Assembly: GCF_048259695.1 (NCBI RefSeq)
Contig: NZ_JBLXHL010000003.1
Span: 358,304 to 422,303 of the forward strand
Reading direction: 5' to 3'
Source of the DNA: Celeribacter sp.
GTDB lineage: Bacteria; Pseudomonadota; Alphaproteobacteria; Rhodobacterales; Rhodobacteraceae
Length of the DNA: 64,000 nucleotides
Shown: in pieces, positions 1 to 64,000 of the stretch
Layout of the letters: every line of letters begins with the position of its first letter
How positions within the stretch are numbered: the first letter of the stretch is position 1
Notes under the pieces: generated by a model
Database searches by the model: none
The model's input: only the letters and a program-made list of their open reading frames with translations
Told to the model about the DNA's origin: nothing
Made by a program: the position numbers and the translations under genes

Positions 1-76
1 CAAGCTGTGCGCCGTAGGCGGTGGCGGGAACGAGAACGAAGTTGGCAAAGGCCACAAGGGCGTTGAGAAAATCCAT
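1..76 (-). CDS. Branched-chain amino acid ABC transporter permease, 5' fragment (runs off the window)
   Basis: ATG at 76 reads MDFLNALVAFANFVLVPATAYGAQL, hydrophobic and LivH-like, directly after the two ATPases. Confidence 0.75.
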   Translation of the reverse strand, partial: MDFLNALVAFANFVLVPATAYGAQL

Positions 77-79
77 GTC

Positions 80-787
80 TTAGCCTCCCAAGAAGGTGCG
101 GCGCACCTCTTCGTCGGCGAGAAGGTTCGCGCCGGTGTCGGTATATGCGTTGGCCCCTTGCACGAGGACATATCCTTTGTCCGCGATATCAAGGGCTTGT
201 CGGGCGTTTTGTTCCACCATCAGAATGGAAATCCCTGTGCGGGCCACCTCGATGATGCGGTCGAACAACTCGTCCATAACGATGGGCGAGACGCCCGCGG
301 TTGGCTCGTCGAGCATCAACAGCTTCGGCTTGGTCATCAACGCACGGCCCACGGCCACCTGTTGACGTTGACCGCCCGAAAGCTCGCCCGCGTGCTGATT
401 GCGTTTCTCGTAAACGGCGGGAAACAATTCATACACGAGGTCGATGGTCTCGTTGATATCATCGTCACGAATGAACGCACCCATTTCAAGATTCTCGCGC
501 ACCGTCATGGTGGGAAAAATATTGTGGGTCTGCGGCACAAATCCCATGCCCTTGCGCACGCGCTCTTGAGGGCTGAGATGCGTGATGTCCTCGCCGTTAA
601 AATTGACGTGACCTGTGCGCACATTGAGCATGCCGAACACGGCCTTCATCGCGGTGGATTTGCCGGCGCCGTTCGGGCCGACAATCACGGCAATCTCGCC
701 CTTTTGTACGGTAAGCGAACACTCGTGCAAAATGTCGGGGCCGTTGCCGTAGCCGCCCGTCATGGCGTTTGCATGCAAAAAGGTCAT
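80..787 (-). CDS. Branched-chain amino acid ABC transporter ATPase (LivF-like)
   Basis: Walker A GPNGAGKS, signature LSGGQRQQ, Walker B LLMLDEP. Confidence 0.93.
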   Translation of the reverse strand: MTFLHANAMTGGYGNGPDILHECSLTVQKGEIAVIVGPNGAGKSTAMKAVFGMLNVRTGHVNFNGEDITHLSPQERVRKGMGFVPQTHNIFPTMTVRENLEMGAFIRDDDINETIDLVYELFPAVYEKRNQHAGELSGGQRQQVAVGRALMTKPKLLMLDEPTAGVSPIVMDELFDRIIEVARTGISILMVEQNARQALDIADKGYVLVQGANAYTDTGANLLADEEVRRTFLGG

Positions 788-1689
788 GTCGCATCTCCCG
801 ACTTTTTAGCGGCGGCTTTCTTGGCGGGGGCCTTTTTCGCCGCGGCCTTTTGGGCGGGGGCTTTTTTCGCCGTCTTTTTGGCGGGGGCGGGAATGGCGTC
901 TTTGGTCAGCCCCTCGGTCGCCTCTTTGTTTTTGATACCGGTTCCGAGATAGGCCTCGATCACCTGTTCGTTTTGCATGATGCCCTCGGCCGAACCGGTC
1001 GCCATCACCTTGCCCTCGGCCATCACGATGACCGGATCACAGAGCATTTTGATGAACTCCATGTCGTGTTCGATCATGCAAAATGTATAGCCGCGCTCGA
1101 CGTTGAGGCGTTTGATTGCATCGGCAATGGTATAAAGCAGCGTGCGGTTCACACCCGCACCCACCTCATCCAGAAACACGATTTTGGCGTCAACCATCAT
1201 GGTGCGACCAAGCTCGAGGAGCTTTTTCTGGCCACCAGAGATATTGCCCGCTTTCTCGTCGGCGATATGCGAAATGGTCAGGAATTCCAGAACCTCGTCG
1301 GCCTTTTGGCGCAGGGCAGCTTCCTCGGCGGCGATGGTCTTGCGTTTGAACCACGCATTCCAAAGCGTCTCGCCCGTCTGGTTCGCCGGAACCATCATCA
1401 GGTTCTCGCGCACCGTCATGGTGGAAAATTCATGCGCAATCTGGAAGGTACGCAAAATGCCTTTGTGGAACAACTCGTGGGGTTTGAGCCCCGTGATATC
1501 CTCACCACCGAACAGGACGTGTCCTGAGGTTGGGGTCAAGACCCCCGCAATACAGTTGAAAAGCGACGTTTTCCCCGCGCCGTTCGGACCAATGAGACCC
1601 GTAATCGACCCTTCGCGAATGGTCAGGCTCGCCCCGTCCACCGCGCGGAAACCGCCGAAATGCATGTGTAGATCACGCACTTCGATCAT
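784..1689 (-). CDS. Branched-chain amino acid ABC transporter ATPase (LivG-like) with Lys/Ala-rich C-terminal tail
   Basis: GPNGAGKT, ISGGQKKLLE, VFLDEVGAG, EHDM; 4-bp overlap with the next gene. Confidence 0.93.
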   Translation of the reverse strand: MIEVRDLHMHFGGFRAVDGASLTIREGSITGLIGPNGAGKTSLFNCIAGVLTPTSGHVLFGGEDITGLKPHELFHKGILRTFQIAHEFSTMTVRENLMMVPANQTGETLWNAWFKRKTIAAEEAALRQKADEVLEFLTISHIADEKAGNISGGQKKLLELGRTMMVDAKIVFLDEVGAGVNRTLLYTIADAIKRLNVERGYTFCMIEHDMEFIKMLCDPVIVMAEGKVMATGSAEGIMQNEQVIEAYLGTGIKNKEATEGLTKDAIPAPAKKTAKKAPAQKAAAKKAPAKKAAAKKSGDAT

Positions 1690-1756
1690 CTGTTTTCCCC
1701 CGAAAATATATGTGTCGCGCGTGCAAGCAATGTCTACGCGGCTTTTAAGATGGGCA

Positions 1757-1789
1757 AACAGCCCGAGAGGGTAAAACTCTCGGGCTGTT
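1757..1789. terminator. 13-bp hairpin between the substrate-binding gene and the ATPases
   Basis: AACAGCCCGAGAG-ggtaaaa-CTCTCGGGCTGTT. Confidence 0.7.
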
Positions 1790-1808
1790 GCAGTTCAGTC
1801 AGACCGGT

Positions 1809-2993
1809 TTAGCGGTAGCCAACGGTGACGATTTTGCCGTCTTCGAACACGATCTCGCGGTAGGAGCCTGCGGCCTCACCGGGTTCGATCAGTTCAACTG
1901 CGGAGCCACCGACATAGTCGATTTCGCCGCCGTCTGCGAGGATTTGCAGCGCTTTTGCAAGCTCACCGGGGTAGATTTTTTCGCCTGGTGCGTTGGCAAC
2001 ATCGTAGAACTTGTCTTTGTAAACCTGTGGATCGGTGGATCCTGCGGCCTGCATGGCAAGGGTGACGAGGGCGCCGGAGTCATAGGATTCAGGCGCGTAA
2101 GGTGCAGTACCGTTGTATCCACGTGCTTCGCCGATTGCGACGAGCATTTCACCGCCCGGGCTGTCGGAGCCGGGAACCTGACCTGTGGAGCCGTTCAGCT
2201 CGGCACCAAACCGCGCTTCGAGGGCGTCACCGATCATAGCGTCGGGCAGGTGGAAGCGATCAAATGCGCCGGTGTCGAGCGCGGCGCGGATGATGCCCGG
2301 ACCACCTTGGTCGATGTAGCCGACAACAACAAGAAGATCACCACCGGCCGCAGCCAGGGCGCCGACTTCGGCGGAGTAGTCCGCTTTGCCGTCTTCGTGG
2401 GCGGCGTTGATTGTGACTTCGCCGCCAAGCTCGGTGTAGGAGCTTTCGAACGCGTCGGCCAAACCTTTGCCGTAGTCGTTGTTGGTGTAGGTCACAGCAA
2501 CGGACTTGATGCCTTTTTCAAGCAGGCTTTCCGCCATAACCTGACCCTGACGCGCGTCAGAGGGGGAGGTGCGGAAGAACAGGCCGTTGTCTTCGACGGT
2601 GGTCAAAGAGGGCGAAGTTGCGGAGGGCGAGAACTGGACCATGCCGTTTGGCACGGACACGTTTTGCAGCATCGCGCCGGTTGCACCGGAGCAAAGACCA
2701 CCGATGATGGCAACAACGCCTTCGGATGTGATCATGCGCTCGGCAACGGACGTGGCCACAGCCGCATCGGTACAGGTCGAGTCGCCGCGTACAGGTGTGA
2801 TTGTTGTGCCGCCAAGGAACAGGCCGCTCTCGGAGACCTCGGCCAAAGCCGCCTCAACGCCAGCACCCATATCGACGGACAGCGATTCAGCAGGGCCGGT
2901 AAAGCCGAGCACAACAGCAATTTTCACGTCGTCGGCGAAAGCAGCGCCCGCGAACATGGTGGAGGCCACAGAGGCCAACAGAATTTTCTTCAT
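1809..2993 (-). CDS. ABC transporter substrate-binding protein (LivJ/K family)
   Basis: Signal peptide MKKILLASVASTMFAGAAFA, GGAG RBS upstream of 2993, family motifs GDSTC, SPSATS, YTNNDYGKG. Confidence 0.9.
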   Translation of the reverse strand: MKKILLASVASTMFAGAAFADDVKIAVVLGFTGPAESLSVDMGAGVEAALAEVSESGLFLGGTTITPVRGDSTCTDAAVATSVAERMITSEGVVAIIGGLCSGATGAMLQNVSVPNGMVQFSPSATSPSLTTVEDNGLFFRTSPSDARQGQVMAESLLEKGIKSVAVTYTNNDYGKGLADAFESSYTELGGEVTINAAHEDGKADYSAEVGALAAAGGDLLVVVGYIDQGGPGIIRAALDTGAFDRFHLPDAMIGDALEARFGAELNGSTGQVPGSDSPGGEMLVAIGEARGYNGTAPYAPESYDSGALVTLAMQAAGSTDPQVYKDKFYDVANAPGEKIYPGELAKALQILADGGEIDYVGGSAVELIEPGEAAGSYREIVFEDGKIVTVGYR

Positions 2994-3511
2994 AGATCGT
3001 AACTCCCAAGTATTGGACTTCAATCGCGTCATTTGTGCGCGACCATTGCCGGTATCAAAACCTATTGCAAAGAAACAGGACAGGCAAATGTCGATTTTCA
3101 TTCCGTAGGGTCGCCAATTTGGGGAAAACGCCTATTGCGGCAACTATTATTGACGCAAAACCCTTTGTCGGATGTGTTTATTGGTCATATTGCCTACGCT
3201 TTTTTGGTGGCCGCACAACTTGGCGCTGATTTTTTCGTAACAAAAGACGAATCGCCTGCGCCGCCTTGGTGTCTGGGAACACTGGCAAAGGGACGGTGCG
3301 GTGCCATGCGGCGCGGGAACCGCGGGGTGCGGTCCGGCGTCCCGCGCCACGGGGATGGTGAACTGGCATAATCAGCTGACCTTGCCTTTTGGGCCGAATT
3401 ATGGGTTTTAACACCGCATTGCTGCGCCTATAAGCGGTCAACCGTTTGCGCTAAACGCGATGCGTTGCGGCGCGAACCTGCAATTGAATGAGCAAACTCG
3501 GAGTGATGACA

Positions 3512-4882
3512 ATGACGGACTGGTCCAAATCCACGTGGCGCAACAAACCCCGTGTGCAGATGCCCGACTATACTGACCAAGCGGCGCTGAACGCGGTTGA
3601 GGCGCAACTGGCCAAATATCCGCCATTGGTCTTTGCGGGCGAAGTCCGGTCGTTGAAAAAGGAACTGGCCAAAGCGTCCCGTGGCGAGGCGTTTGTCTTG
3701 CAAGGCGGCGATTGCGCCGAGAGCTTTGCCGAATTCGGTGCCGATCCGATCCGCGACACGTTCAAGGTCATGTTGCAAATGGCGATGGTTTTGACCTTTG
3801 GCGCGAAAGTGCCGGTGATCAAGGTCGGTCGCATGGCGGGTCAGTTCGCCAAACCGCGTTCGGCCCCGACCGAGACCGCAAATGGTGTGGAATTGCCAAG
3901 CTACCGTGGCGACATCATCAACGGGTTCGATTTCACTCCCGAAGCCCGCATTCCCGATCCTCAGCGCATGTTGCAGGCCTACACACAGGCCGCCGCCTCG
4001 CTCAACCTGTTGCGCGCCTTTTCCAAAGGCGGCTTTGCCGATGTCCACCGCGTGCACGCATGGACCCTTGGCTTTACCGAGAATGACGAAGCCGAAAAAT
4101 ACCGCGATATGGCCAGCCGCATTCAGGACACGCTTGATTTCATGGCCGCAGCGGGCATGACGGCGGAGAAAAACACCGGTCTGAACACCGTGGATTTCTA
4201 CACGTCGCACGAGGCGCTTTTGCTCGAATACGAAGAGGCCCTGACTCGTGTGGACAGCACCACCGGCGCCACCATCGCGGGGTCCGGTCACATGGTCTGG
4301 ATCGGCGACCGCACCCGTCAGCCCGACGGCGCACACGTCGAATTCTGTGCCGGCGTTGAAAACCCCGTCGGGTTGAAATGCGGCCCGACAACAACCGCCG
4401 AAGACCTCAAGGTGCTGATGGCCAAACTCAACCCTGCCAACGAAGCGGGCCGTTTGACCCTGATCGCCCGTTTCGGCGCAGGAAAAGTAGCCGAGCATCT
4501 GCCACGCCTGATCAAAGCCGTCAAAGAGGAGGGGGCCAACGTTGTGTGGTCCTGCGATCCGATGCACGGCAACACGATCAAATCCCCCTCGGGTTACAAA
4601 ACCCGTCCCTTTGAGGACGTGTTGTCGGAGGTTCAGGAATTCTTTGCCATCCACCGCGCCGAAGGCACAATCCCCGGCGGTGTACATTTCGAGATGACAG
4701 GCAAAGACGTGACCGAATGCACCGGCGGCGTGCGTGCCGTGACGGACGAGGATCTGTCGGACCGCTATCACACCGCGTGCGATCCCCGCCTCAACGCGTC
4801 GCAGTCGTTGGAGCTTGCCTTCCTCGTGGCCGAAGAGTTGCAGAAAACCCGCGAGGATAGCGCACTTGCCGCATCCGCATAA
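3512..4882 (+). CDS. Class II DAHP synthase
   Basis: [44 protein letters not shown]; start chosen by GGAG RBS (3506 or 3488 also possible). Confidence 0.95.
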
Positions 4883-4904
4883 ATCTACGTGATATCACGA
4901 TGAT

Positions 4905-4931
4905 AAAAGCCGCGCTTCATGCGCGGCTTTT
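4905..4931. terminator. Bidirectional intrinsic terminator
   Basis: AAAAGCCGCGC-ttcat-GCGCGGCTTTT between convergent genes. Confidence 0.8.
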
Positions 4932-4994
4932 TCTTTGGCTGCGACAGGGTCGTGCAAATTCTCCTCTGCGCCCTGCGCCCCGTCGTGACAGGCC

Positions 4995-5393
4995 TCAGGC
5001 GAACATAAAGCAATCCCCGTGGCGCGTGTAGCCCGCCGCCTCGTAAAATCCGACGGCTTTGGGGGCGGACAGGAGCAGGTAGGCTTTGCAATTCGGGGCC
5101 GCTTTGACAGTGTGCGCCAATAGCGCCTTGCCGATACCATGCCCCTGTGCGGCCTCGTCGACGCACAGTTCGGAACAATAGAGCGCATAGTGGAAATCGG
5201 TGATCGAGCGGGCCACACCGAGCAAGGTGCCATCGGCGTCGCGGGCCGTGACAATCACATCCGCCCGCGCCACCATACCCGCAATCTTGTCCGCGTCCTC
5301 TACTGGACGGCGCTGCGCCAATGTCGAACGGCGAAGAACGTCCAAAAACGCCTCCGCCGTCAGATCCGGTTCGATTGTGTAACTCACCTGCAT
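4995..5393 (-). CDS. GNAT family N-acetyltransferase
   Basis: Acetyl-CoA motif LCVDEAAQGHGIGKALL; AVGFYEAAGY. Confidence 0.85.
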   Translation of the reverse strand: MQVSYTIEPDLTAEAFLDVLRRSTLAQRRPVEDADKIAGMVARADVIVTARDADGTLLGVARSITDFHYALYCSELCVDEAAQGHGIGKALLAHTVKAAPNCKAYLLLSAPKAVGFYEAAGYTRHGDCFMFA

Positions 5394-5530
5394 TGCGTCC
5401 CTGCCTCATGTGTCCAGCATTCCTCGCGCAGGGTGGCGCGTCTTTTGCGGGGGCGCAAGATACGAAGTGTCGTTTTGGCCGCAGGGGCGTCGTTCCGGTT
5501 GTCTTGGCGGGCCTTGAGCGCCGCCAGACC

Positions 5531-6211
5531 TCAAGCGTCGTTGTCGCTGACCAGTTTAAGGAACGAGCGCACGGCCTTTGGGGCCTCTTTTGGCGTCTCG
5601 CGGGTGCGGTTCTCTTCAAATCCGGGGATTTCGGTGACGGGGGTCTGTGCTGCGGCGGGCATTTCAACCAACAGATCGCGGGTTGTGACCTCAACCACAT
5701 CAAAGCGGCGCGGCTGACGACCGATATCGCCTTTTGACTGCAGGCAGCCCAGAACGCGGTTCACATCGCCAAGGTCGGATTTCAACGGGCAAAGCAACAG
5801 CTGCGCCTCAAGGGCAGGGCGGCCCATGCCACCGGCAGATTTCAGGGTGATGGTGGTCACGTTGGGGGTCTCGCACACGGCTTCCAGAGCGGCAGAGATC
5901 TGTGCGCGGGCCTCGGGTGTGAACATCGCGGTGAGCGGCATCCCGCGGACTTCCATGCCCATCAGGTCGGTGAGGTGCATCCCCGCAAGGCGGAAACGGG
6001 CCACGCCGGGAGCGATACGTTCAAGGATAAAGGCATATTCGAGAGCCGACTGCATCCCGCGCGGGTCGATGTCACCACGCGAAGGGATCGGACGACCGCC
6101 CCGCAGACCTTCCCAATAGGCCTCAACATCCTTGACGGCAGGAAAAGTCATTTCCGCGCGGCGCGGCATCATGGATACGACGTTGGAACCGGTGATGGAG
6201 TTGATGCTCAT
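5531..6211 (-). CDS. PAS-domain-containing protein (PAS_5/DUF1457-like)
   Basis: AYWEGLR..IPSRGDIDP, RFRLAGMHL, MEVRGMPL pattern typical of this alphaproteobacterial family; start MSINS assumed. Confidence 0.75.
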   Translation of the reverse strand: MSINSITGSNVVSMMPRRAEMTFPAVKDVEAYWEGLRGGRPIPSRGDIDPRGMQSALEYAFILERIAPGVARFRLAGMHLTDLMGMEVRGMPLTAMFTPEARAQISAALEAVCETPNVTTITLKSAGGMGRPALEAQLLLCPLKSDLGDVNRVLGCLQSKGDIGRQPRRFDVVEVTTRDLLVEMPAAAQTPVTEIPGFEENRTRETPKEAPKAVRSFLKLVSDNDA

Positions 6212-6375
6212 TATCTTTAACCTTGTGTCAGTCGTCTTAATATTGGTCGTTTCGGGTCCGTGCGGCGGGTCGGTATCTTGTGCGGTCCGTCCGTGATCCG
6301 ATGTCGGGTGTCGCAGTGTCTCACCGCTTGCTTGGCTTGAATATGCCACGACTTTGCCCGAATTGGTGGGTTTTC

Positions 6376-6447
6376 CTAACTAATGGTTAACATTCGGGCC
6401 ATTAACCACCATAAAATCAGCCGGTTGGCGTGTTACCTTTATGTTAA
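6376..6447. promoter_or_regulatory. Cluster of CtrA-like boxes upstream of the PAS gene
   Basis: CTAA-N7-TTAAC at 6376-6391 (contains TTAACCAT on minus), TTAACCAC at 6402, TTAC-N7-TTAA at 6433-6447; consensus TTAA-N7-TTAA. Confidence 0.6.
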
Positions 6448-6868
6448 GCCTTCAGTTGAACTCAGGTTTTCATATTCAAATTCAGCCACTTAGTCCGGCT
6501 TTCTGCAGGGGGTTTTCCGCTATCATTTGCCTCGTCGCGTACTGCATTTTTTTTCGGGTTCCGGGGAAAAACAGGGGTAAAACCGGTGTTTGTTAATCTT
6601 TTGAGTCGGCGGAAAGGGGCGTGAATGGGGCAAATCGGGCGACTCGCACGGACCAATTGGGGCAAGAGGGCCGCATGCGCCACATTTGCGCCACATTTGC
6701 CACCGCAGGCGCCCCGTGCCACGCGCATCACGCCCGTCGCGTACTGAAAACAGGTCTTACGCTCCGCGTGGATATGGCCAAAACCGCGCCACGCCGGTAA
6801 AAGACATACAACACTCAATGGGGCCACCCACGCGCCCCTCTCTATAAAGAGAACACGGAGCCTTTTGC

Positions 6869-7516
6869 ATGACCACCAACCGTCGCGGCCTTCTCATCAT
6901 TTTGTCCTCACCATCAGGGGCGGGCAAATCGACCTTGGCCAAACGATTGATGGAATGGGACAGCACGTTGCAGTTTTCGGTCTCGAGCACCACCCGCAGC
7001 CCCCGCGAGGGCGAGGTGGACGGGGTGGATTACCATTTCACCACCGAAGAGACGTTCAAACACATGGTCGGCGCAGGCGAGATGTTGGAGCACGCCTTGG
7101 TCTTCGGCAATTACTACGGTTCACCCGCAGGTCCGGTGCGCCGCGCGATCGAGGCGGGATCGGACGTATTGTTCGACGTGGATTGGCAAGGGGCACAGCA
7201 GATTGCCAATTCGGCGCTGCGCGATCACGTGCTGTCGATCTTTGTCCTGCCGCCCTCGATTGCCGAGCTGCGCCGCCGTCTGGAAACCCGTGGTCAGGAC
7301 AGCGCCGAGGTGATCGAAAAACGGATGCGCCAAAGCTGGGACGAGATCAGCCATTGGGACGGCTATGAGTATGTGTTGGTCAACGATGATCTGGACCAAT
7401 CGTTCGAGCGGCTCAAAACCATCATCGCCGCCGAGCGCCTGCGCCGCCGTCAACAACCGGGGCTGTTGGGATTTGTACGTGATCTGCAATCCGAGTTCGA
7501 GGGAGACGAGACATGA
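6869..7516 (+). CDS. gmk: Guanylate kinase
   Basis: [40 protein letters not shown]. Confidence 0.97.
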
Positions 7517-8046
7517 CGCTTTATACCTTAGGCAATCACGCGCCGGTTTTGCCGCAAAACGGCGACTACTGGGTGGCCCCCGACGCCAATGTGATCGGCA
7601 AGGTGATCCTGGGCGCGGGTGCGAACATCTGGTTCGGGGCAACGCTGCGCGGCGATAACGAGGCCATCGAGGTTGGTGAGGGATCGAATGTGCAAGAGAA
7701 CTGTGTGTTGCACACCGACATGGGGTTTCCACTGCGCATCGGCGCGGGCTGTACTATTGGGCACAAGGCGATGCTGCACGGCTGTATCATCGGCGGGAAT
7801 TCGTTGGTCGGCATGGGAGCCACGATTTTGAACGGGGCAACGATCGGTCGCAACTGTCTGATCGGGGCAGGGGCATTGATCACCGAGGGCAAGGACATTC
7901 CGGATGGGTCGCTCGTCATGGGCGTTCCGGGAAAGGTCGTGCGTGATCTGACAGAGGCGCAAATCCAGAGCCTCACCGCCTCCGCGCTGCATTACCAAAC
8001 CCGCGCCCGTGCCTTTCGCGAAGGGCTCACCGCCATCGACGGCTAA
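7513..8046 (+). CDS. Gamma carbonic anhydrase family protein
   Basis: Hexapeptide repeats, [25 protein letters not shown]. Confidence 0.9.
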
Positions 8047-8138
8047 CCCCGCGCCGCCGTGTTGTCGGGCGCACGGGCTGTCATGGCGGTGTTAACATCG
8101 CGCCTTAGGCTGCTTTGCACACCCGCAAGGAGGCCACG

Positions 8139-9206
8139 ATGCGAGAAAGAAGTGCAATCGATATGACACAGGTGCATTTGGTAACGGAACTGGCGGCGGC
8201 CATGCCGTTTGCGGTCATCGTGATCGGGCGTGACGAGCGTATCATCGCCACCAATGCCCAAGGGCAGGCGATGTTTGGCACAGGCACCACGGGGCGGCAC
8301 TATATTACCGTGCTGCGCCAACCGATGGTGCTTGACGCCGTGGAAAGCGTGCTGCGCCTGTCGGAACCGGCCCGCGCCGAGTACCGCGTGACCGAGGCGG
8401 GGCGTGATTTACACTATACGGTTCATGCCAATCCCGTTGTCACCGACGATTTTTCCTGTGTCACTGTTGCCTTCGAGGATCGCACCGAGGTCGATGAGGC
8501 GGGTCTGATGCGCCGCGATTTTGTGGCCAATGTGTCCCATGAATTGCGCACGCCGCTCACGGCTGTGTTGGGGTTTATCGAAACGCTTCAGGGGCCGGCG
8601 GCCAATGATGCGGGCGCACGGGTCCGGTTTCTCGAGATCATGGGCAACGAGGCACGGCGGATGAACCGCATCGTCGGGGATCTGTTGTCGCTGTCGCGGG
8701 TCGAGGCCAGCCGCCGTGTGCGGCCCACCGAACAGATCGACATCGCCGCCACCCTGCGCAGTGTGGCACAAAGCCTTGCCCCCGTGGCCCGAACCCAAAA
8801 CGTGGTGCTGACCACTGTGGGCGCGGACAGCCCGACGATGATCGCGGGCGACCGTGACCAACTGATCCAGGTGTTCACCAACCTGATGGAGAATGCGATC
8901 AAATACGGTGGTGCGGATCACGAGGTGACGGTGCATCTGACCGCCCATACCAACGAGCCGACCCTGCGCGGTCCTGCGTTGCGGGTCGACGTGACGGATC
9001 AGGGCGATGGCATCGCCCCCGAACATATCCCGCGCCTCACGGAACGGTTCTACCGCATCGATTCCCATCGCTCGCGCGAAGTGGGCGGTACCGGACTTGG
9101 CCTTGCGATTGTAAAACATATTCTCAACCGCCACCGCGGGCGGCTCAAAATAGAAAGCCACGTAGGGCGCGGCACCTGTTTTTCGGTGATTTTGCCCTAC
9201 GAATAA
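8139..9206 (+). CDS. phoR: Phosphate regulon sensor histidine kinase (no transmembrane segment)
   Basis: DFVANVSHELRTPL, NLMENAIKY, DQGDGI, ERFYRID, GGTGLGLAIVKH; AGGAGG RBS before 8139; precedes pstS. Confidence 0.9.
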   Translation: MRERSAIDMTQVHLVTELAAAMPFAVIVIGRDERIIATNAQGQAMFGTGTTGRHYITVLRQPMVLDAVESVLRLSEPARAEYRVTEAGRDLHYTVHANPVVTDDFSCVTVAFEDRTEVDEAGLMRRDFVANVSHELRTPLTAVLGFIETLQGPAANDAGARVRFLEIMGNEARRMNRIVGDLLSLSRVEASRRVRPTEQIDIAATLRSVAQSLAPVARTQNVVLTTVGADSPTMIAGDRDQLIQVFTNLMENAIKYGGADHEVTVHLTAHTNEPTLRGPALRVDVTDQGDGIAPEHIPRLTERFYRIDSHRSREVGGTGLGLAIVKHILNRHRGRLKIESHVGRGTCFSVILPYE

Positions 9207-9299
9207 GGCGTTAGGCGCATGGGGCCGCGCATGGGCCATCCCCCATACGCCCTATGCGCCCCGCAGATTGCCCGGCGCTTTTTTTCACAGTTTCTCCTC

Positions 9300-9332
9300 A
9301 TGTCATACAGCTGTTACAAAACGGACACAAAA
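9300..9332 (+). promoter_or_regulatory. Tandem Pho boxes upstream of pstS
   Basis: 11-bp-spaced repeats aTGTCATACAG / CTGTTACAAAA / CGGACACAAAA match the PhoB consensus CTGTCATA(A/T)A(T/A). Confidence 0.8.
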
Positions 9333-9406
9333 GCATTGCGAGCGGACCTTAGGTCTCGGCGTCGAAGGGGACACACACCCCTGAGACAAGACAACAGGAG
9401 CTACAT

Positions 9407-10438
9407 ATGTCTTTCGTAAAACTGACCGCCTCAGCGATTGCTATCACCGCCGTTTGCGCCACCGCCGCCTCTGCGCGCGATCAGGTTCAGGTTGCAGGGT
9501 CCTCCACGGTTCTGCCTTACGCCTCCATCGTCGCCGAAGCCTTTGGCGAGAACTTCGACTTCCCGACACCCGTTGTTGAATCCGGTGGCTCCTCTGCGGG
9601 TCTCAAGCGCTTTTGCGAGGGCGTTGGTGAAAACACCATCGACATCGCGAATGCCTCGCGCAAAATCAAAGACAAAGAAGTCGCCGCCTGTGCCGAGGCC
9701 GGCGTGACCGACATTATCGAAGTGCGCATCGGCTATGATGGCATTGTGTTCGCAAGCCAGATCGACGGTCCGGCCTATAGCGCATTTACACCGTCCGACC
9801 TGTTCAACGCGTTGGCGCCCAAAGTGATGGTTGACGGCGCCCTCGTCGACAACCCCTACACACAGTGGTCCGAGTTCAACGCCGATCTGCCATCCGAGGA
9901 CATTCTTGCCTTTATCCCCGGCACAAAACACGGCACACGCGAAGTGTTCGAAGAAAAAGTGATCGCGGCGGGCTGTGAGGCCACGGGTGCATTCGACGCC
10001 ATGATTGCCGGCGGCATGGACGAAGGCGACGCCGAGGATGCCTGTCTTCTGGTGCGCACCGATGGCAAATCCGTAGACATCGACGGCGATTACACCGAAA
10101 CACTGGCGTCGATCTCCTCCAACGCCAATGCCATCGGCGTGTTCGGTCTGGCCTTTTACGAAAACAACACCGACACGTTGAAAACGGCAACCATGTCGGG
10201 CGTTGAGGCCACAACCGAAAGCATCGCATCGGGCGATTACCCCGTGTCGCGTCCGCTGTATTTCTACATCAAGGCGGCGCACATCGGCGTGATCCCCGGC
10301 GTCAAGGACTTCGCGGAGTTCTTTGTCTCCGACGATATGGCCGGCCCCGATGGCCCGCTTGCCGAATACGGTCTCGTGTCCGACCCTGCCTTGGCCGACA
10401 CCCAGGCCGCAGTGGCCGACGAGGCCACAATGAACTAG
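9407..10438 (+). CDS. pstS: Phosphate ABC transporter substrate-binding protein
   Basis: Signal peptide, AGSSTVLP, ESGGSSAG, IANASR, YPVSRPLYFY. Confidence 0.95.
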   Translation: MSFVKLTASAIAITAVCATAASARDQVQVAGSSTVLPYASIVAEAFGENFDFPTPVVESGGSSAGLKRFCEGVGENTIDIANASRKIKDKEVAACAEAGVTDIIEVRIGYDGIVFASQIDGPAYSAFTPSDLFNALAPKVMVDGALVDNPYTQWSEFNADLPSEDILAFIPGTKHGTREVFEEKVIAAGCEATGAFDAMIAGGMDEGDAEDACLLVRTDGKSVDIDGDYTETLASISSNANAIGVFGLAFYENNTDTLKTATMSGVEATTESIASGDYPVSRPLYFYIKAAHIGVIPGVKDFAEFFVSDDMAGPDGPLAEYGLVSDPALADTQAAVADEATMN

Positions 10439-10569
10439 ACGCCTACGGCGTAAAACACAGGGGGCTGCGCGATTGATGTCGCGCGGCCCCGCATTCTAAA
10501 CGACACACCACTTGAACGGGACACACGGGCGCCGCCCTGACGTCTCACCCCTGATGTAACGGAGCGGCC

Positions 10570-12039
10570 ATGTCTGCCTTCTGGCTTTTCATCCTTGTTG
10601 TGGCTTTGGCTCTGGTGGGCTTTGTGCTTGGTCGTGCGCGGGCCATGTCCGATGCGGGGGGCGATGTGCGCCGCCTGCATTCCCTGCCAAGCTACTATGG
10701 CGCCAATGTGATGCTCTCGACACTCATCCCCGGCCTGTTTGTTCTGGTCGCTTGGGTGATTATGCAACCGCTGATAATCCAGGGCCAAGTGGCGGCGATG
10801 ATCCCGGCAGATGCCTTTGAGGACACCGGCGCGCTCAACCTCATCCTGTCCGATGTGCGCCGTGTCGCCGATGGCCTTGACGTGGCCGTGGGGCAGGGCG
10901 CATTGAGTGCGGCACAGGCCGGTGCGCTTACAGCCACCGATGATGTGCGTGGTCTGATGGGGGCGGTCGGCGTGGCCGTTGGCGGCGACATTTCGCCCTT
11001 TGTTCTGGATGCCGCACAGACGTATCGCAGCCAGTCCGCCACCGCACAATGGCTGATGACGGCGCTCACACTCGGGGTTTCGCTGATCGGCTTTGTCCTC
11101 GCGCTCAAGGCAACCTCGCGCAATGCCCGCGCCCGCAACAAGGTCGAAACCGTTGTGCGTACGTTGTTGTTGGCGGCGGCCTCGATGGCCGTTCTGACCA
11201 CCCTCGGCATTGTCCTGTCCCTGATTTTCAACACCATCGAGTTTTTCAAACTCTACCCCGCGGCCGACTTTTTCTTCGGGACCACATGGTCGCCCTCCTT
11301 TGGCGGCGGATCGCAACTCGGGATTTTGCCACTGTTCTGGGGGACGTTCTATATTTCGATCATCGCCCTTCTGGTGGCCGTGCCAATCGGATTGTTCGCC
11401 GCCGTGTACCTGTCCGAATACGCAGGTCCGAAAACCCGCGCCTTTGCCAAGCCGCTTCTGGAGGTGCTCGCGGGCATTCCGACCATCGTCTACGGCCTGT
11501 TTGCGCTCCTCACGGTCGGGCCGATGCTTGTCTCGCTGTTTGGCGAAGGCGGCATTCTGGGCCTTGACTGGATGGACGGCGGGCGTGCGGTGATCACGGC
11601 GGGTCTTGTTATGGGGGTGATGTTGATCCCGTTCGTGTCATCGCTGTCGGACGACATCATCAATGCCGTGCCGCAATCCATGCGCGACGGGTCTTTGGGC
11701 CTTGGGGCCACCCCGTCCGAAACCATTAAAAACGTGGTTCTGCCCGCCGCATTGCCCGGCATTGTCGGCGCCATTTTGCTCGCGGCCTCCCGCGCCATTG
11801 GCGAGACCATGATCGTGGTCTTGGGGGCAGGGGCCGCGGCGCAACTCGACATGAACCCGTTCGAGGCAATGACCACCGTCACCACGCGGATTGTCTCGCA
11901 ATTGACGGGGGATGCCGACTTTTCCTCCCCCGAAGCCCTCGTCGCCTTTGCCCTTGGCATGACGTTGTTCGTCATCACCCTCGGCCTGAACGTCATCGCA
12001 CTCGTGATTGTGCGCAAATATCGGGAGCAGTACGACTGA
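10570..12039 (+). CDS. pstC: Phosphate ABC transporter permease
   Basis: Multi-TM; LEVLAGIPTIVYG, SRAIGETMIV; operon position. Confidence 0.95.
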   Translation: MSAFWLFILVVALALVGFVLGRARAMSDAGGDVRRLHSLPSYYGANVMLSTLIPGLFVLVAWVIMQPLIIQGQVAAMIPADAFEDTGALNLILSDVRRVADGLDVAVGQGALSAAQAGALTATDDVRGLMGAVGVAVGGDISPFVLDAAQTYRSQSATAQWLMTALTLGVSLIGFVLALKATSRNARARNKVETVVRTLLLAAASMAVLTTLGIVLSLIFNTIEFFKLYPAADFFFGTTWSPSFGGGSQLGILPLFWGTFYISIIALLVAVPIGLFAAVYLSEYAGPKTRAFAKPLLEVLAGIPTIVYGLFALLTVGPMLVSLFGEGGILGLDWMDGGRAVITAGLVMGVMLIPFVSSLSDDIINAVPQSMRDGSLGLGATPSETIKNVVLPAALPGIVGAILLAASRAIGETMIVVLGAGAAAQLDMNPFEAMTTVTTRIVSQLTGDADFSSPEALVAFALGMTLFVITLGLNVIALVIVRKYREQYD

Positions 12040-13370
12040 TGTCCGACGCCACACCCAAAACCTCGCTGTTTGACGAAACCAAACGCACCAAACGCCGCAA
12101 TGCCTCCGAGGCGCGGTTCAAGGCCTATGGCATCGGCGCCATCGTCCTTGGCCTGACCTTTCTGGTGGTCTTGCTCACAACCATCATCGGCAACGGCTTG
12201 CCTGCGTTCAAACAGACCTTTGTCACGGTGCCGATTGAATTGCCCGAGGCCAAACTCGACAAATCGGGCGTGCGCGATCCGGACGTGATGGCCAAGGTCA
12301 CGACCTTTGGCTACAAACCCCTCGTCGAGGCGGCCCTTGCCGCGACGCTTGAGGATCAAGGCATCGACAACCCGTACAAGAAAGCCAAAGACCTCGGCAA
12401 ACTCTTGTCGACCTCCGCGCCCGCGCAGGTGCGCGATGCGGTCCTGTCCAACCCTGATCTGATCGGCCAAACGGTGGAATTCCGCCTTTTGACCTCCTCG
12501 CGTGTCGATGGCTATTTCAAGGGCCGTGTGAGCGCCGACAGCCTTGCCCGTGACAAGAACCTTGATGCGGCGCACCTTGTGATTGCCGATCAACTGGTCG
12601 CCAAAGGGCTGATGGCCACCACATTCAACGCCGACTTTATCCTTGGCGCGGATGCCTCCGAAAGTCGCCCCGAACAGGCGGGCATCGGCGTGTCGATGGT
12701 CGGCTCCCTGTTTATGATGCTCGTTGTGCTCGCACTGGCGCTGCCCATCGGCGTGGCCACCTCGATCTACCTCGAAGAGTTCGCCCCGCAAAACCGCTTT
12801 ACCGATCTGATCGAGGTGAACATCTCCAACCTTGCCGCCGTGCCATCGATTGTGTTCGGGATCCTTGGTCTGGCCGTGTTCATCCAGTTCGCCCACCTGC
12901 CACAATCCGCACCGCTCGTGGGCGGTCTGGTCCTCACCTTGATGACCCTGCCGACCATCATCATCTCGACCCGCGCCAGTCTGAAATCCGTGCCGCCCTC
13001 GATCCGCGATGCGGCTCTGGGTGTGGGCGCGTCAAAGATGCAGTCGGTGGTCCACCACGTCTTGCCCCTCGCCATGCCCGGTATCCTGACGGGAACCATC
13101 ATCGGTCTCGCACAGGCCTTGGGGGAAACCGCGCCGCTGTTGCTGATCGGGATGGTCGGCTACATCGCCTCCAATATGCCCGATGGTATTGCGTCTGGGT
13201 TCTTTGATCCCAACTCCGCGATGCCCGCCCAGATTTACGAATGGGCAAAACGCGCCGACCCCGCCTATTATGAACGCGCGTGGGGCGGCATCATCATTCT
13301 TTTGGTGTTCTTGATGACCATGAACATCATCGCCGTTATTTTGCGCCGCCGTTTCGAGCGCCGTTGGTAG
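12039..13370 (+). CDS. pstA: Phosphate ABC transporter permease
   Basis: [30 protein letters not shown]. Confidence 0.95.
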
Positions 13371-13380
13371 GAGATCCGCC

Positions 13381-14178
13381 ATGAACGATATGCGACAGCA
13401 CAACAGATCCGTGGATTTGAACGACACCAAAATCTCCGCCAGGGGCGTTCAGGTCTATTACGCCGACACCCATGCCATCAAGGACGTGGATGTGGAGATC
13501 AAGGACAAGACCGTCACCGCCTTTATCGGCCCGTCGGGCTGTGGCAAGTCGACGTTTTTGCGCACACTCAACCGCATGAACGACACGATTGATATTTGCC
13601 GCGTCACGGGTGAAATCCTGTTGGATGGCGAGGACATCTACGACAAACGCGTCGATCCCGTGCAATTGCGGGCCAAGGTCGGGATGGTGTTTCAAAAGCC
13701 CAATCCGTTCCCGAAATCGATCTACGACAACATCGCCTATGGTCCGCGCATTCACGGGCTCGCCCGCAGCAAGGCCGATCTGGATGTGATCGTCGAGCAA
13801 TCCCTGCGCCGTGGGGCAATCTGGGATGAGGTCAAGGACCGCCTTGATGCGCCGGGAACGGGTCTTTCGGGCGGCCAACAGCAACGCCTGTGTATCGCAC
13901 GCGCGATTGCCACCGAACCCGAAGTCCTGTTGATGGACGAGCCATGTTCGGCGCTCGACCCGATTGCCACCGCACAGGTCGAGGAACTGATCGACGAATT
14001 GCGGGCGAATTTCTCCGTGGTGATCGTGACCCACTCCATGCAACAAGCCGCCCGTGTGAGCCAGAAAACCGCGTTTTTCCACCTCGGAAACCTCGTTGAA
14101 TACGGTGACACAAGCCAGATTTTCACCAACCCGCAAGATCCCCGCACCGAGAGCTATATCACCGGCCGGATCGGATAA
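13381..14178 (+). CDS. pstB: Phosphate ABC transporter ATPase
   Basis: [39 protein letters not shown]. Confidence 0.97.
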
Positions 14179-14194
14179 GGGACAGGAGAATACC

Positions 14195-14917
14195 ATGAAT
14201 AACGGAAAACACATTGCCTCCGCCTTTGATCGTGATCTTGAGGGAATTCAGGCCCTTATCATGAAAATGGGAGGCTTGGTCGAGGCCAATATCAAAGATG
14301 CGTCGATCGCCCTCGAAGAGCGGGACGTGGATCTGGCCGAGCGCGTGCGCAAAGCTGACAAAATCATCGACGCGCTTGACGTCCAGATCAACGAAGAGGC
14401 CGCGCGCCTGATCGCGCTGCGCTCCCCCACAGCGGGCGATTTGCGCACGGTGTTGTCGGTGATGAAAATCACCACCAACCTTGAACGCTGCGGCGATTAC
14501 GCCAAAAACCTCGCCAAACGTACCGGCGTTCTGGCCGAAATGAGCCCGATTGACGGGGCAGGGGCATCGTTGCGGCGCATGGCGCGCGAAGTCGAGGAAA
14601 TGCTGCGTCTGGCCCTCGATGCCTATATGCAACGCGACGCCGTTCTGGCCGAAACCGTACGTCACCGCGACGTCGATGTGGATCAGATGTACAACGGTCT
14701 GTTCCGCGAATTCCTGACCTTTATGATGGAGGATCCGCGCAATATCACCGCCTGTATGCACCTGCATTTCATTGCCAAAAATATCGAACGTATGGGCGAT
14801 CATGCCACGTCGGTGGCCGAACAGGTGATCTATCTGGTCACAGGTGAAATGCCCGATGATCCGCGTCCCAAGGGGGATGTGACCTCACGCGAACATATCG
14901 GTCGGGAGGGGGCGTAA
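14195..14917 (+). CDS. phoU: Phosphate signalling complex protein
   Basis: DLERCGDYAKN and ERMGDHAT repeats; AGGAG RBS. Confidence 0.95.
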   Translation: MNNGKHIASAFDRDLEGIQALIMKMGGLVEANIKDASIALEERDVDLAERVRKADKIIDALDVQINEEAARLIALRSPTAGDLRTVLSVMKITTNLERCGDYAKNLAKRTGVLAEMSPIDGAGASLRRMAREVEEMLRLALDAYMQRDAVLAETVRHRDVDVDQMYNGLFREFLTFMMEDPRNITACMHLHFIAKNIERMGDHATSVAEQVIYLVTGEMPDDPRPKGDVTSREHIGREGA

Positions 14918-15606
14918 TGTCCGCGCAAAAGCCCCGGGTTCTGGTGGTTGAGGACGAACCGGCACAGCGCGAAGTTCTGGCCTATAACCTTGAATCCGAG
15001 GGCTACCTCGTCACCCGTGCCGGGGATGGCGATGAGGCGCTATTGTTGGTGGATGAGGATCAGCCCGACGTGATCGTGCTTGACTGGATGTTGCCCGGCG
15101 TCTCGGGGATCGAAATTTGTCGTCGCCTTAAATTGCGCAACCATACCCGTGCCATACCCATCATCATGCTCTCGGCGCGCTCCGAGGATGTCGACCGTGT
15201 GCGTGGCCTCGAAACGGGGGCCGACGACTATGTGGTCAAACCGTATTCCGTGATTGAGCTGATGGCGCGGGTGCGCACGCAATTGCGCCGCGTGCGACCT
15301 GCGGCGGCGGGTGAGATGTTGGAATTCGACGACATCATTCTGGACGCCGAAACCCATCGTGTGACACGCGATGGCCACGGGTTGAAACTGGGTCCGACCG
15401 AGTTCCGGTTGCTGTCGACCTTTATGGAAAAACCGGGACGCGTGTGGTCGCGTGAACAATTGCTGGACCGTGTTTGGGGGCGAGACATTTACGTCGATAC
15501 CCGCACGGTCGACGTCCACATCGGACGGCTGCGCAAGGCGCTTTGCCAATTCGGGGGCGACGATCCGCTACGCACCGTGCGCGGCGCAGGCTATGCCTTG
15601 GGCTAA
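14917..15606 (+). CDS. phoB: Phosphate regulon response regulator
   Basis: Receiver LDWMLPG, winged helix DTRTVDVHIGRLRKAL, RTVRGAGY. Confidence 0.96.
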   Translation: MSAQKPRVLVVEDEPAQREVLAYNLESEGYLVTRAGDGDEALLLVDEDQPDVIVLDWMLPGVSGIEICRRLKLRNHTRAIPIIMLSARSEDVDRVRGLETGADDYVVKPYSVIELMARVRTQLRRVRPAAAGEMLEFDDIILDAETHRVTRDGHGLKLGPTEFRLLSTFMEKPGRVWSREQLLDRVWGRDIYVDTRTVDVHIGRLRKALCQFGGDDPLRTVRGAGYALG

Positions 15607-15927
15607 GGCGCAGGGCATAGGCGCAACTGCGCACAGCGATAATCCTATAATCAGTATTATGTAAAATAAAGCCTGATCCCGTTGGACCCGAACGCCACGG
15701 GGCTACGCATGTGTTGAGTGAGCATTCGCGCGTTGTCCTTTGATTTTAAATGATTTCACTCACCTCATGGTGCGTTTGTGGCGCCCCGTGTCCATCGCCA
15801 TCGGATGATCCGGGGCAATGGCCGCGTGGCTTATGGTGCATTTGAGTGCAGCGACAAAAAACACCGGCACTTGGAATTGACACTCCAAAGTAAACCTGAC
15901 CATTCTTGAATACGATCGGGGGTTGAG

Positions 15928-16680
15928 GTGAAAAACAAAAGTATCCAGACGGCGCTTCACCATATTATCGAGGCGCAATCCGCAGAAACGGCATGGCTCT
16001 TTCTTCTGGAGGTTATTCAGGCCTGTGGCTTTCCATTGGCCATGTATGCCTACACCCGGTTCCGGACCGCCAATGGCATGGGCAACGAGGGTGATCATCT
16101 GGTGATGACCAACTACCCCAATGACTATCTCGACGGATTCATGCTCAGTCAGGAACGCTACAAAATCGCGCCAATGGCCAAATGGGCGTTGGAAAATTCC
16201 GGATCGCGGTCTTGGGGTTGGGTCCGCGAAAACTATGACAGTCTGGATGACGCCCAAAAGGAGGTTGTGGCCTTTAACCAAAGCCACGGCATGATGGCGG
16301 GTTATACGCTCGGGTTTCGCACCACTCGCACGCACGAAAAGGCCGGAATTGGCTATGCTCTGGCGGCTTACGATGACGATCAGGACAAGGCGGATGCGCT
16401 TTGGGCCGAACATGGCGCGGATCTCAAGCTGATCTCCGAAGTGGCCCACCTCAAAATCATGTCCCTGCCCCTGCCCCGTAAGGTTCTGACCGAGCGGCAG
16501 GTGCAGGTCCTTGAATGGATCGGAGGCGGTAAATCTGTGGCTGATACGGCCCAGATTATGGCGCTGACGCAGGGCACGATTGAAAAACACTTACGGCTTG
16601 CCCGTGAGGCGCTTGCTGTCGAAACAACGGCGCAAGCGGTGCATAAAGCCGCCGTCTATAACCAGATTTACACCGCATAG
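15928..16680 (+). CDS. LuxR-family regulator with autoinducer-binding-type domain (LuxR solo)
   Basis: N-terminal NYP..Y...P..W pattern, C-terminal HTH LTERQVQVLEWIGGGKS...TIEKHL; no luxI in the window. Confidence 0.85.
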   Translation: MKNKSIQTALHHIIEAQSAETAWLFLLEVIQACGFPLAMYAYTRFRTANGMGNEGDHLVMTNYPNDYLDGFMLSQERYKIAPMAKWALENSGSRSWGWVRENYDSLDDAQKEVVAFNQSHGMMAGYTLGFRTTRTHEKAGIGYALAAYDDDQDKADALWAEHGADLKLISEVAHLKIMSLPLPRKVLTERQVQVLEWIGGGKSVADTAQIMALTQGTIEKHLRLAREALAVETTAQAVHKAAVYNQIYTA

Positions 16681-16751
16681 AACATGGCACCGCGCCTCGT
16701 ATGAAATCCGGATATTTTGCCCGAAGGTAAGGATTCCCTTACTTTTCAATG

Positions 16752-16998
16752 GACGTTACGTCAGGCAAACTAAAGTTGTTCCGTCGACAGAGGCTTAGCC
16801 TCGGAACCGGGTGCGAGGTGACGTCTGAAATTTCCAGACAATCTTGTATCTTTGGCTGTTTTTCGGCCTTGAGGGGGCGACTTTATTCTTCGGGTCGTTG
16901 CCCTCGCACATATACTCTGGTCATCGCGTGATCTCATCCCGAAATTGCGATGCCCGGACAAAGGAAACGGTGTCGATTTTTCGGCACCGTTTTCTTTT
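16752..16998 (+). ncRNA. Candidate structured RNA or long 3' UTR downstream of the LuxR solo
   Basis: Possible promoter TTGCCC-N17-TACTTT (16717-16745), hairpins at 16871-16905 and 16922-16952, terminator at 16965-16998. Confidence 0.35.
16965..16998 (+). terminator. Intrinsic terminator
   Basis: AAACGGTGTCGA-tttt-TCGGCACCGTTT followed by TCTTTT. Confidence 0.75.
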
Positions 16999-17032
16999 GA
17001 TGTGGCGCGACATCCGTAGAACAACAGGCCAT

Positions 17033-17065
17033 AAAAAAGGCCGATGCGTTTTGCGCACCGGCCTT
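17033..17065 (-). terminator. tsf terminator
   Basis: AAGGCCGatGCG-tttt-gCGCacCGGCCTT hairpin with T-run on the minus strand. Confidence 0.7.
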
Positions 17066-17087
17066 AAAACTGTTTTAAAAATAGGAC

Positions 17088-17960
17088 TTAGCCCTGCATT
17101 GCAGCAACTTCAGCGGCAAAGTTGTCTTCTTCTTTTTCGATGCCTTCGCCGACTTCGAGGCGCACGAACGCAACGATTTCAACACCGGCGTCAGCCGCAG
17201 CTTTTTCCACTGTGAGATCGGGGTTGATGACAAAGGCCTGACCCAAAAGCGTGCTTTCGGCGATGAATTTCTTCATGCGGCCAACAATCATGTTCTCGAT
17301 GATGTTCTCCGGCTTGCCGGACTCACGGGCGATGTCCATCTGGACCTGCTTTTCTTTCTCGACAACCGCAGGGTCGAGATCCGCTTCGCCAAGAGCCGCA
17401 GGGTTGGCTGCCGCAATGTGCATCGCTACCTGTTTGCCAAAGGCTTCGTTGTCGCCTTTGAGGGCCACAAGAACGCCGATTTTGCCAAGACCGTCAGCGG
17501 CGGCATTGTGGACGTAGGAGACGACGGTGTCGCCTTCGACGGTTGCCATGCGACGCAGGCCGAGGTTTTCACCGATGGTGGCGATTTTGGCGGTGATCGT
17601 GTCGGCGACGGATTTGCCACCGAGGTCAGCCGCCGCGAGGGCTTCGACGTCGGAAACTTTGAGCGCAGCCTGAGCGATGGCGGAAACAACGCCCTGGAAT
17701 TCGGCGTTTTTCGCAACGAAGTCGGTCTCGGAGTTCACTTCGACAGCAACACCTTTGCCACCTTCAACGGCGACGGCCACAAGGCCCTCGGCGGCGGTAC
17801 GGCCGGATTTCTTTGCGGCTTTCGCAAGACCTTTGGTGCGCAACCAGTCAACAGCGGCGTCGAAATCGCCATCAGTTTCGGTCAGCGCTTTTTTAGCGTC
17901 CATCATGCCTGCGGCGGTCGCTTCGCGCAGTTCTTTCACCATTGCAGCAGTGATTGCCAT
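17088..17960 (-). CDS. tsf: Elongation factor Ts
   Basis: [37 protein letters not shown]. Confidence 0.98.
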
Positions 17961-18000
17961 GTCGGCTCTCCTGTAAAATCTTTGGTCGGATACGTTGATT

Positions 18001-18031
18001 GAAAACGGGGGCGGGACTGCCCTGCCCCCGT
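18001..18031 (-). terminator. rpsB-tsf intercistronic hairpin (attenuator-like)
   Basis: Minus strand ACGGGGGCAGGG-cagt-CCCGCCCCCGT followed by TTT. Confidence 0.65.
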
Positions 18032-18056
18032 CAGATCGTGTAAAGCGCGTTCGAGA

Positions 18057-18812
18057 TTACTCGGAGGCAGCTTCTTCGGCGGGGGCTTCTTCCATCGCGC
18101 CGATGTCGATGCCTGCGGCACCCATTTGCTCGGTCATACCGTCGAGGGCCGCACGGGCCACGAGGTCGGTATACAGGCTGATGGCGCGCGATGCGTCATC
18201 GTTGCCCGGGATGATGTAGTCGATGCCATCGGGTGGGCAGTTCGAGTCTACAACAGCCACAACAGGGATGCCCAGTTTGTTGGCTTCGGCAATCGCGAGT
18301 GTCTCTTTTTTCACGTCGATGACGAAAAGAAGATCGGGAACACCGCCCATTTCGCGGATGCCGCCGAGCGACGCCTGCAATTTGGCTTGGTCACGTTCCA
18401 TGCCGAGGCGCTCTTTCTTGGTGAGGCCTTCAGCGCCGCCACCGAGGGTCTCGTCAATTTTGTTGAGACGCTGGATCGACTGGGAAACGGTTTTCCAGTT
18501 GGTCAGCGTGCCACCGAGCCAACGGTGGTTCATGTAATACTGTGCGCATTTCTCTGCGGCTTCCGAAACGGGGCCCGCGGCCTGACGTTTGGTGCCGACG
18601 AACAAAATGCGGCCGCCCTTTGCGGCGGTGTCGCGCACAACCTGCAACGCTTGGTCAAGCATTGGAACAGTTTGTGTGAGGTCGAAAATGTGGATGCCGT
18701 TACGCGAGCCATAAATGAACTCGCCCATACGGGGGTTCCAACGTTGGGTCTGGTGACCATAGTGAACGCCAGCTTCCAAGAGCTGACGCATGGTGAAATC
18801 AGGAAGCGCCAT
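18057..18812 (-). CDS. rpsB: 30S ribosomal protein S2
   Basis: [33 protein letters not shown]; AAGGA RBS. Confidence 0.98.
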
Positions 18813-18967
18813 GAAATGTCCTTTCCGGTTTACGCCTGAGCGGAGGGTCTCAGGGTGACGGCTAATCCGCCTCCCCAACCGGTGGACTTGCAAGGATGTC
18901 TCCCCTGAAAGCCCGCCTCCGCCTGTGAAGTGATCGCGCATATAGAAGCGTTTTTGCCCCTGTGCAA
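18813..18967 (-). promoter_or_regulatory. rpsB sigma70 promoter and ~120-nt 5' leader (probable S2 autoregulatory RNA)
   Basis: TTGCAC (18967-18962)-N17-TATATG (18944-18939); leader with GAGGC...AAACC elements; rpsB leaders are autoregulatory in many bacteria. Confidence 0.55.
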
Positions 18968-19093
18968 GCCCTGCCACATCATCCGTTCGGTTTTTCGGGT
19001 CTTTTCCCCAATAAATTGCACGTTTTTACGATGCGCGTCCGTTCCGCACCGCAATCTCTTGCCATCCGGTCAAAAAACGGGGCATTTAGGGAC

Positions 19094-19987
19094 ATGACAC
19101 ACCACCATGACATTCTTTGTATCGGCTCGGTCCTTTGGGACGTCATAGGCCGCTCGGACCGCTCCATGCGGCTTGGCTCCGATGTGCCCGGGCGGATTGT
19201 GCGCGTGCCGGGCGGCGTGGCGATGAACATCGCGATGGCCCTGTCGCGTTTCGGCCTGCAGCCCTCCTTGCTCACTGCGGTGGGACGCGATGCCGAGGGC
19301 GATGAATTGATCGCCGCCGCACTGGTGCGCGGCATCGACACCTCACATGTGTACCGCTCCGATGACCTGCCCACCGACACCTATATGGCCATCGAGGGGG
19401 CCAACGGCTTGATCGCCGCGATTGCCGATGCCCACTCGCTTGAGGCCGCAGGCGACAAGATCCTGCGCCCGCTCAAGGATGGACGCCTCGGCTCAACGGA
19501 TGCGCCCTATGCGGGGCCCGTGGCGCTTGACGGCAACCTGACCACGGAGCTGCTGCGCGACATTGCCGGCTCGCCGCTTTTTGCCAGAGCCGATCTGCGC
19601 GTGGCCCCTGCCTCACCGGGGAAAGCCGAACGGTTGATCCCGCTTTTGACCCATCCACAGGCCACGCTCTACGTGAACCTGGAGGAAGCGGGCCTGTTGG
19701 CGCATCGCACGTTCGACAGTTCCGCCGAGGCCGCAACCGCGTTGGTCGACAAAGGCGCACATCGCGTGCTTGTCACCAATGGCGGCGCGGATGCCTCACT
19801 GGCCCGCGCGGGCCATATCAGCACCCAAACCCCACCCGATGTTCTTGTGGCGCGTGTCACGGGCGCGGGTGATACCTTTATGGCGGCGCATATTGCCGCC
19901 GAATTGCGCGGCGCAGACGATGACGCCGCGCTTGATCAAGCGCTTCAGGCCGCCGCCCACTATGTTTCCGGAGATACCCCCCTATGA
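19094..19987 (+). CDS. PfkB family kinase, probable pseudouridine kinase
   Basis: PGGVAMNIA, VNLEEA, VTGAGDTF; coupled to psuG. Confidence 0.8.
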   Translation: MTHHHDILCIGSVLWDVIGRSDRSMRLGSDVPGRIVRVPGGVAMNIAMALSRFGLQPSLLTAVGRDAEGDELIAAALVRGIDTSHVYRSDDLPTDTYMAIEGANGLIAAIADAHSLEAAGDKILRPLKDGRLGSTDAPYAGPVALDGNLTTELLRDIAGSPLFARADLRVAPASPGKAERLIPLLTHPQATLYVNLEEAGLLAHRTFDSSAEAATALVDKGAHRVLVTNGGADASLARAGHISTQTPPDVLVARVTGAGDTFMAAHIAAELRGADDDAALDQALQAAAHYVSGDTPL

Positions 19988-20895
19988 CCACCCTGCCCCT
20001 GTCCTATTCGCCCGAAGTTGCCGCCGCCCTCAAAGCGGGCGCCCCCGTTGTGGCGTTGGAGAGCACGATCATCACCCACGGGATGCCTTTCCCGCAAAAC
20101 GTCGAGACCGCGCAAATGGTCGAGGCGGATGTGCGCGCCGCCGGGGCCACGCCCGCCACCATCGCCATTTTGTACGGCGTGCTGCACATCGGCCTGACCG
20201 ATACGCAACTGACCGAACTGGCACAGGCCAAGGACGTGATGAAAGTGTCACGCGCCGATATGCCCGTGTGCATCGCCAAGGGCGCCACAGGGGCCACAAC
20301 GGTCGCGGCCACCATGATTGCCGCACACATGGCCGGGATTTCGGTCTTTGCCACGGGCGGCATTGGCGGCGTTCACCGCGGTGCCGAAGAGACGTTCGAT
20401 ATCTCCGCCGACCTGTTGGAACTGGGCGAAACACCTGTGACCGTGGTTGCGGCGGGACCGAAAGCCATCCTTGATATCCCCAAGACGCTCGAAGTGTTGG
20501 AAACCCACGGCGTGCCGGTGATTGCCTACGGTCAGGATGCGTTGCCCGCGTTCTGGTCCCGTGAGTCCGGCATTACCGCACCGCTGCGCCTTGATGATCC
20601 CGCGTTGATCGCCAAATCCGCGCAAACACGCACGGCTATGGGCCTCAAGGGCGGCCAGTTGGTCGCCAACCCGATCCCGTTGGCCGACGAGATCCCCCGC
20701 GATGTCATCACCCCCTATGTCGAGCAAGCCCTCGCCGAGGCCGAAGCACAGGGCATCGCCGCCAAGGCCGTCACCCCGTTCTTGTTACAGCGCATGTTCG
20801 AGTTGACCGAAGGCCGCTCGCTCACCGCCAATATCGCCCTTGTGCGCAACAATGCCCGTCTGGCCGCACAAATTGCGGTCGCTCATGCCCGTTGA
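19984..20895 (+). CDS. psuG: Pseudouridine-5'-phosphate glycosidase
   Basis: VALESTIITHGMPFPQN, ATTVAATM, FATGGIGGVHRG, DISADL. Confidence 0.95.
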   Translation: MTTLPLSYSPEVAAALKAGAPVVALESTIITHGMPFPQNVETAQMVEADVRAAGATPATIAILYGVLHIGLTDTQLTELAQAKDVMKVSRADMPVCIAKGATGATTVAATMIAAHMAGISVFATGGIGGVHRGAEETFDISADLLELGETPVTVVAAGPKAILDIPKTLEVLETHGVPVIAYGQDALPAFWSRESGITAPLRLDDPALIAKSAQTRTAMGLKGGQLVANPIPLADEIPRDVITPYVEQALAEAEAQGIAAKAVTPFLLQRMFELTEGRSLTANIALVRNNARLAAQIAVAHAR

Positions 20896-21027
20896 TGGCG
20901 CAAACAACACGAAAGACACATAAAATCGCGTGCCGTTTACTTGTGCATTCACATTTTGCTGCCTAAGTTCGGTTGAAATGGCCCGCGATACCGCGCACGG
21001 CCTATAGGCAGTGAACGGCAGAGCTCC

Positions 21028-21735
21028 ATGACCAACCCATTCGACGACGAAATCCACCCCAAGCACCGTCGCGGCGGCTTTTTGGGGTGGCTGCGCACGT
21101 CCTTTTTGACGGGGCTCGTTGTTGTCGCCCCGATCGGTCTGACGGCCTATGTGATCTGGACCGTGATCGGATGGGTCGACGGATGGGCGTTGACCTTTGT
21201 GCCGCAAAAATTCCAACCCGAACAATATATCGGGATCAATCTGCGCGGTGTGGGCGTCATCATCTTTTTGATGTTCACCATCTTTGTCGGCTGGATCGCA
21301 AAGGGGCTTGTCGGGCGCTCGTTGTTGCGTTTTGCCGAGGGGCTTGTGGATCGCACCCCCGTTGTGCGATCGATCTACAATGGTGCCAAACAGATTGCCG
21401 AAACGGTGTTCGCCCAAACCGAAACCTCGTTTGACGAGGCCTGTTTGATCGAATATCCGCGCAAAGGCATATGGGCCATCGGGTTTGTGTCCACCACGGC
21501 CAAGGGGGAAATCGCCAAACGCACGCCGCTTGACGAGGAAATGGTGTCTGTGTTCGTGCCGACCACGCCCAACCCGACCTCCGGTTTCTTGCTGTTTTTC
21601 CCGCGCTCCGAGTTGATCACCCTTGATATGACTGTGGAGGATGCCGCGAAACTGGTGATTTCGGCGGGTCTGGTCTATCCCAACCCCAAAAACCCAAACG
21701 CGCCCAAAGAGGTGAGTCCCCCTGCGTCCGTGTAA
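21028..21735 (+). CDS. DUF502 family membrane protein
   Basis: FLTGLVVVAPIGLT, PVVRSIY, VFVPTTPNPTSGFL. Confidence 0.85.
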   Translation: MTNPFDDEIHPKHRRGGFLGWLRTSFLTGLVVVAPIGLTAYVIWTVIGWVDGWALTFVPQKFQPEQYIGINLRGVGVIIFLMFTIFVGWIAKGLVGRSLLRFAEGLVDRTPVVRSIYNGAKQIAETVFAQTETSFDEACLIEYPRKGIWAIGFVSTTAKGEIAKRTPLDEEMVSVFVPTTPNPTSGFLLFFPRSELITLDMTVEDAAKLVISAGLVYPNPKNPNAPKEVSPPASV

Positions 21736-21834
21736 AAAGCGGACGTGTAAAAACGCACGGTCCAAGATCATTGTCACATTCTTGGATTACGCCTAACCTA
21801 TCCCCACAAAATACAATTACTGGAGGGATAGCTT

Positions 21835-22044
21835 ATGAAAAGTTTAGTCGTTGCCACCGCACTCATCATGTTTGCCGCCACCTCAAGCTTTGCACAGGAT
21901 GCGGGCGTAACAGCGGGGGAAATTGAAATGTCAGTGCAACAACAGGGCGCTGATGCGGTTCCCATGATCCTTTTGACCATCCTGTTTATTGCCGCGCTCA
22001 CCAGTGCGGGCGGTGGCGGCGTGATCAACGACTATCCCGAATAG
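21835..22044 (+). CDS. Small secreted/membrane hypothetical protein
   Basis: GGAGGG RBS, signal peptide ending SFA, C-terminal hydrophobic helix. Confidence 0.7.
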   Translation: MKSLVVATALIMFAATSSFAQDAGVTAGEIEMSVQQQGADAVPMILLTILFIAALTSAGGGGVINDYPE

Positions 22045-22073
22045 GCCGGACAGGCATCACGCACGCACCCATG

Positions 22074-22101
22074 AAAAGGGCCCCGTTCGCGGAGCCCTTT
22101 T
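22074..22101. terminator. Bidirectional terminator
   Basis: AAAAGGGCcCCG-ttcg-CGGaGCCCTTTT between convergent genes. Confidence 0.75.
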
Positions 22102-22122
22102 AAACTATATGGTGTCGCGGGA

Positions 22123-23178
22123 TCAGGAGAACATCGCCTCAAGATCGACCGTGGCGGTTTGGCCCAGATCGTCAAAATGGGCCTCAAGGAAGCCTTCACA
22201 GGCCGTCCGCCCCGCCTCTTTCATCCGGCCCAACAACACGGGCGACGGGATCAGTTTGGTGCGCGCCGACAGGTCGCGCATCAGATCGTCATCACCGATC
22301 ATATGCACCAACACGTCTTTCATCATGCCCTTTGGCAACCGCTGTTCGCCGATCAGATCCTTTACAAACTGTACCGCACGCAGCTCGCGCAGCATCGACG
22401 AATTGAAACTTATCTCATTGATACGGTTCTGAATTTCTTCCGGTGTGGTCGGGGTGCCCGGTCGCTCTAACGGGTTGATATTCACAATCACCACATCATC
22501 GGGAAACTGTGGCTCGAACAGCGGAAACAGCGCAGGATTGCCCGTATAGCCGCCATCCCAATAGGGGTCGGTGATCCCCGTCACGGGGTCGGTAATCTCG
22601 ACGGCTTTGAACATTTCGGGCAGACAGGCGGAGGCAAGGATCACATCCGTTGTCACCTCCTCATCCGTGAACACGCGGATTTTTCCGGTGCGCACATTGG
22701 TCGTCGAGATAAACAAGGCGGGCCCGACGTCTTTGTTCAGGGCCGCCAAATCCAACCGCGCCACGATACGGTCAAGCGGGTTTTGGTAAAACGGCCCATA
22801 GGCATAGGGCGTCATCACCGTGGCGAAACTTTCGAGAAAGGAAAACGGCACCGCAGTCTCGGCCAGCCGCGTCATCATCGCCGTGGTAGGACCGAATTGC
22901 GTGAGCCATGAGGACAGGCGCATGTCCGAAATCGCCCCCATCTGGCTCCAGACCCAATCGAGGCTCTCACGCGCGCCCTCCGCGCCGCCCCTGGCCAGTC
23001 CCGCACAATAGGCCGCCGCATTCAACGCACCGGCGGAGGTTCCCGAAATGGCTGCGATTTCAATGCGGTCATCGTCGATCAACCGATCGAGGACCCCCCA
23101 CGTGAAGGCCCCGTGCGCACCGCCGCCCTGAAGCGCGAGGTTGATTTTTTTCGGGGCGGTTGCCGTGCGTCTGGCCAC
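22123..23178 (-). CDS. Patatin-like hydrolase (candidate PHB depolymerase)
   Basis: LQGGGAHGAF, nucleophile GTSAG, YWDGGY; GTG start. Confidence 0.85.
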   Translation of the reverse strand: MARRTATAPKKINLALQGGGAHGAFTWGVLDRLIDDDRIEIAAISGTSAGALNAAAYCAGLARGGAEGARESLDWVWSQMGAISDMRLSSWLTQFGPTTAMMTRLAETAVPFSFLESFATVMTPYAYGPFYQNPLDRIVARLDLAALNKDVGPALFISTTNVRTGKIRVFTDEEVTTDVILASACLPEMFKAVEITDPVTGITDPYWDGGYTGNPALFPLFEPQFPDDVVIVNINPLERPGTPTTPEEIQNRINEISFNSSMLRELRAVQFVKDLIGEQRLPKGMMKDVLVHMIGDDDLMRDLSARTKLIPSPVLLGRMKEAGRTACEGFLEAHFDDLGQTATVDLEAMFS

Positions 23179-23179
23179 C

Positions 23180-23527
23180 CTACCCGTCCTGCCATTTGCG
23201 CAAGAGATCCTCGACCAGAATCCCGTTGATGGTCATGCCTTCCAACGAACAATTCTCGATTGTTACATCGGCGAGATTGGCATTGGTTATGGTCGCCCCC
23301 GTGTAATTGGCGTTTTCAATCCGCGCATTGGTGAGGTTGGCGTTGTGGACAGACATATTGGCGATATTACAATCGTCCAACACAACCCCCGAGAGATTGC
23401 AATTGATGACAAGCGTATGTGTGAGGTTGCACCGCGTAAACTTGGACCCTTCATGTGACGCATCTTCAAGCACCAGGGGACGCAGTTTTTTTCGCGGCGG
23501 GTGATCCTTGTTCGCGTTATCTATCAT
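23180..23527 (-). CDS. Pentapeptide repeat protein
   Basis: Repeats CNLTH/CNLSG/CNIAN/ANLTN/ANYTG/ANLAD, ending SLEGMTINGILVEDLL; ATG overlaps the bdhA TGA. Confidence 0.8.
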   Translation of the reverse strand: MIDNANKDHPPRKKLRPLVLEDASHEGSKFTRCNLTHTLVINCNLSGVVLDDCNIANMSVHNANLTNARIENANYTGATITNANLADVTIENCSLEGMTINGILVEDLLRKWQDG

Positions 23528-24297
23528 AGTGCGGTCCATCCGCCATCGACGGAAATCGTGGTGCCGGTGATCTGTGCGGCCGCGTCGGAGGCGAGGAACA
23601 GACATGTCCCGCCAAGCTGTTCGACGGTGGCGAATTCCTTGGACGGTTGGCGCTCCAGCAAGACCTCGCGAATAACCGTTTCGCGGTCCATATCGTATTT
23701 CTTCATCGTGTCGGGGATTTGTTTTTCGACCAAGGGGGTCAAAACATACCCGGGACAAATGGCATTGGCGGTGATCGGCTCGCGGGCGGTTTCGAGGGCG
23801 GTGACTTTGGTCAGGCCGACAACGCCGTGTTTGGCCGCGACATAGGCCGATTTATAGGGCGACGCGGTCAGCCCGTGGGCCGATGCGATGTTGATCACCC
23901 GCCCCCAACCCGCTTTGCGCATCATCGGCAGGGCCGCCGCGGTGGTGTGAAACGCCGAGGACATGTTGATGGCGATAATCGCGTCCCATTTCTCGACCGG
24001 AAACTCGTCGATGCCCGCGACATACTGGATGCCGGCATTGTTCACGAGGATATCACAGACCCCCGCCGTCTCGACAAGGGCGCGACACTGGTCTGCTTTG
24101 GACATATCGGCCTGAATGTAGCGGGCCGTCACACCGAATTCATCCGCGATCTCTTTGGCGATGGCATGATCGTCGTCTGTATCGGTGAAGGAATTGAGCA
24201 CCACATTGAGGCCCGCCTTTGCGAGTTCTCGTGCCACGCCCAGACCGATGCCGGAGTTTGACCCTGTGATGATTGCTGTTTTCCCTTTGACGTCCAT
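23524..24297 (-). CDS. bdhA: 3-hydroxybutyrate dehydrogenase
   Basis: TGSNSGIG, NNAGIQY, SAHGLTASPYKSAYVAAKHG, ICPGYVLTPLVEKQI. Confidence 0.93.
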   Translation of the reverse strand: MDVKGKTAIITGSNSGIGLGVARELAKAGLNVVLNSFTDTDDDHAIAKEIADEFGVTARYIQADMSKADQCRALVETAGVCDILVNNAGIQYVAGIDEFPVEKWDAIIAINMSSAFHTTAAALPMMRKAGWGRVINIASAHGLTASPYKSAYVAAKHGVVGLTKVTALETAREPITANAICPGYVLTPLVEKQIPDTMKKYDMDRETVIREVLLERQPSKEFATVEQLGGTCLFLASDAAAQITGTTISVDGGWTAL

Positions 24298-24494
24298 AAC
24301 CGTCTCCCTCGTTTCGTCTGGAACAGATGTAGGTGGGTAAGGCATATAGGAAAGCCAGAATCGGTCAACGACAAAGAATCGATAAATTTTTCCTGTGAAC
24401 GCGGGCTGTTACCGATGGACGGTCACGGACGTCGAACGGCCCGAAATCCATGCATAGTAAGGTGCGACGTAGGGTCAACGCTCAAAATTTAGCC

Positions 24495-24570
24495 AAAAAA
24501 AACGCCGGCACAAGGCCGGCGCAAAGTTATTGAGGCAGGTTTCATACAGGCAAGAAACCTATCGAGCAGT
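24495..24570 (-). ncRNA. Candidate trans-acting sRNA, ~76 nt
   Basis: Promoter upstream, 7-bp hairpin AGGTTTC/GAAACCT, terminator CGCCGGC-cttgt-GCCGGCG + T8; no ORF. Confidence 0.65.
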
Positions 24571-24576
24571 GCCCCC

Positions 24577-24605
24577 TTTATACGCGGTTCACCACCGCAC
24601 TCCAA
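24577..24605 (-). promoter_or_regulatory. Promoter of the sRNA candidate
   Basis: TTGGAG (24605-24600)-N17-TATAAA (24582-24577). Confidence 0.55.
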
Positions 24606-24675
24606 GCTAAAAGTTTGAATTCACCCGCAGGCGGCCTTAGGCTAAGCCTCAACAAAGAAACGGGACGGAGGCATT

Positions 24676-26499
24676 GTGTCCGAGATGGCAACGAACATTT
24701 TCCACGGGCTGCGCATATCTTGCGCCGCATTGGCACTGATTGCGGGCGCGCCCTTTGCGCAGGCCGAACCGATGCATGGCATAGCTATGTATGGCAGCCC
24801 CGAGCTACCACAAGATTTCGTGTCCCTCCCCTACGCCAATGCCGATGCCCCCAAGGGCGGCAAAATCGTCACCGGCGAAGGTGGCACATTCGACAGTTTG
24901 AACCCGTTTATCCAGAAAGGCAGCTCACCGTGGCAGTTGCGCTACATGTTGGCGGAAAGTTTGATGGGCCGCGCCTATAGCGAACCTTTCACGCTGTATT
25001 GCCTGTTGTGCGAGACAATCGACACCGATGAGGACCGCACATGGGCCGAATTTACCCTGCGCCCCGAGGCCCGATTCTCTGATGGTGCGCCGGTGACGGT
25101 CGAGGATGTGATCTGGTCCTACGAAAAACTCGGGACGGAAGGCCACGGCCGCTACGCCTCGATGTGGGAACAGATTGCAAGCATCGAGAAAACCGGCGAA
25201 CGCTCGGTCAAATTCACCTTTAACACCGACAACCGCGAACTGGCGTTGTTGGTCGGGATGCGCCCGATCCTGCAAAAGGCCCAATGGGAGGGCAAGGATT
25301 TCACCAAATCGGGCTTTGACCAGATCCCGATCGGTTCCGCCCCTTACCAGATCACCGATTTCGACGCGGGCAGCTATGTCGAGCTGACGCGCAACCCCGA
25401 GTACTGGGGCAAAGACGTGCCGTTCATGCGCGGTCAGGCCAACCTTGATACCATCCGGTGGGAATTTTTTGCCGATGCCTCCCTCGTGATCGAGGCGTTC
25501 AAAGCGGGCGAATTGAACAGCAACCGCGAGTTCAACGTGCAGACATGGGACGACCAATACAATTTCCCCGCCGTCGAACGGGGCGATGTGATCAAATCCG
25601 TCATCCCGCATCAACGCCCCTCCGGCATGACCGGCTTTGTGATGAACACCCGCCTCCCCCAGTTTTCCGACTGGCGCGTCCGTCAGGCCCTCATCGAGAC
25701 GTTCAATTTCGAATATATCAACGAGGTTCAAACCGGATCGCAACAATCGCGCATCACCTCGTATTACTCCAACTCGGTACTGGGGATGCAAAGTGGTCCC
25801 GCACAGGGGCGCGTGGCGCAATTGCTTGCGCCCTACGCCGATGACCTGCCGCCCGATACGCTTGAGGGGTACACCTTTCCCGCCACCTCCGGCGCGCTCA
25901 ACGACCGCCAATCGACCCGCCGCGCCTTGGCCCTGTTCAAGGACGCAGGCTATACCATCCAGGACGGTGTGATGAAAAATGCCGATGGTGTGCCCTATAC
26001 GTTCGAGATTTTATTGCAGTCCGGTGATGATGAAAATCAATCTATTATAGATACTTACACGCAGTCCCTCATCCAGATTGGCATCACGCCAACCATCACC
26101 GTGGTTGACCGTCCGCAATACCGCGAGCGCAGCGATACCTTTGATTTCGGCATGACCACCATCCGCCGCGGCCTGTCGCTATCCCCCGGCAACGAGCAAA
26201 AGGCCTATTGGGGGTCCGAGGCCGCCGATACCGAAGGGTCGCGCAACCTGATGGGCGTCAAATCCGCCGCTGTTGACGGGTTGATCGACACCATGCTGTC
26301 CTCCGGCAGCAAGGACGATTTCGTCGCCGCCACCCGCGCCCTCGACCGCGTGTTGACCGCCGGTCGCTATGTCATCCCGATCTATCAATGGAACATCTCG
26401 CGCGTGGCCCACGCCAAGCAGCTGACCTATCCCGAAACCTTGCCGATCTACGGCGACTGGATCGGTTGGCAGCCGGATGTGTGGTATTGGACAGAATGA
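24676..26499 (+). CDS. Family 5 extracellular solute-binding protein (YejA-like)
   Basis: HGIAMYG.P, NADAPKGG, TFDSLNPF, LRPEARFSDG, IGSAPY, SPGNEQ. Confidence 0.88.
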   Translation: MSEMATNIFHGLRISCAALALIAGAPFAQAEPMHGIAMYGSPELPQDFVSLPYANADAPKGGKIVTGEGGTFDSLNPFIQKGSSPWQLRYMLAESLMGRAYSEPFTLYCLLCETIDTDEDRTWAEFTLRPEARFSDGAPVTVEDVIWSYEKLGTEGHGRYASMWEQIASIEKTGERSVKFTFNTDNRELALLVGMRPILQKAQWEGKDFTKSGFDQIPIGSAPYQITDFDAGSYVELTRNPEYWGKDVPFMRGQANLDTIRWEFFADASLVIEAFKAGELNSNREFNVQTWDDQYNFPAVERGDVIKSVIPHQRPSGMTGFVMNTRLPQFSDWRVRQALIETFNFEYINEVQTGSQQSRITSYYSNSVLGMQSGPAQGRVAQLLAPYADDLPPDTLEGYTFPATSGALNDRQSTRRALALFKDAGYTIQDGVMKNADGVPYTFEILLQSGDDENQSIIDTYTQSLIQIGITPTITVVDRPQYRERSDTFDFGMTTIRRGLSLSPGNEQKAYWGSEAADTEGSRNLMGVKSAAVDGLIDTMLSSGSKDDFVAATRALDRVLTAGRYVIPIYQWNISRVAHAKQLTYPETLPIYGDWIGWQPDVWYWTE

Positions 26500-26633
26500 A
26501 CATGCGTGTGAAGCTGATGGCCACACTGGTGATCTGCGTGGGCCTCACGGCCTGCGCCCCCGTGGCCATCGCGGGAAAAACCGTAAAAACGGGTGTGAAA
26601 GCCACGTCGAAAGCGGTCGGCACAGTGTTTTGA
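26496..26633 (+). CDS. 45-aa predicted lipoprotein
   Basis: MNMRVKLMATLVICVGLTAC lipobox; ATGA overlap with the upstream gene. Confidence 0.65.
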   Translation: MNMRVKLMATLVICVGLTACAPVAIAGKTVKTGVKATSKAVGTVF

Positions 26634-26670
26634 TCTGCGTTTTAATCTGCGTTCGGGCGGCGTGGCGGCG

Positions 26671-27339
26671 CTATCCCAGTGACGTCACCCACAGGATGGT
26701 CGCATCCTCGGGCGAGATCGAAATCACGTTGTGACCCATAGAGGCGTCATAGTAGGCGCTGTCGCCGCGCCGCATGTCAATCGGCTCATAAAACTCTGTT
26801 ATCAAACAGATTTGCCCCGTCAGAACATAGAGGAATTCCTCACCGTCATGGCGCACCCACCCGTCGAATTCCTCGAAACTGCGGGCGCGGATGGTGGCGC
26901 GGTAGGGCAGCATCTGTTTCTTGGTCAGCGCCCCCGCAAGCATTTCATGCTCATAGGTGGCGGTGGCATGGGCCGCGCCCTCGCCGGCCTTGGTGGTGGC
27001 CAACCGACCCGAAATCTGTTGCTTGCGCGGCGGCGTAAACAATTGCGGCACTGAGATCTCCAACCCGATGGCAAGCTTTTTGAGCGCCTCATAGGTCGGG
27101 GACATTTGACCGTTTTCAATCTTGGACAGGGTTGATCGCGCCAGACCCGCATGACCGGCGGCCTGTTCCAACGTCCACCCGTGTGATTTACGCAACTCGC
27201 GGACCCGCGCCCCGAGGTCGAGCGGATGCGCGTCATCGCCCGCCTCAAGCGCCCGCGCCAAACGGATCAGGCTCGGGTTGCCTGTGGATGCGGCCCCATC
27301 GGGGCGCTCCGGAGAGTTGTGATCGGGATCATCTGTCAT
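26671..27339 (-). CDS. XRE-family HTH regulator with cupin domain
   Basis: LGARVRELRK..WTLEQAA..GLARSTLSKIENGQMSPT; cupin HDGEEFLYVL, GDSAYYD. Confidence 0.9.
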   Translation of the reverse strand: MTDDPDHNSPERPDGAASTGNPSLIRLARALEAGDDAHPLDLGARVRELRKSHGWTLEQAAGHAGLARSTLSKIENGQMSPTYEALKKLAIGLEISVPQLFTPPRKQQISGRLATTKAGEGAAHATATYEHEMLAGALTKKQMLPYRATIRARSFEEFDGWVRHDGEEFLYVLTGQICLITEFYEPIDMRRGDSAYYDASMGHNVISISPEDATILWVTSLG

Positions 27340-27364
27340 GGGGGCATTTAGGCGTGGCGGAGAC

Positions 27365-27406
27365 AAAAAGAAAACCCCCGGATGCTGTTTACCGCATCTT
27401 CGGGGG
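27365..27406 (-). terminator. Terminator about 85-125 nt downstream of the 74-aa ORF
   Basis: CCCCCG(aa)GATGC-loop-GCATCCGGGGG followed by TTTTCTTTTT on the minus strand. Confidence 0.8.
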
Positions 27407-27490
27407 CTCTTTGGGGCAGACGAGGTATGGGGGGATACACTGCTCGTGAGGTCTTGCCTACCCTGTATCTGGTTTGCGCGGGGCGCGCGG

Positions 27491-27715
27491 TTAATTGTCG
27501 GTTTCAATCACGCCTGTGAGAAACTCGATATTGCTCAGTTCATCGGTGATGCCCGTCTGTACCGGTAGCCAGTTAAAGGCCCCCGCAGCAATCGCAAGCG
27601 AGGCAACCGCCCCGAGACCAAGCGTAACAGCCGGAAGCCGTGCGGATCTCGCCGATGTCGCCTTGGCGGCGCGGCCCTGTGCGGTGGAGAAATGGGAATT
27701 GGAAACATATGCCAT
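27491..27715 (-). CDS. 74-aa hypothetical single-pass membrane protein
   Basis: GAGG RBS, hydrophobic segment LPAVTLGLGAVASLAIAAGAFNWL, own terminator. Confidence 0.65.
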   Translation of the reverse strand: MAYVSNSHFSTAQGRAAKATSARSARLPAVTLGLGAVASLAIAAGAFNWLPVQTGITDELSNIEFLTGVIETDN

Positions 27716-27850
27716 GTGATGAACCTCGTAAAAACTTATGCGTTACAGTTATTTAACCATAAAATACCGCCCCGGAAAAGCATCCCGATTGTTACACCCT
27801 GCCCGCGCAAATCACGCGAACGCAGCGCGAACAAAGCGCGAATATGCATA

Positions 27851-27868
27851 ATTTGCAAAGTTGCAAAT
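27851..27868. promoter_or_regulatory. 18-bp inverted repeat, candidate operator
   Basis: ATTTGCAA-ag-TTGCAAAT between divergent genes. Confidence 0.45.
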
Positions 27869-27993
27869 CCGCCCGAAACACAACATGTAGAGCAAGGAGA
27901 ACATGGCCTCGGGTGCAAATTGTGATGCGGGAGAATGTTTTCCTTTTGTGATACCTCTCGCCATTTCGCCCGCGCCGCGCTATGTCGTGATCC

Positions 27994-28632
27994 ATGATAA
28001 AACTCGACATCTTTCACGACCCGATTTGCCCGTGGTGTTACTTGGGCAAGGCCCGTCTCGACCGCGCAATGGAAGCCCGCCCGAACCATCAGTTCGTGGT
28101 GGAATGGCATCCGTTCCAGTTGAACCCCGACATGCCCGCCGAAGGGATGGAGCGGCGGGCCTACCTCGAGGGGAAATTCGGCGGTGTTCAGGGGGCGATT
28201 GACGCCTACCGCCCCATTGTCGAAACCGCCGCCGCAGAGGCGCCAAAGGTCGATCTGGGCAAAATCACCCGCACCCCGAATACGCTCGACGCGCACCGCC
28301 TCATTCACTGGGCGGGTCTTGAGGGGATGCAGACGCCCATCGTTGCCGCGCTCTACCGCGCCTATTTCCATGACGGGCGCGACATCGGGGATGCCGAAGT
28401 ACTGTGTGACATTGCCGACAGTATGAGTATGGACGCGAGCCTTGTTGCCCGCCTTTTGGCCACCGACGAGGACGCCGACATGATCCGCGCCCGCGATGCC
28501 CATGCCCGCGAGCGCGGCATTTCCGGCGTGCCGCTTTACGTTGTCGCCAATCAACACGCCGTGTCCGGCGCCCAGAATGCCGACCTGTGGATGTCCGTCA
28601 TCGACGAGTTGGCGCAAAAAGACCTATCCTGA
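27994..28632 (+). CDS. DsbA family oxidoreductase (FrnE-like)
   Basis: DPICPWCYLGK, WHPFQLNP, PNTLDAHRL, GISGVP. Confidence 0.9.
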   Translation: MIKLDIFHDPICPWCYLGKARLDRAMEARPNHQFVVEWHPFQLNPDMPAEGMERRAYLEGKFGGVQGAIDAYRPIVETAAAEAPKVDLGKITRTPNTLDAHRLIHWAGLEGMQTPIVAALYRAYFHDGRDIGDAEVLCDIADSMSMDASLVARLLATDEDADMIRARDAHARERGISGVPLYVVANQHAVSGAQNADLWMSVIDELAQKDLS

Positions 28633-28689
28633 ACCGACCGCGCCAAGGGCCGCCGAGACCTGCAATCGCGAAAACCATAGAGAACGCCC

Positions 28690-29892
28690 ATGCCGCGCAG
28701 ATTAGCCCAACCGGAATTCGTCGCTCTTTTGGCGATGCTCACCGCCACCGTTGCCCTGTCGATCGACGCCATGTTGCCGGGCATTCCGATGATCGCGGCG
28801 GATTTGACGCCACAGGATGTGAACCGTGCGCAGCTTGTCCTGACCGCATTCGTGTTGGGGCTCGGGCTTGGCACCCTGATCAACGGGCCGCTGTCGGACC
28901 GGTTCGGGCGCAAACCGGTGATCATCGGCGGCCTTACGATCTATGCCGCCGCCGCCGTACTTGCCGCCGCCGCCCCCACATTGGAAACCCTGTTGGCCGC
29001 TCGCGTGATTCAGGGACTGGGGGCCGCCGCCCCGCGCGTTGTGGCAATGGCCCTGATCCGCGACCTCTATAAGGGGCGCGAAATGGCGCGGATTTCGTCG
29101 TTCATTATGATGATTTTCATTCTGGTGCCTGCGGTTGCGCCCGCCCTCGGCTCATTGATCATGCTCGGATTCGGGTGGCGCGGCATTTTCGGCTCCTTCG
29201 TGGTCTTCGCGGCAATCTCCGGTCTGTGGCTGCTCGTGCGCCAAGAGGAAACATTGCCGAAATCAGAGCGCCGCGCCCTGTCCGTGGCGGCCCTGATCGC
29301 AGGGACCAAAGAGACATTTTCGCACCGCTCGGTCCAAATCTACACCCTTGTTTTGATGCTTGGCTTTGGTCAGATGTTCGGCCTGTTGTCGTCGATCCAA
29401 CAGATTTACGGCGAGGTGTTTGACAAGGCAGACAGTTTCCCGATGTGGTTCGCCGCTCAAGCCATGATTTCCGGTGTCGGCACCCTGATGAACGCGAAAT
29501 TCGTGGTGCGTCTGGGAATGCGCCGCATCGCGCTATCGGCTTATCTCGGCCAAATCGTGATCTCGTCTGTCGTCCTGTTGCTCGTCGGGTCGGGTCTATT
29601 GCCCGCCGCCCTGATGTTCCCCGTGTTCTTTGTGTGGTCGGTCTCGGTGTTCTTTATGGCGGGCGTAACCTTTGGCAACATCATCGCGCTGTCACTGGAA
29701 CGGTTGGGGCATGTCGCGGGGATCGCCTCGTCCTTGGTTCAGGGGGTATCCACCATCGGTGCGGTCCTCATCGCCGCGCCCATCGGTCTGGCGTTTAACG
29801 GCACAATCATCCCGCTGACCGTTGGCACATTGGCGTGCTCGGCTGCGGCCTACGCCCTGCTGCGCCGCACCATTGACACGAACGAAGATTAG
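28690..29892 (+). CDS. Bcr/CflA family MFS efflux transporter
   Basis: SIDAMLP, GPLSDRFGRKPV, RDLYKGREMAR; multiple TM segments. Confidence 0.9.
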   Translation: MPRRLAQPEFVALLAMLTATVALSIDAMLPGIPMIAADLTPQDVNRAQLVLTAFVLGLGLGTLINGPLSDRFGRKPVIIGGLTIYAAAAVLAAAAPTLETLLAARVIQGLGAAAPRVVAMALIRDLYKGREMARISSFIMMIFILVPAVAPALGSLIMLGFGWRGIFGSFVVFAAISGLWLLVRQEETLPKSERRALSVAALIAGTKETFSHRSVQIYTLVLMLGFGQMFGLLSSIQQIYGEVFDKADSFPMWFAAQAMISGVGTLMNAKFVVRLGMRRIALSAYLGQIVISSVVLLLVGSGLLPAALMFPVFFVWSVSVFFMAGVTFGNIIALSLERLGHVAGIASSLVQGVSTIGAVLIAAPIGLAFNGTIIPLTVGTLACSAAAYALLRRTIDTNED

Positions 29893-29897
29893 GTTTT

Positions 29898-32800
29898 CTA
29901 TTTCTTTTTAGGGGTCTGAGCGGCGACTTTCGCGTGCCGCGCGAGGTCTTGCGCAATGGAAAACGCGCCTTTGATCTTGTCACGATCATTCGCCCAGTCG
30001 CGGCGCACGATGATCTTGTTGTCCTTGACCTTGGCCTGCCCCTTTTGGTCCTGAATGAAATCCACAAGGCCCACAGGGTTGGCAAATTTGTCGTTGTGGA
30101 ACTGAATGGTCGCACCTTTCGGTCCGCCATCAAGGCGTGCAATACCGGCGGCACGGCATTTTTCCTTTATGCGAACAACAAGCAGCAAGGTATTGACCTC
30201 TTTGGGTAATTTGCCAAACCGGTCAATCAGCTCCGCCGCAAATCCTTCCAATTCCACTTTGGTGTGCAGGCCGGACAGGCGACGATACAGCCCCAACCGC
30301 ACATCAAGGTCGGTTACATAAGTCTCTGGAATCAAAACAGGAACGCCCAGATTGATCTGGGGCGCCCATGCGCCGTCATCGTCAAGCGTCACGCCCTCCT
30401 GACCCGACTTGATCTTGGCAATCGCCTCTTCGAGCATGGATTGATACAGCTCGAACCCCACCTCTTTGACGTGGCCCGATTGCTCCTCGCCCACCAGATT
30501 GCCCGCCCCGCGGATATCGAGATCCTGACTGGCAAGCGTAAAGCCCGCGCCAAGCGTATCCAGAGACCCCAGAACCCGCAGCCGCTTGCGGGCGGTGTCG
30601 GTCAGCGGTGCGCGAGGCTTGGTCGTCAAATAGGCATAGGCACGGGTTTTGGCCCGCCCCACACGGCCACGGATTTGATAGAGTTGCGACAGGCCGAACA
30701 TGTCGGCACGGTGGATCACCATCGTGTTGGCGGTCGGAATATCAATACCGCTTTCCACAATCGTGGTGGCCAACAGCACGTCATACTTGCCGTCATAAAA
30801 GGCGTTCATGCGATCATCCAACTCGCCCGCCGCCATTTGACCATGGCCCACCACAACGCTCACCTCGGGCACATGGTCCTTGAGGAACTGTTCGATCTCG
30901 GGAATGTCGTTGATGCGTGGCACGACAAAGAACGACTGGCCGCCGCGATAATGTTCGCGCAAGAGCGCCTCGCGGATCGTCACCGTATCGAACTCGCTGA
31001 CATAGGTGCGGATCGCCAGACGGTCGACGGGTGGTGTACCGATAATCGACAGATCACGCACCCCCGTCATCGACATTTGCAGGGTCCGCGGGATCGGCGT
31101 CGCCGACAGGGTCAGGACGTGGATGTTGGATTTCATCGACTTCAGGCGCTCTTTATGCGTCACGCCGAACCGCTGTTCTTCATCGACAATCAACAGGCCA
31201 AGGTCATGAAACCGCACGTTTTTCGCAAGCAACGCATGGGTGCCGATCACAATGTCGACCTCGCCGGTCGCCAGCCCTTCGCGGGTTTTGGCCATCTCTT
31301 TCTGGCTCACGAACCGCGACATCGGCCGCACGTTGATCGGGAAGCCACGGAAGCGGTCGGCAAACGAGCGGTAGTGTTGCCGCGCAAGCAGGGTGGTCGG
31401 CGCGATCACCGCCACCTGTTGGCCGCACATCGCCGCGACAAAGGCCGCGCGCATTGCCACTTCGGTTTTGCCAAACCCGACATCCCCGCACACGAGGCGA
31501 TCCATCGGGAGGCCCGCCTCCAGATCGTCGAGCACATCCTCGATCGCTTTGAGTTGGTCCTCGGTTTCGTCATAGGGAAAACGGGCGCAAAAGGCCTCCC
31601 ACATATCGTCGGGCGGCACCAGAATATCGGCTTTGCGCAACTGGCGCTCGGCGGCGATGCGGATCAGTTTCTCCGCAACCTCACGGATGCGTTCCTTGAG
31701 TTTTGCCTTTTTGGACTGCCACGCGCCACCGCCCAGTTTGTCGAGCATCCCCTCGTCATGGCCATAACGGCTCAGGAGTTCGATGTTCTCAACGGGTAGA
31801 TACAGACGGTCACCACCGGCATATTCGAGCAAAAGACACTCATGCGCCGCCCCCAAAGCCGTGATGACCTCAAGTCCGCGGAAAATCCCGACACCGTGGT
31901 CCACGTGGACAATGAGGTCGCCCGCCGAAAGTGCGGAATGTTCGGTCAGGAAATTATCGGCCCGCTTTTTGCGGCTCGGGCGGCGGATGAGGCGGTCGCC
32001 CAACACATCTTGTTCCGAGATCACCGTGACCTGTTCACCCGTCCCTGTCGGGGCATCGAACCCCTCGTCGAGCGGCCAAATGGCGAGGAACACGCCGCCC
32101 TTGCCCGATGGCACATCGCGCCAATCGGAGATGAGGGCGGTGTCCGTCAGATCCTGATCCTCAAGCAGCGCCTGAAGGCGGTCGCGCGCGCCCTCGGACC
32201 ACGAGGCCATGACAACATGCCCGACCTCGCGTTTTGCCGCAATGTGGTCGGACAAACTTTCGAAAAGGTTCAGTTTTTCCTGTTGGCGCTCTGGTGCGAA
32301 ATTGCGTCCGACGCGGCCTCCCGCATCAATCACGCCCGGTCCCGTGGCCTGCGCCGAGGGGTGGAAATGCAGCACGCGGCGCCCGGCAATCTCGGCCTCC
32401 CACGCGGCATCATCCAGATAAAGTTGCGCCGGCGGACAGGGTTTATAGATGCTATCAAGCCGCTTTTTCGACGTCATCGCCTCGCGGCGGCTGTCGTATT
32501 GATCCGCGATCCCCTCCCACCGTGCCAAACGGGCGGCGGTGGTGTGATCGTCGAGTGCAATCGTGGCCTCGGGGGTGTAGTCGAACAGCGTGGCGAGGTG
32601 GTCGTTGAAGAACGGCAGCCAATGCTCCAGCCCTGCGTGTTTTTTGCCCGCTGACACCGCCTCGTAGAGCGGATCATCGGTCCCCGCCGCACCAAATTCA
32701 ATGCGGTAGGTCTGGCGAAACCGCGTGATGGCCGCCTCGTCGAGAATGACCTCGCACACGGGCGTAAAGGTGATCGCGTCAAGCGTCTCGGTGGTGCGCT

Positions 32801-33395
32801 GTGTCGCGGGATCAAACCGGCGCAACCCGTCCAGTTCATCGCCAAAGAAATCGAGCCGCACCGGCATTTCATGGCCCGGCGGAAAGACATCGATAATGCC
32901 GCCACGAATGGCGTAATCGCCGTGCTCGACCACCGTGGGGGCCTGTGTGAACCCCATGCGCACAAAGAAGCCGCGCAGCGCCTCCTCGTTGACCCGCTGA
33001 CCTTTGCGCAGCGAAAACGCCGCACCCTCCAACGTCTCTTTGGGCGGCACGCGCTGTGTCGCGGCGGCCAGTGTCGTGAGCAGGACATAGCGTTTGGGCA
33101 TCGCGCCATGGGCCAAAGCGGCCAAGGTTGCCATACGGGCGGCGGACACATCGGCATTGGGCGAGATCCGATCATACGGCAGGCAATCCCAGGCGGGAAA
33201 GTCGACCACAGGCAGGTCGGGCGCAAAGAATGCCAGTGCCGATTTGAGCGCCGCAACCCGTTTGTCATCGCGGGCGACATGAATCACGGGCGCATCGGAT
33301 TTGGCCACCTCGCGGGCAAGCAAAAAGGCGTCAAAGCCCTCTGGAGCACCGCCGATTTGCACATGTGCGGTGTTGGATTTGGATGCCGTTGCCAT
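29898..33395 (-). CDS. mfd: Transcription-repair coupling factor
   Basis: VHVDHGVG, CGDVGFGKTEVA, DEEQRFGV, SATPIPRTL, QIRGRVGR, DLDIRGAGN. Confidence 0.98.
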   Translation of the reverse strand: MATASKSNTAHVQIGGAPEGFDAFLLAREVAKSDAPVIHVARDDKRVAALKSALAFFAPDLPVVDFPAWDCLPYDRISPNADVSAARMATLAALAHGAMPKRYVLLTTLAAATQRVPPKETLEGAAFSLRKGQRVNEEALRGFFVRMGFTQAPTVVEHGDYAIRGGIIDVFPPGHEMPVRLDFFGDELDGLRRFDPATQRTTETLDAITFTPVCEVILDEAAITRFRQTYRIEFGAAGTDDPLYEAVSAGKKHAGLEHWLPFFNDHLATLFDYTPEATIALDDHTTAARLARWEGIADQYDSRREAMTSKKRLDSIYKPCPPAQLYLDDAAWEAEIAGRRVLHFHPSAQATGPGVIDAGGRVGRNFAPERQQEKLNLFESLSDHIAAKREVGHVVMASWSEGARDRLQALLEDQDLTDTALISDWRDVPSGKGGVFLAIWPLDEGFDAPTGTGEQVTVISEQDVLGDRLIRRPSRKKRADNFLTEHSALSAGDLIVHVDHGVGIFRGLEVITALGAAHECLLLEYAGGDRLYLPVENIELLSRYGHDEGMLDKLGGGAWQSKKAKLKERIREVAEKLIRIAAERQLRKADILVPPDDMWEAFCARFPYDETEDQLKAIEDVLDDLEAGLPMDRLVCGDVGFGKTEVAMRAAFVAAMCGQQVAVIAPTTLLARQHYRSFADRFRGFPINVRPMSRFVSQKEMAKTREGLATGEVDIVIGTHALLAKNVRFHDLGLLIVDEEQRFGVTHKERLKSMKSNIHVLTLSATPIPRTLQMSMTGVRDLSIIGTPPVDRLAIRTYVSEFDTVTIREALLREHYRGGQSFFVVPRINDIPEIEQFLKDHVPEVSVVVGHGQMAAGELDDRMNAFYDGKYDVLLATTIVESGIDIPTANTMVIHRADMFGLSQLYQIRGRVGRAKTRAYAYLTTKPRAPLTDTARKRLRVLGSLDTLGAGFTLASQDLDIRGAGNLVGEEQSGHVKEVGFELYQSMLEEAIAKIKSGQEGVTLDDDGAWAPQINLGVPVLIPETYVTDLDVRLGLYRRLSGLHTKVELEGFAAELIDRFGKLPKEVNTLLLVVRIKEKCRAAGIARLDGGPKGATIQFHNDKFANPVGLVDFIQDQKGQAKVKDNKIIVRRDWANDRDKIKGAFSIAQDLARHAKVAAQTPKKK

Positions 33396-33400
33396 CACGG

Positions 33401-33928
33401 TCAACCGCCAAGCGGCCCCGTGACGATGTTTTGGGACATGCCCCACATCGCGGTGATAAAGATGAACAGCATTCCGATGATCTGTGTTTTGAGGCGGTGA
33501 CGGCGCAACGTGTTCACAAGATCATCCCCGCGCGGCGCCTCGACGATAATCCGCTGTGCCGTACGCACATTGAGATAGAAAACAATCGTCATCGGAAAGG
33601 CCATCAGAAAGACAGCCTGCGCGAACTCCACATCGTAAAACACACCCAGACCGAACAAAATCGTCAGCCCTCCCGTTGCGATAGCGACAATCACAAGGCC
33701 GGAAATTTCGGCAATACTGCCCAGGCGGTTGACGTTGATGCGCACCAGATCCTCGAGGTCCTGCATCCGCTCGCCGCCCAATTTTTGCGCCTTTTGCGCA
33801 AGATCGAACGGCACGCCGAGGACAAAATGAGAGGCCGTGGACCATAGCACGGCCAAGGCGATCCAATACCACAGATTGGAAAAGGATCGCATGTCGATCA
33901 CTTCGAAAACGGTTTGCCAGATGTTCAC
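33401..33928 (-). CDS. Conserved Rhodobacteraceae membrane protein (often labelled component of SufBCD complex)
   Basis: IDMRSFSNLWYWIALAV..S..VLGVPFD; 4 TM segments; GTG start assumed; label recalled, not verified. Confidence 0.65.
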   Translation of the reverse strand: MNIWQTVFEVIDMRSFSNLWYWIALAVLWSTASHFVLGVPFDLAQKAQKLGGERMQDLEDLVRINVNRLGSIAEISGLVIVAIATGGLTILFGLGVFYDVEFAQAVFLMAFPMTIVFYLNVRTAQRIIVEAPRGDDLVNTLRRHRLKTQIIGMLFIFITAMWGMSQNIVTGPLGG

Positions 33929-34077
33929 TGTCGCTGCTCTTTTGGGCATGTCAAAGGTCGGTTTTTTGCCGACTGGGGGACACTAGCGCGGCTGCGCGGC
34001 GATTCCTACCCTTGATGAACGGCAAAAACCGTGTCACCCCGTTGCACGAGTTCAATAATCACGTATCGAGAGCCGCC

Positions 34078-35076
34078 ATGACCCGTTCCACTGCCCCGTT
34101 TCCGCTGACCCGACTGCGCCGCACCCGCAAGATGGATGCCATTCGTGGCATGGTGCGCGAAAACGCATTGCAGGTCACGGACCTGATCTGGCCGGTATTT
34201 GTGCGCGAGGGCGTCGATGACGCCACCCCCATTCCGTCGATGCCCGGCGTTGAACGCCTGACAATCGACCGGTTGGTTACAGCCGCGGTGGAGGCGCACG
34301 CCCTTGGCATTCCTGCGATTTGCCTGTTTCCCTACATCGAGCCGGATCTGAAAACCGAATGTTGCGCGGGCGCATGGGATCCCGACAACCTTGTGAACCG
34401 CGCCATTCGCGCGATCAAAGCGGCGGTGCCGGAGCTTGCGATCATGACCGATGTGGCGCTTGACCCCTACAACATCAACGGCCATGACGGTTTTGTCGTC
34501 GAGGGCGAAATCGTCAACGACATGACCGTCGAGGCGCTTGTCAAAATGGCGGTGGCACAGGCCGAGGCGGGCGCGGACATCATCGGGCCGTCCGATATGA
34601 TGGACGGGCGCATCGGCGCTATTCGCCGCGCGTTGGAAACCGAAGGCTACGACACCGTCACGATCATGTCCTATGCCGCCAAATACGCCTCCGCCTTTTA
34701 TGGCCCGTTTCGCGATGCGGTGGGCGCGTCGGGCGCACTCAAGGGCGACAAGAACACCTATCAAATGGACCCCGCCAATTCCGACGAGGCCATGCGCCTG
34801 ATTGAACGCGACCTGTTGGAGGGCGCGGATATGGTCATGGTCAAACCCGGCATGCCCTATCTCGACATTTGCCGCCGCGTCAAAGACACCTTTGGCGTGC
34901 CGACCTTTGCCTATCAGGTGTCGGGCGAATACGCGATGCTCAACGCCGCCGCGGCAAACGGATGGTTGGACCGTGACAAGGTCATGATGGAAAGCCTGAT
35001 GGCGTTCAAACGCGCGGGCTGTAACGGCATTTTGACCTATTTCGCCGTTGACGCGGCCCGCCTGCTTAAGGGGTGA
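34078..35076 (+). CDS. hemB: Porphobilinogen synthase
   Basis: RLRRTR, DVALDPY, GPSDMMDGRI, YAAKYASAFYGPFRDA, MVKPG, AYQVSGEY. Confidence 0.97.
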   Translation: MTRSTAPFPLTRLRRTRKMDAIRGMVRENALQVTDLIWPVFVREGVDDATPIPSMPGVERLTIDRLVTAAVEAHALGIPAICLFPYIEPDLKTECCAGAWDPDNLVNRAIRAIKAAVPELAIMTDVALDPYNINGHDGFVVEGEIVNDMTVEALVKMAVAQAEAGADIIGPSDMMDGRIGAIRRALETEGYDTVTIMSYAAKYASAFYGPFRDAVGASGALKGDKNTYQMDPANSDEAMRLIERDLLEGADMVMVKPGMPYLDICRRVKDTFGVPTFAYQVSGEYAMLNAAAANGWLDRDKVMMESLMAFKRAGCNGILTYFAVDAARLLKG

Positions 35077-35228
35077 TGCGCCGCACCGCGCAGGGCAAGG
35101 GGTCGGCAAACCTCCTCCTAAGGATGCACCGGCGCGGATAAAGCAATGACAGCGCATGAAAATTGCGCCATAATAACCGCCAAAGAGCCAGGAGAGCTCG
35201 CAATTGACAGCAGATAAAGGGCAGTCCC

Positions 35229-35786
35229 ATGACAAATTTCCCCCGCCGGACCTTTTTGACCGGACTTGGTAGCGCCGGTCTTTTGACCGCCTGTGGCAAT
35301 GGTATGAGTTCCAATGGCAGCTCGGTGATTGACGCCCGCGTTGACCGGACCTTGAACGAATTGTATTCCAACTACCCCGGCACCAGTGATCTGCGCGATA
35401 AATCCGTGGGCCAACTGGTGATGCCACTCGTGACCGAGGCCGGTTTCGGCATTGGCGGCTCATACGGGCGTGGCGCCTTGCGCGTAGGCGGTGCAACGGT
35501 GGATTACTATTCCTCGGCACAGGCCTCTTTCGGCATCCAGATCGGTGCACAGCAATATGCGCACGTCCTGTTCTTTATGACGCAGCAAGCCTTGCAAGAT
35601 TTCCGCAATTCACCGGGTTGGGCCGCAGGGGCCGATATCGAATACGCAATTGCCAACCGTGGCGAGGAAATGTCAGCCGAAACAACGACACAGCTGTCGC
35701 CCGTTATCGGCGTGGTGTTCGGTCAGGCGGGCTTGCGTGCAGGGGCCACCGTCGAAGGCACGAAATACACGAGGATCATCCCGTAA
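35229..35786 (+). CDS. Tat-exported YSC84-related lipoprotein
   Basis: RRTFL twin-arginine motif, LTAC lipobox, GGSYGRGAL, GIQIGAQ. Confidence 0.8.
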   Translation: MTNFPRRTFLTGLGSAGLLTACGNGMSSNGSSVIDARVDRTLNELYSNYPGTSDLRDKSVGQLVMPLVTEAGFGIGGSYGRGALRVGGATVDYYSSAQASFGIQIGAQQYAHVLFFMTQQALQDFRNSPGWAAGADIEYAIANRGEEMSAETTTQLSPVIGVVFGQAGLRAGATVEGTKYTRIIP

Positions 35787-35810
35787 GGGTTTGATATCCG
35801 AACTTAAAAC

Positions 35811-35839
35811 AAAAGCCCGCCGGTCTGGCGGGCTTTTTT
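35811..35839. terminator. Bidirectional terminator
   Basis: AAAAGCCCGCC-ggtct-GGCGGGCTTTTTT. Confidence 0.8.
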
Positions 35840-35883
35840 GTGTCGCACTGGCGTTGCCTCGCACGGGTGCGGCGCCTGTCCGG

Positions 35884-36999
35884 CTAGGGCAAGGCCTCCT
35901 CGAGCACACCATCCGCAGTCATTTGCGCATAGAGCAACCCCTCACGCAAACCCCGATCCGCCACCGACAGCCGGTCCGTGGGCCAGACCCGCAACAGCGC
36001 CTGAAGGATGGCCGCCCCCGACATGATCAGCGCCTGACGGTCGCGCCCGATACGCGGGTCATTGCGCCGCCCCACAGGGCCGAGGTGCAAATAGTCACGG
36101 ATCACACTGTCAATCTGTTCGGAGGACATCCGCAGCCCGTCGACCTTGTTGCGATCATAGCGCCGCAAGCCGAGGTGCGAGGCCGCCACGGTCGTCACCG
36201 TGCCTGATGTTCCGATGATCTGAAACCCGTCCCGGGCGGGTTCATTGGCGTAAGGTGTGAAATCCGCAAGCTTTTCCTCAAAGAACCACGACATCAACGC
36301 AAAGCGCGCACTGTCGTCTTCGACATCGGAAAACTGCTCCATCAGGGTGGCAACCCCCAAAGGCACGGAAATCCAGTCGACCACTTTGGCATGGGGGAAA
36401 ATGCTGCTTTCGGTCGGCTTGAACCCCGTATGAAGCCGCATGATCGCCCGCGGGCGGTCGGCCTTTGGCACCGCACTCAGGTCAATCCAGACAAGTTCGG
36501 TTGACCCGCCGCCGATATCCACCACCAACAATTGCTCGGTCATGGTCGAGACAAGCGGCGCACAGGAAATCACCGCAAGCCGCGCTTCTTCCTCGGGTTT
36601 GATGATTTCGAGCTGTAGCCCCGTCTCGCGCTGCACCCGGCGCAAAAAATCGCGCGAGTTTTTGGCGCGACGACAGGCTTCGGTCGCCACAAGACGCATC
36701 CGCGTCACATTATGCTTGTCGAGTTTCTTGCGACAGACCCGCAACGCCTGAATCGTGCGGGTGATAGACCCACGCGACAAACGGCCAGAGGCCTCCAGTC
36801 CGTTCCCCAATTGGACGGATTTGGAAAAGCTGTCGACCACATGAAACTGACTGCCCTTTGGTTGGGCAATCAACATGCGGCACGAATTAGTGCCGAGATC
36901 GAGAGCCGCATAAAGCTCTTCGCGATCTGCGGTTTGAGGCACGGGTGGCTCAACCGGTTTCGGGAACGCGCCCGCACCTGTGGGACGCTTGGGCGCCAT
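35884..36999 (-). CDS. Ppx/GppA family phosphatase (short form)
   Basis: AALDLGTNSCR, VATEACRRAKN, EEEARL, DIGGGSTEL, GLREG. Confidence 0.9.
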   Translation of the reverse strand: MAPKRPTGAGAFPKPVEPPVPQTADREELYAALDLGTNSCRMLIAQPKGSQFHVVDSFSKSVQLGNGLEASGRLSRGSITRTIQALRVCRKKLDKHNVTRMRLVATEACRRAKNSRDFLRRVQRETGLQLEIIKPEEEARLAVISCAPLVSTMTEQLLVVDIGGGSTELVWIDLSAVPKADRPRAIMRLHTGFKPTESSIFPHAKVVDWISVPLGVATLMEQFSDVEDDSARFALMSWFFEEKLADFTPYANEPARDGFQIIGTSGTVTTVAASHLGLRRYDRNKVDGLRMSSEQIDSVIRDYLHLGPVGRRNDPRIGRDRQALIMSGAAILQALLRVWPTDRLSVADRGLREGLLYAQMTADGVLEEALP

Positions 37000-37169
37000 A
37001 GTACGCCCTCCATTTCGAGTTGGGATCACCCTACGCGTGCTTGTGCCCCCTCGCAAGGGATCAGATGGCCCGCGTTCATAAACGTGATGAAGATTTTTCC
37101 GATACCAAGCCCTTTCCCCCAATGTCCGCTTGGCCTAAGTCTGTCTCTCGACAATAAGGGCCGAGACAC

Positions 37170-37469
37170 ATGACCGATATGACCATCATCTACTGGCGCG
37201 ATATTCCCGCCCAAGTGCGCGTGGGCCGTGGCCGCCGCGCCGCGCGTGCGGTGTTGCCCGAACGGTTCGAACAGGCCATCGACCGTGTGGCCATGCGCAT
37301 CGGAGCCACCGATCAGGACGCCTATATCGCCGAGTGGCGCGATGTGGTGGTCGTGGTCGACGGTGAGGGTCAGGAGGCCGTAGACGCCAAGGTGGCCGAA
37401 CTTGACGCCGCCTATGACAAAGAGCGCCTGATCGCGCTTGTGAACAATGACGGGCATGCGCCCGCGTAA
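37170..37469 (+). CDS. Small virulence factor-domain protein (Virulence_fact-like)
   Basis: YWRDIPAQV, LPERFEQAIDR.AM, YIAEWR. Confidence 0.75.
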   Translation: MTDMTIIYWRDIPAQVRVGRGRRAARAVLPERFEQAIDRVAMRIGATDQDAYIAEWRDVVVVVDGEGQEAVDAKVAELDAAYDKERLIALVNNDGHAPA

Positions 37470-37522
37470 ATTCCGCACAACTTTCGCAAAGGCCAAGCGC
37501 CCGCGTTCAAAGGACACATGAC

Positions 37523-38509
37523 ATGACCCGCACAGTGATCGAGAGCAAGACCAAGACCGTCGTCATCGGCTTTGACGAACCGTTTGCCGTCATCGGCGAG
37601 CGTATCAACCCGACGGGGCGCAAGAAACTCGCCGCCGAACTGGAGCTTGGCGATTTCTCCACCGTCGAACGCGATGCGATCGAACAGGTCGCCTGTGGCG
37701 CCAACATCCTCGATATCAATTCGGGTGCTGTGTTCTCCAACAAAATGGCCGAGGATCCCCGTTACGCCGACAACAACTTTGTCGAGCCGCCCTTGATGCG
37801 TGACCTGATTGCCCGCGTTCAGGCCATTGTCGACGTGCCTTTGTGCATCGACAGCTCGGTGCCCGATGCGCTTGAGGCCGGTCTGGAGATGGCCGAGGGC
37901 CGTCCGCTTTTGAACTCGGTGACGGGCGAGGAAGAGCGCCTTGAGCGGGTTTTGCCCCTCGTCAAAAAATACAACGTCCCCGTTGTGGCGATTGCCAATG
38001 ACGACACAGGGATTTCCGAGGACCCCGAGGTCCGCTTTGCCGTGGCCAAACGCATCGTGGAGCGCGCCGCCGATTTCGGCATTCCCGCCCATGACATCGT
38101 TGTGGACCCGCTCGTGATGCCCATCGGTGCAATGCGCACGGCGGGCCAACAGGTATTCACACTTGTACGCCGCTTGCGTGACGAATTGGGCGTCAACACC
38201 ACCTGCGGCGCGTCCAACGTCTCGTTCGGCCTGCCACAGCGCCACGGGATCAACGCCGCCTTTCTGCCGATGGCGATTGGCGCGGGCATGACATCGGCGA
38301 TTATGAACCCTGTGCGATTGCAGGAAATGGAGGCCATCCGTGCGGCCAACCTGCTCATGAACCACGACCCCGATGGCGCGAAGTGGATCGGCTTTAGCCG
38401 TATTATCGACGCAGTGGCCGAGGGTGCAACCTTTGCCGAGGCCTCCACGGCGGCAGCCACCGCAGGGTCCGGTGGCGGGCGGCGCGGTGGCGGACGGCGC
38501 CGCCGGTAA
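37523..38509 (+). CDS. Methyltetrahydrofolate:corrinoid methyltransferase (stand-alone MetH pterin-binding module)
   Basis: IGERINPTGRKKL, LCIDSS, LNSVTGEE, VDPLVMPIG, GASNVSFGLP. Confidence 0.9.
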   Translation: MTRTVIESKTKTVVIGFDEPFAVIGERINPTGRKKLAAELELGDFSTVERDAIEQVACGANILDINSGAVFSNKMAEDPRYADNNFVEPPLMRDLIARVQAIVDVPLCIDSSVPDALEAGLEMAEGRPLLNSVTGEEERLERVLPLVKKYNVPVVAIANDDTGISEDPEVRFAVAKRIVERAADFGIPAHDIVVDPLVMPIGAMRTAGQQVFTLVRRLRDELGVNTTCGASNVSFGLPQRHGINAAFLPMAIGAGMTSAIMNPVRLQEMEAIRAANLLMNHDPDGAKWIGFSRIIDAVAEGATFAEASTAAATAGSGGGRRGGGRRRR

Positions 38510-38550
38510 TCCCGGTTCGGGTCAACACCACAGAGAAAGGGAGCGCATAG

Positions 38551-39126
38551 ATGACACGGTTAATCGCCTTGAACAAACCGTTCGATGTGCTCTCCCAGTT
38601 CACCGACAAAGGATCAGAGGGCAGCACACGCCGCACGCTCTCGGATTTTGTCGACGTGCCGGACGTCTACCCCGCCGGACGGTTGGACCGCGATAGCGAG
38701 GGCCTCTTGCTATTGACCGATGACGGACGTCTGCAAGCCCGCATTGCCAACCCGAAATCCAAGATGCCAAAGACCTATCTGGCACAGGTCGAAGGCAACA
38801 TCGACGCCGCGGCGATTGCGGCGCTGTGCCGTGGTGTGCCGCTCAAGGACGGTCAAACCCGCCCTGCCCGCGCCACCCGTATCGACGCCCCCGACTGGCT
38901 CTGGCCGCGCACGCCGCCGGTGCGTTACCGCAAATCGGTCCCCGACAGTTGGGTGCAATTGACCATCACCGAGGGCAAGAACCGACAGGTGCGGCGCATG
39001 ACGGCGCATGTCGGGTTTCCGACCCTGCGCCTGATCCGTGTGGCCATCGGGCCATATACACTCGACGGGATCGACAGCGGCGCATGGCGCGACGCCGATC
39101 CACGCAACGCATGGGATACGCTATGA
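38551..39126 (+). CDS. rRNA pseudouridine synthase (RluE-like)
   Basis: [38 protein letters not shown]. Confidence 0.9.
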
Positions 39127-41162
39127 GCAGCTCACAAGATCCACTGGTGGTTTTCACCCCGTCCGGCAAACGCGCCCGCGTCCCTGCGGGCACCTCCGTG
39201 TTGGAGGCCGCGCGCTCGATGGGTGTGGACCTTGATAGTGTCTGTGGCGGTCGCGGGATTTGTTCGAAATGTCAGGTGCAACCTGCCTTTGGCGACCACT
39301 CCAAACACGGGATCAGCGCGTCTGAGGATGCGCTGAGCGGGGTCAATTCGGTTGAGGAACGCTACGACCGTGTGCGCGGGCTCAAAACGGGACGGCGGTT
39401 GGGCTGTCAGGCCTGTATTCAGGGCGATATCGTGTTGGACGTGCCGCCCGAAAGTCAGGTCCACAAACAGGTGGTGCGCAAGGCCGCGACCACGCGCCAT
39501 ATCGAAATGGACCCCGCAACCCGACTGTATTATGTCGAGGTCGACCCCGCCGATATGCATGCCCCCACGGGCGACTGGGAACGCACGCAGGCCGCGCTTC
39601 TGGCGCAGTGGTCCATTACGGACGTCACACTCACCCTGCCGATGCTCGCCAAACTACAGGCCGCGCTGATCGCCGCCGAATACAAAGCCACATTGGCCAT
39701 CCACACCGCCCGCGACGGCGCGACGCAAGTCATCGGCGTCTGGGCGGGCTTTGCAGAACCTGCGCTCTATGGCTTGGCCGTGGACCTTGGCTCAACCACC
39801 ATTGCGGCCCACCTCACCGATCTGGTGACGGGCGAGGTCAAGGCCTCGGGCGGGGTGATGAACCCGCAAATCCGCTTTGGCGAGGACCTGATGAGCCGCG
39901 TGTCCTACGCGATGATGAACGCGGGCGGCGCGGGCGAGATGACCCGCGCGGTGCGCGAGGCGATGAACACGCTCGCCGCCGAACTGGCGACCGAGGCCGG
40001 CCTCACCACGGGTGACATTTACGAGGCGGTGTTCGTGATGAACCCCGTCATGCACCATCTGTTGTTGGGCCTTGATCCCACGCCCTTGGGTCAGGCGCCG
40101 TTTGCGCTTGCGACCAATTCGGCGCTTGATCTGTCGGCCGATGCCATCGGGTTGGCCTTTGCCGATGAGGCGCAGGTCTATATCCTGCCGCTGATTGCGG
40201 GCCATGTGGGCGCGGATGCCGCCGCTGTGGCGCTGTCGGAAGCCCCGCAAAAAGTCGATCCACTTACGTTGATCGTCGATGTCGGCACCAATGCCGAGAT
40301 CATTTTAGGCAATAAATCCCGTGTCTTGGCCTGTTCATCGCCCACCGGCCCCGCCTTTGAAGGCGCGCAAATCTCAAGCGGTCAGCGTGCTGCACCGGGG
40401 GCAATCGAGCGCGTCGAAATTGATCCCGTCACCAAAGAGCCACGGTTCAAGGTGATCGGCTGTGACCTTTGGTCCGATGACCCCGACTTTGCCACGCAAA
40501 CCGCCGTATCAGGCGTCTCGGGCATCTGCGGGTCGGGCATTATCGAGGCCGTGGCCGAAATGCGCATGGCGGGTCTGGTCGACGCCAACGGGCTGATCGG
40601 ATCGGCCGGGGCCACAGGCACAGAGCGATTGCGCCCTGCGGGCCGCACCCATTCCTATTTGCTCCATGACGGCAGCACCGAGGGCGGCAGCGTCATCGAA
40701 GTGACCCAAGGCGACATTCGCGCCATCCAACTGGCCAAATCGGCGCTCTACGCAGGTGCGCGGTTGCTGATGGATGAATTTGGCACCGATGAGGTCGAGC
40801 GCGTGGTGCTTGCGGGCGCATTTGGCGCGCATATTTCGCCCAAACACGCGATGGTTCTGGGCATGATCCCCGATTGTCCGCTCGCGCATGTCACATCGGC
40901 GGGCAACGCGGCCGGAACCGGCGCCCAAATCGCGCTGTTGAACGTGGCCGCGCGGCGCGAGGTCGAGGCTCTGGTCCACGAGATCACCAAGATTGAAACC
41001 GCCATCGAGCCGCGATTCCAGGAGCATTTCGTCGCCGCAAATGCCATCCCCCACGCCACAGCGCCGTTTGCGGGGCTGCGTGCGGTGGTGCGCCTGCCCG
41101 ATCCTGATTTCAACGCGGGCGGAGGCGGCGGACGCCCGCGCCGTCGCGCAAAACGCGGATAA
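39123..41162 (+). CDS. ASKHA-domain corrinoid reactivation ATPase (RamA/RACo, DUF4445)
   Basis: 2Fe-2[49 protein letters not shown]. Confidence 0.9.
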
Positions 41163-41209
41163 AAATCGGCAGCGGGACGCTTTTTTTGACGCGCCACGCC
41201 GCATATCCC

Positions 41210-41238
41210 TTGACCCTCTCGCGGGGTTTGACTACCTG
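41210..41238 (+). promoter_or_regulatory. Probable tRNA promoter
   Basis: TTGACC-N17-TACCTG ending 11 bp before the tRNA. Confidence 0.5.
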
Positions 41239-41249
41239 TCTGCGCATGA

Positions 41250-41323
41250 GCGGGTATGGTGAAAAGGTATCACGGCAGCTTCCCAAGCTTTAGTTACGGG
41301 TTCAATTCCCGTTACCCGCTCCA
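41250..41323 (+). tRNA. tRNA-Gly (CCC)
   Basis: Acceptor GCGGGTA/TACCCGC, D stem GTGA/TCAC, anticodon loop TT-CCC-AA, T arm ACGGG-TTCAATT-CCCGT, U73, encoded CCA. Confidence 0.93.
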
Positions 41324-41441
41324 ACCGGTTTCCCCACATAAACCTCCCGACCTGATCCGATCAGGATGCGACGCAACGTTTTGCTGTTGCGTGACGAAAT
41401 GGCGGGCCAAAGTGGGCGCGACAAACGGGAGAGAGACCACG

Positions 41442-41735
41442 ATGAGCGATCCATTTCTAGATATGGCCCGAACCGAACTTTTGGAGCGCCTCAAGGCGGT
41501 CGGATTTGAAAAATCCGTGTCGATGCGGGTCACGGATATTGGCAATATCTACATCCTTGGCCACGACGCGCAGATTTCCGATGAACGGGCGGACGCGGCG
41601 GTGATTGCCTCGCAAGAGACCTTTACCAAAATCCTGCACGGGACGTTGCACCCGATGAAAGCGGTGATGTTCGGCAAGCTCAAGATCGCAGGGGATGCCA
41701 AAACCGCCATGAAATTCGGCAGCCTGTTCGGGTAG
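41442..41735 (+). CDS. SCP2 sterol/lipid-binding domain protein
   Basis: LHPMKAVMFGKLKIAGDAKTAMK; GGAG RBS. Confidence 0.85.
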   Translation: MSDPFLDMARTELLERLKAVGFEKSVSMRVTDIGNIYILGHDAQISDERADAAVIASQETFTKILHGTLHPMKAVMFGKLKIAGDAKTAMKFGSLFG

Positions 41736-41814
41736 CCGGTTCCCTCGATACCTGCGCACAAAAAAGGGCAGAGGCACATCGCCCCTGCCCTGAATTCAGT
41801 GCAATCTCTTGGGG

Positions 41815-43431
41815 TTACACTTTGAGGAACTCGATCAGGTGATGGGTTGAGCCATCCTTGTCCGAGCCGCTTTTGTTGCCTGACAAAACAGGCTGCAACG
41901 CAAGCGCCAACTCTTTGCCAAGCTCCACGCCCCATTGGTCGAACGAGTTGATCCCGAGGATCACCCCCTCGACAAACACGCGGTGCTCATAAAGTGCGAT
42001 GATCTGACCCAACACGAACGGCGTCAGCAATTCATAGGCCAAGGTGGTCGAGGGGCGGTTTCCGGGGAAAACACGGTGGGCCGCCTGACGGTCCAGTTCG
42101 GCGCCCTCGAACCCTTTGGCGGCCATCAACGCACGCGCCTCGTCCATCGAGCGGCCCCGCATCAGCGCCTCGGATTGGGCCAGACAGTTCGAGACGAGCA
42201 ATTCGTGTTGGTGGTCCAGATGGGTCTCGTGACCGAATTTTCCGACCATAAATTCGCACGGGATCACCCGCGTGCCTTGGTGGATCAACTGGTAAAAGGC
42301 GTGTTGGCCATTTGTCCCCGGCTCGCCCCAGACAACGGGGCCGCTATGATAGGGCAACTCTTCGCCATCCATCGAGACGCGCTTGCCGTTGCTTTCCATT
42401 TCCAACTGTTGGAAATAGGCGGGCAGACGCACGAGGCGTTGCTCATAGGGCAAGACCGCGCGGGTCGCATGGCCACAGATCTGGTTGTGCCACACCCCCA
42501 CAAGAGCGAGCAGCATCGGCAGGTTGTCTTTGGGTGCTGCGGTGCAAAAATGCACGTCCATCGCCTGCGCGCCACGCAGGAATTCGGCAAACCGCTGTGG
42601 CCCGATGGCAATCATCAAGGACAGGCCAATCGGCCCCCAAAGCGAATAGCGACCGCCCACCCAGTCCTCGAACCCGAACACCAGATCGGGATCAATGCCA
42701 AAGGCGGCGGTTTTGTCCTTGGCGGTGGACAGGGCGGCGAAATGTTTGGAAATACCTTCCTCGCCGATATGCGCGACAAGCCAGTCACGCGCGGTTTGCG
42801 CGTTGGTCATCGTCTCGATTGTCGTAAAGGTTTTGGAGGCGACAACAATCAGCGTGGTCTGCGGGTTCACACGGGCCAGAATGTCATGGATATGGGCGCC
42901 ATCGACGTTGGAGACAAAGTGACAGTTCGGGCCATCGACATAGGGTTTAAGCGCCTCATAGGCCATCACAGGGCCAAGGTCGGACCCGCCAATGCCGATA
43001 TTCACGATGTTTTCAAAGGGCGATCCCGACACGGATGAAATGTCGCCGCGCCGTACGCGGTCGGCAAAATCATCCATACGCGCCAGAGTGTTGCGCACTT
43101 CGGGCATCACATCTTTGCCGTCGACAACCACCGGACCACCGTCAAGGTTGCGAAGCGCGGTGTGCAACACGGCGCGGCCTTCGGTGTCGTTGATCTTTTC
43201 ACCCGCGAACATCGCATCACGTTTTTCGGCCACACCCGCCTGATCAAGCAGCGCAAGAAGCGCCTCACGCACCGGTGCGTCGATGTTGGTTTTGGCATAA
43301 TCGAACAACAGCCCGTCGACCGAGGCCGAAAAGGACGTGGCGCGCGTTTTGTCCGCATCGAACAGATCAAGCATTTGACGCGATCCAACCGAAGTATGGA
43401 GGGCTTTCAAAGCGGAAAAATCAACGGGCAT
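41815..43431 (-). CDS. pgi: Glucose-6-phosphate isomerase
   Basis: GIGGSDLGP, ASKTFTT.ET, WVGGRYSLWG, QQLEMESNGK, FDQWGVELGK. Confidence 0.98.
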   Translation of the reverse strand: MPVDFSALKALHTSVGSRQMLDLFDADKTRATSFSASVDGLLFDYAKTNIDAPVREALLALLDQAGVAEKRDAMFAGEKINDTEGRAVLHTALRNLDGGPVVVDGKDVMPEVRNTLARMDDFADRVRRGDISSVSGSPFENIVNIGIGGSDLGPVMAYEALKPYVDGPNCHFVSNVDGAHIHDILARVNPQTTLIVVASKTFTTIETMTNAQTARDWLVAHIGEEGISKHFAALSTAKDKTAAFGIDPDLVFGFEDWVGGRYSLWGPIGLSLMIAIGPQRFAEFLRGAQAMDVHFCTAAPKDNLPMLLALVGVWHNQICGHATRAVLPYEQRLVRLPAYFQQLEMESNGKRVSMDGEELPYHSGPVVWGEPGTNGQHAFYQLIHQGTRVIPCEFMVGKFGHETHLDHQHELLVSNCLAQSEALMRGRSMDEARALMAAKGFEGAELDRQAAHRVFPGNRPSTTLAYELLTPFVLGQIIALYEHRVFVEGVILGINSFDQWGVELGKELALALQPVLSGNKSGSDKDGSTHHLIEFLKV

Positions 43432-43580
43432 ATAGCGGTCCTAACGTTCATCAAGGTTGTGGTAGGTGACTTACGATAAAAGTGTTACTAGGGGCCAAAC
43501 AACCCGAAGTTATTTCTACGCAGGTCGGTATTCGGTCTTCAGCGGTGTAATTGGTGCGATGTCGCGCAGAGATCTGCGCG

Positions 43581-44252
43581 TCACGGCGCCCAATGCACGG
43601 TGGCTTGGGACAAAAACACCGACACGGGTGCCTCCATCGGCGACAAGGTTGCGGCACGTTCCAACGCGGCGCGTTTTTCATCGCCCGTAATCAGGATATG
43701 GGTCGACATCGCGGATTTCAACGCCTTGGCGGACAGGGTAATCCGCGGTTCCGGCGCATTCGGCGCCCGCATCGCCAAAAGCGTTGGCGCATCGGCGGAC
43801 AGACCCAATTCCAACTGATCGGCCTCGGGAAACAGGCTTGCGGTGTGCATATCCGCGCCCATGCCCAACAGCAAAACATCGAGCGGCAATGTCGCCTCGA
43901 CGGCGGCCATCAACCCGTCCAACCCCTCCTCGGGTGTTGGTGTATCGGCGTAAAGCGGGACAAGCGTGGCCCGGGCGGCCTCGCCCACCAACAGGCGCTG
44001 TTTGAGCAAGGTGGTGTTGGAGCGCTCGGAGGTTTCAGGCACCCAACGTTCGTCATTGAGCAACACGTCCACACGGTCCCAGTCAAGCGACACCCCCGAC
44101 AGCGTGTCAAACACCGGACCCGGCGTTGTCCCGCCCGGAACACACAGCGACGCGCGGTCGTTCACCTCAAGGGCGGCGCGCAGCTCACCGGCGATTTTAT
44201 CCGCAAGATCAAGCAGTAGCGCCTCGCGGTCAGGGTATTCTACGATGTTCAT
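43581..44252 (-). CDS. pgl: 6-phosphogluconolactonase
   Basis: PGGTTP, DERWV, LGMGADMHTASLFP, RITLS; ATGA overlap with zwf. Confidence 0.95.
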   Translation of the reverse strand: MNIVEYPDREALLLDLADKIAGELRAALEVNDRASLCVPGGTTPGPVFDTLSGVSLDWDRVDVLLNDERWVPETSERSNTTLLKQRLLVGEAARATLVPLYADTPTPEEGLDGLMAAVEATLPLDVLLLGMGADMHTASLFPEADQLELGLSADAPTLLAMRAPNAPEPRITLSAKALKSAMSTHILITGDEKRAALERAATLSPMEAPVSVFLSQATVHWAP

Positions 44253-45703
44253 TCCTTGATCTCCCGCCACCGGCGTCCCTCGCGATGCAGCATCATGGCC
44301 GCATCTTCGGGTCCGTTGGAATAGGCATCATAAAGTTTTGGCACATCGTTACGCGCCTCCCAACCATTGATCAACGGATCGGTCCATGCCCATGCCGCCT
44401 CGACCTCGTCGCCGCGCATAAACAGCGTCTGGTTGCCACGGATCACGTCCATGATCAGCCGCTCGTAGGCGTCCGGAATGTCGTCGGCCTCTTCGCCCAA
44501 AGCATCGGCAAAGCTCATATCAAGCGGCACATCAATCAAACGCATCCCGCCCGGACCCGGCTCCTTGATCGTCACCTTGAGGGTCATGCCCTCATTGGGC
44601 TGCAAGCGAATGGTGAGCACGTTGGCATGGCGCCCTGCGTCCTCGCCGAAAATCGAGTGCGGCGCATCTTTGAACACCACGGCGATCTCGGAGGTACGGG
44701 CCTTTAGCTTTTTACCGGTGCGCAGGTAAAACGGCGTGCCGGCCCACCGCCAGTTGGAAATGAGACAGCGCAGCGCGATATAGCTTTCGGTGCGTGAGCG
44801 CGGGTCGCCCGCATCATCACGGTAGCTCGGCTCATCGTCTTTGGCGTCATACTGGCCGCGCACAATATGGTGGTGGTCGATATCGTCCAGAGCGCGGATA
44901 ACTTTGAGCTTTTCGTCACGCACGGAATCCGGTTCGAACCGTGAGGGCGGTTCCATCGCGATCAGGCACAGAAGCTGCATCAGGTGGTTTTGCACCATAT
45001 CGCGCATTGCACCCGATTTGTCGTAATATTCGCCACGCCCACCGACGCCAACGGTTTCGGCCACGGTGATCTGGATGTGGTCGACGTATTGCGAATTCCA
45101 AAGTGGCTCGAACAGGATATTGCCGAACCGCACGGCCATCAGGTTTTGAACCGTCTCTTTGCCCAGATAGTGGTCGATGCGGTAAATCTGTGTCTCGTCG
45201 AAATGCTCGGCCAGAACAGCGTTGAGGGCCTTGGCACTGGCAAGATCGCGGCCAAAGGGTTTTTCGACCACAATGCGGCTCTCGTCATCGGCGATTTTGA
45301 AATCGTGCAGACGCTTGGCCAAATCACCGAACAGGCTCGGAGCCACGGAGAAATAGAACGCCTTGACCACGCCGTCGCGCATCAGGTCGCGCAGTTCGCT
45401 CCAACCGCCCTTCCCCTTTGCGTCGATGGTGACATAGTGCAGGCGCTGCAAAAACGCGCCGATCTTATCGTCATCGCAATCGTTCTTTTTGGCGAATTCC
45501 CTGATCGCGTCACGGATCATGTCGCGGTAGGCGTCGCTGTCCATATCCGAACGGGCCGCACCAATGATACGCGCCTCTTCGGGCATCTGCCCCGAACAAA
45601 AGCGGCGGTACAGGCCAGGAAGGATTTTGCGCCGCGCAAGGTCGCCCGTGCCGCCAAAAATCACGAGGTCGAAATCATCAACCGGAATGACACGTGAAAC
45701 CAT
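44249..45703 (-). CDS. zwf: Glucose-6-phosphate 1-dehydrogenase
   Basis: GGTGDLARRK, EKPFG, RIDHYLGKETVQN, DMVQNHL. Confidence 0.98.
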   Translation of the reverse strand: MVSRVIPVDDFDLVIFGGTGDLARRKILPGLYRRFCSGQMPEEARIIGAARSDMDSDAYRDMIRDAIREFAKKNDCDDDKIGAFLQRLHYVTIDAKGKGGWSELRDLMRDGVVKAFYFSVAPSLFGDLAKRLHDFKIADDESRIVVEKPFGRDLASAKALNAVLAEHFDETQIYRIDHYLGKETVQNLMAVRFGNILFEPLWNSQYVDHIQITVAETVGVGGRGEYYDKSGAMRDMVQNHLMQLLCLIAMEPPSRFEPDSVRDEKLKVIRALDDIDHHHIVRGQYDAKDDEPSYRDDAGDPRSRTESYIALRCLISNWRWAGTPFYLRTGKKLKARTSEIAVVFKDAPHSIFGEDAGRHANVLTIRLQPNEGMTLKVTIKEPGPGGMRLIDVPLDMSFADALGEEADDIPDAYERLIMDVIRGNQTLFMRGDEVEAAWAWTDPLINGWEARNDVPKLYDAYSNGPEDAAMMLHREGRRWREIKE

Positions 45704-45795
45704 CGTTCGTCTCCCATTTGCGGGGCGCGATGTGCCGCGTCCGTCCGCTTATGCGTTGTATGTCTAATGCGCCCGAACCGCCGCAAAGCGGATGA

Positions 45796-45807
45796 GTTAG
45801 CGCTAAC
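45796..45807. promoter_or_regulatory. LacI-family-type operator upstream of zwf
   Basis: Perfect palindrome GTTAGCGCTAAC with central GCGC. Confidence 0.55.
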
Positions 45808-45984
45808 GACAGCCGTTTACCCTCGTGACAGACCAAAGTCTAGCTCCCGCGCACCCTCTCACACCCTTGAGATCAAATAAACCTGTTTTCACGTTGTCGT
45901 GGGACACGCGGTGCCGGCTTTCCATCATCCGCCCGATCTTTTACGGTCCGGATTTTACCGTCTGGCGAAACGCATGAGGCACCG

Positions 45985-46950
45985 ATGAACGAGACAGCTA
46001 CAGATCCCGCAGCCCCCGTCACTGCCAACATCGGAAAATTCCAACACGCCGATGTGACCGCCGATGGCAGCGCCCGCGCCCGTGTGGCCTTTAGCGATCC
46101 GCAAACGATCTGGTTCAACACCGGCACGCTGTGCAACATTACCTGTGTGAATTGCTATATCGACAGCTCCCCCACCAATGACGCGCTCGTCTATATCACC
46201 ACCGACGAGGTCAACGCCTATCTGGATGAATTGGACGGCCTGTCGTGGTCGGTGCGCGAAATCGCCTTTACCGGTGGCGAGCCGTTCATGAACCCCGAGA
46301 TGTGCGCAATGGCGCGGGCCGCATTGACGCGGGGCTACGAGGTTTTGATTCTCACCAATGCCATGTTGCCGATGATGCGCCCCACGGTGCGCGAGGATTT
46401 ACGCGCCCTTCAGGCCGACTATGGCGACAAGCTCACGCTACGGGTGTCGCTCGATCACTGGTCCGAGGCCGCCCATGACGCGATGCGCGGCACGGGCAGT
46501 TTCAAACGCACGATCGCGGGCATGGACTGGCTGCGCGATCATGGCCTGCGCATGGCCGTTGCCGCGCGGTCGCTCTGGCATGAAACCGACGCGCAAACAC
46601 GGGCGGGATTTGCCGCCCTTTACGCGACAAACAACTACAACATAGACGCGCAAGACCCCGCCATGACTGTTATTTTTCCGGAAATGGACGAAAGCGTCGA
46701 GGTGCCGGAAATCACCACCGCCTGTTGGGGGATTCTGGATAAATCACCACAAAGCGTGATGTGCGCGTCGAGCCGCATGGTGGTCAAGCGCAAGGGCGAA
46801 GCCCCGTCCGTGGTCGCCTGTACGCTCCTGCCCTATGACCGCGCCTTTGATCTTGGCGCGACACTGGACGGGGCGACGCGCGATGTGGCGCTCAACCATC
46901 CGCATTGTGCGAAATTCTGTGTCCTGGGTGGCGCGTCCTGTTCGGCGTGA
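45985..46950 (+). CDS. Radical SAM protein of unknown function
   Basis: CNITCVNC, FTGGEPF, ILTNA, SLDH; C-terminal HPHCAKFCVLGGASCS. Confidence 0.88.
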   Translation: MNETATDPAAPVTANIGKFQHADVTADGSARARVAFSDPQTIWFNTGTLCNITCVNCYIDSSPTNDALVYITTDEVNAYLDELDGLSWSVREIAFTGGEPFMNPEMCAMARAALTRGYEVLILTNAMLPMMRPTVREDLRALQADYGDKLTLRVSLDHWSEAAHDAMRGTGSFKRTIAGMDWLRDHGLRMAVAARSLWHETDAQTRAGFAALYATNNYNIDAQDPAMTVIFPEMDESVEVPEITTACWGILDKSPQSVMCASSRMVVKRKGEAPSVVACTLLPYDRAFDLGATLDGATRDVALNHPHCAKFCVLGGASCSA

Positions 46951-46989
46951 TCTCCCGAAAACTGCCAGAACACATGGCCCTGAAACGAC

Positions 46990-47017
46990 AAAAGCGCACC
47001 CGAAGGATGCGCTCTTT
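46990..47017. terminator. Terminator between convergent genes
   Basis: AAAAGCGCA..cgaagg..TGCGCTCTTT. Confidence 0.6.
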
Positions 47018-47044
47018 CAATGAGTTCGCCTTTGATCCGTCGAC

Positions 47045-47164
47045 TTAGCGGCGGCGGTCGTCTGTGCGGATCCGGATCGCAGCCCGCTCTTCACGCACCG
47101 GAAGGATATAGGACACAGCGGCCAGTGCAGCGAGTGCGAGAGCGGTCAGTGTGATAAATTCCAT
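47045..47164 (-). CDS. 39-aa small membrane protein (below the ORF-track cutoff)
   Basis: MEFITLTALALAALAAVSYILPVREERAAIRIRTDDRRR; GGAGG RBS; promoter TTGACG-N16-TACCGT (47219-47192). Confidence 0.7.
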   Translation of the reverse strand: MEFITLTALALAALAAVSYILPVREERAAIRIRTDDRRR

Positions 47165-47301
47165 CGGGTATCCTCCGTTTGATGTGATCGAACGGTAGCA
47201 CTCCGCAGTGCAGCGTCAAGGCGATCTTTCGATTTCGGTTAAAATTGGACCTTTTTATGCCGCAACGCCGCAAACCCAAGCAAAAAACCGCCTGAACCGC
47301 G

Positions 47302-47967
47302 TTATTCGTAGCCCAATTTGCTGCGCAAAAACGCCAAAGCCACCGACAGACCCTCGGGTGCGATTCCATGCGCCGTGCCACGATCAATATGGGCAAACAC
47401 CTCTTCGAACCCTGCCGATTGCAGCGCCTGGGCGGCCTCGGGCAGCGATTGTGGTGGTACCACATCGTCCTCGTCACCATGCACCAAGAGCACCGGAAAG
47501 GTCACGCGCGCGTCATCGACAAGCAACTCGGGCTCCAAAAGGCGCCCCGAAAAGCCCACAACCGCCGCCACCGCATCCTCGCGGCGCGGGGCCACATGCA
47601 GTGCCATCATCGTGCCCTGACTAAAACCGACAAGCGCCATCTGGTCAGGCTCAAGGTCATAATCAACCAGAATATTATCGAGGTAATCGTTCAGTTCATC
47701 GACCGCACGCAGCATCCCGTCACGGCTTTCTTCCTCCGATGAGCCGTCAATCCACGGGATCGGAAACCATTGGAACCCCATTGGATTTCCTGTGCATCGT
47801 TCGGGCGCATCGGGGGCCAGAAACACGGTATCGGGAAGGTGCTCGGCCAGTGGATCGGCCAGACCCAAAAGATCGTTCCCGTCCGCGCCATAGCCGTGCA
47901 GGAACACCACCACATTGGACACCCGTCCCGACTGGCTGTCGCGTGTTTTGCTGTCTAGATTTGCCAT
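47302..47967 (-). CDS. Alpha/beta hydrolase (phospholipase/carboxylesterase)
   Basis: FLHGYGADG, GFSQG, HGDEDDVV, HGI. Confidence 0.9.
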   Translation of the reverse strand: MANLDSKTRDSQSGRVSNVVVFLHGYGADGNDLLGLADPLAEHLPDTVFLAPDAPERCTGNPMGFQWFPIPWIDGSSEEESRDGMLRAVDELNDYLDNILVDYDLEPDQMALVGFSQGTMMALHVAPRREDAVAAVVGFSGRLLEPELLVDDARVTFPVLLVHGDEDDVVPPQSLPEAAQALQSAGFEEVFAHIDRGTAHGIAPEGLSVALAFLRSKLGYE

Positions 47968-48590
47968 TACCGTATTCCCTCGCGTGTTTTCTCGACATGG
48001 TAGTAGGCCCACAAAAGCCGCGCTGCAACCGCTCTCCACGGCGACCACGCGGCGGCCATCTCGCGCATGGCCCGCTCTTTGGGGCGCTCGGGCAGATCAA
48101 ACAGCATTCGCGCACTTTCCTGCAACGCCAGATCACCCGGGGCAAAGACATCGGCATGGCCAAGCGAGAACATCGCGTAAATCTCCCCTGTCCAGGTCCC
48201 GATGCCCGACACCCGGGTCAGGGTGGCGATGACCTCATCGGTGGGCGCATCGCGCAACCGTTTGAAATCAATACGTGCCGCGGCGAGCGCCTTGGCATAG
48301 CCGATCTTTTGACGTGACAGGCCGCAGGCGCGTAGATCATCGTCACTGGCCCACATGATTTTGCGCGGCCCCGTGAGTTTGGCCGCTTTGAGCCGTTTCC
48401 AGATGCCATTTGCGGCGGCCACGGAGATTTGTTGGCTGACAATCGCGGACAACAGCTGCTCGAACCCGTCGGCGCGGCGTCGCAACGGCAGCGGCCCTGT
48501 CTTGCTCAAGGCAGAGGCAAACCGCGGCTCAACTGCTGCCAGATATGCCGCCCCTTCGGCGACACAGGCCTCTGTCTCGATGATCCTCAC
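47967..48590 (-). CDS. DNA-3-methyladenine glycosylase II (AlkA family)
   Basis: IVSQQISVAAA, HhH LTRVSGIGTWT, GDLAL, WSPWR. Confidence 0.9.
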   Translation of the reverse strand: MRIIETEACVAEGAAYLAAVEPRFASALSKTGPLPLRRRADGFEQLLSAIVSQQISVAAANGIWKRLKAAKLTGPRKIMWASDDDLRACGLSRQKIGYAKALAAARIDFKRLRDAPTDEVIATLTRVSGIGTWTGEIYAMFSLGHADVFAPGDLALQESARMLFDLPERPKERAMREMAAAWSPWRAVAARLLWAYYHVEKTREGIR

Positions 48591-48611
48591 GCACCCGCCC
48601 TCATAGCGCCC

Positions 48612-49340
48612 TCATAGGGTCAGCGCCCATTCGAGCGCATCCAGAAGCTGTTCGCGCCGCGTGATCCCGTCGGGGCCTTTGGGGCGGGCAATCATCGCCA
48701 CCGACATCCCACAGGCCCGCGCCGCGTCCAGTTTCGCACGACCCGCCGCCCCTCCGGCGTTTTTGACCACAAGCCAGTCGGGCTTGAGGTCCGTAAACAG
48801 CACCTGTTCGTCCGCTTGCGAAAACGGCGGGCGGCCAACGATCCAGTCGCCACGGGGCAGTGGAAACGGCGCGTCCGGTGCATCAATCACCCGCGCCCAG
48901 ATGGCACTATGCTCGAGATGCGTCATGTCGCCCACGCTTTGACGCCCTGTGGCCAGAAAGATCCGTTTGCCGCGCGGGATGACACGCGCCAGATCCGCCA
49001 CGTCCGCGGCCTCGTGCCATGTGTCGCCCTGACGCGACAGCCACATCGGGCGTTCATAGCGCAGATACGGCACGCCGCGCGCCGCACATATCCGCGCGGT
49101 GCGTTCGGTGATGCGGGTGGCAAAGGGGTGCGTGGCGTCAATGACGGCCGTGATCCCCGCAGCGTCGAGATAGGCGCAAAACCCGTCCGCGCCGCCAAAT
49201 CCGCCCACGCGGGTCTCGACAGGATAGGCAACGGGATCGCGCGTCACCCCCGCAAGCGAGGCCACGCACGCCACATCGTGTGCGGCCAGATACCCCGCCA
49301 GATTTCGCGCCTCTGTCGTGCCTGCCAGTAAAAGGATCAT
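48612..49340 (-). CDS. cobK: Precorrin-6A reductase
   Basis: LLAGTTEA, GGFGG, IDATHPFA, LATGR, KNAGG. Confidence 0.93.
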   Translation of the reverse strand: MILLLAGTTEARNLAGYLAAHDVACVASLAGVTRDPVAYPVETRVGGFGGADGFCAYLDAAGITAVIDATHPFATRITERTARICAARGVPYLRYERPMWLSRQGDTWHEAADVADLARVIPRGKRIFLATGRQSVGDMTHLEHSAIWARVIDAPDAPFPLPRGDWIVGRPPFSQADEQVLFTDLKPDWLVVKNAGGAAGRAKLDAARACGMSVAMIARPKGPDGITRREQLLDALEWALTL

Positions 49341-50410
49341 GTCTGTGCCGTGCCTGTGCCTGATGTTCCGATAATTGCCCCCTTGCGGTCGATCACCACA
49401 ATGTCAAAGGCCATGCCATGGCCGCCGAACCGTGCCTCGATGGCCGCAAGCGCATGTTGCGCCACGAGATTGGCGAAGTCCGCCCCTTTGGCCTCGTAAA
49501 TCTCGAGCGCGGTATTGGCCTGCGCCAGATCCGGATCTCCCAGACGCGCCGCCCAAAGCGCCATGTCCACTTGCGAGCGTTTTGAGTGCAGATCAATCTC
49601 GCCCTGCGCCAGTTTCGCCAGTTTGCCGATGCCGCCGCCGATGGTGACGCGGGCCACGGGGTGTTTGACGAGGTATTTGAGCATCCCGCCCGCGAAATCG
49701 CCCATATCGAGCATCGCCCCCGCGCTTAGCCCGTGATGCGCCTGAACCACCCGCTCCGATGTCGCTCCCGTACAGCCCGCCACATGGGTCAGCCCCTCGG
49801 CGCGGGCGACATCGACACCGCGGTGGATCGACGCAATCCACGCCGCACACGAAAACGGGCGCACAACACCGGTGGTGCCAAGCACGCTCAAACCGCCCTT
49901 GATCCCGAGGCGCGGGTTCCACGTTTTCGCGGCAATCTTGTCACCGTTCGGGATGGAGATCGTAATCTCGACATCCGGCGCCTGACCAAATCGCGCCGCC
50001 ATATCCATGACCTCGCGTGTCATCATCTCGCGCGGCACGGGGTTGATTGCGGGCTCACCCACCCCGATCGGCAGACCCGCCTTGGTCACCGTACCCACGC
50101 CCGCGCCGGCTTTGAACGTCACGCCGCCCGTGGAGACCGCGACACGGGCGCGAATCTCTGCGCCATGCGTCACATCGGGATCGTCGCCTGCGTCCTTAAT
50201 GATACCCACCTCGGCCCACCCGTCACCGCGTGCGGTATACGACAGCGCAAATCGGGGCCGCTCGCCTTTGGGCAGGGTGATGCGCACCGTGTCGGGAAAA
50301 CCCGCCCCCCATAGCGCATGCAGAGCCGCCCGCGTCGCCGCGGTGGCACAGGCACCCGTGGTCCACCCACGGCGCAACGGTTTCGGGTCATCAGGCGCGT
50401 TTTGCATCAT
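49337..50410 (-). CDS. cbiD: Cobalt-precorrin-5B C1-methyltransferase
   Basis: LRRGWTTGACATAA, KDAGDDPDVTHG, AINPVPR, NPRLGIKGGLSVLGTTG. Confidence 0.95.
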   Translation of the reverse strand: MMQNAPDDPKPLRRGWTTGACATAATRAALHALWGAGFPDTVRITLPKGERPRFALSYTARGDGWAEVGIIKDAGDDPDVTHGAEIRARVAVSTGGVTFKAGAGVGTVTKAGLPIGVGEPAINPVPREMMTREVMDMAARFGQAPDVEITISIPNGDKIAAKTWNPRLGIKGGLSVLGTTGVVRPFSCAAWIASIHRGVDVARAEGLTHVAGCTGATSERVVQAHHGLSAGAMLDMGDFAGGMLKYLVKHPVARVTIGGGIGKLAKLAQGEIDLHSKRSQVDMALWAARLGDPDLAQANTALEIYEAKGADFANLVAQHALAAIEARFGGHGMAFDIVVIDRKGAIIGTSGTGTAQT

Positions 50411-50513
50411 TGCGCGACTATATCGTGCGGTTTGCGCAAATGACCACGCTGTTTTTACCACAACCGCACCGCCGCCACTTTCCACGTCGCGACCCTCACG
50501 CCATAAAGACACA

Positions 50514-51374
50514 ATGAGCGAATCGACATTGACCCTGCCGTCTGGTGACTGGCCTGAATTACTGCCCGGATGGGTGTGGCTGTGTGGTGCCGGTCCGGGG
50601 GATCCCGGGCTGTTGACCCTGCACGCCGTTCACGCGCTGCGTCAGGCCGATGTGATTGTCTATGACGCGCTCGTGGCGCCTGTGATCCTTGAGTGGGCGC
50701 GGGCGGATGTCGAGAAAATCTACGCGGGCAAACGCGGCGGCAAGCCCTCGGCCAAACAGGTCGATATTTCCCTGCGTCTGGTCGATCTGGCCCGTGCGGG
50801 CAAACGGGTGCTGCGCCTCAAGGGCGGCGATCCGTTTGTGTTCGGGCGCGGCGGCGAAGAGGCCCAGACCCTCATTCAACACGGGGTTCCCGTGCGCATT
50901 ATCCCCGGTATTTCGGCAGGGATCGGCGGCTTGGCCTATGCGGGCATCCCCGTCACCCACCGCGATGTGAACCAGTCCGTGACCTTTGTGACGGGCCACG
51001 ATCAACGCGGCGAGACCCCTGACAGCCTTGATTGGGAGGCGCTATCGCGCGCCTCGGGCGTGTTGGTCATCTACATGGGGATGAAACACGCCCCCGCGAT
51101 CCGCAGCGGCTTGCTTGGCGCGGGACAGCGCAGCGAGGACGAACCCGTGGCCATCGTGTCGCAGGCCACCACACCCGAGCAAAAGGTTCTCGAAACCACC
51201 CTTGGCACCATGCTCGACGACATCGCCGCAACGCGGATGGAACCGCCCGCGATCATCTGTGTCGGGCGCAATGTCTTGATGCGTCAAGTCCTTGACTGGC
51301 AAGCGTTAATGCGCGGCGAAGCCCCTCGCAACCTCGATCCTCTGGGGCGCGGAAAACCCGCCGAAGAACGCTAG
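50514..51374 (+). CDS. cobA: Uroporphyrinogen-III C-methyltransferase
   Basis: GAGPGDPGLLT, YDALV, RLKGGDPFVFGRGGEE. Confidence 0.95.
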   Translation: MSESTLTLPSGDWPELLPGWVWLCGAGPGDPGLLTLHAVHALRQADVIVYDALVAPVILEWARADVEKIYAGKRGGKPSAKQVDISLRLVDLARAGKRVLRLKGGDPFVFGRGGEEAQTLIQHGVPVRIIPGISAGIGGLAYAGIPVTHRDVNQSVTFVTGHDQRGETPDSLDWEALSRASGVLVIYMGMKHAPAIRSGLLGAGQRSEDEPVAIVSQATTPEQKVLETTLGTMLDDIAATRMEPPAIICVGRNVLMRQVLDWQALMRGEAPRNLDPLGRGKPAEER

Positions 51375-51375
51375 T

Positions 51376-52680
51376 ATGGCGCGTGGATTTTTGATCGCGG
51401 CCCCTGCATCGGGCTCGGGCAAAACCACTGTCACCCTTGGCCTGTTGCGCGCGCTCAACCGACGCGGCGTTGCGGTGCGCTCCGCCAAATCCGGTCCCGA
51501 TTATATCGACCCGCGGTTCCATGAGGCCGCCAGTGGTGCGCCCTGTGTGAACCTTGACGCGTGGGCGATGGGCACGGATCGCCTTGCAGCACTTGCGCAT
51601 GGATCCGGGGCACACGGGTCCGAGGAGTTGCTCATCATTGAAGGCGCGATGGGCCTGTTCGACGGCGCACCGCATACCACCGATCCCGACCGTGACGGCA
51701 AAGGGGCCTGTGCCGATCTGGCCAAACTGTTCGACCTGCCCGTGATCCTTGTGGTCGATGCCTCCCACATGGCGCAATCCATCGCCGCCGTGGTTGCGGG
51801 ATTTGTCGCCCATGATCCGCATGTGCGCATTGCGGGGGTGATCCTCAACAAGGTGGGCAGCCTGCGCCATGAGGCGATGTTGACCCGCGCCCTGACACCG
51901 CTCGGCCTCCCCGTGCTCGGCACCCTGCCCCGCGACGCAACACTCGCAACCCCCTCCCGCCACCTCGGTCTGGTTCAGGCGGGCGAGCGGCCCGATCTGG
52001 ACGCGTTTTTGGACCGTGCGGCGGATGCGGTCGAGGCGGCCCTCGATGTTGAGGCCATTCTGGCCCGCGCCGCGCCGTTTCACAGCCGCAACACCGGCCC
52101 GCGCACCGTGCCGCCCGCCCAAACCATCGCCGTGGCACAAGACGCCGCCTTTGCCTTTGCCTATCCCCACCTTTTGGCCGATTGGCGCGCACAAGGCGCT
52201 GAAATAAAATTGTTTTCGCCACTGGCCGATCAGCCCGCCCCACCGAGTGACCTCATCTACCTGCCCGGTGGCTACCCCGAATTGCACGCAGGCACCTTGG
52301 CCGCCAATCACCGCTTTTTACAATCGCTGCGCGAAGCAGCAGCGCGGCGCAGCGTCTATGGCGAATGCGGCGGCTATATGGTTCTGGGCGATGGGTTGAC
52401 CGATCGCGACGGGGTGCGTCACCGCATGGCGGGGCTGCTCAACCTCGAAACCTCGTTCGCCACCCGCAAACTACATCTGGGCTACCGCCACGCGACGCTC
52501 GCCCACGGTCCTTTCACCGGCGCGTGGATGGCCCACGAGTTCCACTACGCCACCACGCTCAAGGCCGAAGGCACTCCGCTTTTGACCGCCACCGACGCCG
52601 AAGGCACGGATCTTGGCCCGCAAGGGTTGGTGCAAGGGGCGGTGAGCGGGTCGTTTATCCATCTGATCGACCGGGCCTGA
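51376..52680 (+). CDS. cobB: Cobyrinate/hydrogenobyrinate a,c-diamide synthase
   Basis: SGSGKTT, KSGPDYIDP, EGAMGLFDG, SRHLGL, YGECGG, HEFHY. Confidence 0.95.
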   Translation: MARGFLIAAPASGSGKTTVTLGLLRALNRRGVAVRSAKSGPDYIDPRFHEAASGAPCVNLDAWAMGTDRLAALAHGSGAHGSEELLIIEGAMGLFDGAPHTTDPDRDGKGACADLAKLFDLPVILVVDASHMAQSIAAVVAGFVAHDPHVRIAGVILNKVGSLRHEAMLTRALTPLGLPVLGTLPRDATLATPSRHLGLVQAGERPDLDAFLDRAADAVEAALDVEAILARAAPFHSRNTGPRTVPPAQTIAVAQDAAFAFAYPHLLADWRAQGAEIKLFSPLADQPAPPSDLIYLPGGYPELHAGTLAANHRFLQSLREAAARRSVYGECGGYMVLGDGLTDRDGVRHRMAGLLNLETSFATRKLHLGYRHATLAHGPFTGAWMAHEFHYATTLKAEGTPLLTATDAEGTDLGPQGLVQGAVSGSFIHLIDRA

Positions 52681-52804
52681 GCCGGCGGCAACAATCGCGG
52701 CCTGCCCTGCGCAAAAATGTCGGAGGGGGGCGTGACGTGCTGTCTCTTTCCAAGCGCATTCCGGATCGTTAAAGCAGTCGGATACATTATTTGGACGCTG
52801 CCTT

Positions 52805-54022
52805 ATGACCCACGCACACCCCACCGTTTCGCCCGCCGTTGCCCGCCGCAATGTCTATATCCTTGTCGCCGCTCAGGCATTCCTCGGGGCGCAAATGTCG
52901 ATGATTTTCATCATCGCGGGCCTTGCGGGGCAATCGCTCGCCTCCAACCTGTGCTTTGCCACCCTGCCGATTTCCGCCATTGTGCTCGGCTCGATGATGT
53001 CGGCCACGCCACTGTCGTGGGTGATGCAGAACTACGGGCGCCGCGTGGGCTTCTGGGTCGGCACCTCGGCGGGTGCTGTTGGCGCGTCAATCGGCGCTAT
53101 CGCCTTGTTACAACAAAACTTCTGGCTGTTCGTTTTGGGCGGGTTGTTCACGGGCCTGTATCAGTCGAGCCAGGGGTTCTTTCGCTTTGCCGCCACCGAC
53201 ACCGCCGAGGATGCGTTCAAACCGAAGGCCATTTCATGGGTGATGGCGGGTGGTCTGGCCTCGGCCATCATCGGGCCGCAACTTGTCAAAGCAACGTCAC
53301 AGGCGATGGTTGTGCCATTCCTTGGTTCCTATCTGGCGGTGATCGCGATCAACGTTATCGGCTCCGGCCTGTTTTTGTTTCTCTCCATCCCTAAACCCCC
53401 CGTGGCCAAACACGGCGAAGCCCTTGGCCGTTCCACCCTGCAACTGTTGCGCACCCCGCGCGTGGCGGTGGCGATCATCGTGGCGATGGTGTCCTACGCG
53501 CTGATGAACCTCGTGATGACCTCAACACCTCTGGCCGTTGTCGGGTGCGGGTTTGAACAAAACACGGCTGCCGACATCGTATCCGCACATGTTCTGGCGA
53601 TGTTTGTTCCGTCGTTTTTCACCGGATCGCTCATCGCACGGTTCGGGGTGCAACGGATCATGGCAACCGGTCTGGTGATCCTCGGCATGGCGGGGATCGT
53701 CGGCATGGCGGGCGTCACACTTGAAAATTTCTTTGTCGCTCTTGTCTTGCTCGGGATCGGATGGAATTTTGGCTTTATCGGCGCCACCGCCATGCTTGCC
53801 TCCGCCCATGAACCCTCGGAGCGCGGGCGCATTCAGGGCATCAACGACCTGTTGGTGTTCGGCGGCGTGACCGTGGCGTCACTGGCCTCGGGCGGGTTGA
53901 TGAATTGCTCGGGCGGCTCGGCGCAAGACGGATGGACCGCGGTCAACCTCGCCATGATCCCGTTCCTGACGCTTGCCGGCGCGGCGTTGATCTGGCTGTG
54001 GATGCAACCCAAAGAGACGTGA
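52805..54022 (+). CDS. MFS transporter
   Basis: About 12 hydrophobic segments, YGRRVGF loop, FFRFAATD, HVLAMFVPS. Confidence 0.85.
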   Translation: MTHAHPTVSPAVARRNVYILVAAQAFLGAQMSMIFIIAGLAGQSLASNLCFATLPISAIVLGSMMSATPLSWVMQNYGRRVGFWVGTSAGAVGASIGAIALLQQNFWLFVLGGLFTGLYQSSQGFFRFAATDTAEDAFKPKAISWVMAGGLASAIIGPQLVKATSQAMVVPFLGSYLAVIAINVIGSGLFLFLSIPKPPVAKHGEALGRSTLQLLRTPRVAVAIIVAMVSYALMNLVMTSTPLAVVGCGFEQNTAADIVSAHVLAMFVPSFFTGSLIARFGVQRIMATGLVILGMAGIVGMAGVTLENFFVALVLLGIGWNFGFIGATAMLASAHEPSERGRIQGINDLLVFGGVTVASLASGGLMNCSGGSAQDGWTAVNLAMIPFLTLAGAALIWLWMQPKET

Positions 54023-54054
54023 GGCCCTGCGTCAGGCAAGCCCCGTGGTCGGCA

Positions 54055-54915
54055 CTACAGCGTCGCCCGCAGCCTGTCGCGGTGTCGCGCCAACCAAAGC
54101 GCCGTGAGATACAGCGGTCCCGTATCCAGTTGATGCGCGTCACACATCGCCATCAGGTCGTCAAACGATACCAGATGCGACCGGATGTCCTCATGTTCCC
54201 CCGCCAGACCCGCCGTCCCCGTCACATCGTCGGGGAGATCGGCAAAGCCCACATAGGACACAATAAACTCGGTCGCAGCCCCGGGGCTGACGTAGTATTC
54301 GGCGGCCTTGTGCAACGCGCCCAAAACCACGCGCGCCTCCTCGACGGCTTCGCGCCGCGCGGTGGCCTCCGGCCCCTCGCCCGCATCAATGCGCCCCGCG
54401 ACAGGTTCATAGACCCACGGATAGGCATCGCCACGCCCGAACGGGCCAAAGCGGACCTGTTCGATCAACAGCACACGGTCGCGCACCGGATCATAGGGCA
54501 AAACCGTCGCCGCATCGGCCATATGAAACACACAGCGCTGGATCTGCGCCGATTGCGTGCCGTCAAACCGCGCATGGCGGTAATGGCTGTCCTCAAGGGC
54601 GAAATAGTTGAGATAGGGCAGGACACGGCGCACTTCGGTGATCGCCTCACGCGTCTTGCTTTGGCGGCCCGCATCCAGATTGCGGGGGGTCTGTTGCGCA
54701 CGGGTCCGCGACCACGCCCGGGTCAGGATTTGATCCAGATGGGGCGTCACCGCCTCCACGCTGCGCCCTTGGGTCAGGTGTGCGACCAGTTCCACGGCGG
54801 CCGCGCGGATGACCTGCGCCGACAGGTCGGGGTGCGCGTGCAAAACCGCCCGCACATAGGCAACCTCGTCGGTGGAATAGACATCGCCCAGCGTCTCGAA
54901 CGGATCCAATGTCAT
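54055..54915 (-). CDS. NUDIX ADP-ribose pyrophosphatase (TrgB-like)
   Basis: Nudix box GRIDAGEGPEATARREAVEEA, LPYDPVRD, SPGA; ATG 54915 overlaps the trgA TGA (54948 is an alternative start). Confidence 0.85.
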   Translation of the reverse strand: MTLDPFETLGDVYSTDEVAYVRAVLHAHPDLSAQVIRAAAVELVAHLTQGRSVEAVTPHLDQILTRAWSRTRAQQTPRNLDAGRQSKTREAITEVRRVLPYLNYFALEDSHYRHARFDGTQSAQIQRCVFHMADAATVLPYDPVRDRVLLIEQVRFGPFGRGDAYPWVYEPVAGRIDAGEGPEATARREAVEEARVVLGALHKAAEYYVSPGAATEFIVSYVGFADLPDDVTGTAGLAGEHEDIRSHLVSFDDLMAMCDAHQLDTGPLYLTALWLARHRDRLRATL

Positions 54916-55352
54916 GACCACCGCCGCGCTGTCTGTTCGGTCAGCCATCCGCCAAACAAGCCGCCAATCAACAGCGTCGCGGCGACATCAAAGCGGACAA
55001 CCGTAAGCGCATAGTTTTTGAACAGATCAACCATCCCCGTAAGCGCCTGCATCGGACCTTTGTAACGGGTGGCCCATGCGCGGTGCATCATCTCCTCGCC
55101 GGAAAAATAGAACAGCGCCCAAAACAGCAACAGGATCGTGGCGGTAAAACCATAACCATAGGCGGCCCGCATGGTATCGCCCGCGCGTTTGCCCAGAAAA
55201 ATCCACCCGACGGAAAAACCGATCACGCCGGTTATATAGCTGTACCAACCGAATTGGGTCCCTTCGGGCAAATGCGCCTTTGAGATTTCGGCCGCGAACC
55301 ACCCCAAAAGGGCAAACCAAAGTGCGGCGACGAGTTTTGCTGCTGTGGGCAT
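54912..55352 (-). CDS. trgA: TrgA family membrane protein
   Basis: MPTAAKLVAAL..., 4 TM segments, directly upstream of the NUDIX gene as in Rhodobacter trgAB. Confidence 0.75.
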   Translation of the reverse strand: MPTAAKLVAALWFALLGWFAAEISKAHLPEGTQFGWYSYITGVIGFSVGWIFLGKRAGDTMRAAYGYGFTATILLLFWALFYFSGEEMMHRAWATRYKGPMQALTGMVDLFKNYALTVVRFDVAATLLIGGLFGGWLTEQTARRWS

Positions 55353-55513
55353 AGCGGTCCTGTGATGTTGAAACCGAAGGGCCTGTTGCCGGATGGCAGG
55401 TGACCCTAGACCACAAGATCACCGCGCAATCGGCGCTTTTTCAAGGAAAATTGGTGGTGCCATCGGGGAATTTACGCCCTTAGGTGCCGATTTGTCCCGA
55501 AATTCCCCCGACC

Positions 55514-56758
55514 TTAGGCATCACGGGGCCGTGTCATCGTGATTTGCGTCACATCACAGTTGCCCGAATGAAAGGTCGCCGCACAGGAGGTGAGATAAAA
55601 ATTCCACATCCGGCGGAACCGCGCGTCAAATCCCATGGCCTCTATAGCGGGCCACTGGGCGTTGAAATCATCGAACCACAGGCGTAGGGTTTTCGAATAG
55701 CTTTCACCGAACTCGACGCTGTTTTTGAACGTCAGCCCCGCATTGGAGATTTGCGCCCGCAGCGCCGTGGGAGAGGGCAACATCCCGCCTGGAAAGATGT
55801 ATTTACGAATAAAATCAACGTTTTTTCGGTAGATTTCGAACCGGCGATCCTGAACGGTAATGATTTGAAGCGCGGCGGAGGCCTCCGGCTTGAGGCACTC
55901 TTTGACCTTGGCAAAATAGGTCGGCCAGTATTTTTCGCCCACCGCCTCGAACATCTCGATCGAGGCAATGCCGTCATATTGCGCCCTCTCGTCGCGATAA
56001 TCCTGAAGCTTGAACGTCACGCGATCCGACAGACCCGCGCGTTTGATCCGTGCGGTGGCGTAGTCGAACTGCTCCTGACTGATGGTCAGCCCCGTGACGC
56101 GCAGGCCCCGTTCGCCGGCGGCGTATTCGGCAAATCCGCCCCAACCGCATCCGATCTCCAACACATGATCCCCCGCGCTTACGCCCATTTCATCGACCAT
56201 CGAGCGGTATTTGGCGATCTGTGCCTGTGCCAGTGTCTGACCTTCGCTCTCATATTTGGCGGAGGAATAGGTCATGGTCTCATCAAGCCATAAGCCATAG
56301 AACTCATTGCCCAAATCGTAGTGGTAGGAAATATTTTTCTTGGCTTGGCGTTTGGAGTTGTTGTTCATCCAATGGCGCATCCGTTCGTAGATGCGCACAA
56401 ATCCCATGCCCGGAAATCCGTCATACAGGTCGTCATTGTCGGCGTGGATCAAGTCCATAAAGGCCATCAGATCGGGGGTGCTCCACCCGCCGTCGAGGTA
56501 GTCCTCGCAAAACCCCAGATCGCCCTCGCGAATGAGGCGGGCAAACACGTCATCAGAGGCCACATTCAACACGGCCTCTGGCCCGTCGGCCTTGCCGTTT
56601 GCGCGAAACACCCGACCGTCGGGCAAGACGAAATCAAGCTGACCCCGCGCCATATTCCGGGCCATTGCGAACACGGTGGCAAAATAGCGCGGCAGCGCCT
56701 CCTGCCCTTCGACCGAGGTCAGAATGGTGTCTTTGGCATGTGCATTATCGTCGAGCAT
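55514..56758 (-). CDS. SAM-dependent fatty-acyl methyltransferase, CFA synthase family (probable UfaM/CfaS orthologue)
   Basis: NISYHYDLGNEFY, MTYSSA, VLEIGCGWGG, SIEMFEAVG, YIFPGG; downstream of the photolyase. Confidence 0.88.
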   Translation of the reverse strand: MLDDNAHAKDTILTSVEGQEALPRYFATVFAMARNMARGQLDFVLPDGRVFRANGKADGPEAVLNVASDDVFARLIREGDLGFCEDYLDGGWSTPDLMAFMDLIHADNDDLYDGFPGMGFVRIYERMRHWMNNNSKRQAKKNISYHYDLGNEFYGLWLDETMTYSSAKYESEGQTLAQAQIAKYRSMVDEMGVSAGDHVLEIGCGWGGFAEYAAGERGLRVTGLTISQEQFDYATARIKRAGLSDRVTFKLQDYRDERAQYDGIASIEMFEAVGEKYWPTYFAKVKECLKPEASAALQIITVQDRRFEIYRKNVDFIRKYIFPGGMLPSPTALRAQISNAGLTFKNSVEFGESYSKTLRLWFDDFNAQWPAIEAMGFDARFRRMWNFYLTSCAATFHSGNCDVTQITMTRPRDA

Positions 56759-56838
56759 CGTGGCCCCCTCGTCTATCGTTGCCGCCTGTTTTCAAGCGGT
56801 CGTTGTCATCGTTCAGTGTAGCGTGAAATCGCTCTGCG

Positions 56839-58239
56839 TCACGCATTGCGCTGCGAATAGGCCGCAAGGGCGCGTTCACGCCCCGCCGTGAGGCCCATCA
56901 CCGGATCGGGGTAGCGGTCCTGTGCCGACAGGCCCCAAGCCTTTGGAATAGCATCGAAATAAGACAGCGCAGTGGGGGACGGATTGCGCGTCCCTTCGGC
57001 AATCCAGGTCCGCAAATAGGTGCCGTCCTTGTCAAACTTTTCGGCCTGCCCGTCGGGGTTGAAAATACGGAAATACGGTGCCGCATCGGGTCCACACCCC
57101 GCCACCCATTGCCACCCCATAGCGTTGGCCGCAGGATCCCAATCAATCAAACAGTCCTCGAACCACGCCCGCCCCACACGCCAATGCACCATCAGGTGTT
57201 TGGTCAAATAGGAGGCCACAATCATCCGCGCACGGTTGTGCATCGTGCCTGTGACATAGAGTTCGCGCATGGCCGCATCCACAAACCGGATGCCTGTGCG
57301 CCCCTGCTGCCACGCCGTCACCTCGGACAGGGTCCTGTCCTCGCGCCACGGGAACGTATCCCACCCCTCGCGGTGGTTGTGCGTGGCCAGATCAGGTTCG
57401 TTGTACAACAGGTGATAGGCAAACTCGCGCCATGTCAGCTCTTTGAGGAAATGCTCGGCCCCTGCCGCACCCGTCTCCATCGCCCGCATCCCTGCGTGCC
57501 AGATTGTGCGGGGCGAAATTTCACCGTAGGTGAGGTTTTCGGACAGGCCGGAGCACACAGGTTCGGCGGGAAAATCCCGTTTGGCCTTATAGTGATCGAC
57601 GTGGCGGGCAATAAAGGCGTCGAGCCGTGCGAGGGCCGCCTCTTCGCCGACATGGCAATGCGGGGCAACCACCGCCGCACCGCGCCGCATCTGTGCGCCA
57701 AGCGCCCAATCGTCAAGCGTATCGCTGTCGGGACAGCCCGCCCATGTCGGCGCGGACATGGGCAAGGTCGCGGCAATCGCGCTGTCTTTGACCGCCCGCC
57801 AGAACGGCGAATACACTTTGTAATAGCCGCCTGTTTTGGTCTCGACCGTCCACGGTTCGAACAACAGGTGGCCCGCATGGCTGTGCGCCGCGACCCCCAT
57901 GGTCTTAAGGGTGGATTTCACATCGGTGTCACGGGCAATCGCGTCTTTATCGTAAAGCCGCCCCCAATGCACAGACGTTGCCCCGACCTCGCGGGCAATG
58001 GCGGGGACGATCACCCGCGCGTCCCCTTTGCGCAACAACACGCGCCCGCCTTTGGCCTCGATCGTCGCGATCAGATGCGCCAGTCCCAAACCCATCCGCC
58101 ATTTTGGCGCGGCCCCGAGGCTGTCCACGCTCGCATCGCATACGAACACGGGCAAGACATCGCCGGCGGTCGCCGCGGCGACCAATGCGGGATTGTCCGA
58201 AAGCCTGAAATCGCGGCGGATCCACCAGATCGCTGTCAC
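56839..58239 (-). CDS. Deoxyribodipyrimidine photolyase (cryptochrome/photolyase family)
   Basis: WIRRDFRLSDNPAL, WREF, GTMHNRARM, DWDPAANAMGWQW, RIFNP. Confidence 0.93.
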   Translation of the reverse strand: MTAIWWIRRDFRLSDNPALVAAATAGDVLPVFVCDASVDSLGAAPKWRMGLGLAHLIATIEAKGGRVLLRKGDARVIVPAIAREVGATSVHWGRLYDKDAIARDTDVKSTLKTMGVAAHSHAGHLLFEPWTVETKTGGYYKVYSPFWRAVKDSAIAATLPMSAPTWAGCPDSDTLDDWALGAQMRRGAAVVAPHCHVGEEAALARLDAFIARHVDHYKAKRDFPAEPVCSGLSENLTYGEISPRTIWHAGMRAMETGAAGAEHFLKELTWREFAYHLLYNEPDLATHNHREGWDTFPWREDRTLSEVTAWQQGRTGIRFVDAAMRELYVTGTMHNRARMIVASYLTKHLMVHWRVGRAWFEDCLIDWDPAANAMGWQWVAGCGPDAAPYFRIFNPDGQAEKFDKDGTYLRTWIAEGTRNPSPTALSYFDAIPKAWGLSAQDRYPDPVMGLTAGRERALAAYSQRNA

Positions 58240-58266
58240 ACTATTCTCCTATGTGTTTGAGGGTAT

Positions 58267-58292
58267 TACGCAACAAAGCGGCGTTTGGTTCA
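58267..58292 (-). promoter_or_regulatory. SigmaE (RpoE/ChrR)-type promoter
   Basis: TGAACC-N15-GCGTA versus the Rhodobacter sigmaE consensus TGATCC-N15-GCGTA. Confidence 0.7.
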
Positions 58293-58297
58293 AACAA

Positions 58298-58327
58298 AAA
58301 CCGCGCCTTGATAAAAAGGCGCGGTTT
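58298..58327 (-). terminator. Terminator of the ABC transporter gene
   Basis: AAACCGCGCCTT-loop-AAGGCGCGGTTT with T-run abutting the sigmaE -35 element. Confidence 0.75.
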
Positions 58328-58354
58328 GGACATGGGACCGGCAAGAGACGGCGC

Positions 58355-60175
58355 TTAGGCGACTTGATCGCGGTCCTCGGCTTGGGCCGCCCACATGGCG
58401 GAATACTTGCCGTGGCGGCTCAACAGATCCTCATGGGTGCCGCGCTCGACCACATTGCCCGCCTCCAGAACCACGATCTCGTCGGCGTCCGCCACGGTGG
58501 ACAGGCGGTGTGCGATGGTGATGACGGTGCGGCCTTTTCCGGCCTCTTTGAGCGCATCCAGAATGTCGCGCTCGGTCTGGGTATCAAGCGCCGATGTTGC
58601 CTCGTCCAAGAGCAGGATCGGCGGGTCTTTCAGCAGCGTACGGGCAATGCCGACCCGCTGTTTCTCGCCCCCCGACAACTTGAGGCCCCGTTCGCCCACC
58701 TGGGTGTCGTAGCCCTCGGGCAGGCTTTGGACAAAATCATGTATGCGGGCCTTTTTGGCCGCGGCAATCACCTCGTCAAGCGTGGCGCCCCCGCGCCCGT
58801 AGGCGATGTTGTAGCGGATGGAGTCGTTGAACAGCACCGTGTCCTGCGGTACGACCCCGATGGCACGGTGCAGGCTCTCCTGGGTCACGTCGCGCACGTC
58901 CTGACCGTCGATTTTGAGCCCGCCGCCGGTGACATCGTAGAACCGGAACAACAGCCGTCCGATGGTCGATTTGCCCGACCCCGACGGGCCGACAATGGCA
59001 AGCGTTTTACCCGCAGGCACCTCGATCGAGACGCCGTGCAGGATTTCACGGGCGGGATCATAGCCAAAGGTGACCTGATCCAGATGCACCGCCCCGCCAT
59101 TGACCACGACGGGGGCCGCGCCCTCTTTGTCCGTGATTTCAGCGGGTTGGTGCAAAAGCGTGAACATTTCCTCCATATCGACAAGCGCCTGACGGATGTT
59201 GCGATACATCGAGCCGAGGAAATTGAGCGGCATGGTGATCTGGATGACAAAGGCATTGACCATGACGAAATCACCGACCGTAATCGTACCGTTCTGTACG
59301 CCGAACGCGGCCAGAACCATCGACCCGATCAGGCCACAGGTGATGATGAACGACTGGCCGAAGTTGAGAAAGGCGAGGGAATTCTCGGTCTTGATCGACG
59401 CCTTTTCATAGCCCGCCATCGCCACATCATACCGCGCCGCCTCACGACTTTCGGCGACGAAGTATTTCACCGTTTCAAAATTGAGCAGACTGTCGATGGC
59501 CTTTTGGTTGGCATCGGTATCAAGGTCGTTCATTTCCTTGCGGATTTTCACACGCCATTCGGTGACTTTGAGGGTGAAGACGATGTAGCCGACAAAGGTG
59601 AACAGCAAGATGATCATATAGGGCCAACCGAGTTTGGCCCCGACGATGACCAGAACCATCAACAGCTCCAACACCAGTGGGCCGATGGAAAACACAAGGA
59701 ACTGCAACAAGAAGGCAACGCCCTTGACCCCGCGCTCCATAATGCGGCTCAACCCGCCGGTTTTACGGGTGATGTGGTAGCGCATGGAGAGCGCGTGAAT
59801 ATGGTTGAAGGTCTCAAGCGCAAGCGCGCGCAGGGCTGCGTTGGACACGGGGGCAAAGACCACGTTGCGCAACTGTTGAAAGCCGTTGGACATCACACGC
59901 GCACCGCCGTAACCGACCGTGAGGCCAATCGCGCCAAGCGCCATATACCACGCGGCACTGTCGCCCTCGCCCGCCAGTTTGTCGACGGTCCACCCGTAGA
60001 TCAGCGGTGTGACCGCCGTCAGCACCTTTGCGATGGCCAGAAAGGCGAGAGCGATGATCACGCGAACGCGGACCGGGCGGTCGTCCTTGGGCCAGAAATA
60101 CGGCACCACGCGGCGGATGACCATCATGCCGTCAGCGGGGCCTTTGGTCGTGGTTAAACTGGGGCGTCCGCGCAT
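58355..60175 (-). CDS. ABCB-family exporter (Atm1/HMT1-like)
   Basis: RKTGGLSR, DSLLNFETVKYF, GPSGSGKST, LSGGEKQRV, DEATSALD; start MRGRP assumed. Confidence 0.92.
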   Translation of the reverse strand: MRGRPSLTTTKGPADGMMVIRRVVPYFWPKDDRPVRVRVIIALAFLAIAKVLTAVTPLIYGWTVDKLAGEGDSAAWYMALGAIGLTVGYGGARVMSNGFQQLRNVVFAPVSNAALRALALETFNHIHALSMRYHITRKTGGLSRIMERGVKGVAFLLQFLVFSIGPLVLELLMVLVIVGAKLGWPYMIILLFTFVGYIVFTLKVTEWRVKIRKEMNDLDTDANQKAIDSLLNFETVKYFVAESREAARYDVAMAGYEKASIKTENSLAFLNFGQSFIITCGLIGSMVLAAFGVQNGTITVGDFVMVNAFVIQITMPLNFLGSMYRNIRQALVDMEEMFTLLHQPAEITDKEGAAPVVVNGGAVHLDQVTFGYDPAREILHGVSIEVPAGKTLAIVGPSGSGKSTIGRLLFRFYDVTGGGLKIDGQDVRDVTQESLHRAIGVVPQDTVLFNDSIRYNIAYGRGGATLDEVIAAAKKARIHDFVQSLPEGYDTQVGERGLKLSGGEKQRVGIARTLLKDPPILLLDEATSALDTQTERDILDALKEAGKGRTVITIAHRLSTVADADEIVVLEAGNVVERGTHEDLLSRHGKYSAMWAAQAEDRDQVA

Positions 60176-60319
60176 GGGAAATACTCTTTCGGGATGTGGA
60201 ATGTCACAATGGGTCAGACTTAATGGTCCGGGAGCCAGACGCAAGGTACAACCTGTCGCACGGGGGCTGTGCGCAGGGTGGTTTGCGGCATTTTCCGTGA
60301 AAAACGGCCGCGCGCCGCG

Positions 60320-62050
60320 TTATTGCGGCAGCACGAACACCTGTCCGGGGTAAATCAGGTCGGGATCACGAATTTGAGCTTTGTTGGCGTCAAACACCCG
60401 CGCGAACAAGAACCCGTCACCGTAGCGGTCGGAGGCAATGCCCCAAAGCGTATTGCCCGGTTGGACGGTGATGGATGCGATGCGCGAGGGCGGTGCTGTT
60501 TCCGTTCGGGCGGGGTCGCTCGCGGGGGGCGGCGCCTGTACCGCCGCGCCCTGTACAGCCGCGTCCTGTGTCCCGCCGTCGTGTACCGCAGAGCCATCCT
60601 CCCCCCCGGAACCGGACGCAACCTGTGTGGGGGCCTCCGTCGTTTCGGTCGCATCCGCACTGGCCGTATCCGCTGTGGCCGTATCTTCGCGGGTCGCATC
60701 GGGTCCGGTCGCGATGGCGTTGCTGTCTTGTCCGGCCTGACCTGCGATTTGCGCCAGAATGGCGATGTCTTCGCGTTTGAACGGGGTTTCGGCGCGGGTC
60801 ACGACCTTGCCATCCGGTCCGATCTGGTCGGCGCGTAGGGTGTAGACCCCCGCCGCCACATCTTTGAGTTCAACACGCCATTGCCCGTCTGCACCGGCAC
60901 GGGTTTCGGCGGCCAGAACGGTATCGAGGTACAGGCGCATAATCGCACCATTTGGCGCACGGCCCGAGGCAAACACACGCCCGTCGGGATCATAGGTCAG
61001 CGCATCGATGCGCACCGTGGTGGCATCCGACCCCGCCTGTTGGATGACTTTGACACCCTCATTGTCGGCTTTGAGGACGGTTGGGGTTTGGTCCATGGGT
61101 GCGGATGTGGCGGCAACTCGGGCCGTACCCGTCCTGTCCGCTGTAGCGTTTGCGGCATCGTTTGAGGTGGCCGCGGCGGTGACAGCATCGGGCGCTGTCG
61201 GGGCGGCCTCCTGTCGCGCGGTCCCGGCGGTCGCCGCGACCTGGGTGTCCGCGACGGCGGCAGCCCCCTGATCAACGGCGGCAACCGCGGGGGCGACGAC
61301 AATACTCGCGGCGGCAAAGGTGGTTTTCCCGTCTTTGATCACGCCAACGGTCATTTCGCGGACCTTATCGGCGGCCATGAGATCGAACAACGCCACGAAT
61401 TCGCCACGCGCATTGGTGGTGGACCGGCTCACTTCGACACCGTCAACGTAAATCACCACATCGGTATCGGCGGGCGCATGTCCTGCGACGGTGGTCATGC
61501 CATCGGGGGGGATGCGCACGATATCGAGCGTCACAGGCGCCCCGTCCAGGGCAACCCCGTCGGGAACGGCTTCGGCGGTAGTGGTTGGTGTCGGGGTGGT
61601 TGGTGTCGGGGTGGCGGACGCCACTGCGTCTGTCCCGCCCGTGTCGTCGTCGGGTGTTTCGGAGGAGACCGGTGCGCCAGAGGCCGCGCCATCAGGGGAT
61701 ATCCCGTCCGCCACATCTGTGGTGGGCTTTACGTCCGCAGGCTGCGCCTTCGTACCGGCTGCACTCGTATCCGCCACAGCCGTGTCTGTCGCAGTCGCAT
61801 CCGCATCCGCCATAGCCGCATCCTTTTGCGGCGGCGCATCCGGCGTGGACGTGGAGGGAGAGGGCGCAGGTTGCGCTATGGTCCCTGTGGCCCCCAACGG
61901 CCCGGCCGTGTCTGTCGCGACGGGACCGGCAGGCGCGGGTTTATCCGGTGCGCCGACCCAAAGACCGACACCGATGGCCGCGATGAGCGCGATCACCGAA
62001 GCCGCAGCGATCGGCATCGCGGCGCTGCTGAATGCATTCTTGTCTGACAT
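60320..62050 (-). CDS. LysM peptidoglycan-binding protein with Ig-like repeats and low-complexity linkers
   Basis: N-terminal TM, C-terminal LysM VQPGNTLWGIA..IRDPDLIYPGQ; start MSDKN. Confidence 0.85.
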   Translation of the reverse strand: MSDKNAFSSAAMPIAAASVIALIAAIGVGLWVGAPDKPAPAGPVATDTAGPLGATGTIAQPAPSPSTSTPDAPPQKDAAMADADATATDTAVADTSAAGTKAQPADVKPTTDVADGISPDGAASGAPVSSETPDDDTGGTDAVASATPTPTTPTPTTTAEAVPDGVALDGAPVTLDIVRIPPDGMTTVAGHAPADTDVVIYVDGVEVSRSTTNARGEFVALFDLMAADKVREMTVGVIKDGKTTFAAASIVVAPAVAAVDQGAAAVADTQVAATAGTARQEAAPTAPDAVTAAATSNDAANATADRTGTARVAATSAPMDQTPTVLKADNEGVKVIQQAGSDATTVRIDALTYDPDGRVFASGRAPNGAIMRLYLDTVLAAETRAGADGQWRVELKDVAAGVYTLRADQIGPDGKVVTRAETPFKREDIAILAQIAGQAGQDSNAIATGPDATREDTATADTASADATETTEAPTQVASGSGGEDGSAVHDGGTQDAAVQGAAVQAPPPASDPARTETAPPSRIASITVQPGNTLWGIASDRYGDGFLFARVFDANKAQIRDPDLIYPGQVFVLPQ

Positions 62051-62170
62051 ATACCCTGTTCCGTCCCATCGTTTCCCCACCCTTTCTACGAAGGGTTGAG
62101 GCAGCCTAGCAACGGGGCTAACAAGGGTCAAAGACTTCTTTTGTTTCAATCCCCTGCATGTGAGGCCCCC

Positions 62171-62761
62171 ATGACCAGACCCGCGACCGACCCCGCATCC
62201 CGATCCGCGACCCCTGCCCTGTCTGTCTGCGTCTATTGCGGCGCCCGCGAGGGTGCCAAACCGTCCTACATGGCGGCGGCGACCGAGGTGGGGCGGATGA
62301 TCGCGGATGAGGGATGGCGGTTGGTCTATGGTGCGGGCGATGTCGGCCTGATGGGCGCGGTGGCGCGCGCGGCACAGACCGCAGGGGGCGACACCTTTGG
62401 CGTGATCCCCGTGCATCTGTTGAATATGGAGGTGGGCAAACGCGATTTGACCTCCTTTATCGTCACCGAAACCATGCACGAACGCAAAAAGGTCATGTTC
62501 ATGAACGCCGATGCGATTGTGGTGTTGCCCGGCGGGGCCGGCTCGCTCGACGAGTTTTTCGAGGTCTTGACGTGGAAACAGATCGGGCTGCATGACAAAC
62601 CGGTTTTCTTGCTGTCCACTGATGACTATTGGGCGCCGCTACAGGGCCTCGTTGATCATGTCATTGCCGAAGGTTTTGCCGCCGACAGCCTTGCCACCTT
62701 GTTTCACACCATCTCTTCGATCGGGGAACTTGCGGCGGCCTTGCGCGCTTTGCGGGCCTGA
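62171..62761 (+). CDS. LOG family protein (TIGR00730)
   Basis: VCVYCGA, LVYGAGDVGLMG, MHERK, LPGGAGSLDE. Confidence 0.92.
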   Translation: MTRPATDPASRSATPALSVCVYCGAREGAKPSYMAAATEVGRMIADEGWRLVYGAGDVGLMGAVARAAQTAGGDTFGVIPVHLLNMEVGKRDLTSFIVTETMHERKKVMFMNADAIVVLPGGAGSLDEFFEVLTWKQIGLHDKPVFLLSTDDYWAPLQGLVDHVIAEGFAADSLATLFHTISSIGELAAALRALRA

Positions 62762-63660
62762 CGGTCGGCGCGGAACGCCTGTAGCGAGAACAGTGTCACC
62801 GCGATCCACACCAACGGCAGGGCGACCGCGTGGAACGAGGTCATCACCTGACCGAAAATCATAACGGATACAATAAGCTGCAATGAGGCGTTGTAGTAAT
62901 GCCCAAGCCCCAATGTGGACAGGGCCACGCGGTTGGCCGCCATGGCAAACAACACCAAAGGCACCCCCGTCATCACGCCGGAGAAGACCAGTAACAGACT
63001 GTCGCGCCACGACGACCCGAACGCGCCTGCGGCCTGCGTGTCACTGCCTCCCCATCCCCAGATCTGCGCCCCGATGAGGTAGGACAGGGACAGCGGCACA
63101 AGCAATGTCGTCTCGGCAGCCATGGCAAGGGTCGGCCCCGCTTCGAGCCCCTTTTTAAAGCCGCTATAGGCGATGAAACTGGCGGACATGGCCAATGACA
63201 ACCACGGCGCATGGCCAAGACCCACAGTGAGCACCGCAACCGCGATCAGCGCCAGAACCATTGCGGGCCATTGCAGCCCCTTGAGGCGTTCGGAAAACAC
63301 CACCCACCCGACCACGGCGGCCATAATCGGCGAGATGTAATAGGCCAGTGAGGCCTCGAACGTTTGGTTGTTCTGGATCGCATAAACGAACAGGAACCAG
63401 TTGACCGAAACAAAAAACGCCGCGGGCGCAATACGGTACAGCCCGCCCCACGCCGAACGCGGCGACAGCACGCGCCACAGCTCCCGCATACGGCCCTGCA
63501 GTGCGATGATCGAAAAGAACGCGACAAACGACCATACCGTGCGATGCGCCAAAATCTCCAACGCGGGGACATGGCTGATCTCGCGATAATACAACGCCGA
63601 CAGCCCCCAAATGGTATAGGCGCCGACGAGGGTTAAAAATCCGGTTGTGCGATCACTCAT
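62704..63660 (-). CDS. rarD: RarD-like EamA family transporter
   Basis: EILAHR.VWS, VSVNWFLF, ASLAYYISP, VFSERL; 3' end overlaps the LOG gene. Confidence 0.85.
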   Translation of the reverse strand: MSDRTTGFLTLVGAYTIWGLSALYYREISHVPALEILAHRTVWSFVAFFSIIALQGRMRELWRVLSPRSAWGGLYRIAPAAFFVSVNWFLFVYAIQNNQTFEASLAYYISPIMAAVVGWVVFSERLKGLQWPAMVLALIAVAVLTVGLGHAPWLSLAMSASFIAYSGFKKGLEAGPTLAMAAETTLLVPLSLSYLIGAQIWGWGGSDTQAAGAFGSSWRDSLLLVFSGVMTGVPLVLFAMAANRVALSTLGLGHYYNASLQLIVSVMIFGQVMTSFHAVALPLVWIAVTLFSLQAFRADRQARKARKAAASSPIEEMV

Positions 63661-63715
63661 AGGCTCACAAACGCGAAATTCCGGCGGCGGGCAAGACCAA
63701 AACCGCTCCGCGCGC

Positions 63716-64000
63716 TCAATCGGGGGCACACAGGGTCACGACCGTGAGTTCGGGTGGCATGTTGAACCGCACGGGAAGCTCGGAACACCCGATCCCGCCC
63801 GAGAGGATCATCACACGGCCCTCGGCGTCATAGCGCCCGTAGGAATAGGTTTCCTGTTCGGCGGCCATGATGACGGGCGACAGCGCCCCGATCCGGATTT
63901 GTCCGCCATGCGTATGGCCCGAAAGCGTCACCGCACATTGCGCGGGGACATGCGGAAACAGGTCCGGCTCATGCGCCAGAAGGATCACGGGAGCCTCGTC
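63716..64000 (-). CDS. Metallophosphoesterase, 3' fragment
   Basis: LLAHEPD, LSGHTHGGQI, VSG-type SGGIG, RFNMPPE; open to the window edge. Confidence 0.85.
   Translation of the reverse strand, partial: DEAPVILLAHEPDLFPHVPAQCAVTLSGHTHGGQIRIGALSPVIMAAEQETYSYGRYDAEGRVMILSGGIGCSELPVRFNMPPELTVVTLCAPD

Follow-up and report, generated by a model that had tools for sequence, protein, structure and literature searches.

A conserved Rhodobacterales small RNA and its probable RNA partner in the 3' UTR of a small membrane-protein gene of Celeribacter

Circuits of the sRNA-sRNA and sRNA-sponge type are known, of which, to our knowledge, few have been described in alphaproteobacteria. In the enterobacterial pairs SroC-GcvB and 3'ETS-leuZ-RyhB/RybB the sponge is a by-product of an mRNA or of a precursor; it contains a seed match and titrates a conserved sRNA that acts in trans. 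In the tisB/istR-1 system of E. coli the RNA IstR-1 pairs in the 5' UTR and co-occurs with tisB; type I toxins are usually shorter than 60 amino acids and mostly hydrophobic. Caulobacter produces SidA, an SOS-induced small membrane protein of 29 amino acids that inhibits division. In Rhodobacter (Cereibacter) sphaeroides the Hfq-type sRNA StsR pairs with the terminated, structured RNA UpsM and triggers its processing; the biology of UpsM was worked out in this species, with StsR as its sole partner (PMC8266604, PMC5089854).

The DNA analysed here (the window) is a stretch of 64,000 nt from Celeribacter sp. (GCF_048259695.1, contig NZ_JBLXHL010000003.1, positions 358,304-422,303, forward strand). 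Its minus strand encodes a predicted stand-alone sRNA of 76 nt, designated RNA A (24570-24495), which has its own promoter and terminator. Read from the minus strand, RNA A starts with ACUGCUCGAUAGGUUUCUUGCCUGUAU and consists of a single-stranded 5' end (nt 1-10, 24570-24561), a first hairpin with the 7-bp stem AGGUUUC/GAAACCU (nt 11-35, 24560-24536), a CCUC-containing linker and a terminator (24522-24495) formed by a GC hairpin and U8. The promoter (24605-24577, minus strand) is composed of the -35 box TTGGAG (24605-24600), a 17-nt spacer and the -10 box TATAAA (24582-24577). The promoter block AACTTTTAGCTTGGAG...GCGTATAAAG is kept upstream of every copy of RNA A in the genus. In a second family, boxes of the TTGC...TATAAT type lie at equal distance from RNA A, and similarity to RNA A begins exactly at the position corresponding to 24570. 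RNA A was found in 42 of 61 related genomes, and at least 120 species of Rhodobacterales have an exact 39-nt match. The first 41 nt are nearly invariant among 17 aligned copies from six genera of two families; the first hairpin is invariant, and the terminator displays compensatory changes. On this comparative evidence RNA A is a real, ancient RNA of Rhodobacterales-wide occurrence. In the window it is flanked by bdhA and by a plus-strand gene for a family-5 ABC solute-binding protein (24676-26499, Pfam SBP_bac_5), a constant neighbour that belongs to the context and not to the pair described below.

RNA A is apparently an unnamed sRNA. It matched no Rfam family at the gathering score, and a full-text literature search with the RNA sequences matched no paper. 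The SorX model (RF02784) yielded 21.7 bits for RNA A, below its gathering score of 46.6. The two RNAs occur in the same bacterial order and are built alike, with a 5' tail, a hairpin, a CCUC linker and a terminator, but RNA A has its own promoter, whereas SorX is cut from a 3' UTR. Sub-threshold Rfam matches to SorX, RyhB, mmgR and rdlD were driven by terminators and were discarded. The described sRNAs StsR, SorY and UdsC, brought up as possible matches in an earlier, sequence-only reading of this DNA, could all be ruled out for RNA A. StsR was excluded on three grounds: the published T7 primer sequence (PMC8307010 supplement), the neighbouring genes, and a genome that has both RNAs. StsR (RSs0827) starts with 5' CCGUUCUACCUUCACUGUC and has the core CACUGUCCCUCGUUCC; RNA A has no similarity to it, and at the RNA A locus no match to the StsR sequence was found at up to four mismatches. 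The true StsR core of this genome is located at C4:~211985-212060. StsR lies between the genes of a SpoU methylase and a CoA-binding protein, a neighbourhood that the RNA A locus does not fit, and a Cereibacter-like genome contains both StsR and RNA A.

What RNA A has in common with StsR is complementarity to the mraZ leader, i.e. UpsM, which in this genome is found at C4:~234600-234820. Nucleotides 19-36 of RNA A (UGCCUGUAUGAAACCUGC, 24552-24535, minus strand) are complementary to region R1 of the leader; the complement at C4:234660-234681 contains one mismatch. A perfect 17-18 nt GCAGGTTTCATACAGGCA is present in other Celeribacter species and in seven other genera, and two further genera, including the Cereibacter-like genome, have it with a 1-nt deletion. 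The 17-18 nt complement occurs in at least nine genera. The loop of the long hairpin of UpsM (R2), GCGAGCAGACAUCCCCCCAGG, is invariant across at least nine genera and is complementary to nt 2-8 of RNA A. The mraZ leaders of the second family contain 7-10 nt complements of RNA A nt 1-10. In four of five leaders UGAGGCA, which complements the linker of RNA A, comes next; the fifth has GGGGCA there. Some changes in this family appear compensatory (U10G in RNA A with C in the leader; 5' GAUGCUC in RNA A with GAGCAUC in the leader), but because the leaders align poorly these are suggestive only, and one genome (G039) has GAGCAUC with no matching change in RNA A. The second-family leaders suggest that the 5' end of RNA A is used as a seed elsewhere too. 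RNA A is a predicted UpsM-pairing sRNA, and its likeness to StsR is limited to this respect. Neither the complementarity to the mraZ leader nor the copy of the R2 loop motif in B, described below, had figured in the sequence-only reading.

On the same strand as RNA A, a conserved single-pass membrane protein of 74 amino acids is encoded at 27715-27491. It contains the N-terminal motif FSTFQGRA, one transmembrane helix and the C-terminal motif LSxIEFLTG; it matched no Pfam, NCBIfam, PHROGs or PADLOC family, and in databases it is named 'hypothetical protein', Celeribacter. Intact orthologues of 74-84 amino acids were found directly upstream of element B in 29 of 30 loci of the genus, and an orthologue of 98 amino acids has the same position in a second genus, g74. 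Upstream of the gene there is an alphaproteobacterial SOS (LexA) box, GTTC-N7-GTTC (27818-27832, minus strand), whose half-sites are kept, with a variable spacer, across the genus and in g74. In this genome lexA and recA have GAAC-N7-GAAC boxes, and the total of strict SOS boxes is only 103. A perfect 8-2-8 palindrome, ATTTGCAA-CT-TTGCAAAT (27851-27868, minus strand), is probably the operator of a dimeric regulator; its GTTTGCAACTTTGCAAAC is kept in nearly all members of the genus and in g74. A GGTTAA motif fits the alignment as a -10 element after a TGACAG-like -35 box at least as well as it does as a CtrA box.

Element B (27470-27365, minus strand) is a structured 3'-UTR RNA of the 74-aa gene; in 29 species its start lies 3-44 nt downstream of the stop codon. 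It comprises hairpin 1 (27463-27414), with a loop of 36 nt, and a very conserved terminator (27406-27365), whose conservation, loop included, exceeds what a plain terminator needs. With the covariance model R1 one full copy of B was detected in 32 of 33 genomes of the genus, and a single weaker copy among about 250 other genera. B is thus, by homology search, a structured RNA confined to Celeribacter and one neighbouring genus. The published UdsC primers do not match B, and B does not correspond to UpsM, the mraZ 5' leader with R2-R4 architecture; it is not located at mraZ and has only the motif of the R2 loop in common with that leader. In the alignment, hairpin 1 is 98.5% paired, with compensatory changes at four of seven pairs and 22 G·U cells. 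Because plus-strand transcription would turn these G·U pairs into A·C mismatches, B is to be regarded as a minus-strand RNA.

The orientation of B bears on the proposal, made as an alternative in the sequence-only reading, that 27438-27468 is a decayed plus-strand paralogue of RNA A or a plus-strand RNA cis-antisense to the 3' end of the ORF. The reverse complement of B does align with RNA A nt 1-24, with 20 of 22 positions identical and one 2-nt gap (in the opposite orientation, B against reverse-complemented RNA A, CAGGCA--AAACCTCACGAGCAGT / CAGGCAAGAAACCTATCGAGCAGT; none of 1000 shuffles scored as high), and origin by inverted duplication is therefore plausible. A plus-strand RNA is nevertheless hardly credible: the G·U cells of the hairpin speak against it, no plus-strand terminator follows B, and the upstream sequence (GTTGGGGGG before ACTGCTCG) is not promoter-like in most species and has no conserved -10-like box. 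The original view that both RNAs are read from the minus strand, each ending in its own terminator, and would be complementary and not duplicated as transcribed was supported; both segments are conserved minus-strand RNA elements.

The complement of RNA A nt 1-27 is a segment of B (27468-27439, minus strand, AUACAGGGUAGGCAAGACCUCACGAGCAGU) that lies 23 nt past the stop codon, in the loop and the 5' arm of hairpin 1. Its partner in RNA A is the single-stranded 5' end and the first hairpin. The predicted pairing consists of 8 bp, a 2x2 mismatch, 4 bp, a 2-nt bulge and 7 bp; sequences, coordinates, pattern and the part of RNA A involved all agreed with what had been read from the sequence. The seed segments are ACUGCUCG and CGAGCAGU, the latter being the core match (27446-27439, minus strand) within the loop. 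The duplex energy is -32.4 kcal/mol for RNA A nt 1-28 (RNAduplex), and the net gain of cofolding after the cost of unfolding is -11.2 kcal/mol for the window sequences and -12.5 kcal/mol for the consensus. With RNA A nt 1-28 shuffled the mean gain was -4.7, and 1.5% of the shuffles were as good as the real sequence; a shuffled seed gave about -4. A genome-wide duplex scan (7.15 Mb of two-strand sequence) returned about 18 distinct sites with energies equal to or better than that of B, which ranked about 20th, and predicts ~0.3 such sites per 64-kb window. The match taken alone is therefore unexceptional in one genome, though the exact gapped pattern occurs at only these two places in the genome.

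The significance of the pairing rests on the comparative data: both RNAs are conserved, the loop block is the most conserved part of B, and shuffled sequences are beaten. RNA A nt 1-14 are complementary to this block, ACCNCA-CGAGCAGU, of which GAGCA is invariant and CGAGCAGU at least 90% conserved among 30 species. The duplex with RNA A was better than with shuffled B in 30 of 30 Celeribacter species (mean z -4.7, every p <= 0.02), the p-values not being independent as the 30 B sequences share ancestry. GGCAGGCAA doubles as the 5' arm of the stem of B itself, which explains some of its conservation. The 30 species include clades with changed stems, in which other parts of RNA A would be used: GGAAACCU pairs with nt 11-18, and AUCGAGCAGU gives 10 bp. 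In genus g74 the gene order is kept and B has diverged; RNA A lies 2.9 kb away on the same strand, and CUAUCGAGCAGU is complementary to RNA A nt 1-12 over 12 nt without a mismatch. Conservation of the pairing in relatives, by which the sequence-only reading was to be judged, was thus seen in all 30 species and in g74; two-sided covariation of RNA A and B is not observable because RNA A is invariant within the family. From these alignments, complementarity is conserved within Celeribacter and also in g74, and the two RNAs probably form a real RNA-RNA control pair.

The loop of B also shares CGAGCAG...UCCCCCCA (CGAGCAG...CCCCCC) with the R2 loop of UpsM (p about 0.01-0.04). B may then be a sibling of the processed UpsM sRNA whose loop does the same job as the R2 loop with some other RNA or protein; there would be no functional pairing with RNA A, and the complementarity would be a coincidence or a leftover from the origin of B. 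The common CGAGCAG(N)UCCCCCCA could indeed serve a partner other than RNA A, and the invariance of the R2 loop and the ordinary single-genome energy of the duplex fit such a role. It also counts in its favour that alphaproteobacterial sRNAs typically have C-rich loops as their seeds. We nevertheless consider it unlikely, though deserving of attention, as the conserved block of B reaches 5' of the shared motif (ACCNCA, GGCAA) into sequence that matches RNA A and not R2, the g74 copy extends the match with RNA A to 12 nt while its C-run has apparently been recruited into a stem, and the R2 loop is itself complementary to RNA A.

On balance we favour, with reservation, the interpretation that RNA A, a trans-acting sRNA linked to cell division, has in B a decoy or target specific to this lineage; the sponge/target proposal of the sequence-only reading remains the best one. 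RNA A would be an sRNA of the Hfq-dependent type that pairs through its 5' end ACUGCUCGAU and its CCUC linker, both single-stranded, and through the loop of its first hairpin. In B, an open hairpin loop would present CGAGCAGU, to which the 5' end of RNA A is exactly complementary. Pairing would begin where the 5' end meets this loop and extend into the 5' arm of the stem (19-21 bp, about -11 to -12.5 kcal/mol net), opening hairpin 1. As RNA A nt 2-8 and 19-36 are complementary to the mraZ leader, B would either compete with the leader (UpsM) for RNA A, acting as a sponge, or be cleaved upon RNA A binding, as UpsM is by StsR. Like UpsM, the partner of StsR, B is a terminated, structured RNA from the same bacterial order; it resembles UpsM in the R2 loop motif and in the terminator placed just upstream of a gene, but it is a 3' UTR and not the mraZ leader. 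Like the enterobacterial sponges, B is part of an mRNA with a seed match to a conserved sRNA: it is a sense-strand 3' UTR ending at an intrinsic terminator, and its conserved seed complement is accessible. It differs from them in organism and sequence, in the location of the seed match in a hairpin loop and in the antisense stretch of ~20 bp.

The terminator of B is followed, ~22 nt after its U-tract, by the ATG (27342) of a gene for an XRE-type HTH and cupin regulator (26671-27342, minus strand, Pfam HTH_3/HTH_31 and Cupin_2); a cupin gene follows B in most members of the genus and in g74. This arrangement, together with the extra conservation of the terminator, would suit a B that acts mainly in cis, controlling read-through into the XRE-cupin gene as an intercistronic attenuator or leader in the way of UpsM at mraZ. 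RNA A would then play no part, or would only modulate read-through transcripts. Such a role is compatible with the favoured interpretation. We regard a mainly cis-acting role as rather improbable. The terminator stays folded in the predicted complex of RNA A and B, and therefore no antiterminator is evident; RNA A was rejected as an antiterminator on the same ground. A TAAAAG-like motif, conserved 7-8 nt ahead of the ATG, is a candidate -10 box of a leaderless mRNA and, if real, would make read-through unnecessary. The conservation of the loop block would also be left unexplained.

The location of the 74-aa gene behind a conserved SOS box, with a constitutive-looking sRNA encoded 3 kb away and complementary to its mRNA, recalls tisB/istR-1, and a type I toxin-antitoxin-like pair had been offered as a further reading. 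The peptide, small and with one transmembrane helix, would then act as a toxin induced by the SOS response, in the manner of TisB, with RNA A as the antitoxin. The distribution of the two makes this very improbable: RNA A does not co-occur with the ORF, being present in at least 120 Rhodobacterales species as against two genera for the ORF and B, and neither the small ORF nor B was found near RNA A in 120 other Rhodobacterales RNA A loci. In one member of the genus RNA A and B lie 20 kb apart on opposite strands. Moreover, the predicted pairing site is in the 3' UTR and a long way from the ribosome-binding site, unlike that of IstR-1, and the proteins, with 74-98 amino acids and conserved polar N- and C-terminal motifs, are larger than TisB and not purely hydrophobic. 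SidA offers another likeness: it too is a small alphaproteobacterial membrane protein with a single pass, encoded behind an SOS box; in the present case the gene would be linked through RNA to a division leader. No relationship in sequence is expected, and the sizes differ (29 against 74 amino acids).

A more far-reaching version of the decoy interpretation, which we consider doubtful, is that the transcript of the small protein and B is an SOS-inducible decoy coupling DNA damage to division through competition among RNA A, UpsM and B. Release of LexA upon DNA damage would raise the level of B, which would soak up RNA A through nt 1-25, overlapping both segments that bind the mraZ leader. Processing of, or read-through from, the leader of the dcw (cell division and cell wall) genes would be altered, possibly along with production of a division-inhibiting small membrane protein from the same mRNA.

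RNA A is among the best-conserved non-coding sequences of the Rhodobacterales. Should its pairing with B prove non-functional, two well-defined new RNA families would remain for curation. The acquisition by Celeribacter of a 3'-UTR RNA that mimics sites of the leader and lies behind an SOS box suggests how new decoys arise and how DNA damage might feed into division control. The mraZ leader (UpsM) is an RNA hub that controls the cell-division genes of Rhodobacter, and a second partner, if true, would alter this model.

RNA A, a 76-nt sRNA, is encoded on the minus strand (24570-24495) and ends in a GC hairpin followed by U8; a promoter, TTGGAG-N17-TATAAA, can be read from the sequence at 24605-24577 on the same strand. 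BLAST found RNA A in 42 of 61 related genomes, and in a second Rhodobacterales family the similarity starts exactly at 24570, which supports this position as the start site. At least 120 Rhodobacterales species share an exact 39-nt core, among them members of Sulfitobacter, Yoonia, Ruegeria, Leisingera, Tabrizicola, Gemmobacter and Rhodovulum. In the alignment of the copies nucleotides 1-41 are nearly invariant. In the fold the first 10 nt are unpaired; a 7-bp hairpin that does not vary comes next, then a linker containing CCUC, and last the terminator, which shows compensatory changes. By these sequence criteria RNA A is a genuine sRNA and very strongly conserved. Identity with a described sRNA, which the sequence-only reading had suggested checking, was not found: the Rfam search assigned RNA A to no family at its gathering score (SorX gave 21.7 bits vs. 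a threshold of 46.6), and a full-text literature search with its sequence returned no match.

The proposed partner lies downstream of a 74-aa ORF (27715-27491, minus), which is followed by about 125 nt containing the RNA A-complementary stretch AUACAGGGUAGGCAAGACCUCACGAGCAGU (27468-27439, minus) and a second minus-strand terminator (27406-27365). The ORF is conserved and encodes a real membrane protein with a single transmembrane pass, 74-84 aa long and without a family match in four libraries; the genus was assigned as Celeribacter from the source names of its homologues. In 30 species a hairpin, GGGCAGG...CCUGCCC, is located 3-44 nt past the stop codon and is followed by a very conserved terminator. 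The hairpin is 98.5% paired, with compensatory changes in four of seven pairs. Judged from this pattern, the segment, designated element B, belongs to a minus-strand 3' UTR and is a structured RNA. The alternative that it is a paralogue of RNA A transcribed from the plus strand is most improbable: 22 G·U cells in the hairpin would become A·C mismatches on the opposite strand, and no conserved plus-strand promoter was visible. With covariance model R1 one full copy of B was detected in 32 of 33 Celeribacter genomes; the roughly 250 other genera of the family yielded a single weaker copy. The small hydrophobic product had also suggested a type I toxin-antitoxin pair, which we consider very unlikely.

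The sequences of RNA A and of the 3'-UTR stretch, both on the minus strand, were as originally described, and so was their pairing pattern. Nucleotides 1-27 of RNA A are predicted to form 8 bp, a 2x2 mismatch, 4 bp, a 2-nt bulge and 7 bp with B, a duplex of -32.4 kcal/mol (RNAduplex), in which the 5'-end seed ACUGCUCG faces its counterpart in the B loop. After unfolding of both RNAs the net cofold gain was -11.2 kcal/mol vs. a mean of -4.7 for shuffled seeds, and 1.5% of the shuffles were as good. About 18 other sites in the source genome pair equally well with RNA A (about 0.3 expected per 64-kb window), and judged in this genome alone the strength of the pairing is not remarkable.

Across species the best-conserved block of the B loop, ACCNCA-CGAGCAGU, is the complement of RNA A nucleotides 1-14, whereas the other loop positions drift. 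The duplex was stronger than those of shuffles of the same B hairpin in 30 of 30 species (mean z -4.7, every p <= 0.02), the tests not being independent because the 30 sequences are phylogenetically related. Clades with a changed stem retain predicted pairing in other registers: GGAAACCU pairs with nucleotides 11-18, and a U insertion in B yields AUCGAGCAGU, which forms 10 bp with RNA A. The consensus B would form about 21 bp with RNA A (-12.5 kcal/mol net). In a second genus (g74) B has diverged and the gene order, small ORF, B and cupin gene, is kept; here RNA A is 2.9 kb away, and B contains CUAUCGAGCAGU, a perfect 12-nt complement of nucleotides 1-12. The expected conservation of the complementarity was thus borne out in the 30 species and in g74, but two-sided covariation is not visible because RNA A is invariant within the family. 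In one Celeribacter genome the two RNAs are encoded on opposite strands, 20 kb apart, so any interaction between them acts in trans.

A weak BLAST match of RNA A led to the mraZ leader of the source genome, on a contig outside the window (C4:234660-234681; L004:1500-1521), where the sequence is complementary to nucleotides 19-35. Other Celeribacter species and seven other genera carry a perfect 17-18 nt version, GCAGGTTTCATACAGGCA, and two more genera, one represented by a Cereibacter-like genome, have a copy that lacks 1 nt; this complement of nucleotides 19-36 is conserved in at least nine genera. The leader is UpsM, which precedes the dcw operon and is also a terminated sRNA; its known partner StsR pairs with it via nucleotides 16-34 (PMC8266604, PMC5089854). 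RNA A is not StsR, since in the Cereibacter-like genome the published StsR primer CCGTTCTACCTTCACTGTC matches a different gene with SpoU methylase and CoA-binding-protein neighbours. The source genome has an StsR orthologue in the same arrangement (C4:~211985-212060, core CACTGTCCCTCGTTCC plus terminator, between the SpoU methylase and CoA-binding-protein genes), and the Cereibacter-like genome also carries RNA A, with no mismatch. In this genome, from the genus to which R. sphaeroides belongs, RNA A and UpsM occur and B was not detected. The separate StsR gene and the coexistence of both RNAs indicate that RNA A is a second UpsM-complementary sRNA, which has apparently not been described.

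The mraZ leaders of the second family (L270-L274) could not be aligned with UpsM. Each contains a 7-10 nt complement of RNA A nucleotides 1-10, and four of them also have, 8-40 nt further on, UGAGGCA, which is complementary to the UGCCUCA linker of RNA A (the fifth leader has GGGGCA). Some changes look compensatory: U10G in RNA A occurs with a leader C, and a 5' GAUGCUC with leader GAGCAUC. This is suggestive of the RNA A 5' end being a working seed. It seems that the sites of binding were replaced over time and the RNA A-leader partnership was retained.

B has features of both partners. In UpsM the long hairpin (region R2) has an invariant loop, GCGAGCAGACAUCCCCCCAGG, which is complementary to RNA A nucleotides 2-8 and has CGAGCAG...UCCCCCCA in common with B (p about 0.01-0.04). 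The part of B lying 5' of the shared motif is an antisense copy of RNA A nucleotides 1-24 (20 of 22 bases with one 2-nt gap), a match reached by none of 1000 shuffles. These two similarities suggest that B imitates the leader, or that it derives from the RNA A gene as an inverted fragment, with the RNA A binding determinants kept. Alternatively, and clearly less probably than a functional pairing with RNA A, the loop motif may serve another partner that B has in common with UpsM R2.

Between the end of the B terminator and the ATG of the XRE-cupin regulator gene (27342, minus) there are only about 22 nt, a distance at which B may act as an attenuator as well, paralleling UpsM at mraZ. That B is mainly such a cis-acting element seems unlikely, and this role would be compatible with RNA A pairing. 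No Shine-Dalgarno sequence was found in 27343-27365 (minus) ahead of the regulator gene, and 7-8 nt 5' of its ATG there is a TAAAAG/TAAAT motif that is conserved; this arrangement would be consistent with a leaderless mRNA as well as with read-through. A perfect 8-2-8 palindrome, ATTTGCAA-CT-TTGCAAAT (27868-27851, minus), precedes the 74-aa gene. It is conserved across Celeribacter and in g74, and the XRE-cupin regulator may use it as an operator. About 100 nt upstream of the gene there is an alphaproteobacterial SOS box, GTTC-N7-GTTC (27832-27818, minus), whose half-sites are conserved in Celeribacter and g74 with a variable spacer. Since lexA and recA of the source genome have the same type of box and only 103 strict boxes occur genome-wide, the small gene or its divergent DsbA-like neighbour (27994+) is probably SOS-regulated. 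A conserved GGTTAA(A/C)T (27735-27770, minus) can be read as a -10 element no less well than as a CtrA-like motif, given its spacing of about 16-17 nt from a conserved TGACAG/GTGACG box. Separately, a small ORF of about 45 aa that resembles a lipoprotein gene (MNMRVKLMATLVICVGLTAC..., lipobox LTAC; 26496-26633, plus) directly follows the solute-binding-protein gene, and g74 has a similar C-terminal sequence.

On balance we lean slightly towards a functional pairing of RNA A with B. In this model RNA A would nucleate with its unpaired 5' end on the B loop and the pairing would then invade the stem; B would either titrate RNA A off the mraZ leader or be processed upon binding. Titration is conceivable because the RNA A segments predicted to pair with B and with the leader overlap. 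Systems in which an sRNA has a decoy or a target RNA are already known; RNA A, B and the pairing predicted between RNA A and UpsM seem not to have been described. The leader complementarity predicts that UpsM would be bound by a second sRNA besides StsR.

Follow-up and report, generated by a model that had tools for sequence, protein, structure and literature searches.

The intergenic DNA between a bdhA-like dehydrogenase gene and a divergent YejA-like gene in Celeribacter sp. raises the question of whether it contains an RNA gene of its own and, if so, how that RNA might act. The region lies in a stretch of 64,000 nucleotides that was analysed as a whole (the window), and coordinates refer to this window unless a contig or another genome is named. 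An earlier note, made from the letters alone, had proposed an independent, unannotated sRNA gene of about 76 nt at this site. The proposal is borne out by matches to a covariance model in every sampled genome of the order, by a terminator that covaries and by a homologue in RNA-seq data. The locus is a stand-alone gene with its own sigma-70-type promoter and a strong intrinsic terminator, and it is composed of the following parts:

24495-24570, (-) strand: sRNA transcript of 76 nt, ACUGCUCGAUAGGUUUCUUGCCUGUAUGAAACCUGCCUCAAUAACUUUGCGCCGGCCUUGUGCCGGCGUUUUUUUU, defined by sequence, fold and a score of 102.7 bits with covariance model R1
24577-24605, (-) strand: sRNA promoter, with the -35 box TTGGAG at 24605-24600, a 17-nt spacer and the -10 box TATAAA at 24582-24577
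24561-24570, (-) strand: unpaired 5' end ACUGCUCGAU, candidate seed 1 (MFE and centroid folds)
24536-24560, (-) strand: hairpin 1, with the 7-bp stem AGGUUUC/GAAACCU and the loop UUGCCUGUAU, candidate seed 2
24523-24535, (-) strand: unpaired linker GCCUCAAUAACUU(U), in which the C/U-rich, anti-SD-like CCUGCCUC is followed by an A/U-rich tract; candidate seed 3 and putative Hfq site
24495-24522, (-) strand: Rho-independent terminator, a GC stem-loop and a U8 tail (terminator scan and covariation)

The predicted start is A24570, 6 nt 3' of the -10 box. Hairpin 1 reads AGGTTTC/GAAACCT in the DNA, where RNA nt 11-17 pair with nt 29-35, and encloses the loop TTGCCTGTAT. The linker between hairpin 1 and the terminator is GCCTCAATAACTTT in the DNA and unpaired in its RNA form (GCCUCAAUAACUUU, CCUGCCUCAAUAAC), and the terminator consists of GCGCCGGCC-TTGT-GCCGGCG followed by T8 at 24502-24495. 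The 76-nt RNA folds into exactly two hairpins with a free energy of -24.4 kcal/mol (z = -3.64 compared with shuffled sequences). The promoter spacer has a weak GC...GC dyad. The promoter, the start at A24570, the 7-bp stem with its loop, the A/U-rich linker, the GC terminator and the T8 tail had all been described in the earlier note; every one of them is present on the (-) strand and the fold agrees. The note had also stated that there is no open reading frame, and this stands as well. The 38-codon TTG frame has no Pfam match. A small-peptide gene was rejected as well, since the internal AUG lacks an SD and opens a frame of only 7 codons in most relatives, and a second family of the order does not have this AUG.

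The features of the single sequence are not by themselves beyond chance, because the promoter was not called and the terminator count is at the level of shuffled sequences. An E. coli-type scan does not call the promoter since its -35 box, TTGGAG, matches the E. coli-type consensus TTGACA at only three of six positions, and two terminators were found in the 2-kb region compared with 2.2 expected from shuffles, i.e. no excess. The reality of the gene is settled by conservation, because the promoter boxes, the start and 41 nt of the RNA are kept throughout the order.

A 121-nt query from the locus found a match in all 24 same-genus genomes at about 90% identity and also in all six genomes of a second Rhodobacterales family. 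When aligned, the transcript and the two promoter boxes form conserved islands inside otherwise divergent intergenic DNA. More than 120 loci were found in a pattern scan with one genome per species, nearly all of them labelled Rhodobacterales, Rhodobacteraceae, Paracoccaceae or Roseobacteraceae, and the genera include Leisingera, Ruegeria, Sulfitobacter, Roseobacter, Yoonia, Planktomarina, Tabrizicola, Gemmobacter, Rhodovulum, Rhodobacter, Jannaschia and Celeribacter. The promoter consensus TCAAACTTTTAGCTTGGA-N17-(C/G)(G/T)TATAAAG is kept over about 120 species. Covariance model R1, which is built on 44 diverse copies of the sRNA, matches 301 of 301 sampled genomes of the order and 112 of 112 genera, nearly always with one copy per genome; main-family matches score 97-106 bits, and those of the second family have E-values from 1e-12 to 1e-17. 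A sample of 300 genomes from the whole class gave no match above 30 bits outside the order, and nothing credible was found there. Homologues beyond the order were rejected, as the best of the weak matches proved to be terminators or coding sequence and lacked both the characteristic neighbours and synteny. The sRNA family is universal in, and restricted to, the Rhodobacterales genomes examined.

Of 151 genera, represented by one genome each, 143 contain an exact match to the 22-mer of nt 1-22. For the other segments, loci were retrieved without constraining the bases being counted: nt 1-10 (ACUGCUCGAU) are identical in 118 of 120 loci, the loop of hairpin 1 (UUGCCUGUAU) in 116 of 120 loci and nt 23-41 in 22 of 23 genera. 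Within the linker GCCUCAA is invariant and the remainder is variable, and nt 1-41 as a whole are essentially invariant across the order. The stem of hairpin 1 is unchanged in all 44 aligned sequences with zero covariation, which shows that sequence, and not only shape, is under selection. The terminator helix varies freely in sequence yet remains paired, with compensatory double changes at six of its seven stem pairs, a level of covariation attained in 0 of 500 shuffles. A terminator that covaries while the part upstream stays fixed is the pattern expected of an RNA in which, judged from the alignment, the 5' two-thirds would work through sequence.

Transcription of a homologue has been reported in Paracoccus denitrificans PD1222, where 'sRNA 46' was described as an intergenic 22-nt read cluster between Pden_0931 and Pden_0932 (Gaimster et al. 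2016, PMC5107571). It is located on chromosome 1 at 912922-912944 (+) with the sequence CUGCUCGAUAGGUUUCUUGCCU (PMC5107571, Supplementary Table 1), has peak read counts of 2088, 915 and 487 in three growth conditions and is followed 24 nt further on by a predicted terminator at 912968-912988 (PMC5107571). It is outside the 16 sRNAs validated by RT-PCR and was given no name, function or conservation analysis (PMC5107571; Front Microbiol 7:1806). All 22 positions of CUGCUCGAUAGGUUUCUUGCCU agree with nt 2-23 of the Celeribacter sRNA; the homologue is therefore transcribed, with a 5' end that deviates from the predicted +1 by no more than 1 nt. 'sRNA 46' is almost certainly the orthologue of the Celeribacter sRNA. 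Both are intergenic with a terminator just 3', and reads of the former were obtained in all three conditions, but 'sRNA 46' was called as a 22-nt fragment only.

The sequence string of the sRNA was not found in the main texts of the literature searched, and the R. pomeroyi sRNA supplement gave no match. In a survey of R. capsulatus, sRNA00470 is homologous to the validated R. sphaeroides RSs1386, and RSs1386 and UpsM are the only two named R. sphaeroides sRNAs from which an sRNA annotation was inferred in that survey (PMC5546546). An sRNA that is invariant throughout the order is expected to surface in this way, and the identity of RSs1386/sRNA00470 with the present RNA is a lead only.

The surroundings of the sRNA gene include the following features:

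24676-26499, (+) strand: gene for a YejA-like, apparently orphan periplasmic solute-binding protein (SBP_bac_5, Pfam E = 8.9e-58)
24606-24660, (+) strand: predicted back-to-back promoter of the YejA-like gene, with the -35 box TTGAAT at 24614-24619 and the -10-like TAGGCT about 17 nt downstream (alignments)
23524-24297, (-) strand: bdhA-like short-chain dehydrogenase gene (Pfam adh_short), 198 nt 3' of the U tail of the sRNA

The promoter region of the YejA-like gene and the -35 region of the sRNA have the conserved core AAAAGTTTGAA in common, and the pattern CCAAGCTAAAAGTTTGAA-N16/17-TAnnnT is conserved in alignments on the YejA-like side. Main-family loci have a conserved block of 19 bp, TCCAAGCTAAAAGTTTGAA, that contains the sRNA -35 box on one strand and a TTGAAA-type -35 box on the other; the latter is followed 16-17 nt on by a TAnnnT -10 box for the binding-protein gene. 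The sRNA and the YejA-like gene are thus probably transcribed from back-to-back promoters. Nearly every locus of sufficient length, those of the second family included, has the YejA-like gene divergently beside the sRNA; gene and hairpin are 115-250 nt apart in the main family and 190-520 nt apart in the second. The gene after it encodes a convergent XRE-HTH/cupin regulator, syntenic in many genera.

On the other side, a patatin gene follows downstream of the sRNA on the same strand as the bdhA-like gene. The earlier note had placed the sRNA just upstream of, and co-oriented with, the bdhA/patatin operon and had looked to synteny and sequence conservation for confirmation. The conservation proves to be order-wide, and position and orientation of bdhA and patatin are as stated, but the more constant neighbour is the divergent YejA-like gene. 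A bdhA, patatin or 330-aa ORF is co-oriented 3' of the sRNA in most, not all, main-family genomes. The distance from the sRNA to bdhA varies between 127 nt and more than 2 kb with other genes inserted, and bdhA, patatin and the 330-aa ORF are not downstream in the second family. Any link of the sRNA to mobilisation of PHB (polyhydroxybutyrate, a carbon-storage polymer) or to peptide uptake is suggested by neighbourhood only. As a separate observation, the BdhA protein is 86% identical to that of C. halophilus, the nearest named relative among the loci.

There is very little doubt that the RNA is a functional sRNA. The explanation that we prefer, and consider probable, is an independent gene of about 76 nt for a trans-acting regulatory RNA that likely pairs with several RNAs with the assistance of Hfq; that Hfq-assisted base pairing is its main mode of action is rather likely. 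The locus has several attributes of the Hfq-dependent class, namely an own promoter, a terminator with a U-tail of at least 6, conserved unpaired seeds and an encoded Hfq (PF17209 match of 115.6 bits at G000 C6:145325-145513 in the same genome). The sigma-70-type promoter, back-to-back with that of the YejA-like gene, would drive the sRNA and the intrinsic terminator would end the transcript. Three invariant unpaired stretches would then be exposed, i.e. the 5' end ACUGCUCGAU, the loop UUGCCUGUAU and the linker CCUGCCUCAAU, and the A/U-rich tract with the GC hairpin and the U8 tail would constitute the usual Hfq-binding module. The CCUGCCUC stretch might occlude Shine-Dalgarno regions of mRNAs and the 5' end might act as a second seed, with Hfq assisting the pairing with several mRNAs or other RNA partners. 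In this scheme we infer the Hfq dependence, base pairing as the mechanism and the choice of the seed stretches.

Possible targets were screened in the own genome, at about 3,180 gene starts from a crude gene call, with a pairing threshold of <= -16 kcal/mol and the reversed sequence as control. The linker (nt 32-48) pairs strongly with 40 start regions compared with 8 for the reversed control, the hairpin loop with 27 compared with 16 and the 5' end with 6 compared with 9. The top candidates overlapping the SD are PBP2, GNAT, a heparinase-like protein, an amidase, the CpaC secretin, glycerate kinase, a FadJ-like enzyme and a LysE exporter, and they have no common theme. No enrichment for binding-protein targets was shown. 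A conserved mRNA target was not found among the yejA, bdhA and patatin leaders and PBP2. PBP2 (mrdA), the best candidate in the single genome, is not kept in 30 genera and its residual signal derives from the overlapping mreD coding sequence. The yejA mRNA has only matches of 6-10 bp at shifting positions, with a mean energy about 0.3 SD better than shuffles. The loop complementarity in bdhA corresponds to the Gly-Lys-Thr codons GGC-AAG-AC (GGCAAGAC) of the SDR motif, and the patatin start region gave no signal. A genome-wide search for long perfect complements to the sRNA rendered only 12-13-mers at chance level, and a duplex scan of the genome with the whole RNA was dominated by GC-rich noise, the energies being uninformative at 60% GC.

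One element complementary to the sRNA is present in the window:

27365-27468, (-) strand: AUACAGGGUAGGCAAGACCUCACGAGCAGU at 27439-27468, followed by a C-run and a terminator of its own

The element can pair with nt 1-8, 11-16 and 19-24 of the sRNA. It is located 3 kb from the sRNA, in the 3' UTR of a 74-codon ORF and a short distance upstream of the gene for the XRE-cupin regulator. All 12 aligned same-genus genomes retain the blocks CGAGCAGU and GGCAxxACCU as well as the C-run and the terminator. The duplex between sRNA and element has an energy of -35.2 kcal/mol, which is near the 5th percentile genome-wide and not exceptional. At the syntenic site in other genera the element is absent, and a pattern search outside the genus mostly re-found the antisense strand of the sRNA gene. 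The element is a candidate for a genus-specific target or sponge, and it offers the strongest hint that pairing may involve the 5' end together with the hairpin's 5' side.

Given the unusual 41-nt invariance, the main rival to a pairing sRNA is a protein-binding or decoy RNA, in which the invariant 41 nt would be a recognition surface and the RNA would titrate or guide a conserved protein, e.g. an RNA-binding regulator or an RNase. Such a role would account for the span of the invariance, for a hairpin 1 without a single change in 44 sequences, next to a freely varying terminator helix, and for the fact that a conserved mRNA target was not found. On the other hand, the hairpin loop as read from its sequence contains no GGA motif of the CsrA type, and the free 5' end, the C/U-rich linker, the A/U tract and the U-tail make up the layout of a pairing sRNA. 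Complementarity to the linker is moreover enriched in start regions, and a complementary RNA element is conserved in the genus. We consider a purely protein-directed role unlikely; the invariance of 41 nt and the non-covarying stem exceed typical seed conservation, and a protein partner could act instead of or besides pairing. The conservation could also be thought to concern the DNA alone, the site being an operator or enhancer of the YejA-like gene, for instance, and the RNA having no function, in that the sRNA gene abuts the yejA promoter and the inverted repeat AGGTTTC-N10-GAAACCT could bind a protein. This is hardly credible. A correctly spaced, conserved promoter upstream and a terminator downstream flank the conserved part, and the covariation of the terminator places the constraint at the RNA level; the RNA is also detected in P. 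denitrificans, and in the second family the element is still conserved although it is 400-500 nt away from yejA.

The co-orientation upstream of bdhA, patatin or the 330-aa ORF in most main-family genomes would suit a cis-acting leader or attenuator of the bdhA-patatin cluster, with a start at 24570 and conditional readthrough into bdhA. This is improbable in view of the long and variable distance to bdhA with its inserted genes and of the second family, where none of the cluster is downstream. The terminator drifts while the upstream part is fixed, so that no conserved alternative pairing is possible between the terminator stem and the 5' part, and there is therefore no conserved antiterminator pairing. 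The terminator is also strong (7 GC pairs and U8), the bdhA leaders in other genera bear conserved palindromes of their own, and the signal in P. denitrificans is a short RNA. 

A highly diverged member of the MmgR/alpha-r8 (suhB) or SorX families with a role in PHB control would be similar in size and layout and would fit the position near the PHB-mobilisation gene bdhA, considering that MmgR and SuhB mutants over-accumulate PHB (PMC8401924; bioRxiv 10.64898/2025.12.09.693200). The earlier note had argued against the MmgR family, and the Rfam search that it had named as a check agrees: with the sRNA as query no family reached its threshold (MmgR/suhB, SorX, SorY, RyhB and others). The match with the lowest E-value is SorX (RF02784), at 21.7 bits below the gathering score of 46.6 bits; MmgR/alpha-r8/suhB (RF00519) scores 21.1 bits with E = 0.14 compared with a gathering score of 41, and SorY (RF02651) 14.3 bits compared with 111. 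The SorX and suhB scores are thus about half the gathering thresholds. The sRNA is only the eighth-ranked suhB match in its own genome and contains neither the UUUCCUCCCU motif of the MmgR family nor CCUCCCU; the anti-SD motif (U)UUCCUCCCU is missing and CCUGCCUCAA stands in its place. A member of the suhB family would be expected in several alphaproteobacterial orders; the covariance model of the present sRNA finds nothing credible in other orders, with at most 30 bits outside Rhodobacterales and no synteny. A separate, SorY-like RNA at C4:390140-390225 of the same genome carries CCUCCCUGUUAGACUU / CCUCCCUGUU and scores 60.9 bits with SorY, 38.4 with SorX and 32.8 with suhB, which makes it the best suhB match of the genome. 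It holds a CCUCCC-type motif; the CCUCCC-type sRNA of this genome is therefore encoded elsewhere, and the present RNA constitutes a family of its own. Membership in the MmgR or SorX families is accordingly very improbable.

To our knowledge, very few sRNAs are conserved beyond one genus. An sRNA that is found in every examined genome of an order with 41 invariant nt likely controls something central. To the Rhodobacterales belong the Roseobacter group, abundant in surface ocean waters, and such laboratory models as Cereibacter sphaeroides, Rhodobacter capsulatus, Paracoccus denitrificans, Dinoroseobacter shibae and Ruegeria pomeroyi, and the sRNA is accessible in several genetically tractable species. 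The family is missing from Rfam, so the sRNA is unannotated in thousands of genomes; the alignment and the covariance model would permit its annotation. The genus-conserved complementary element is a ready partner for the question of sponge or target. More speculatively, the sRNA may be a 'core' riboregulator of Rhodobacterales, a hub with multiple seeds and perhaps a protein platform, whose regulon might couple mobilisation of stored carbon, as the bdhA-patatin neighbourhood suggests, with uptake of peptides or solutes, as the YejA-like neighbour suggests, and which the lineage-specific 3' UTR element 3 kb away might buffer as a sponge in Celeribacter; we regard this wider picture as tentative.

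Compared with known systems, the RNA is an uncharacterised sRNA family of order-wide distribution that is absent from Rfam. The MmgR/alpha-r8/SuhB RNAs resemble it with their length of about 77 nt, a 5' hairpin, a C/U-rich unpaired anti-SD stretch and a terminator, and MmgR has been described as Hfq-dependent. The Celeribacter sRNA gene also adjoins a gene for PHB mobilisation (bdhA), but its neighbour is a YejA-like gene, while the Rfam suhB family is presumably named after a suhB neighbour gene. SorX and SorY of Rhodobacter (Cereibacter) sphaeroides likewise belong to Rhodobacterales and have a similar size and the two-hairpin layout, but their core ACCUCCCUGUUGGAC is missing from the Celeribacter sRNA. 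SorX is processed from an mRNA 3' UTR, whereas the Celeribacter sRNA has its own conserved promoter. AbcR1 and AbcR2 (alpha-r15, Rhizobiales) have no sequence relationship to the sRNA and give no Rfam match with it, and the leader of the neighbouring YejA-like gene contains no convincing conserved pairing site. AbcR1 and AbcR2 are Hfq-dependent and use C/U-rich unpaired motifs to block the RBS of many mRNAs for transporter binding proteins (see PMC8844928). The CCUGCCUC stretch and a binding-protein gene as the constant neighbour make them a plausible functional analogue of the Celeribacter sRNA.

The promoters of the sRNA and of the divergent YejA-like gene, which encodes a solute-binding protein, appear to be arranged back to back at window 24600-24660. 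They have a conserved core in common, TCCAAGCTAAAAGTTTGAA, at which two divergent -35 boxes are found about 8 bp apart. The spacer of the sRNA promoter also contains a weak conserved GC...GC dyad immediately upstream of the -10 box, with a mean fold energy of -2.2 kcal/mol compared with -1.65 kcal/mol in shuffled sequences. A candidate controller of both promoters is encoded on the far side of the YejA-like gene:

Window 26671-27339, minus strand: XRE-HTH and cupin regulator gene, convergent with the YejA-like gene.

Many genera show synteny between this regulator gene and the sRNA locus. Because the regulator gene is the convergent neighbour of the YejA-like gene, the binding protein appears to be an orphan, with no permease or ATPase genes next to it.

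Downstream of the sRNA, the leaders of bdhA in several genera contain conserved palindromes of the TGCAGCA type, for example TGCAGCAACTACAATGCTGCA. These are located between the sRNA terminator and bdhA (loci L047, L053, L124, L138 and others among the sRNA-gene copies), and they suggest that bdhA has an operator and a promoter of its own. The palindrome may be a PhaR-type site.

Two sequences within the window are complementary to parts of the sRNA:

Window 27365-27468, minus strand: genus-conserved element within the 3' UTR of a 74-codon ORF.
Window ~5393 (G000, the window's own genome, C3:363696), minus strand: GNAT acetyltransferase gene of 132 aa, with AUGAGGCAGGG at -16..-6.

Three blocks in the 5' 24 nt of the sRNA are complementary to the first of these, in which ..AGGGCAGGCAAxACCUCACGAGCAGU is followed by a C-run, CUGCCCC and a strong terminator of its own. 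The element was not found when looked for in other genera; it may be a 3'UTR-derived sponge of the sRNA, or else its target. In the GNAT gene, AUGAGGCAGGG forms a 9-bp match with the sRNA linker CCUGCCUCA over the ribosome-binding site (-18.3 kcal/mol), a pairing predicted from a single genome only.

Two copies of the sRNA are unusual. The one in an uncultured Rhodobacter sp. (L134, OZ241336.1) has about 30 extra nt from ACTGCTCGAG to the hairpin (ACTGCTCGAGCGTCGGACGGCGCACTGCCGTATGGCGCTAAGGTTTC...), and is the only one among the copies seen with an insertion inside the invariant part. The other is found with a bdhA fragment on a 604 bp contig labelled as a Cellvibrionaceae MAG (L126, JAOXRT010000096.1). 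Its terminator sequence is that of the window's sRNA, and the contig is probably from Rhodobacterales, mis-binned in a gammaproteobacterial MAG.

Outside the window, the same genome has two other sRNA-like genes:

C4:390140-390225, minus strand: L151, with CCUCCCUGUUAGACUU and a terminator.
C3:300567-300644, minus strand: L152, with a score against suhB.

L151 scores 60.9 bits for SorY, 38.4 for SorX and 32.8 for suhB/MmgR, each below the respective gathering score, and L152 scores 29.8 bits for suhB. Both are probably diverged sRNAs of the SorX/SorY/MmgR type that are overlooked at Rfam thresholds.
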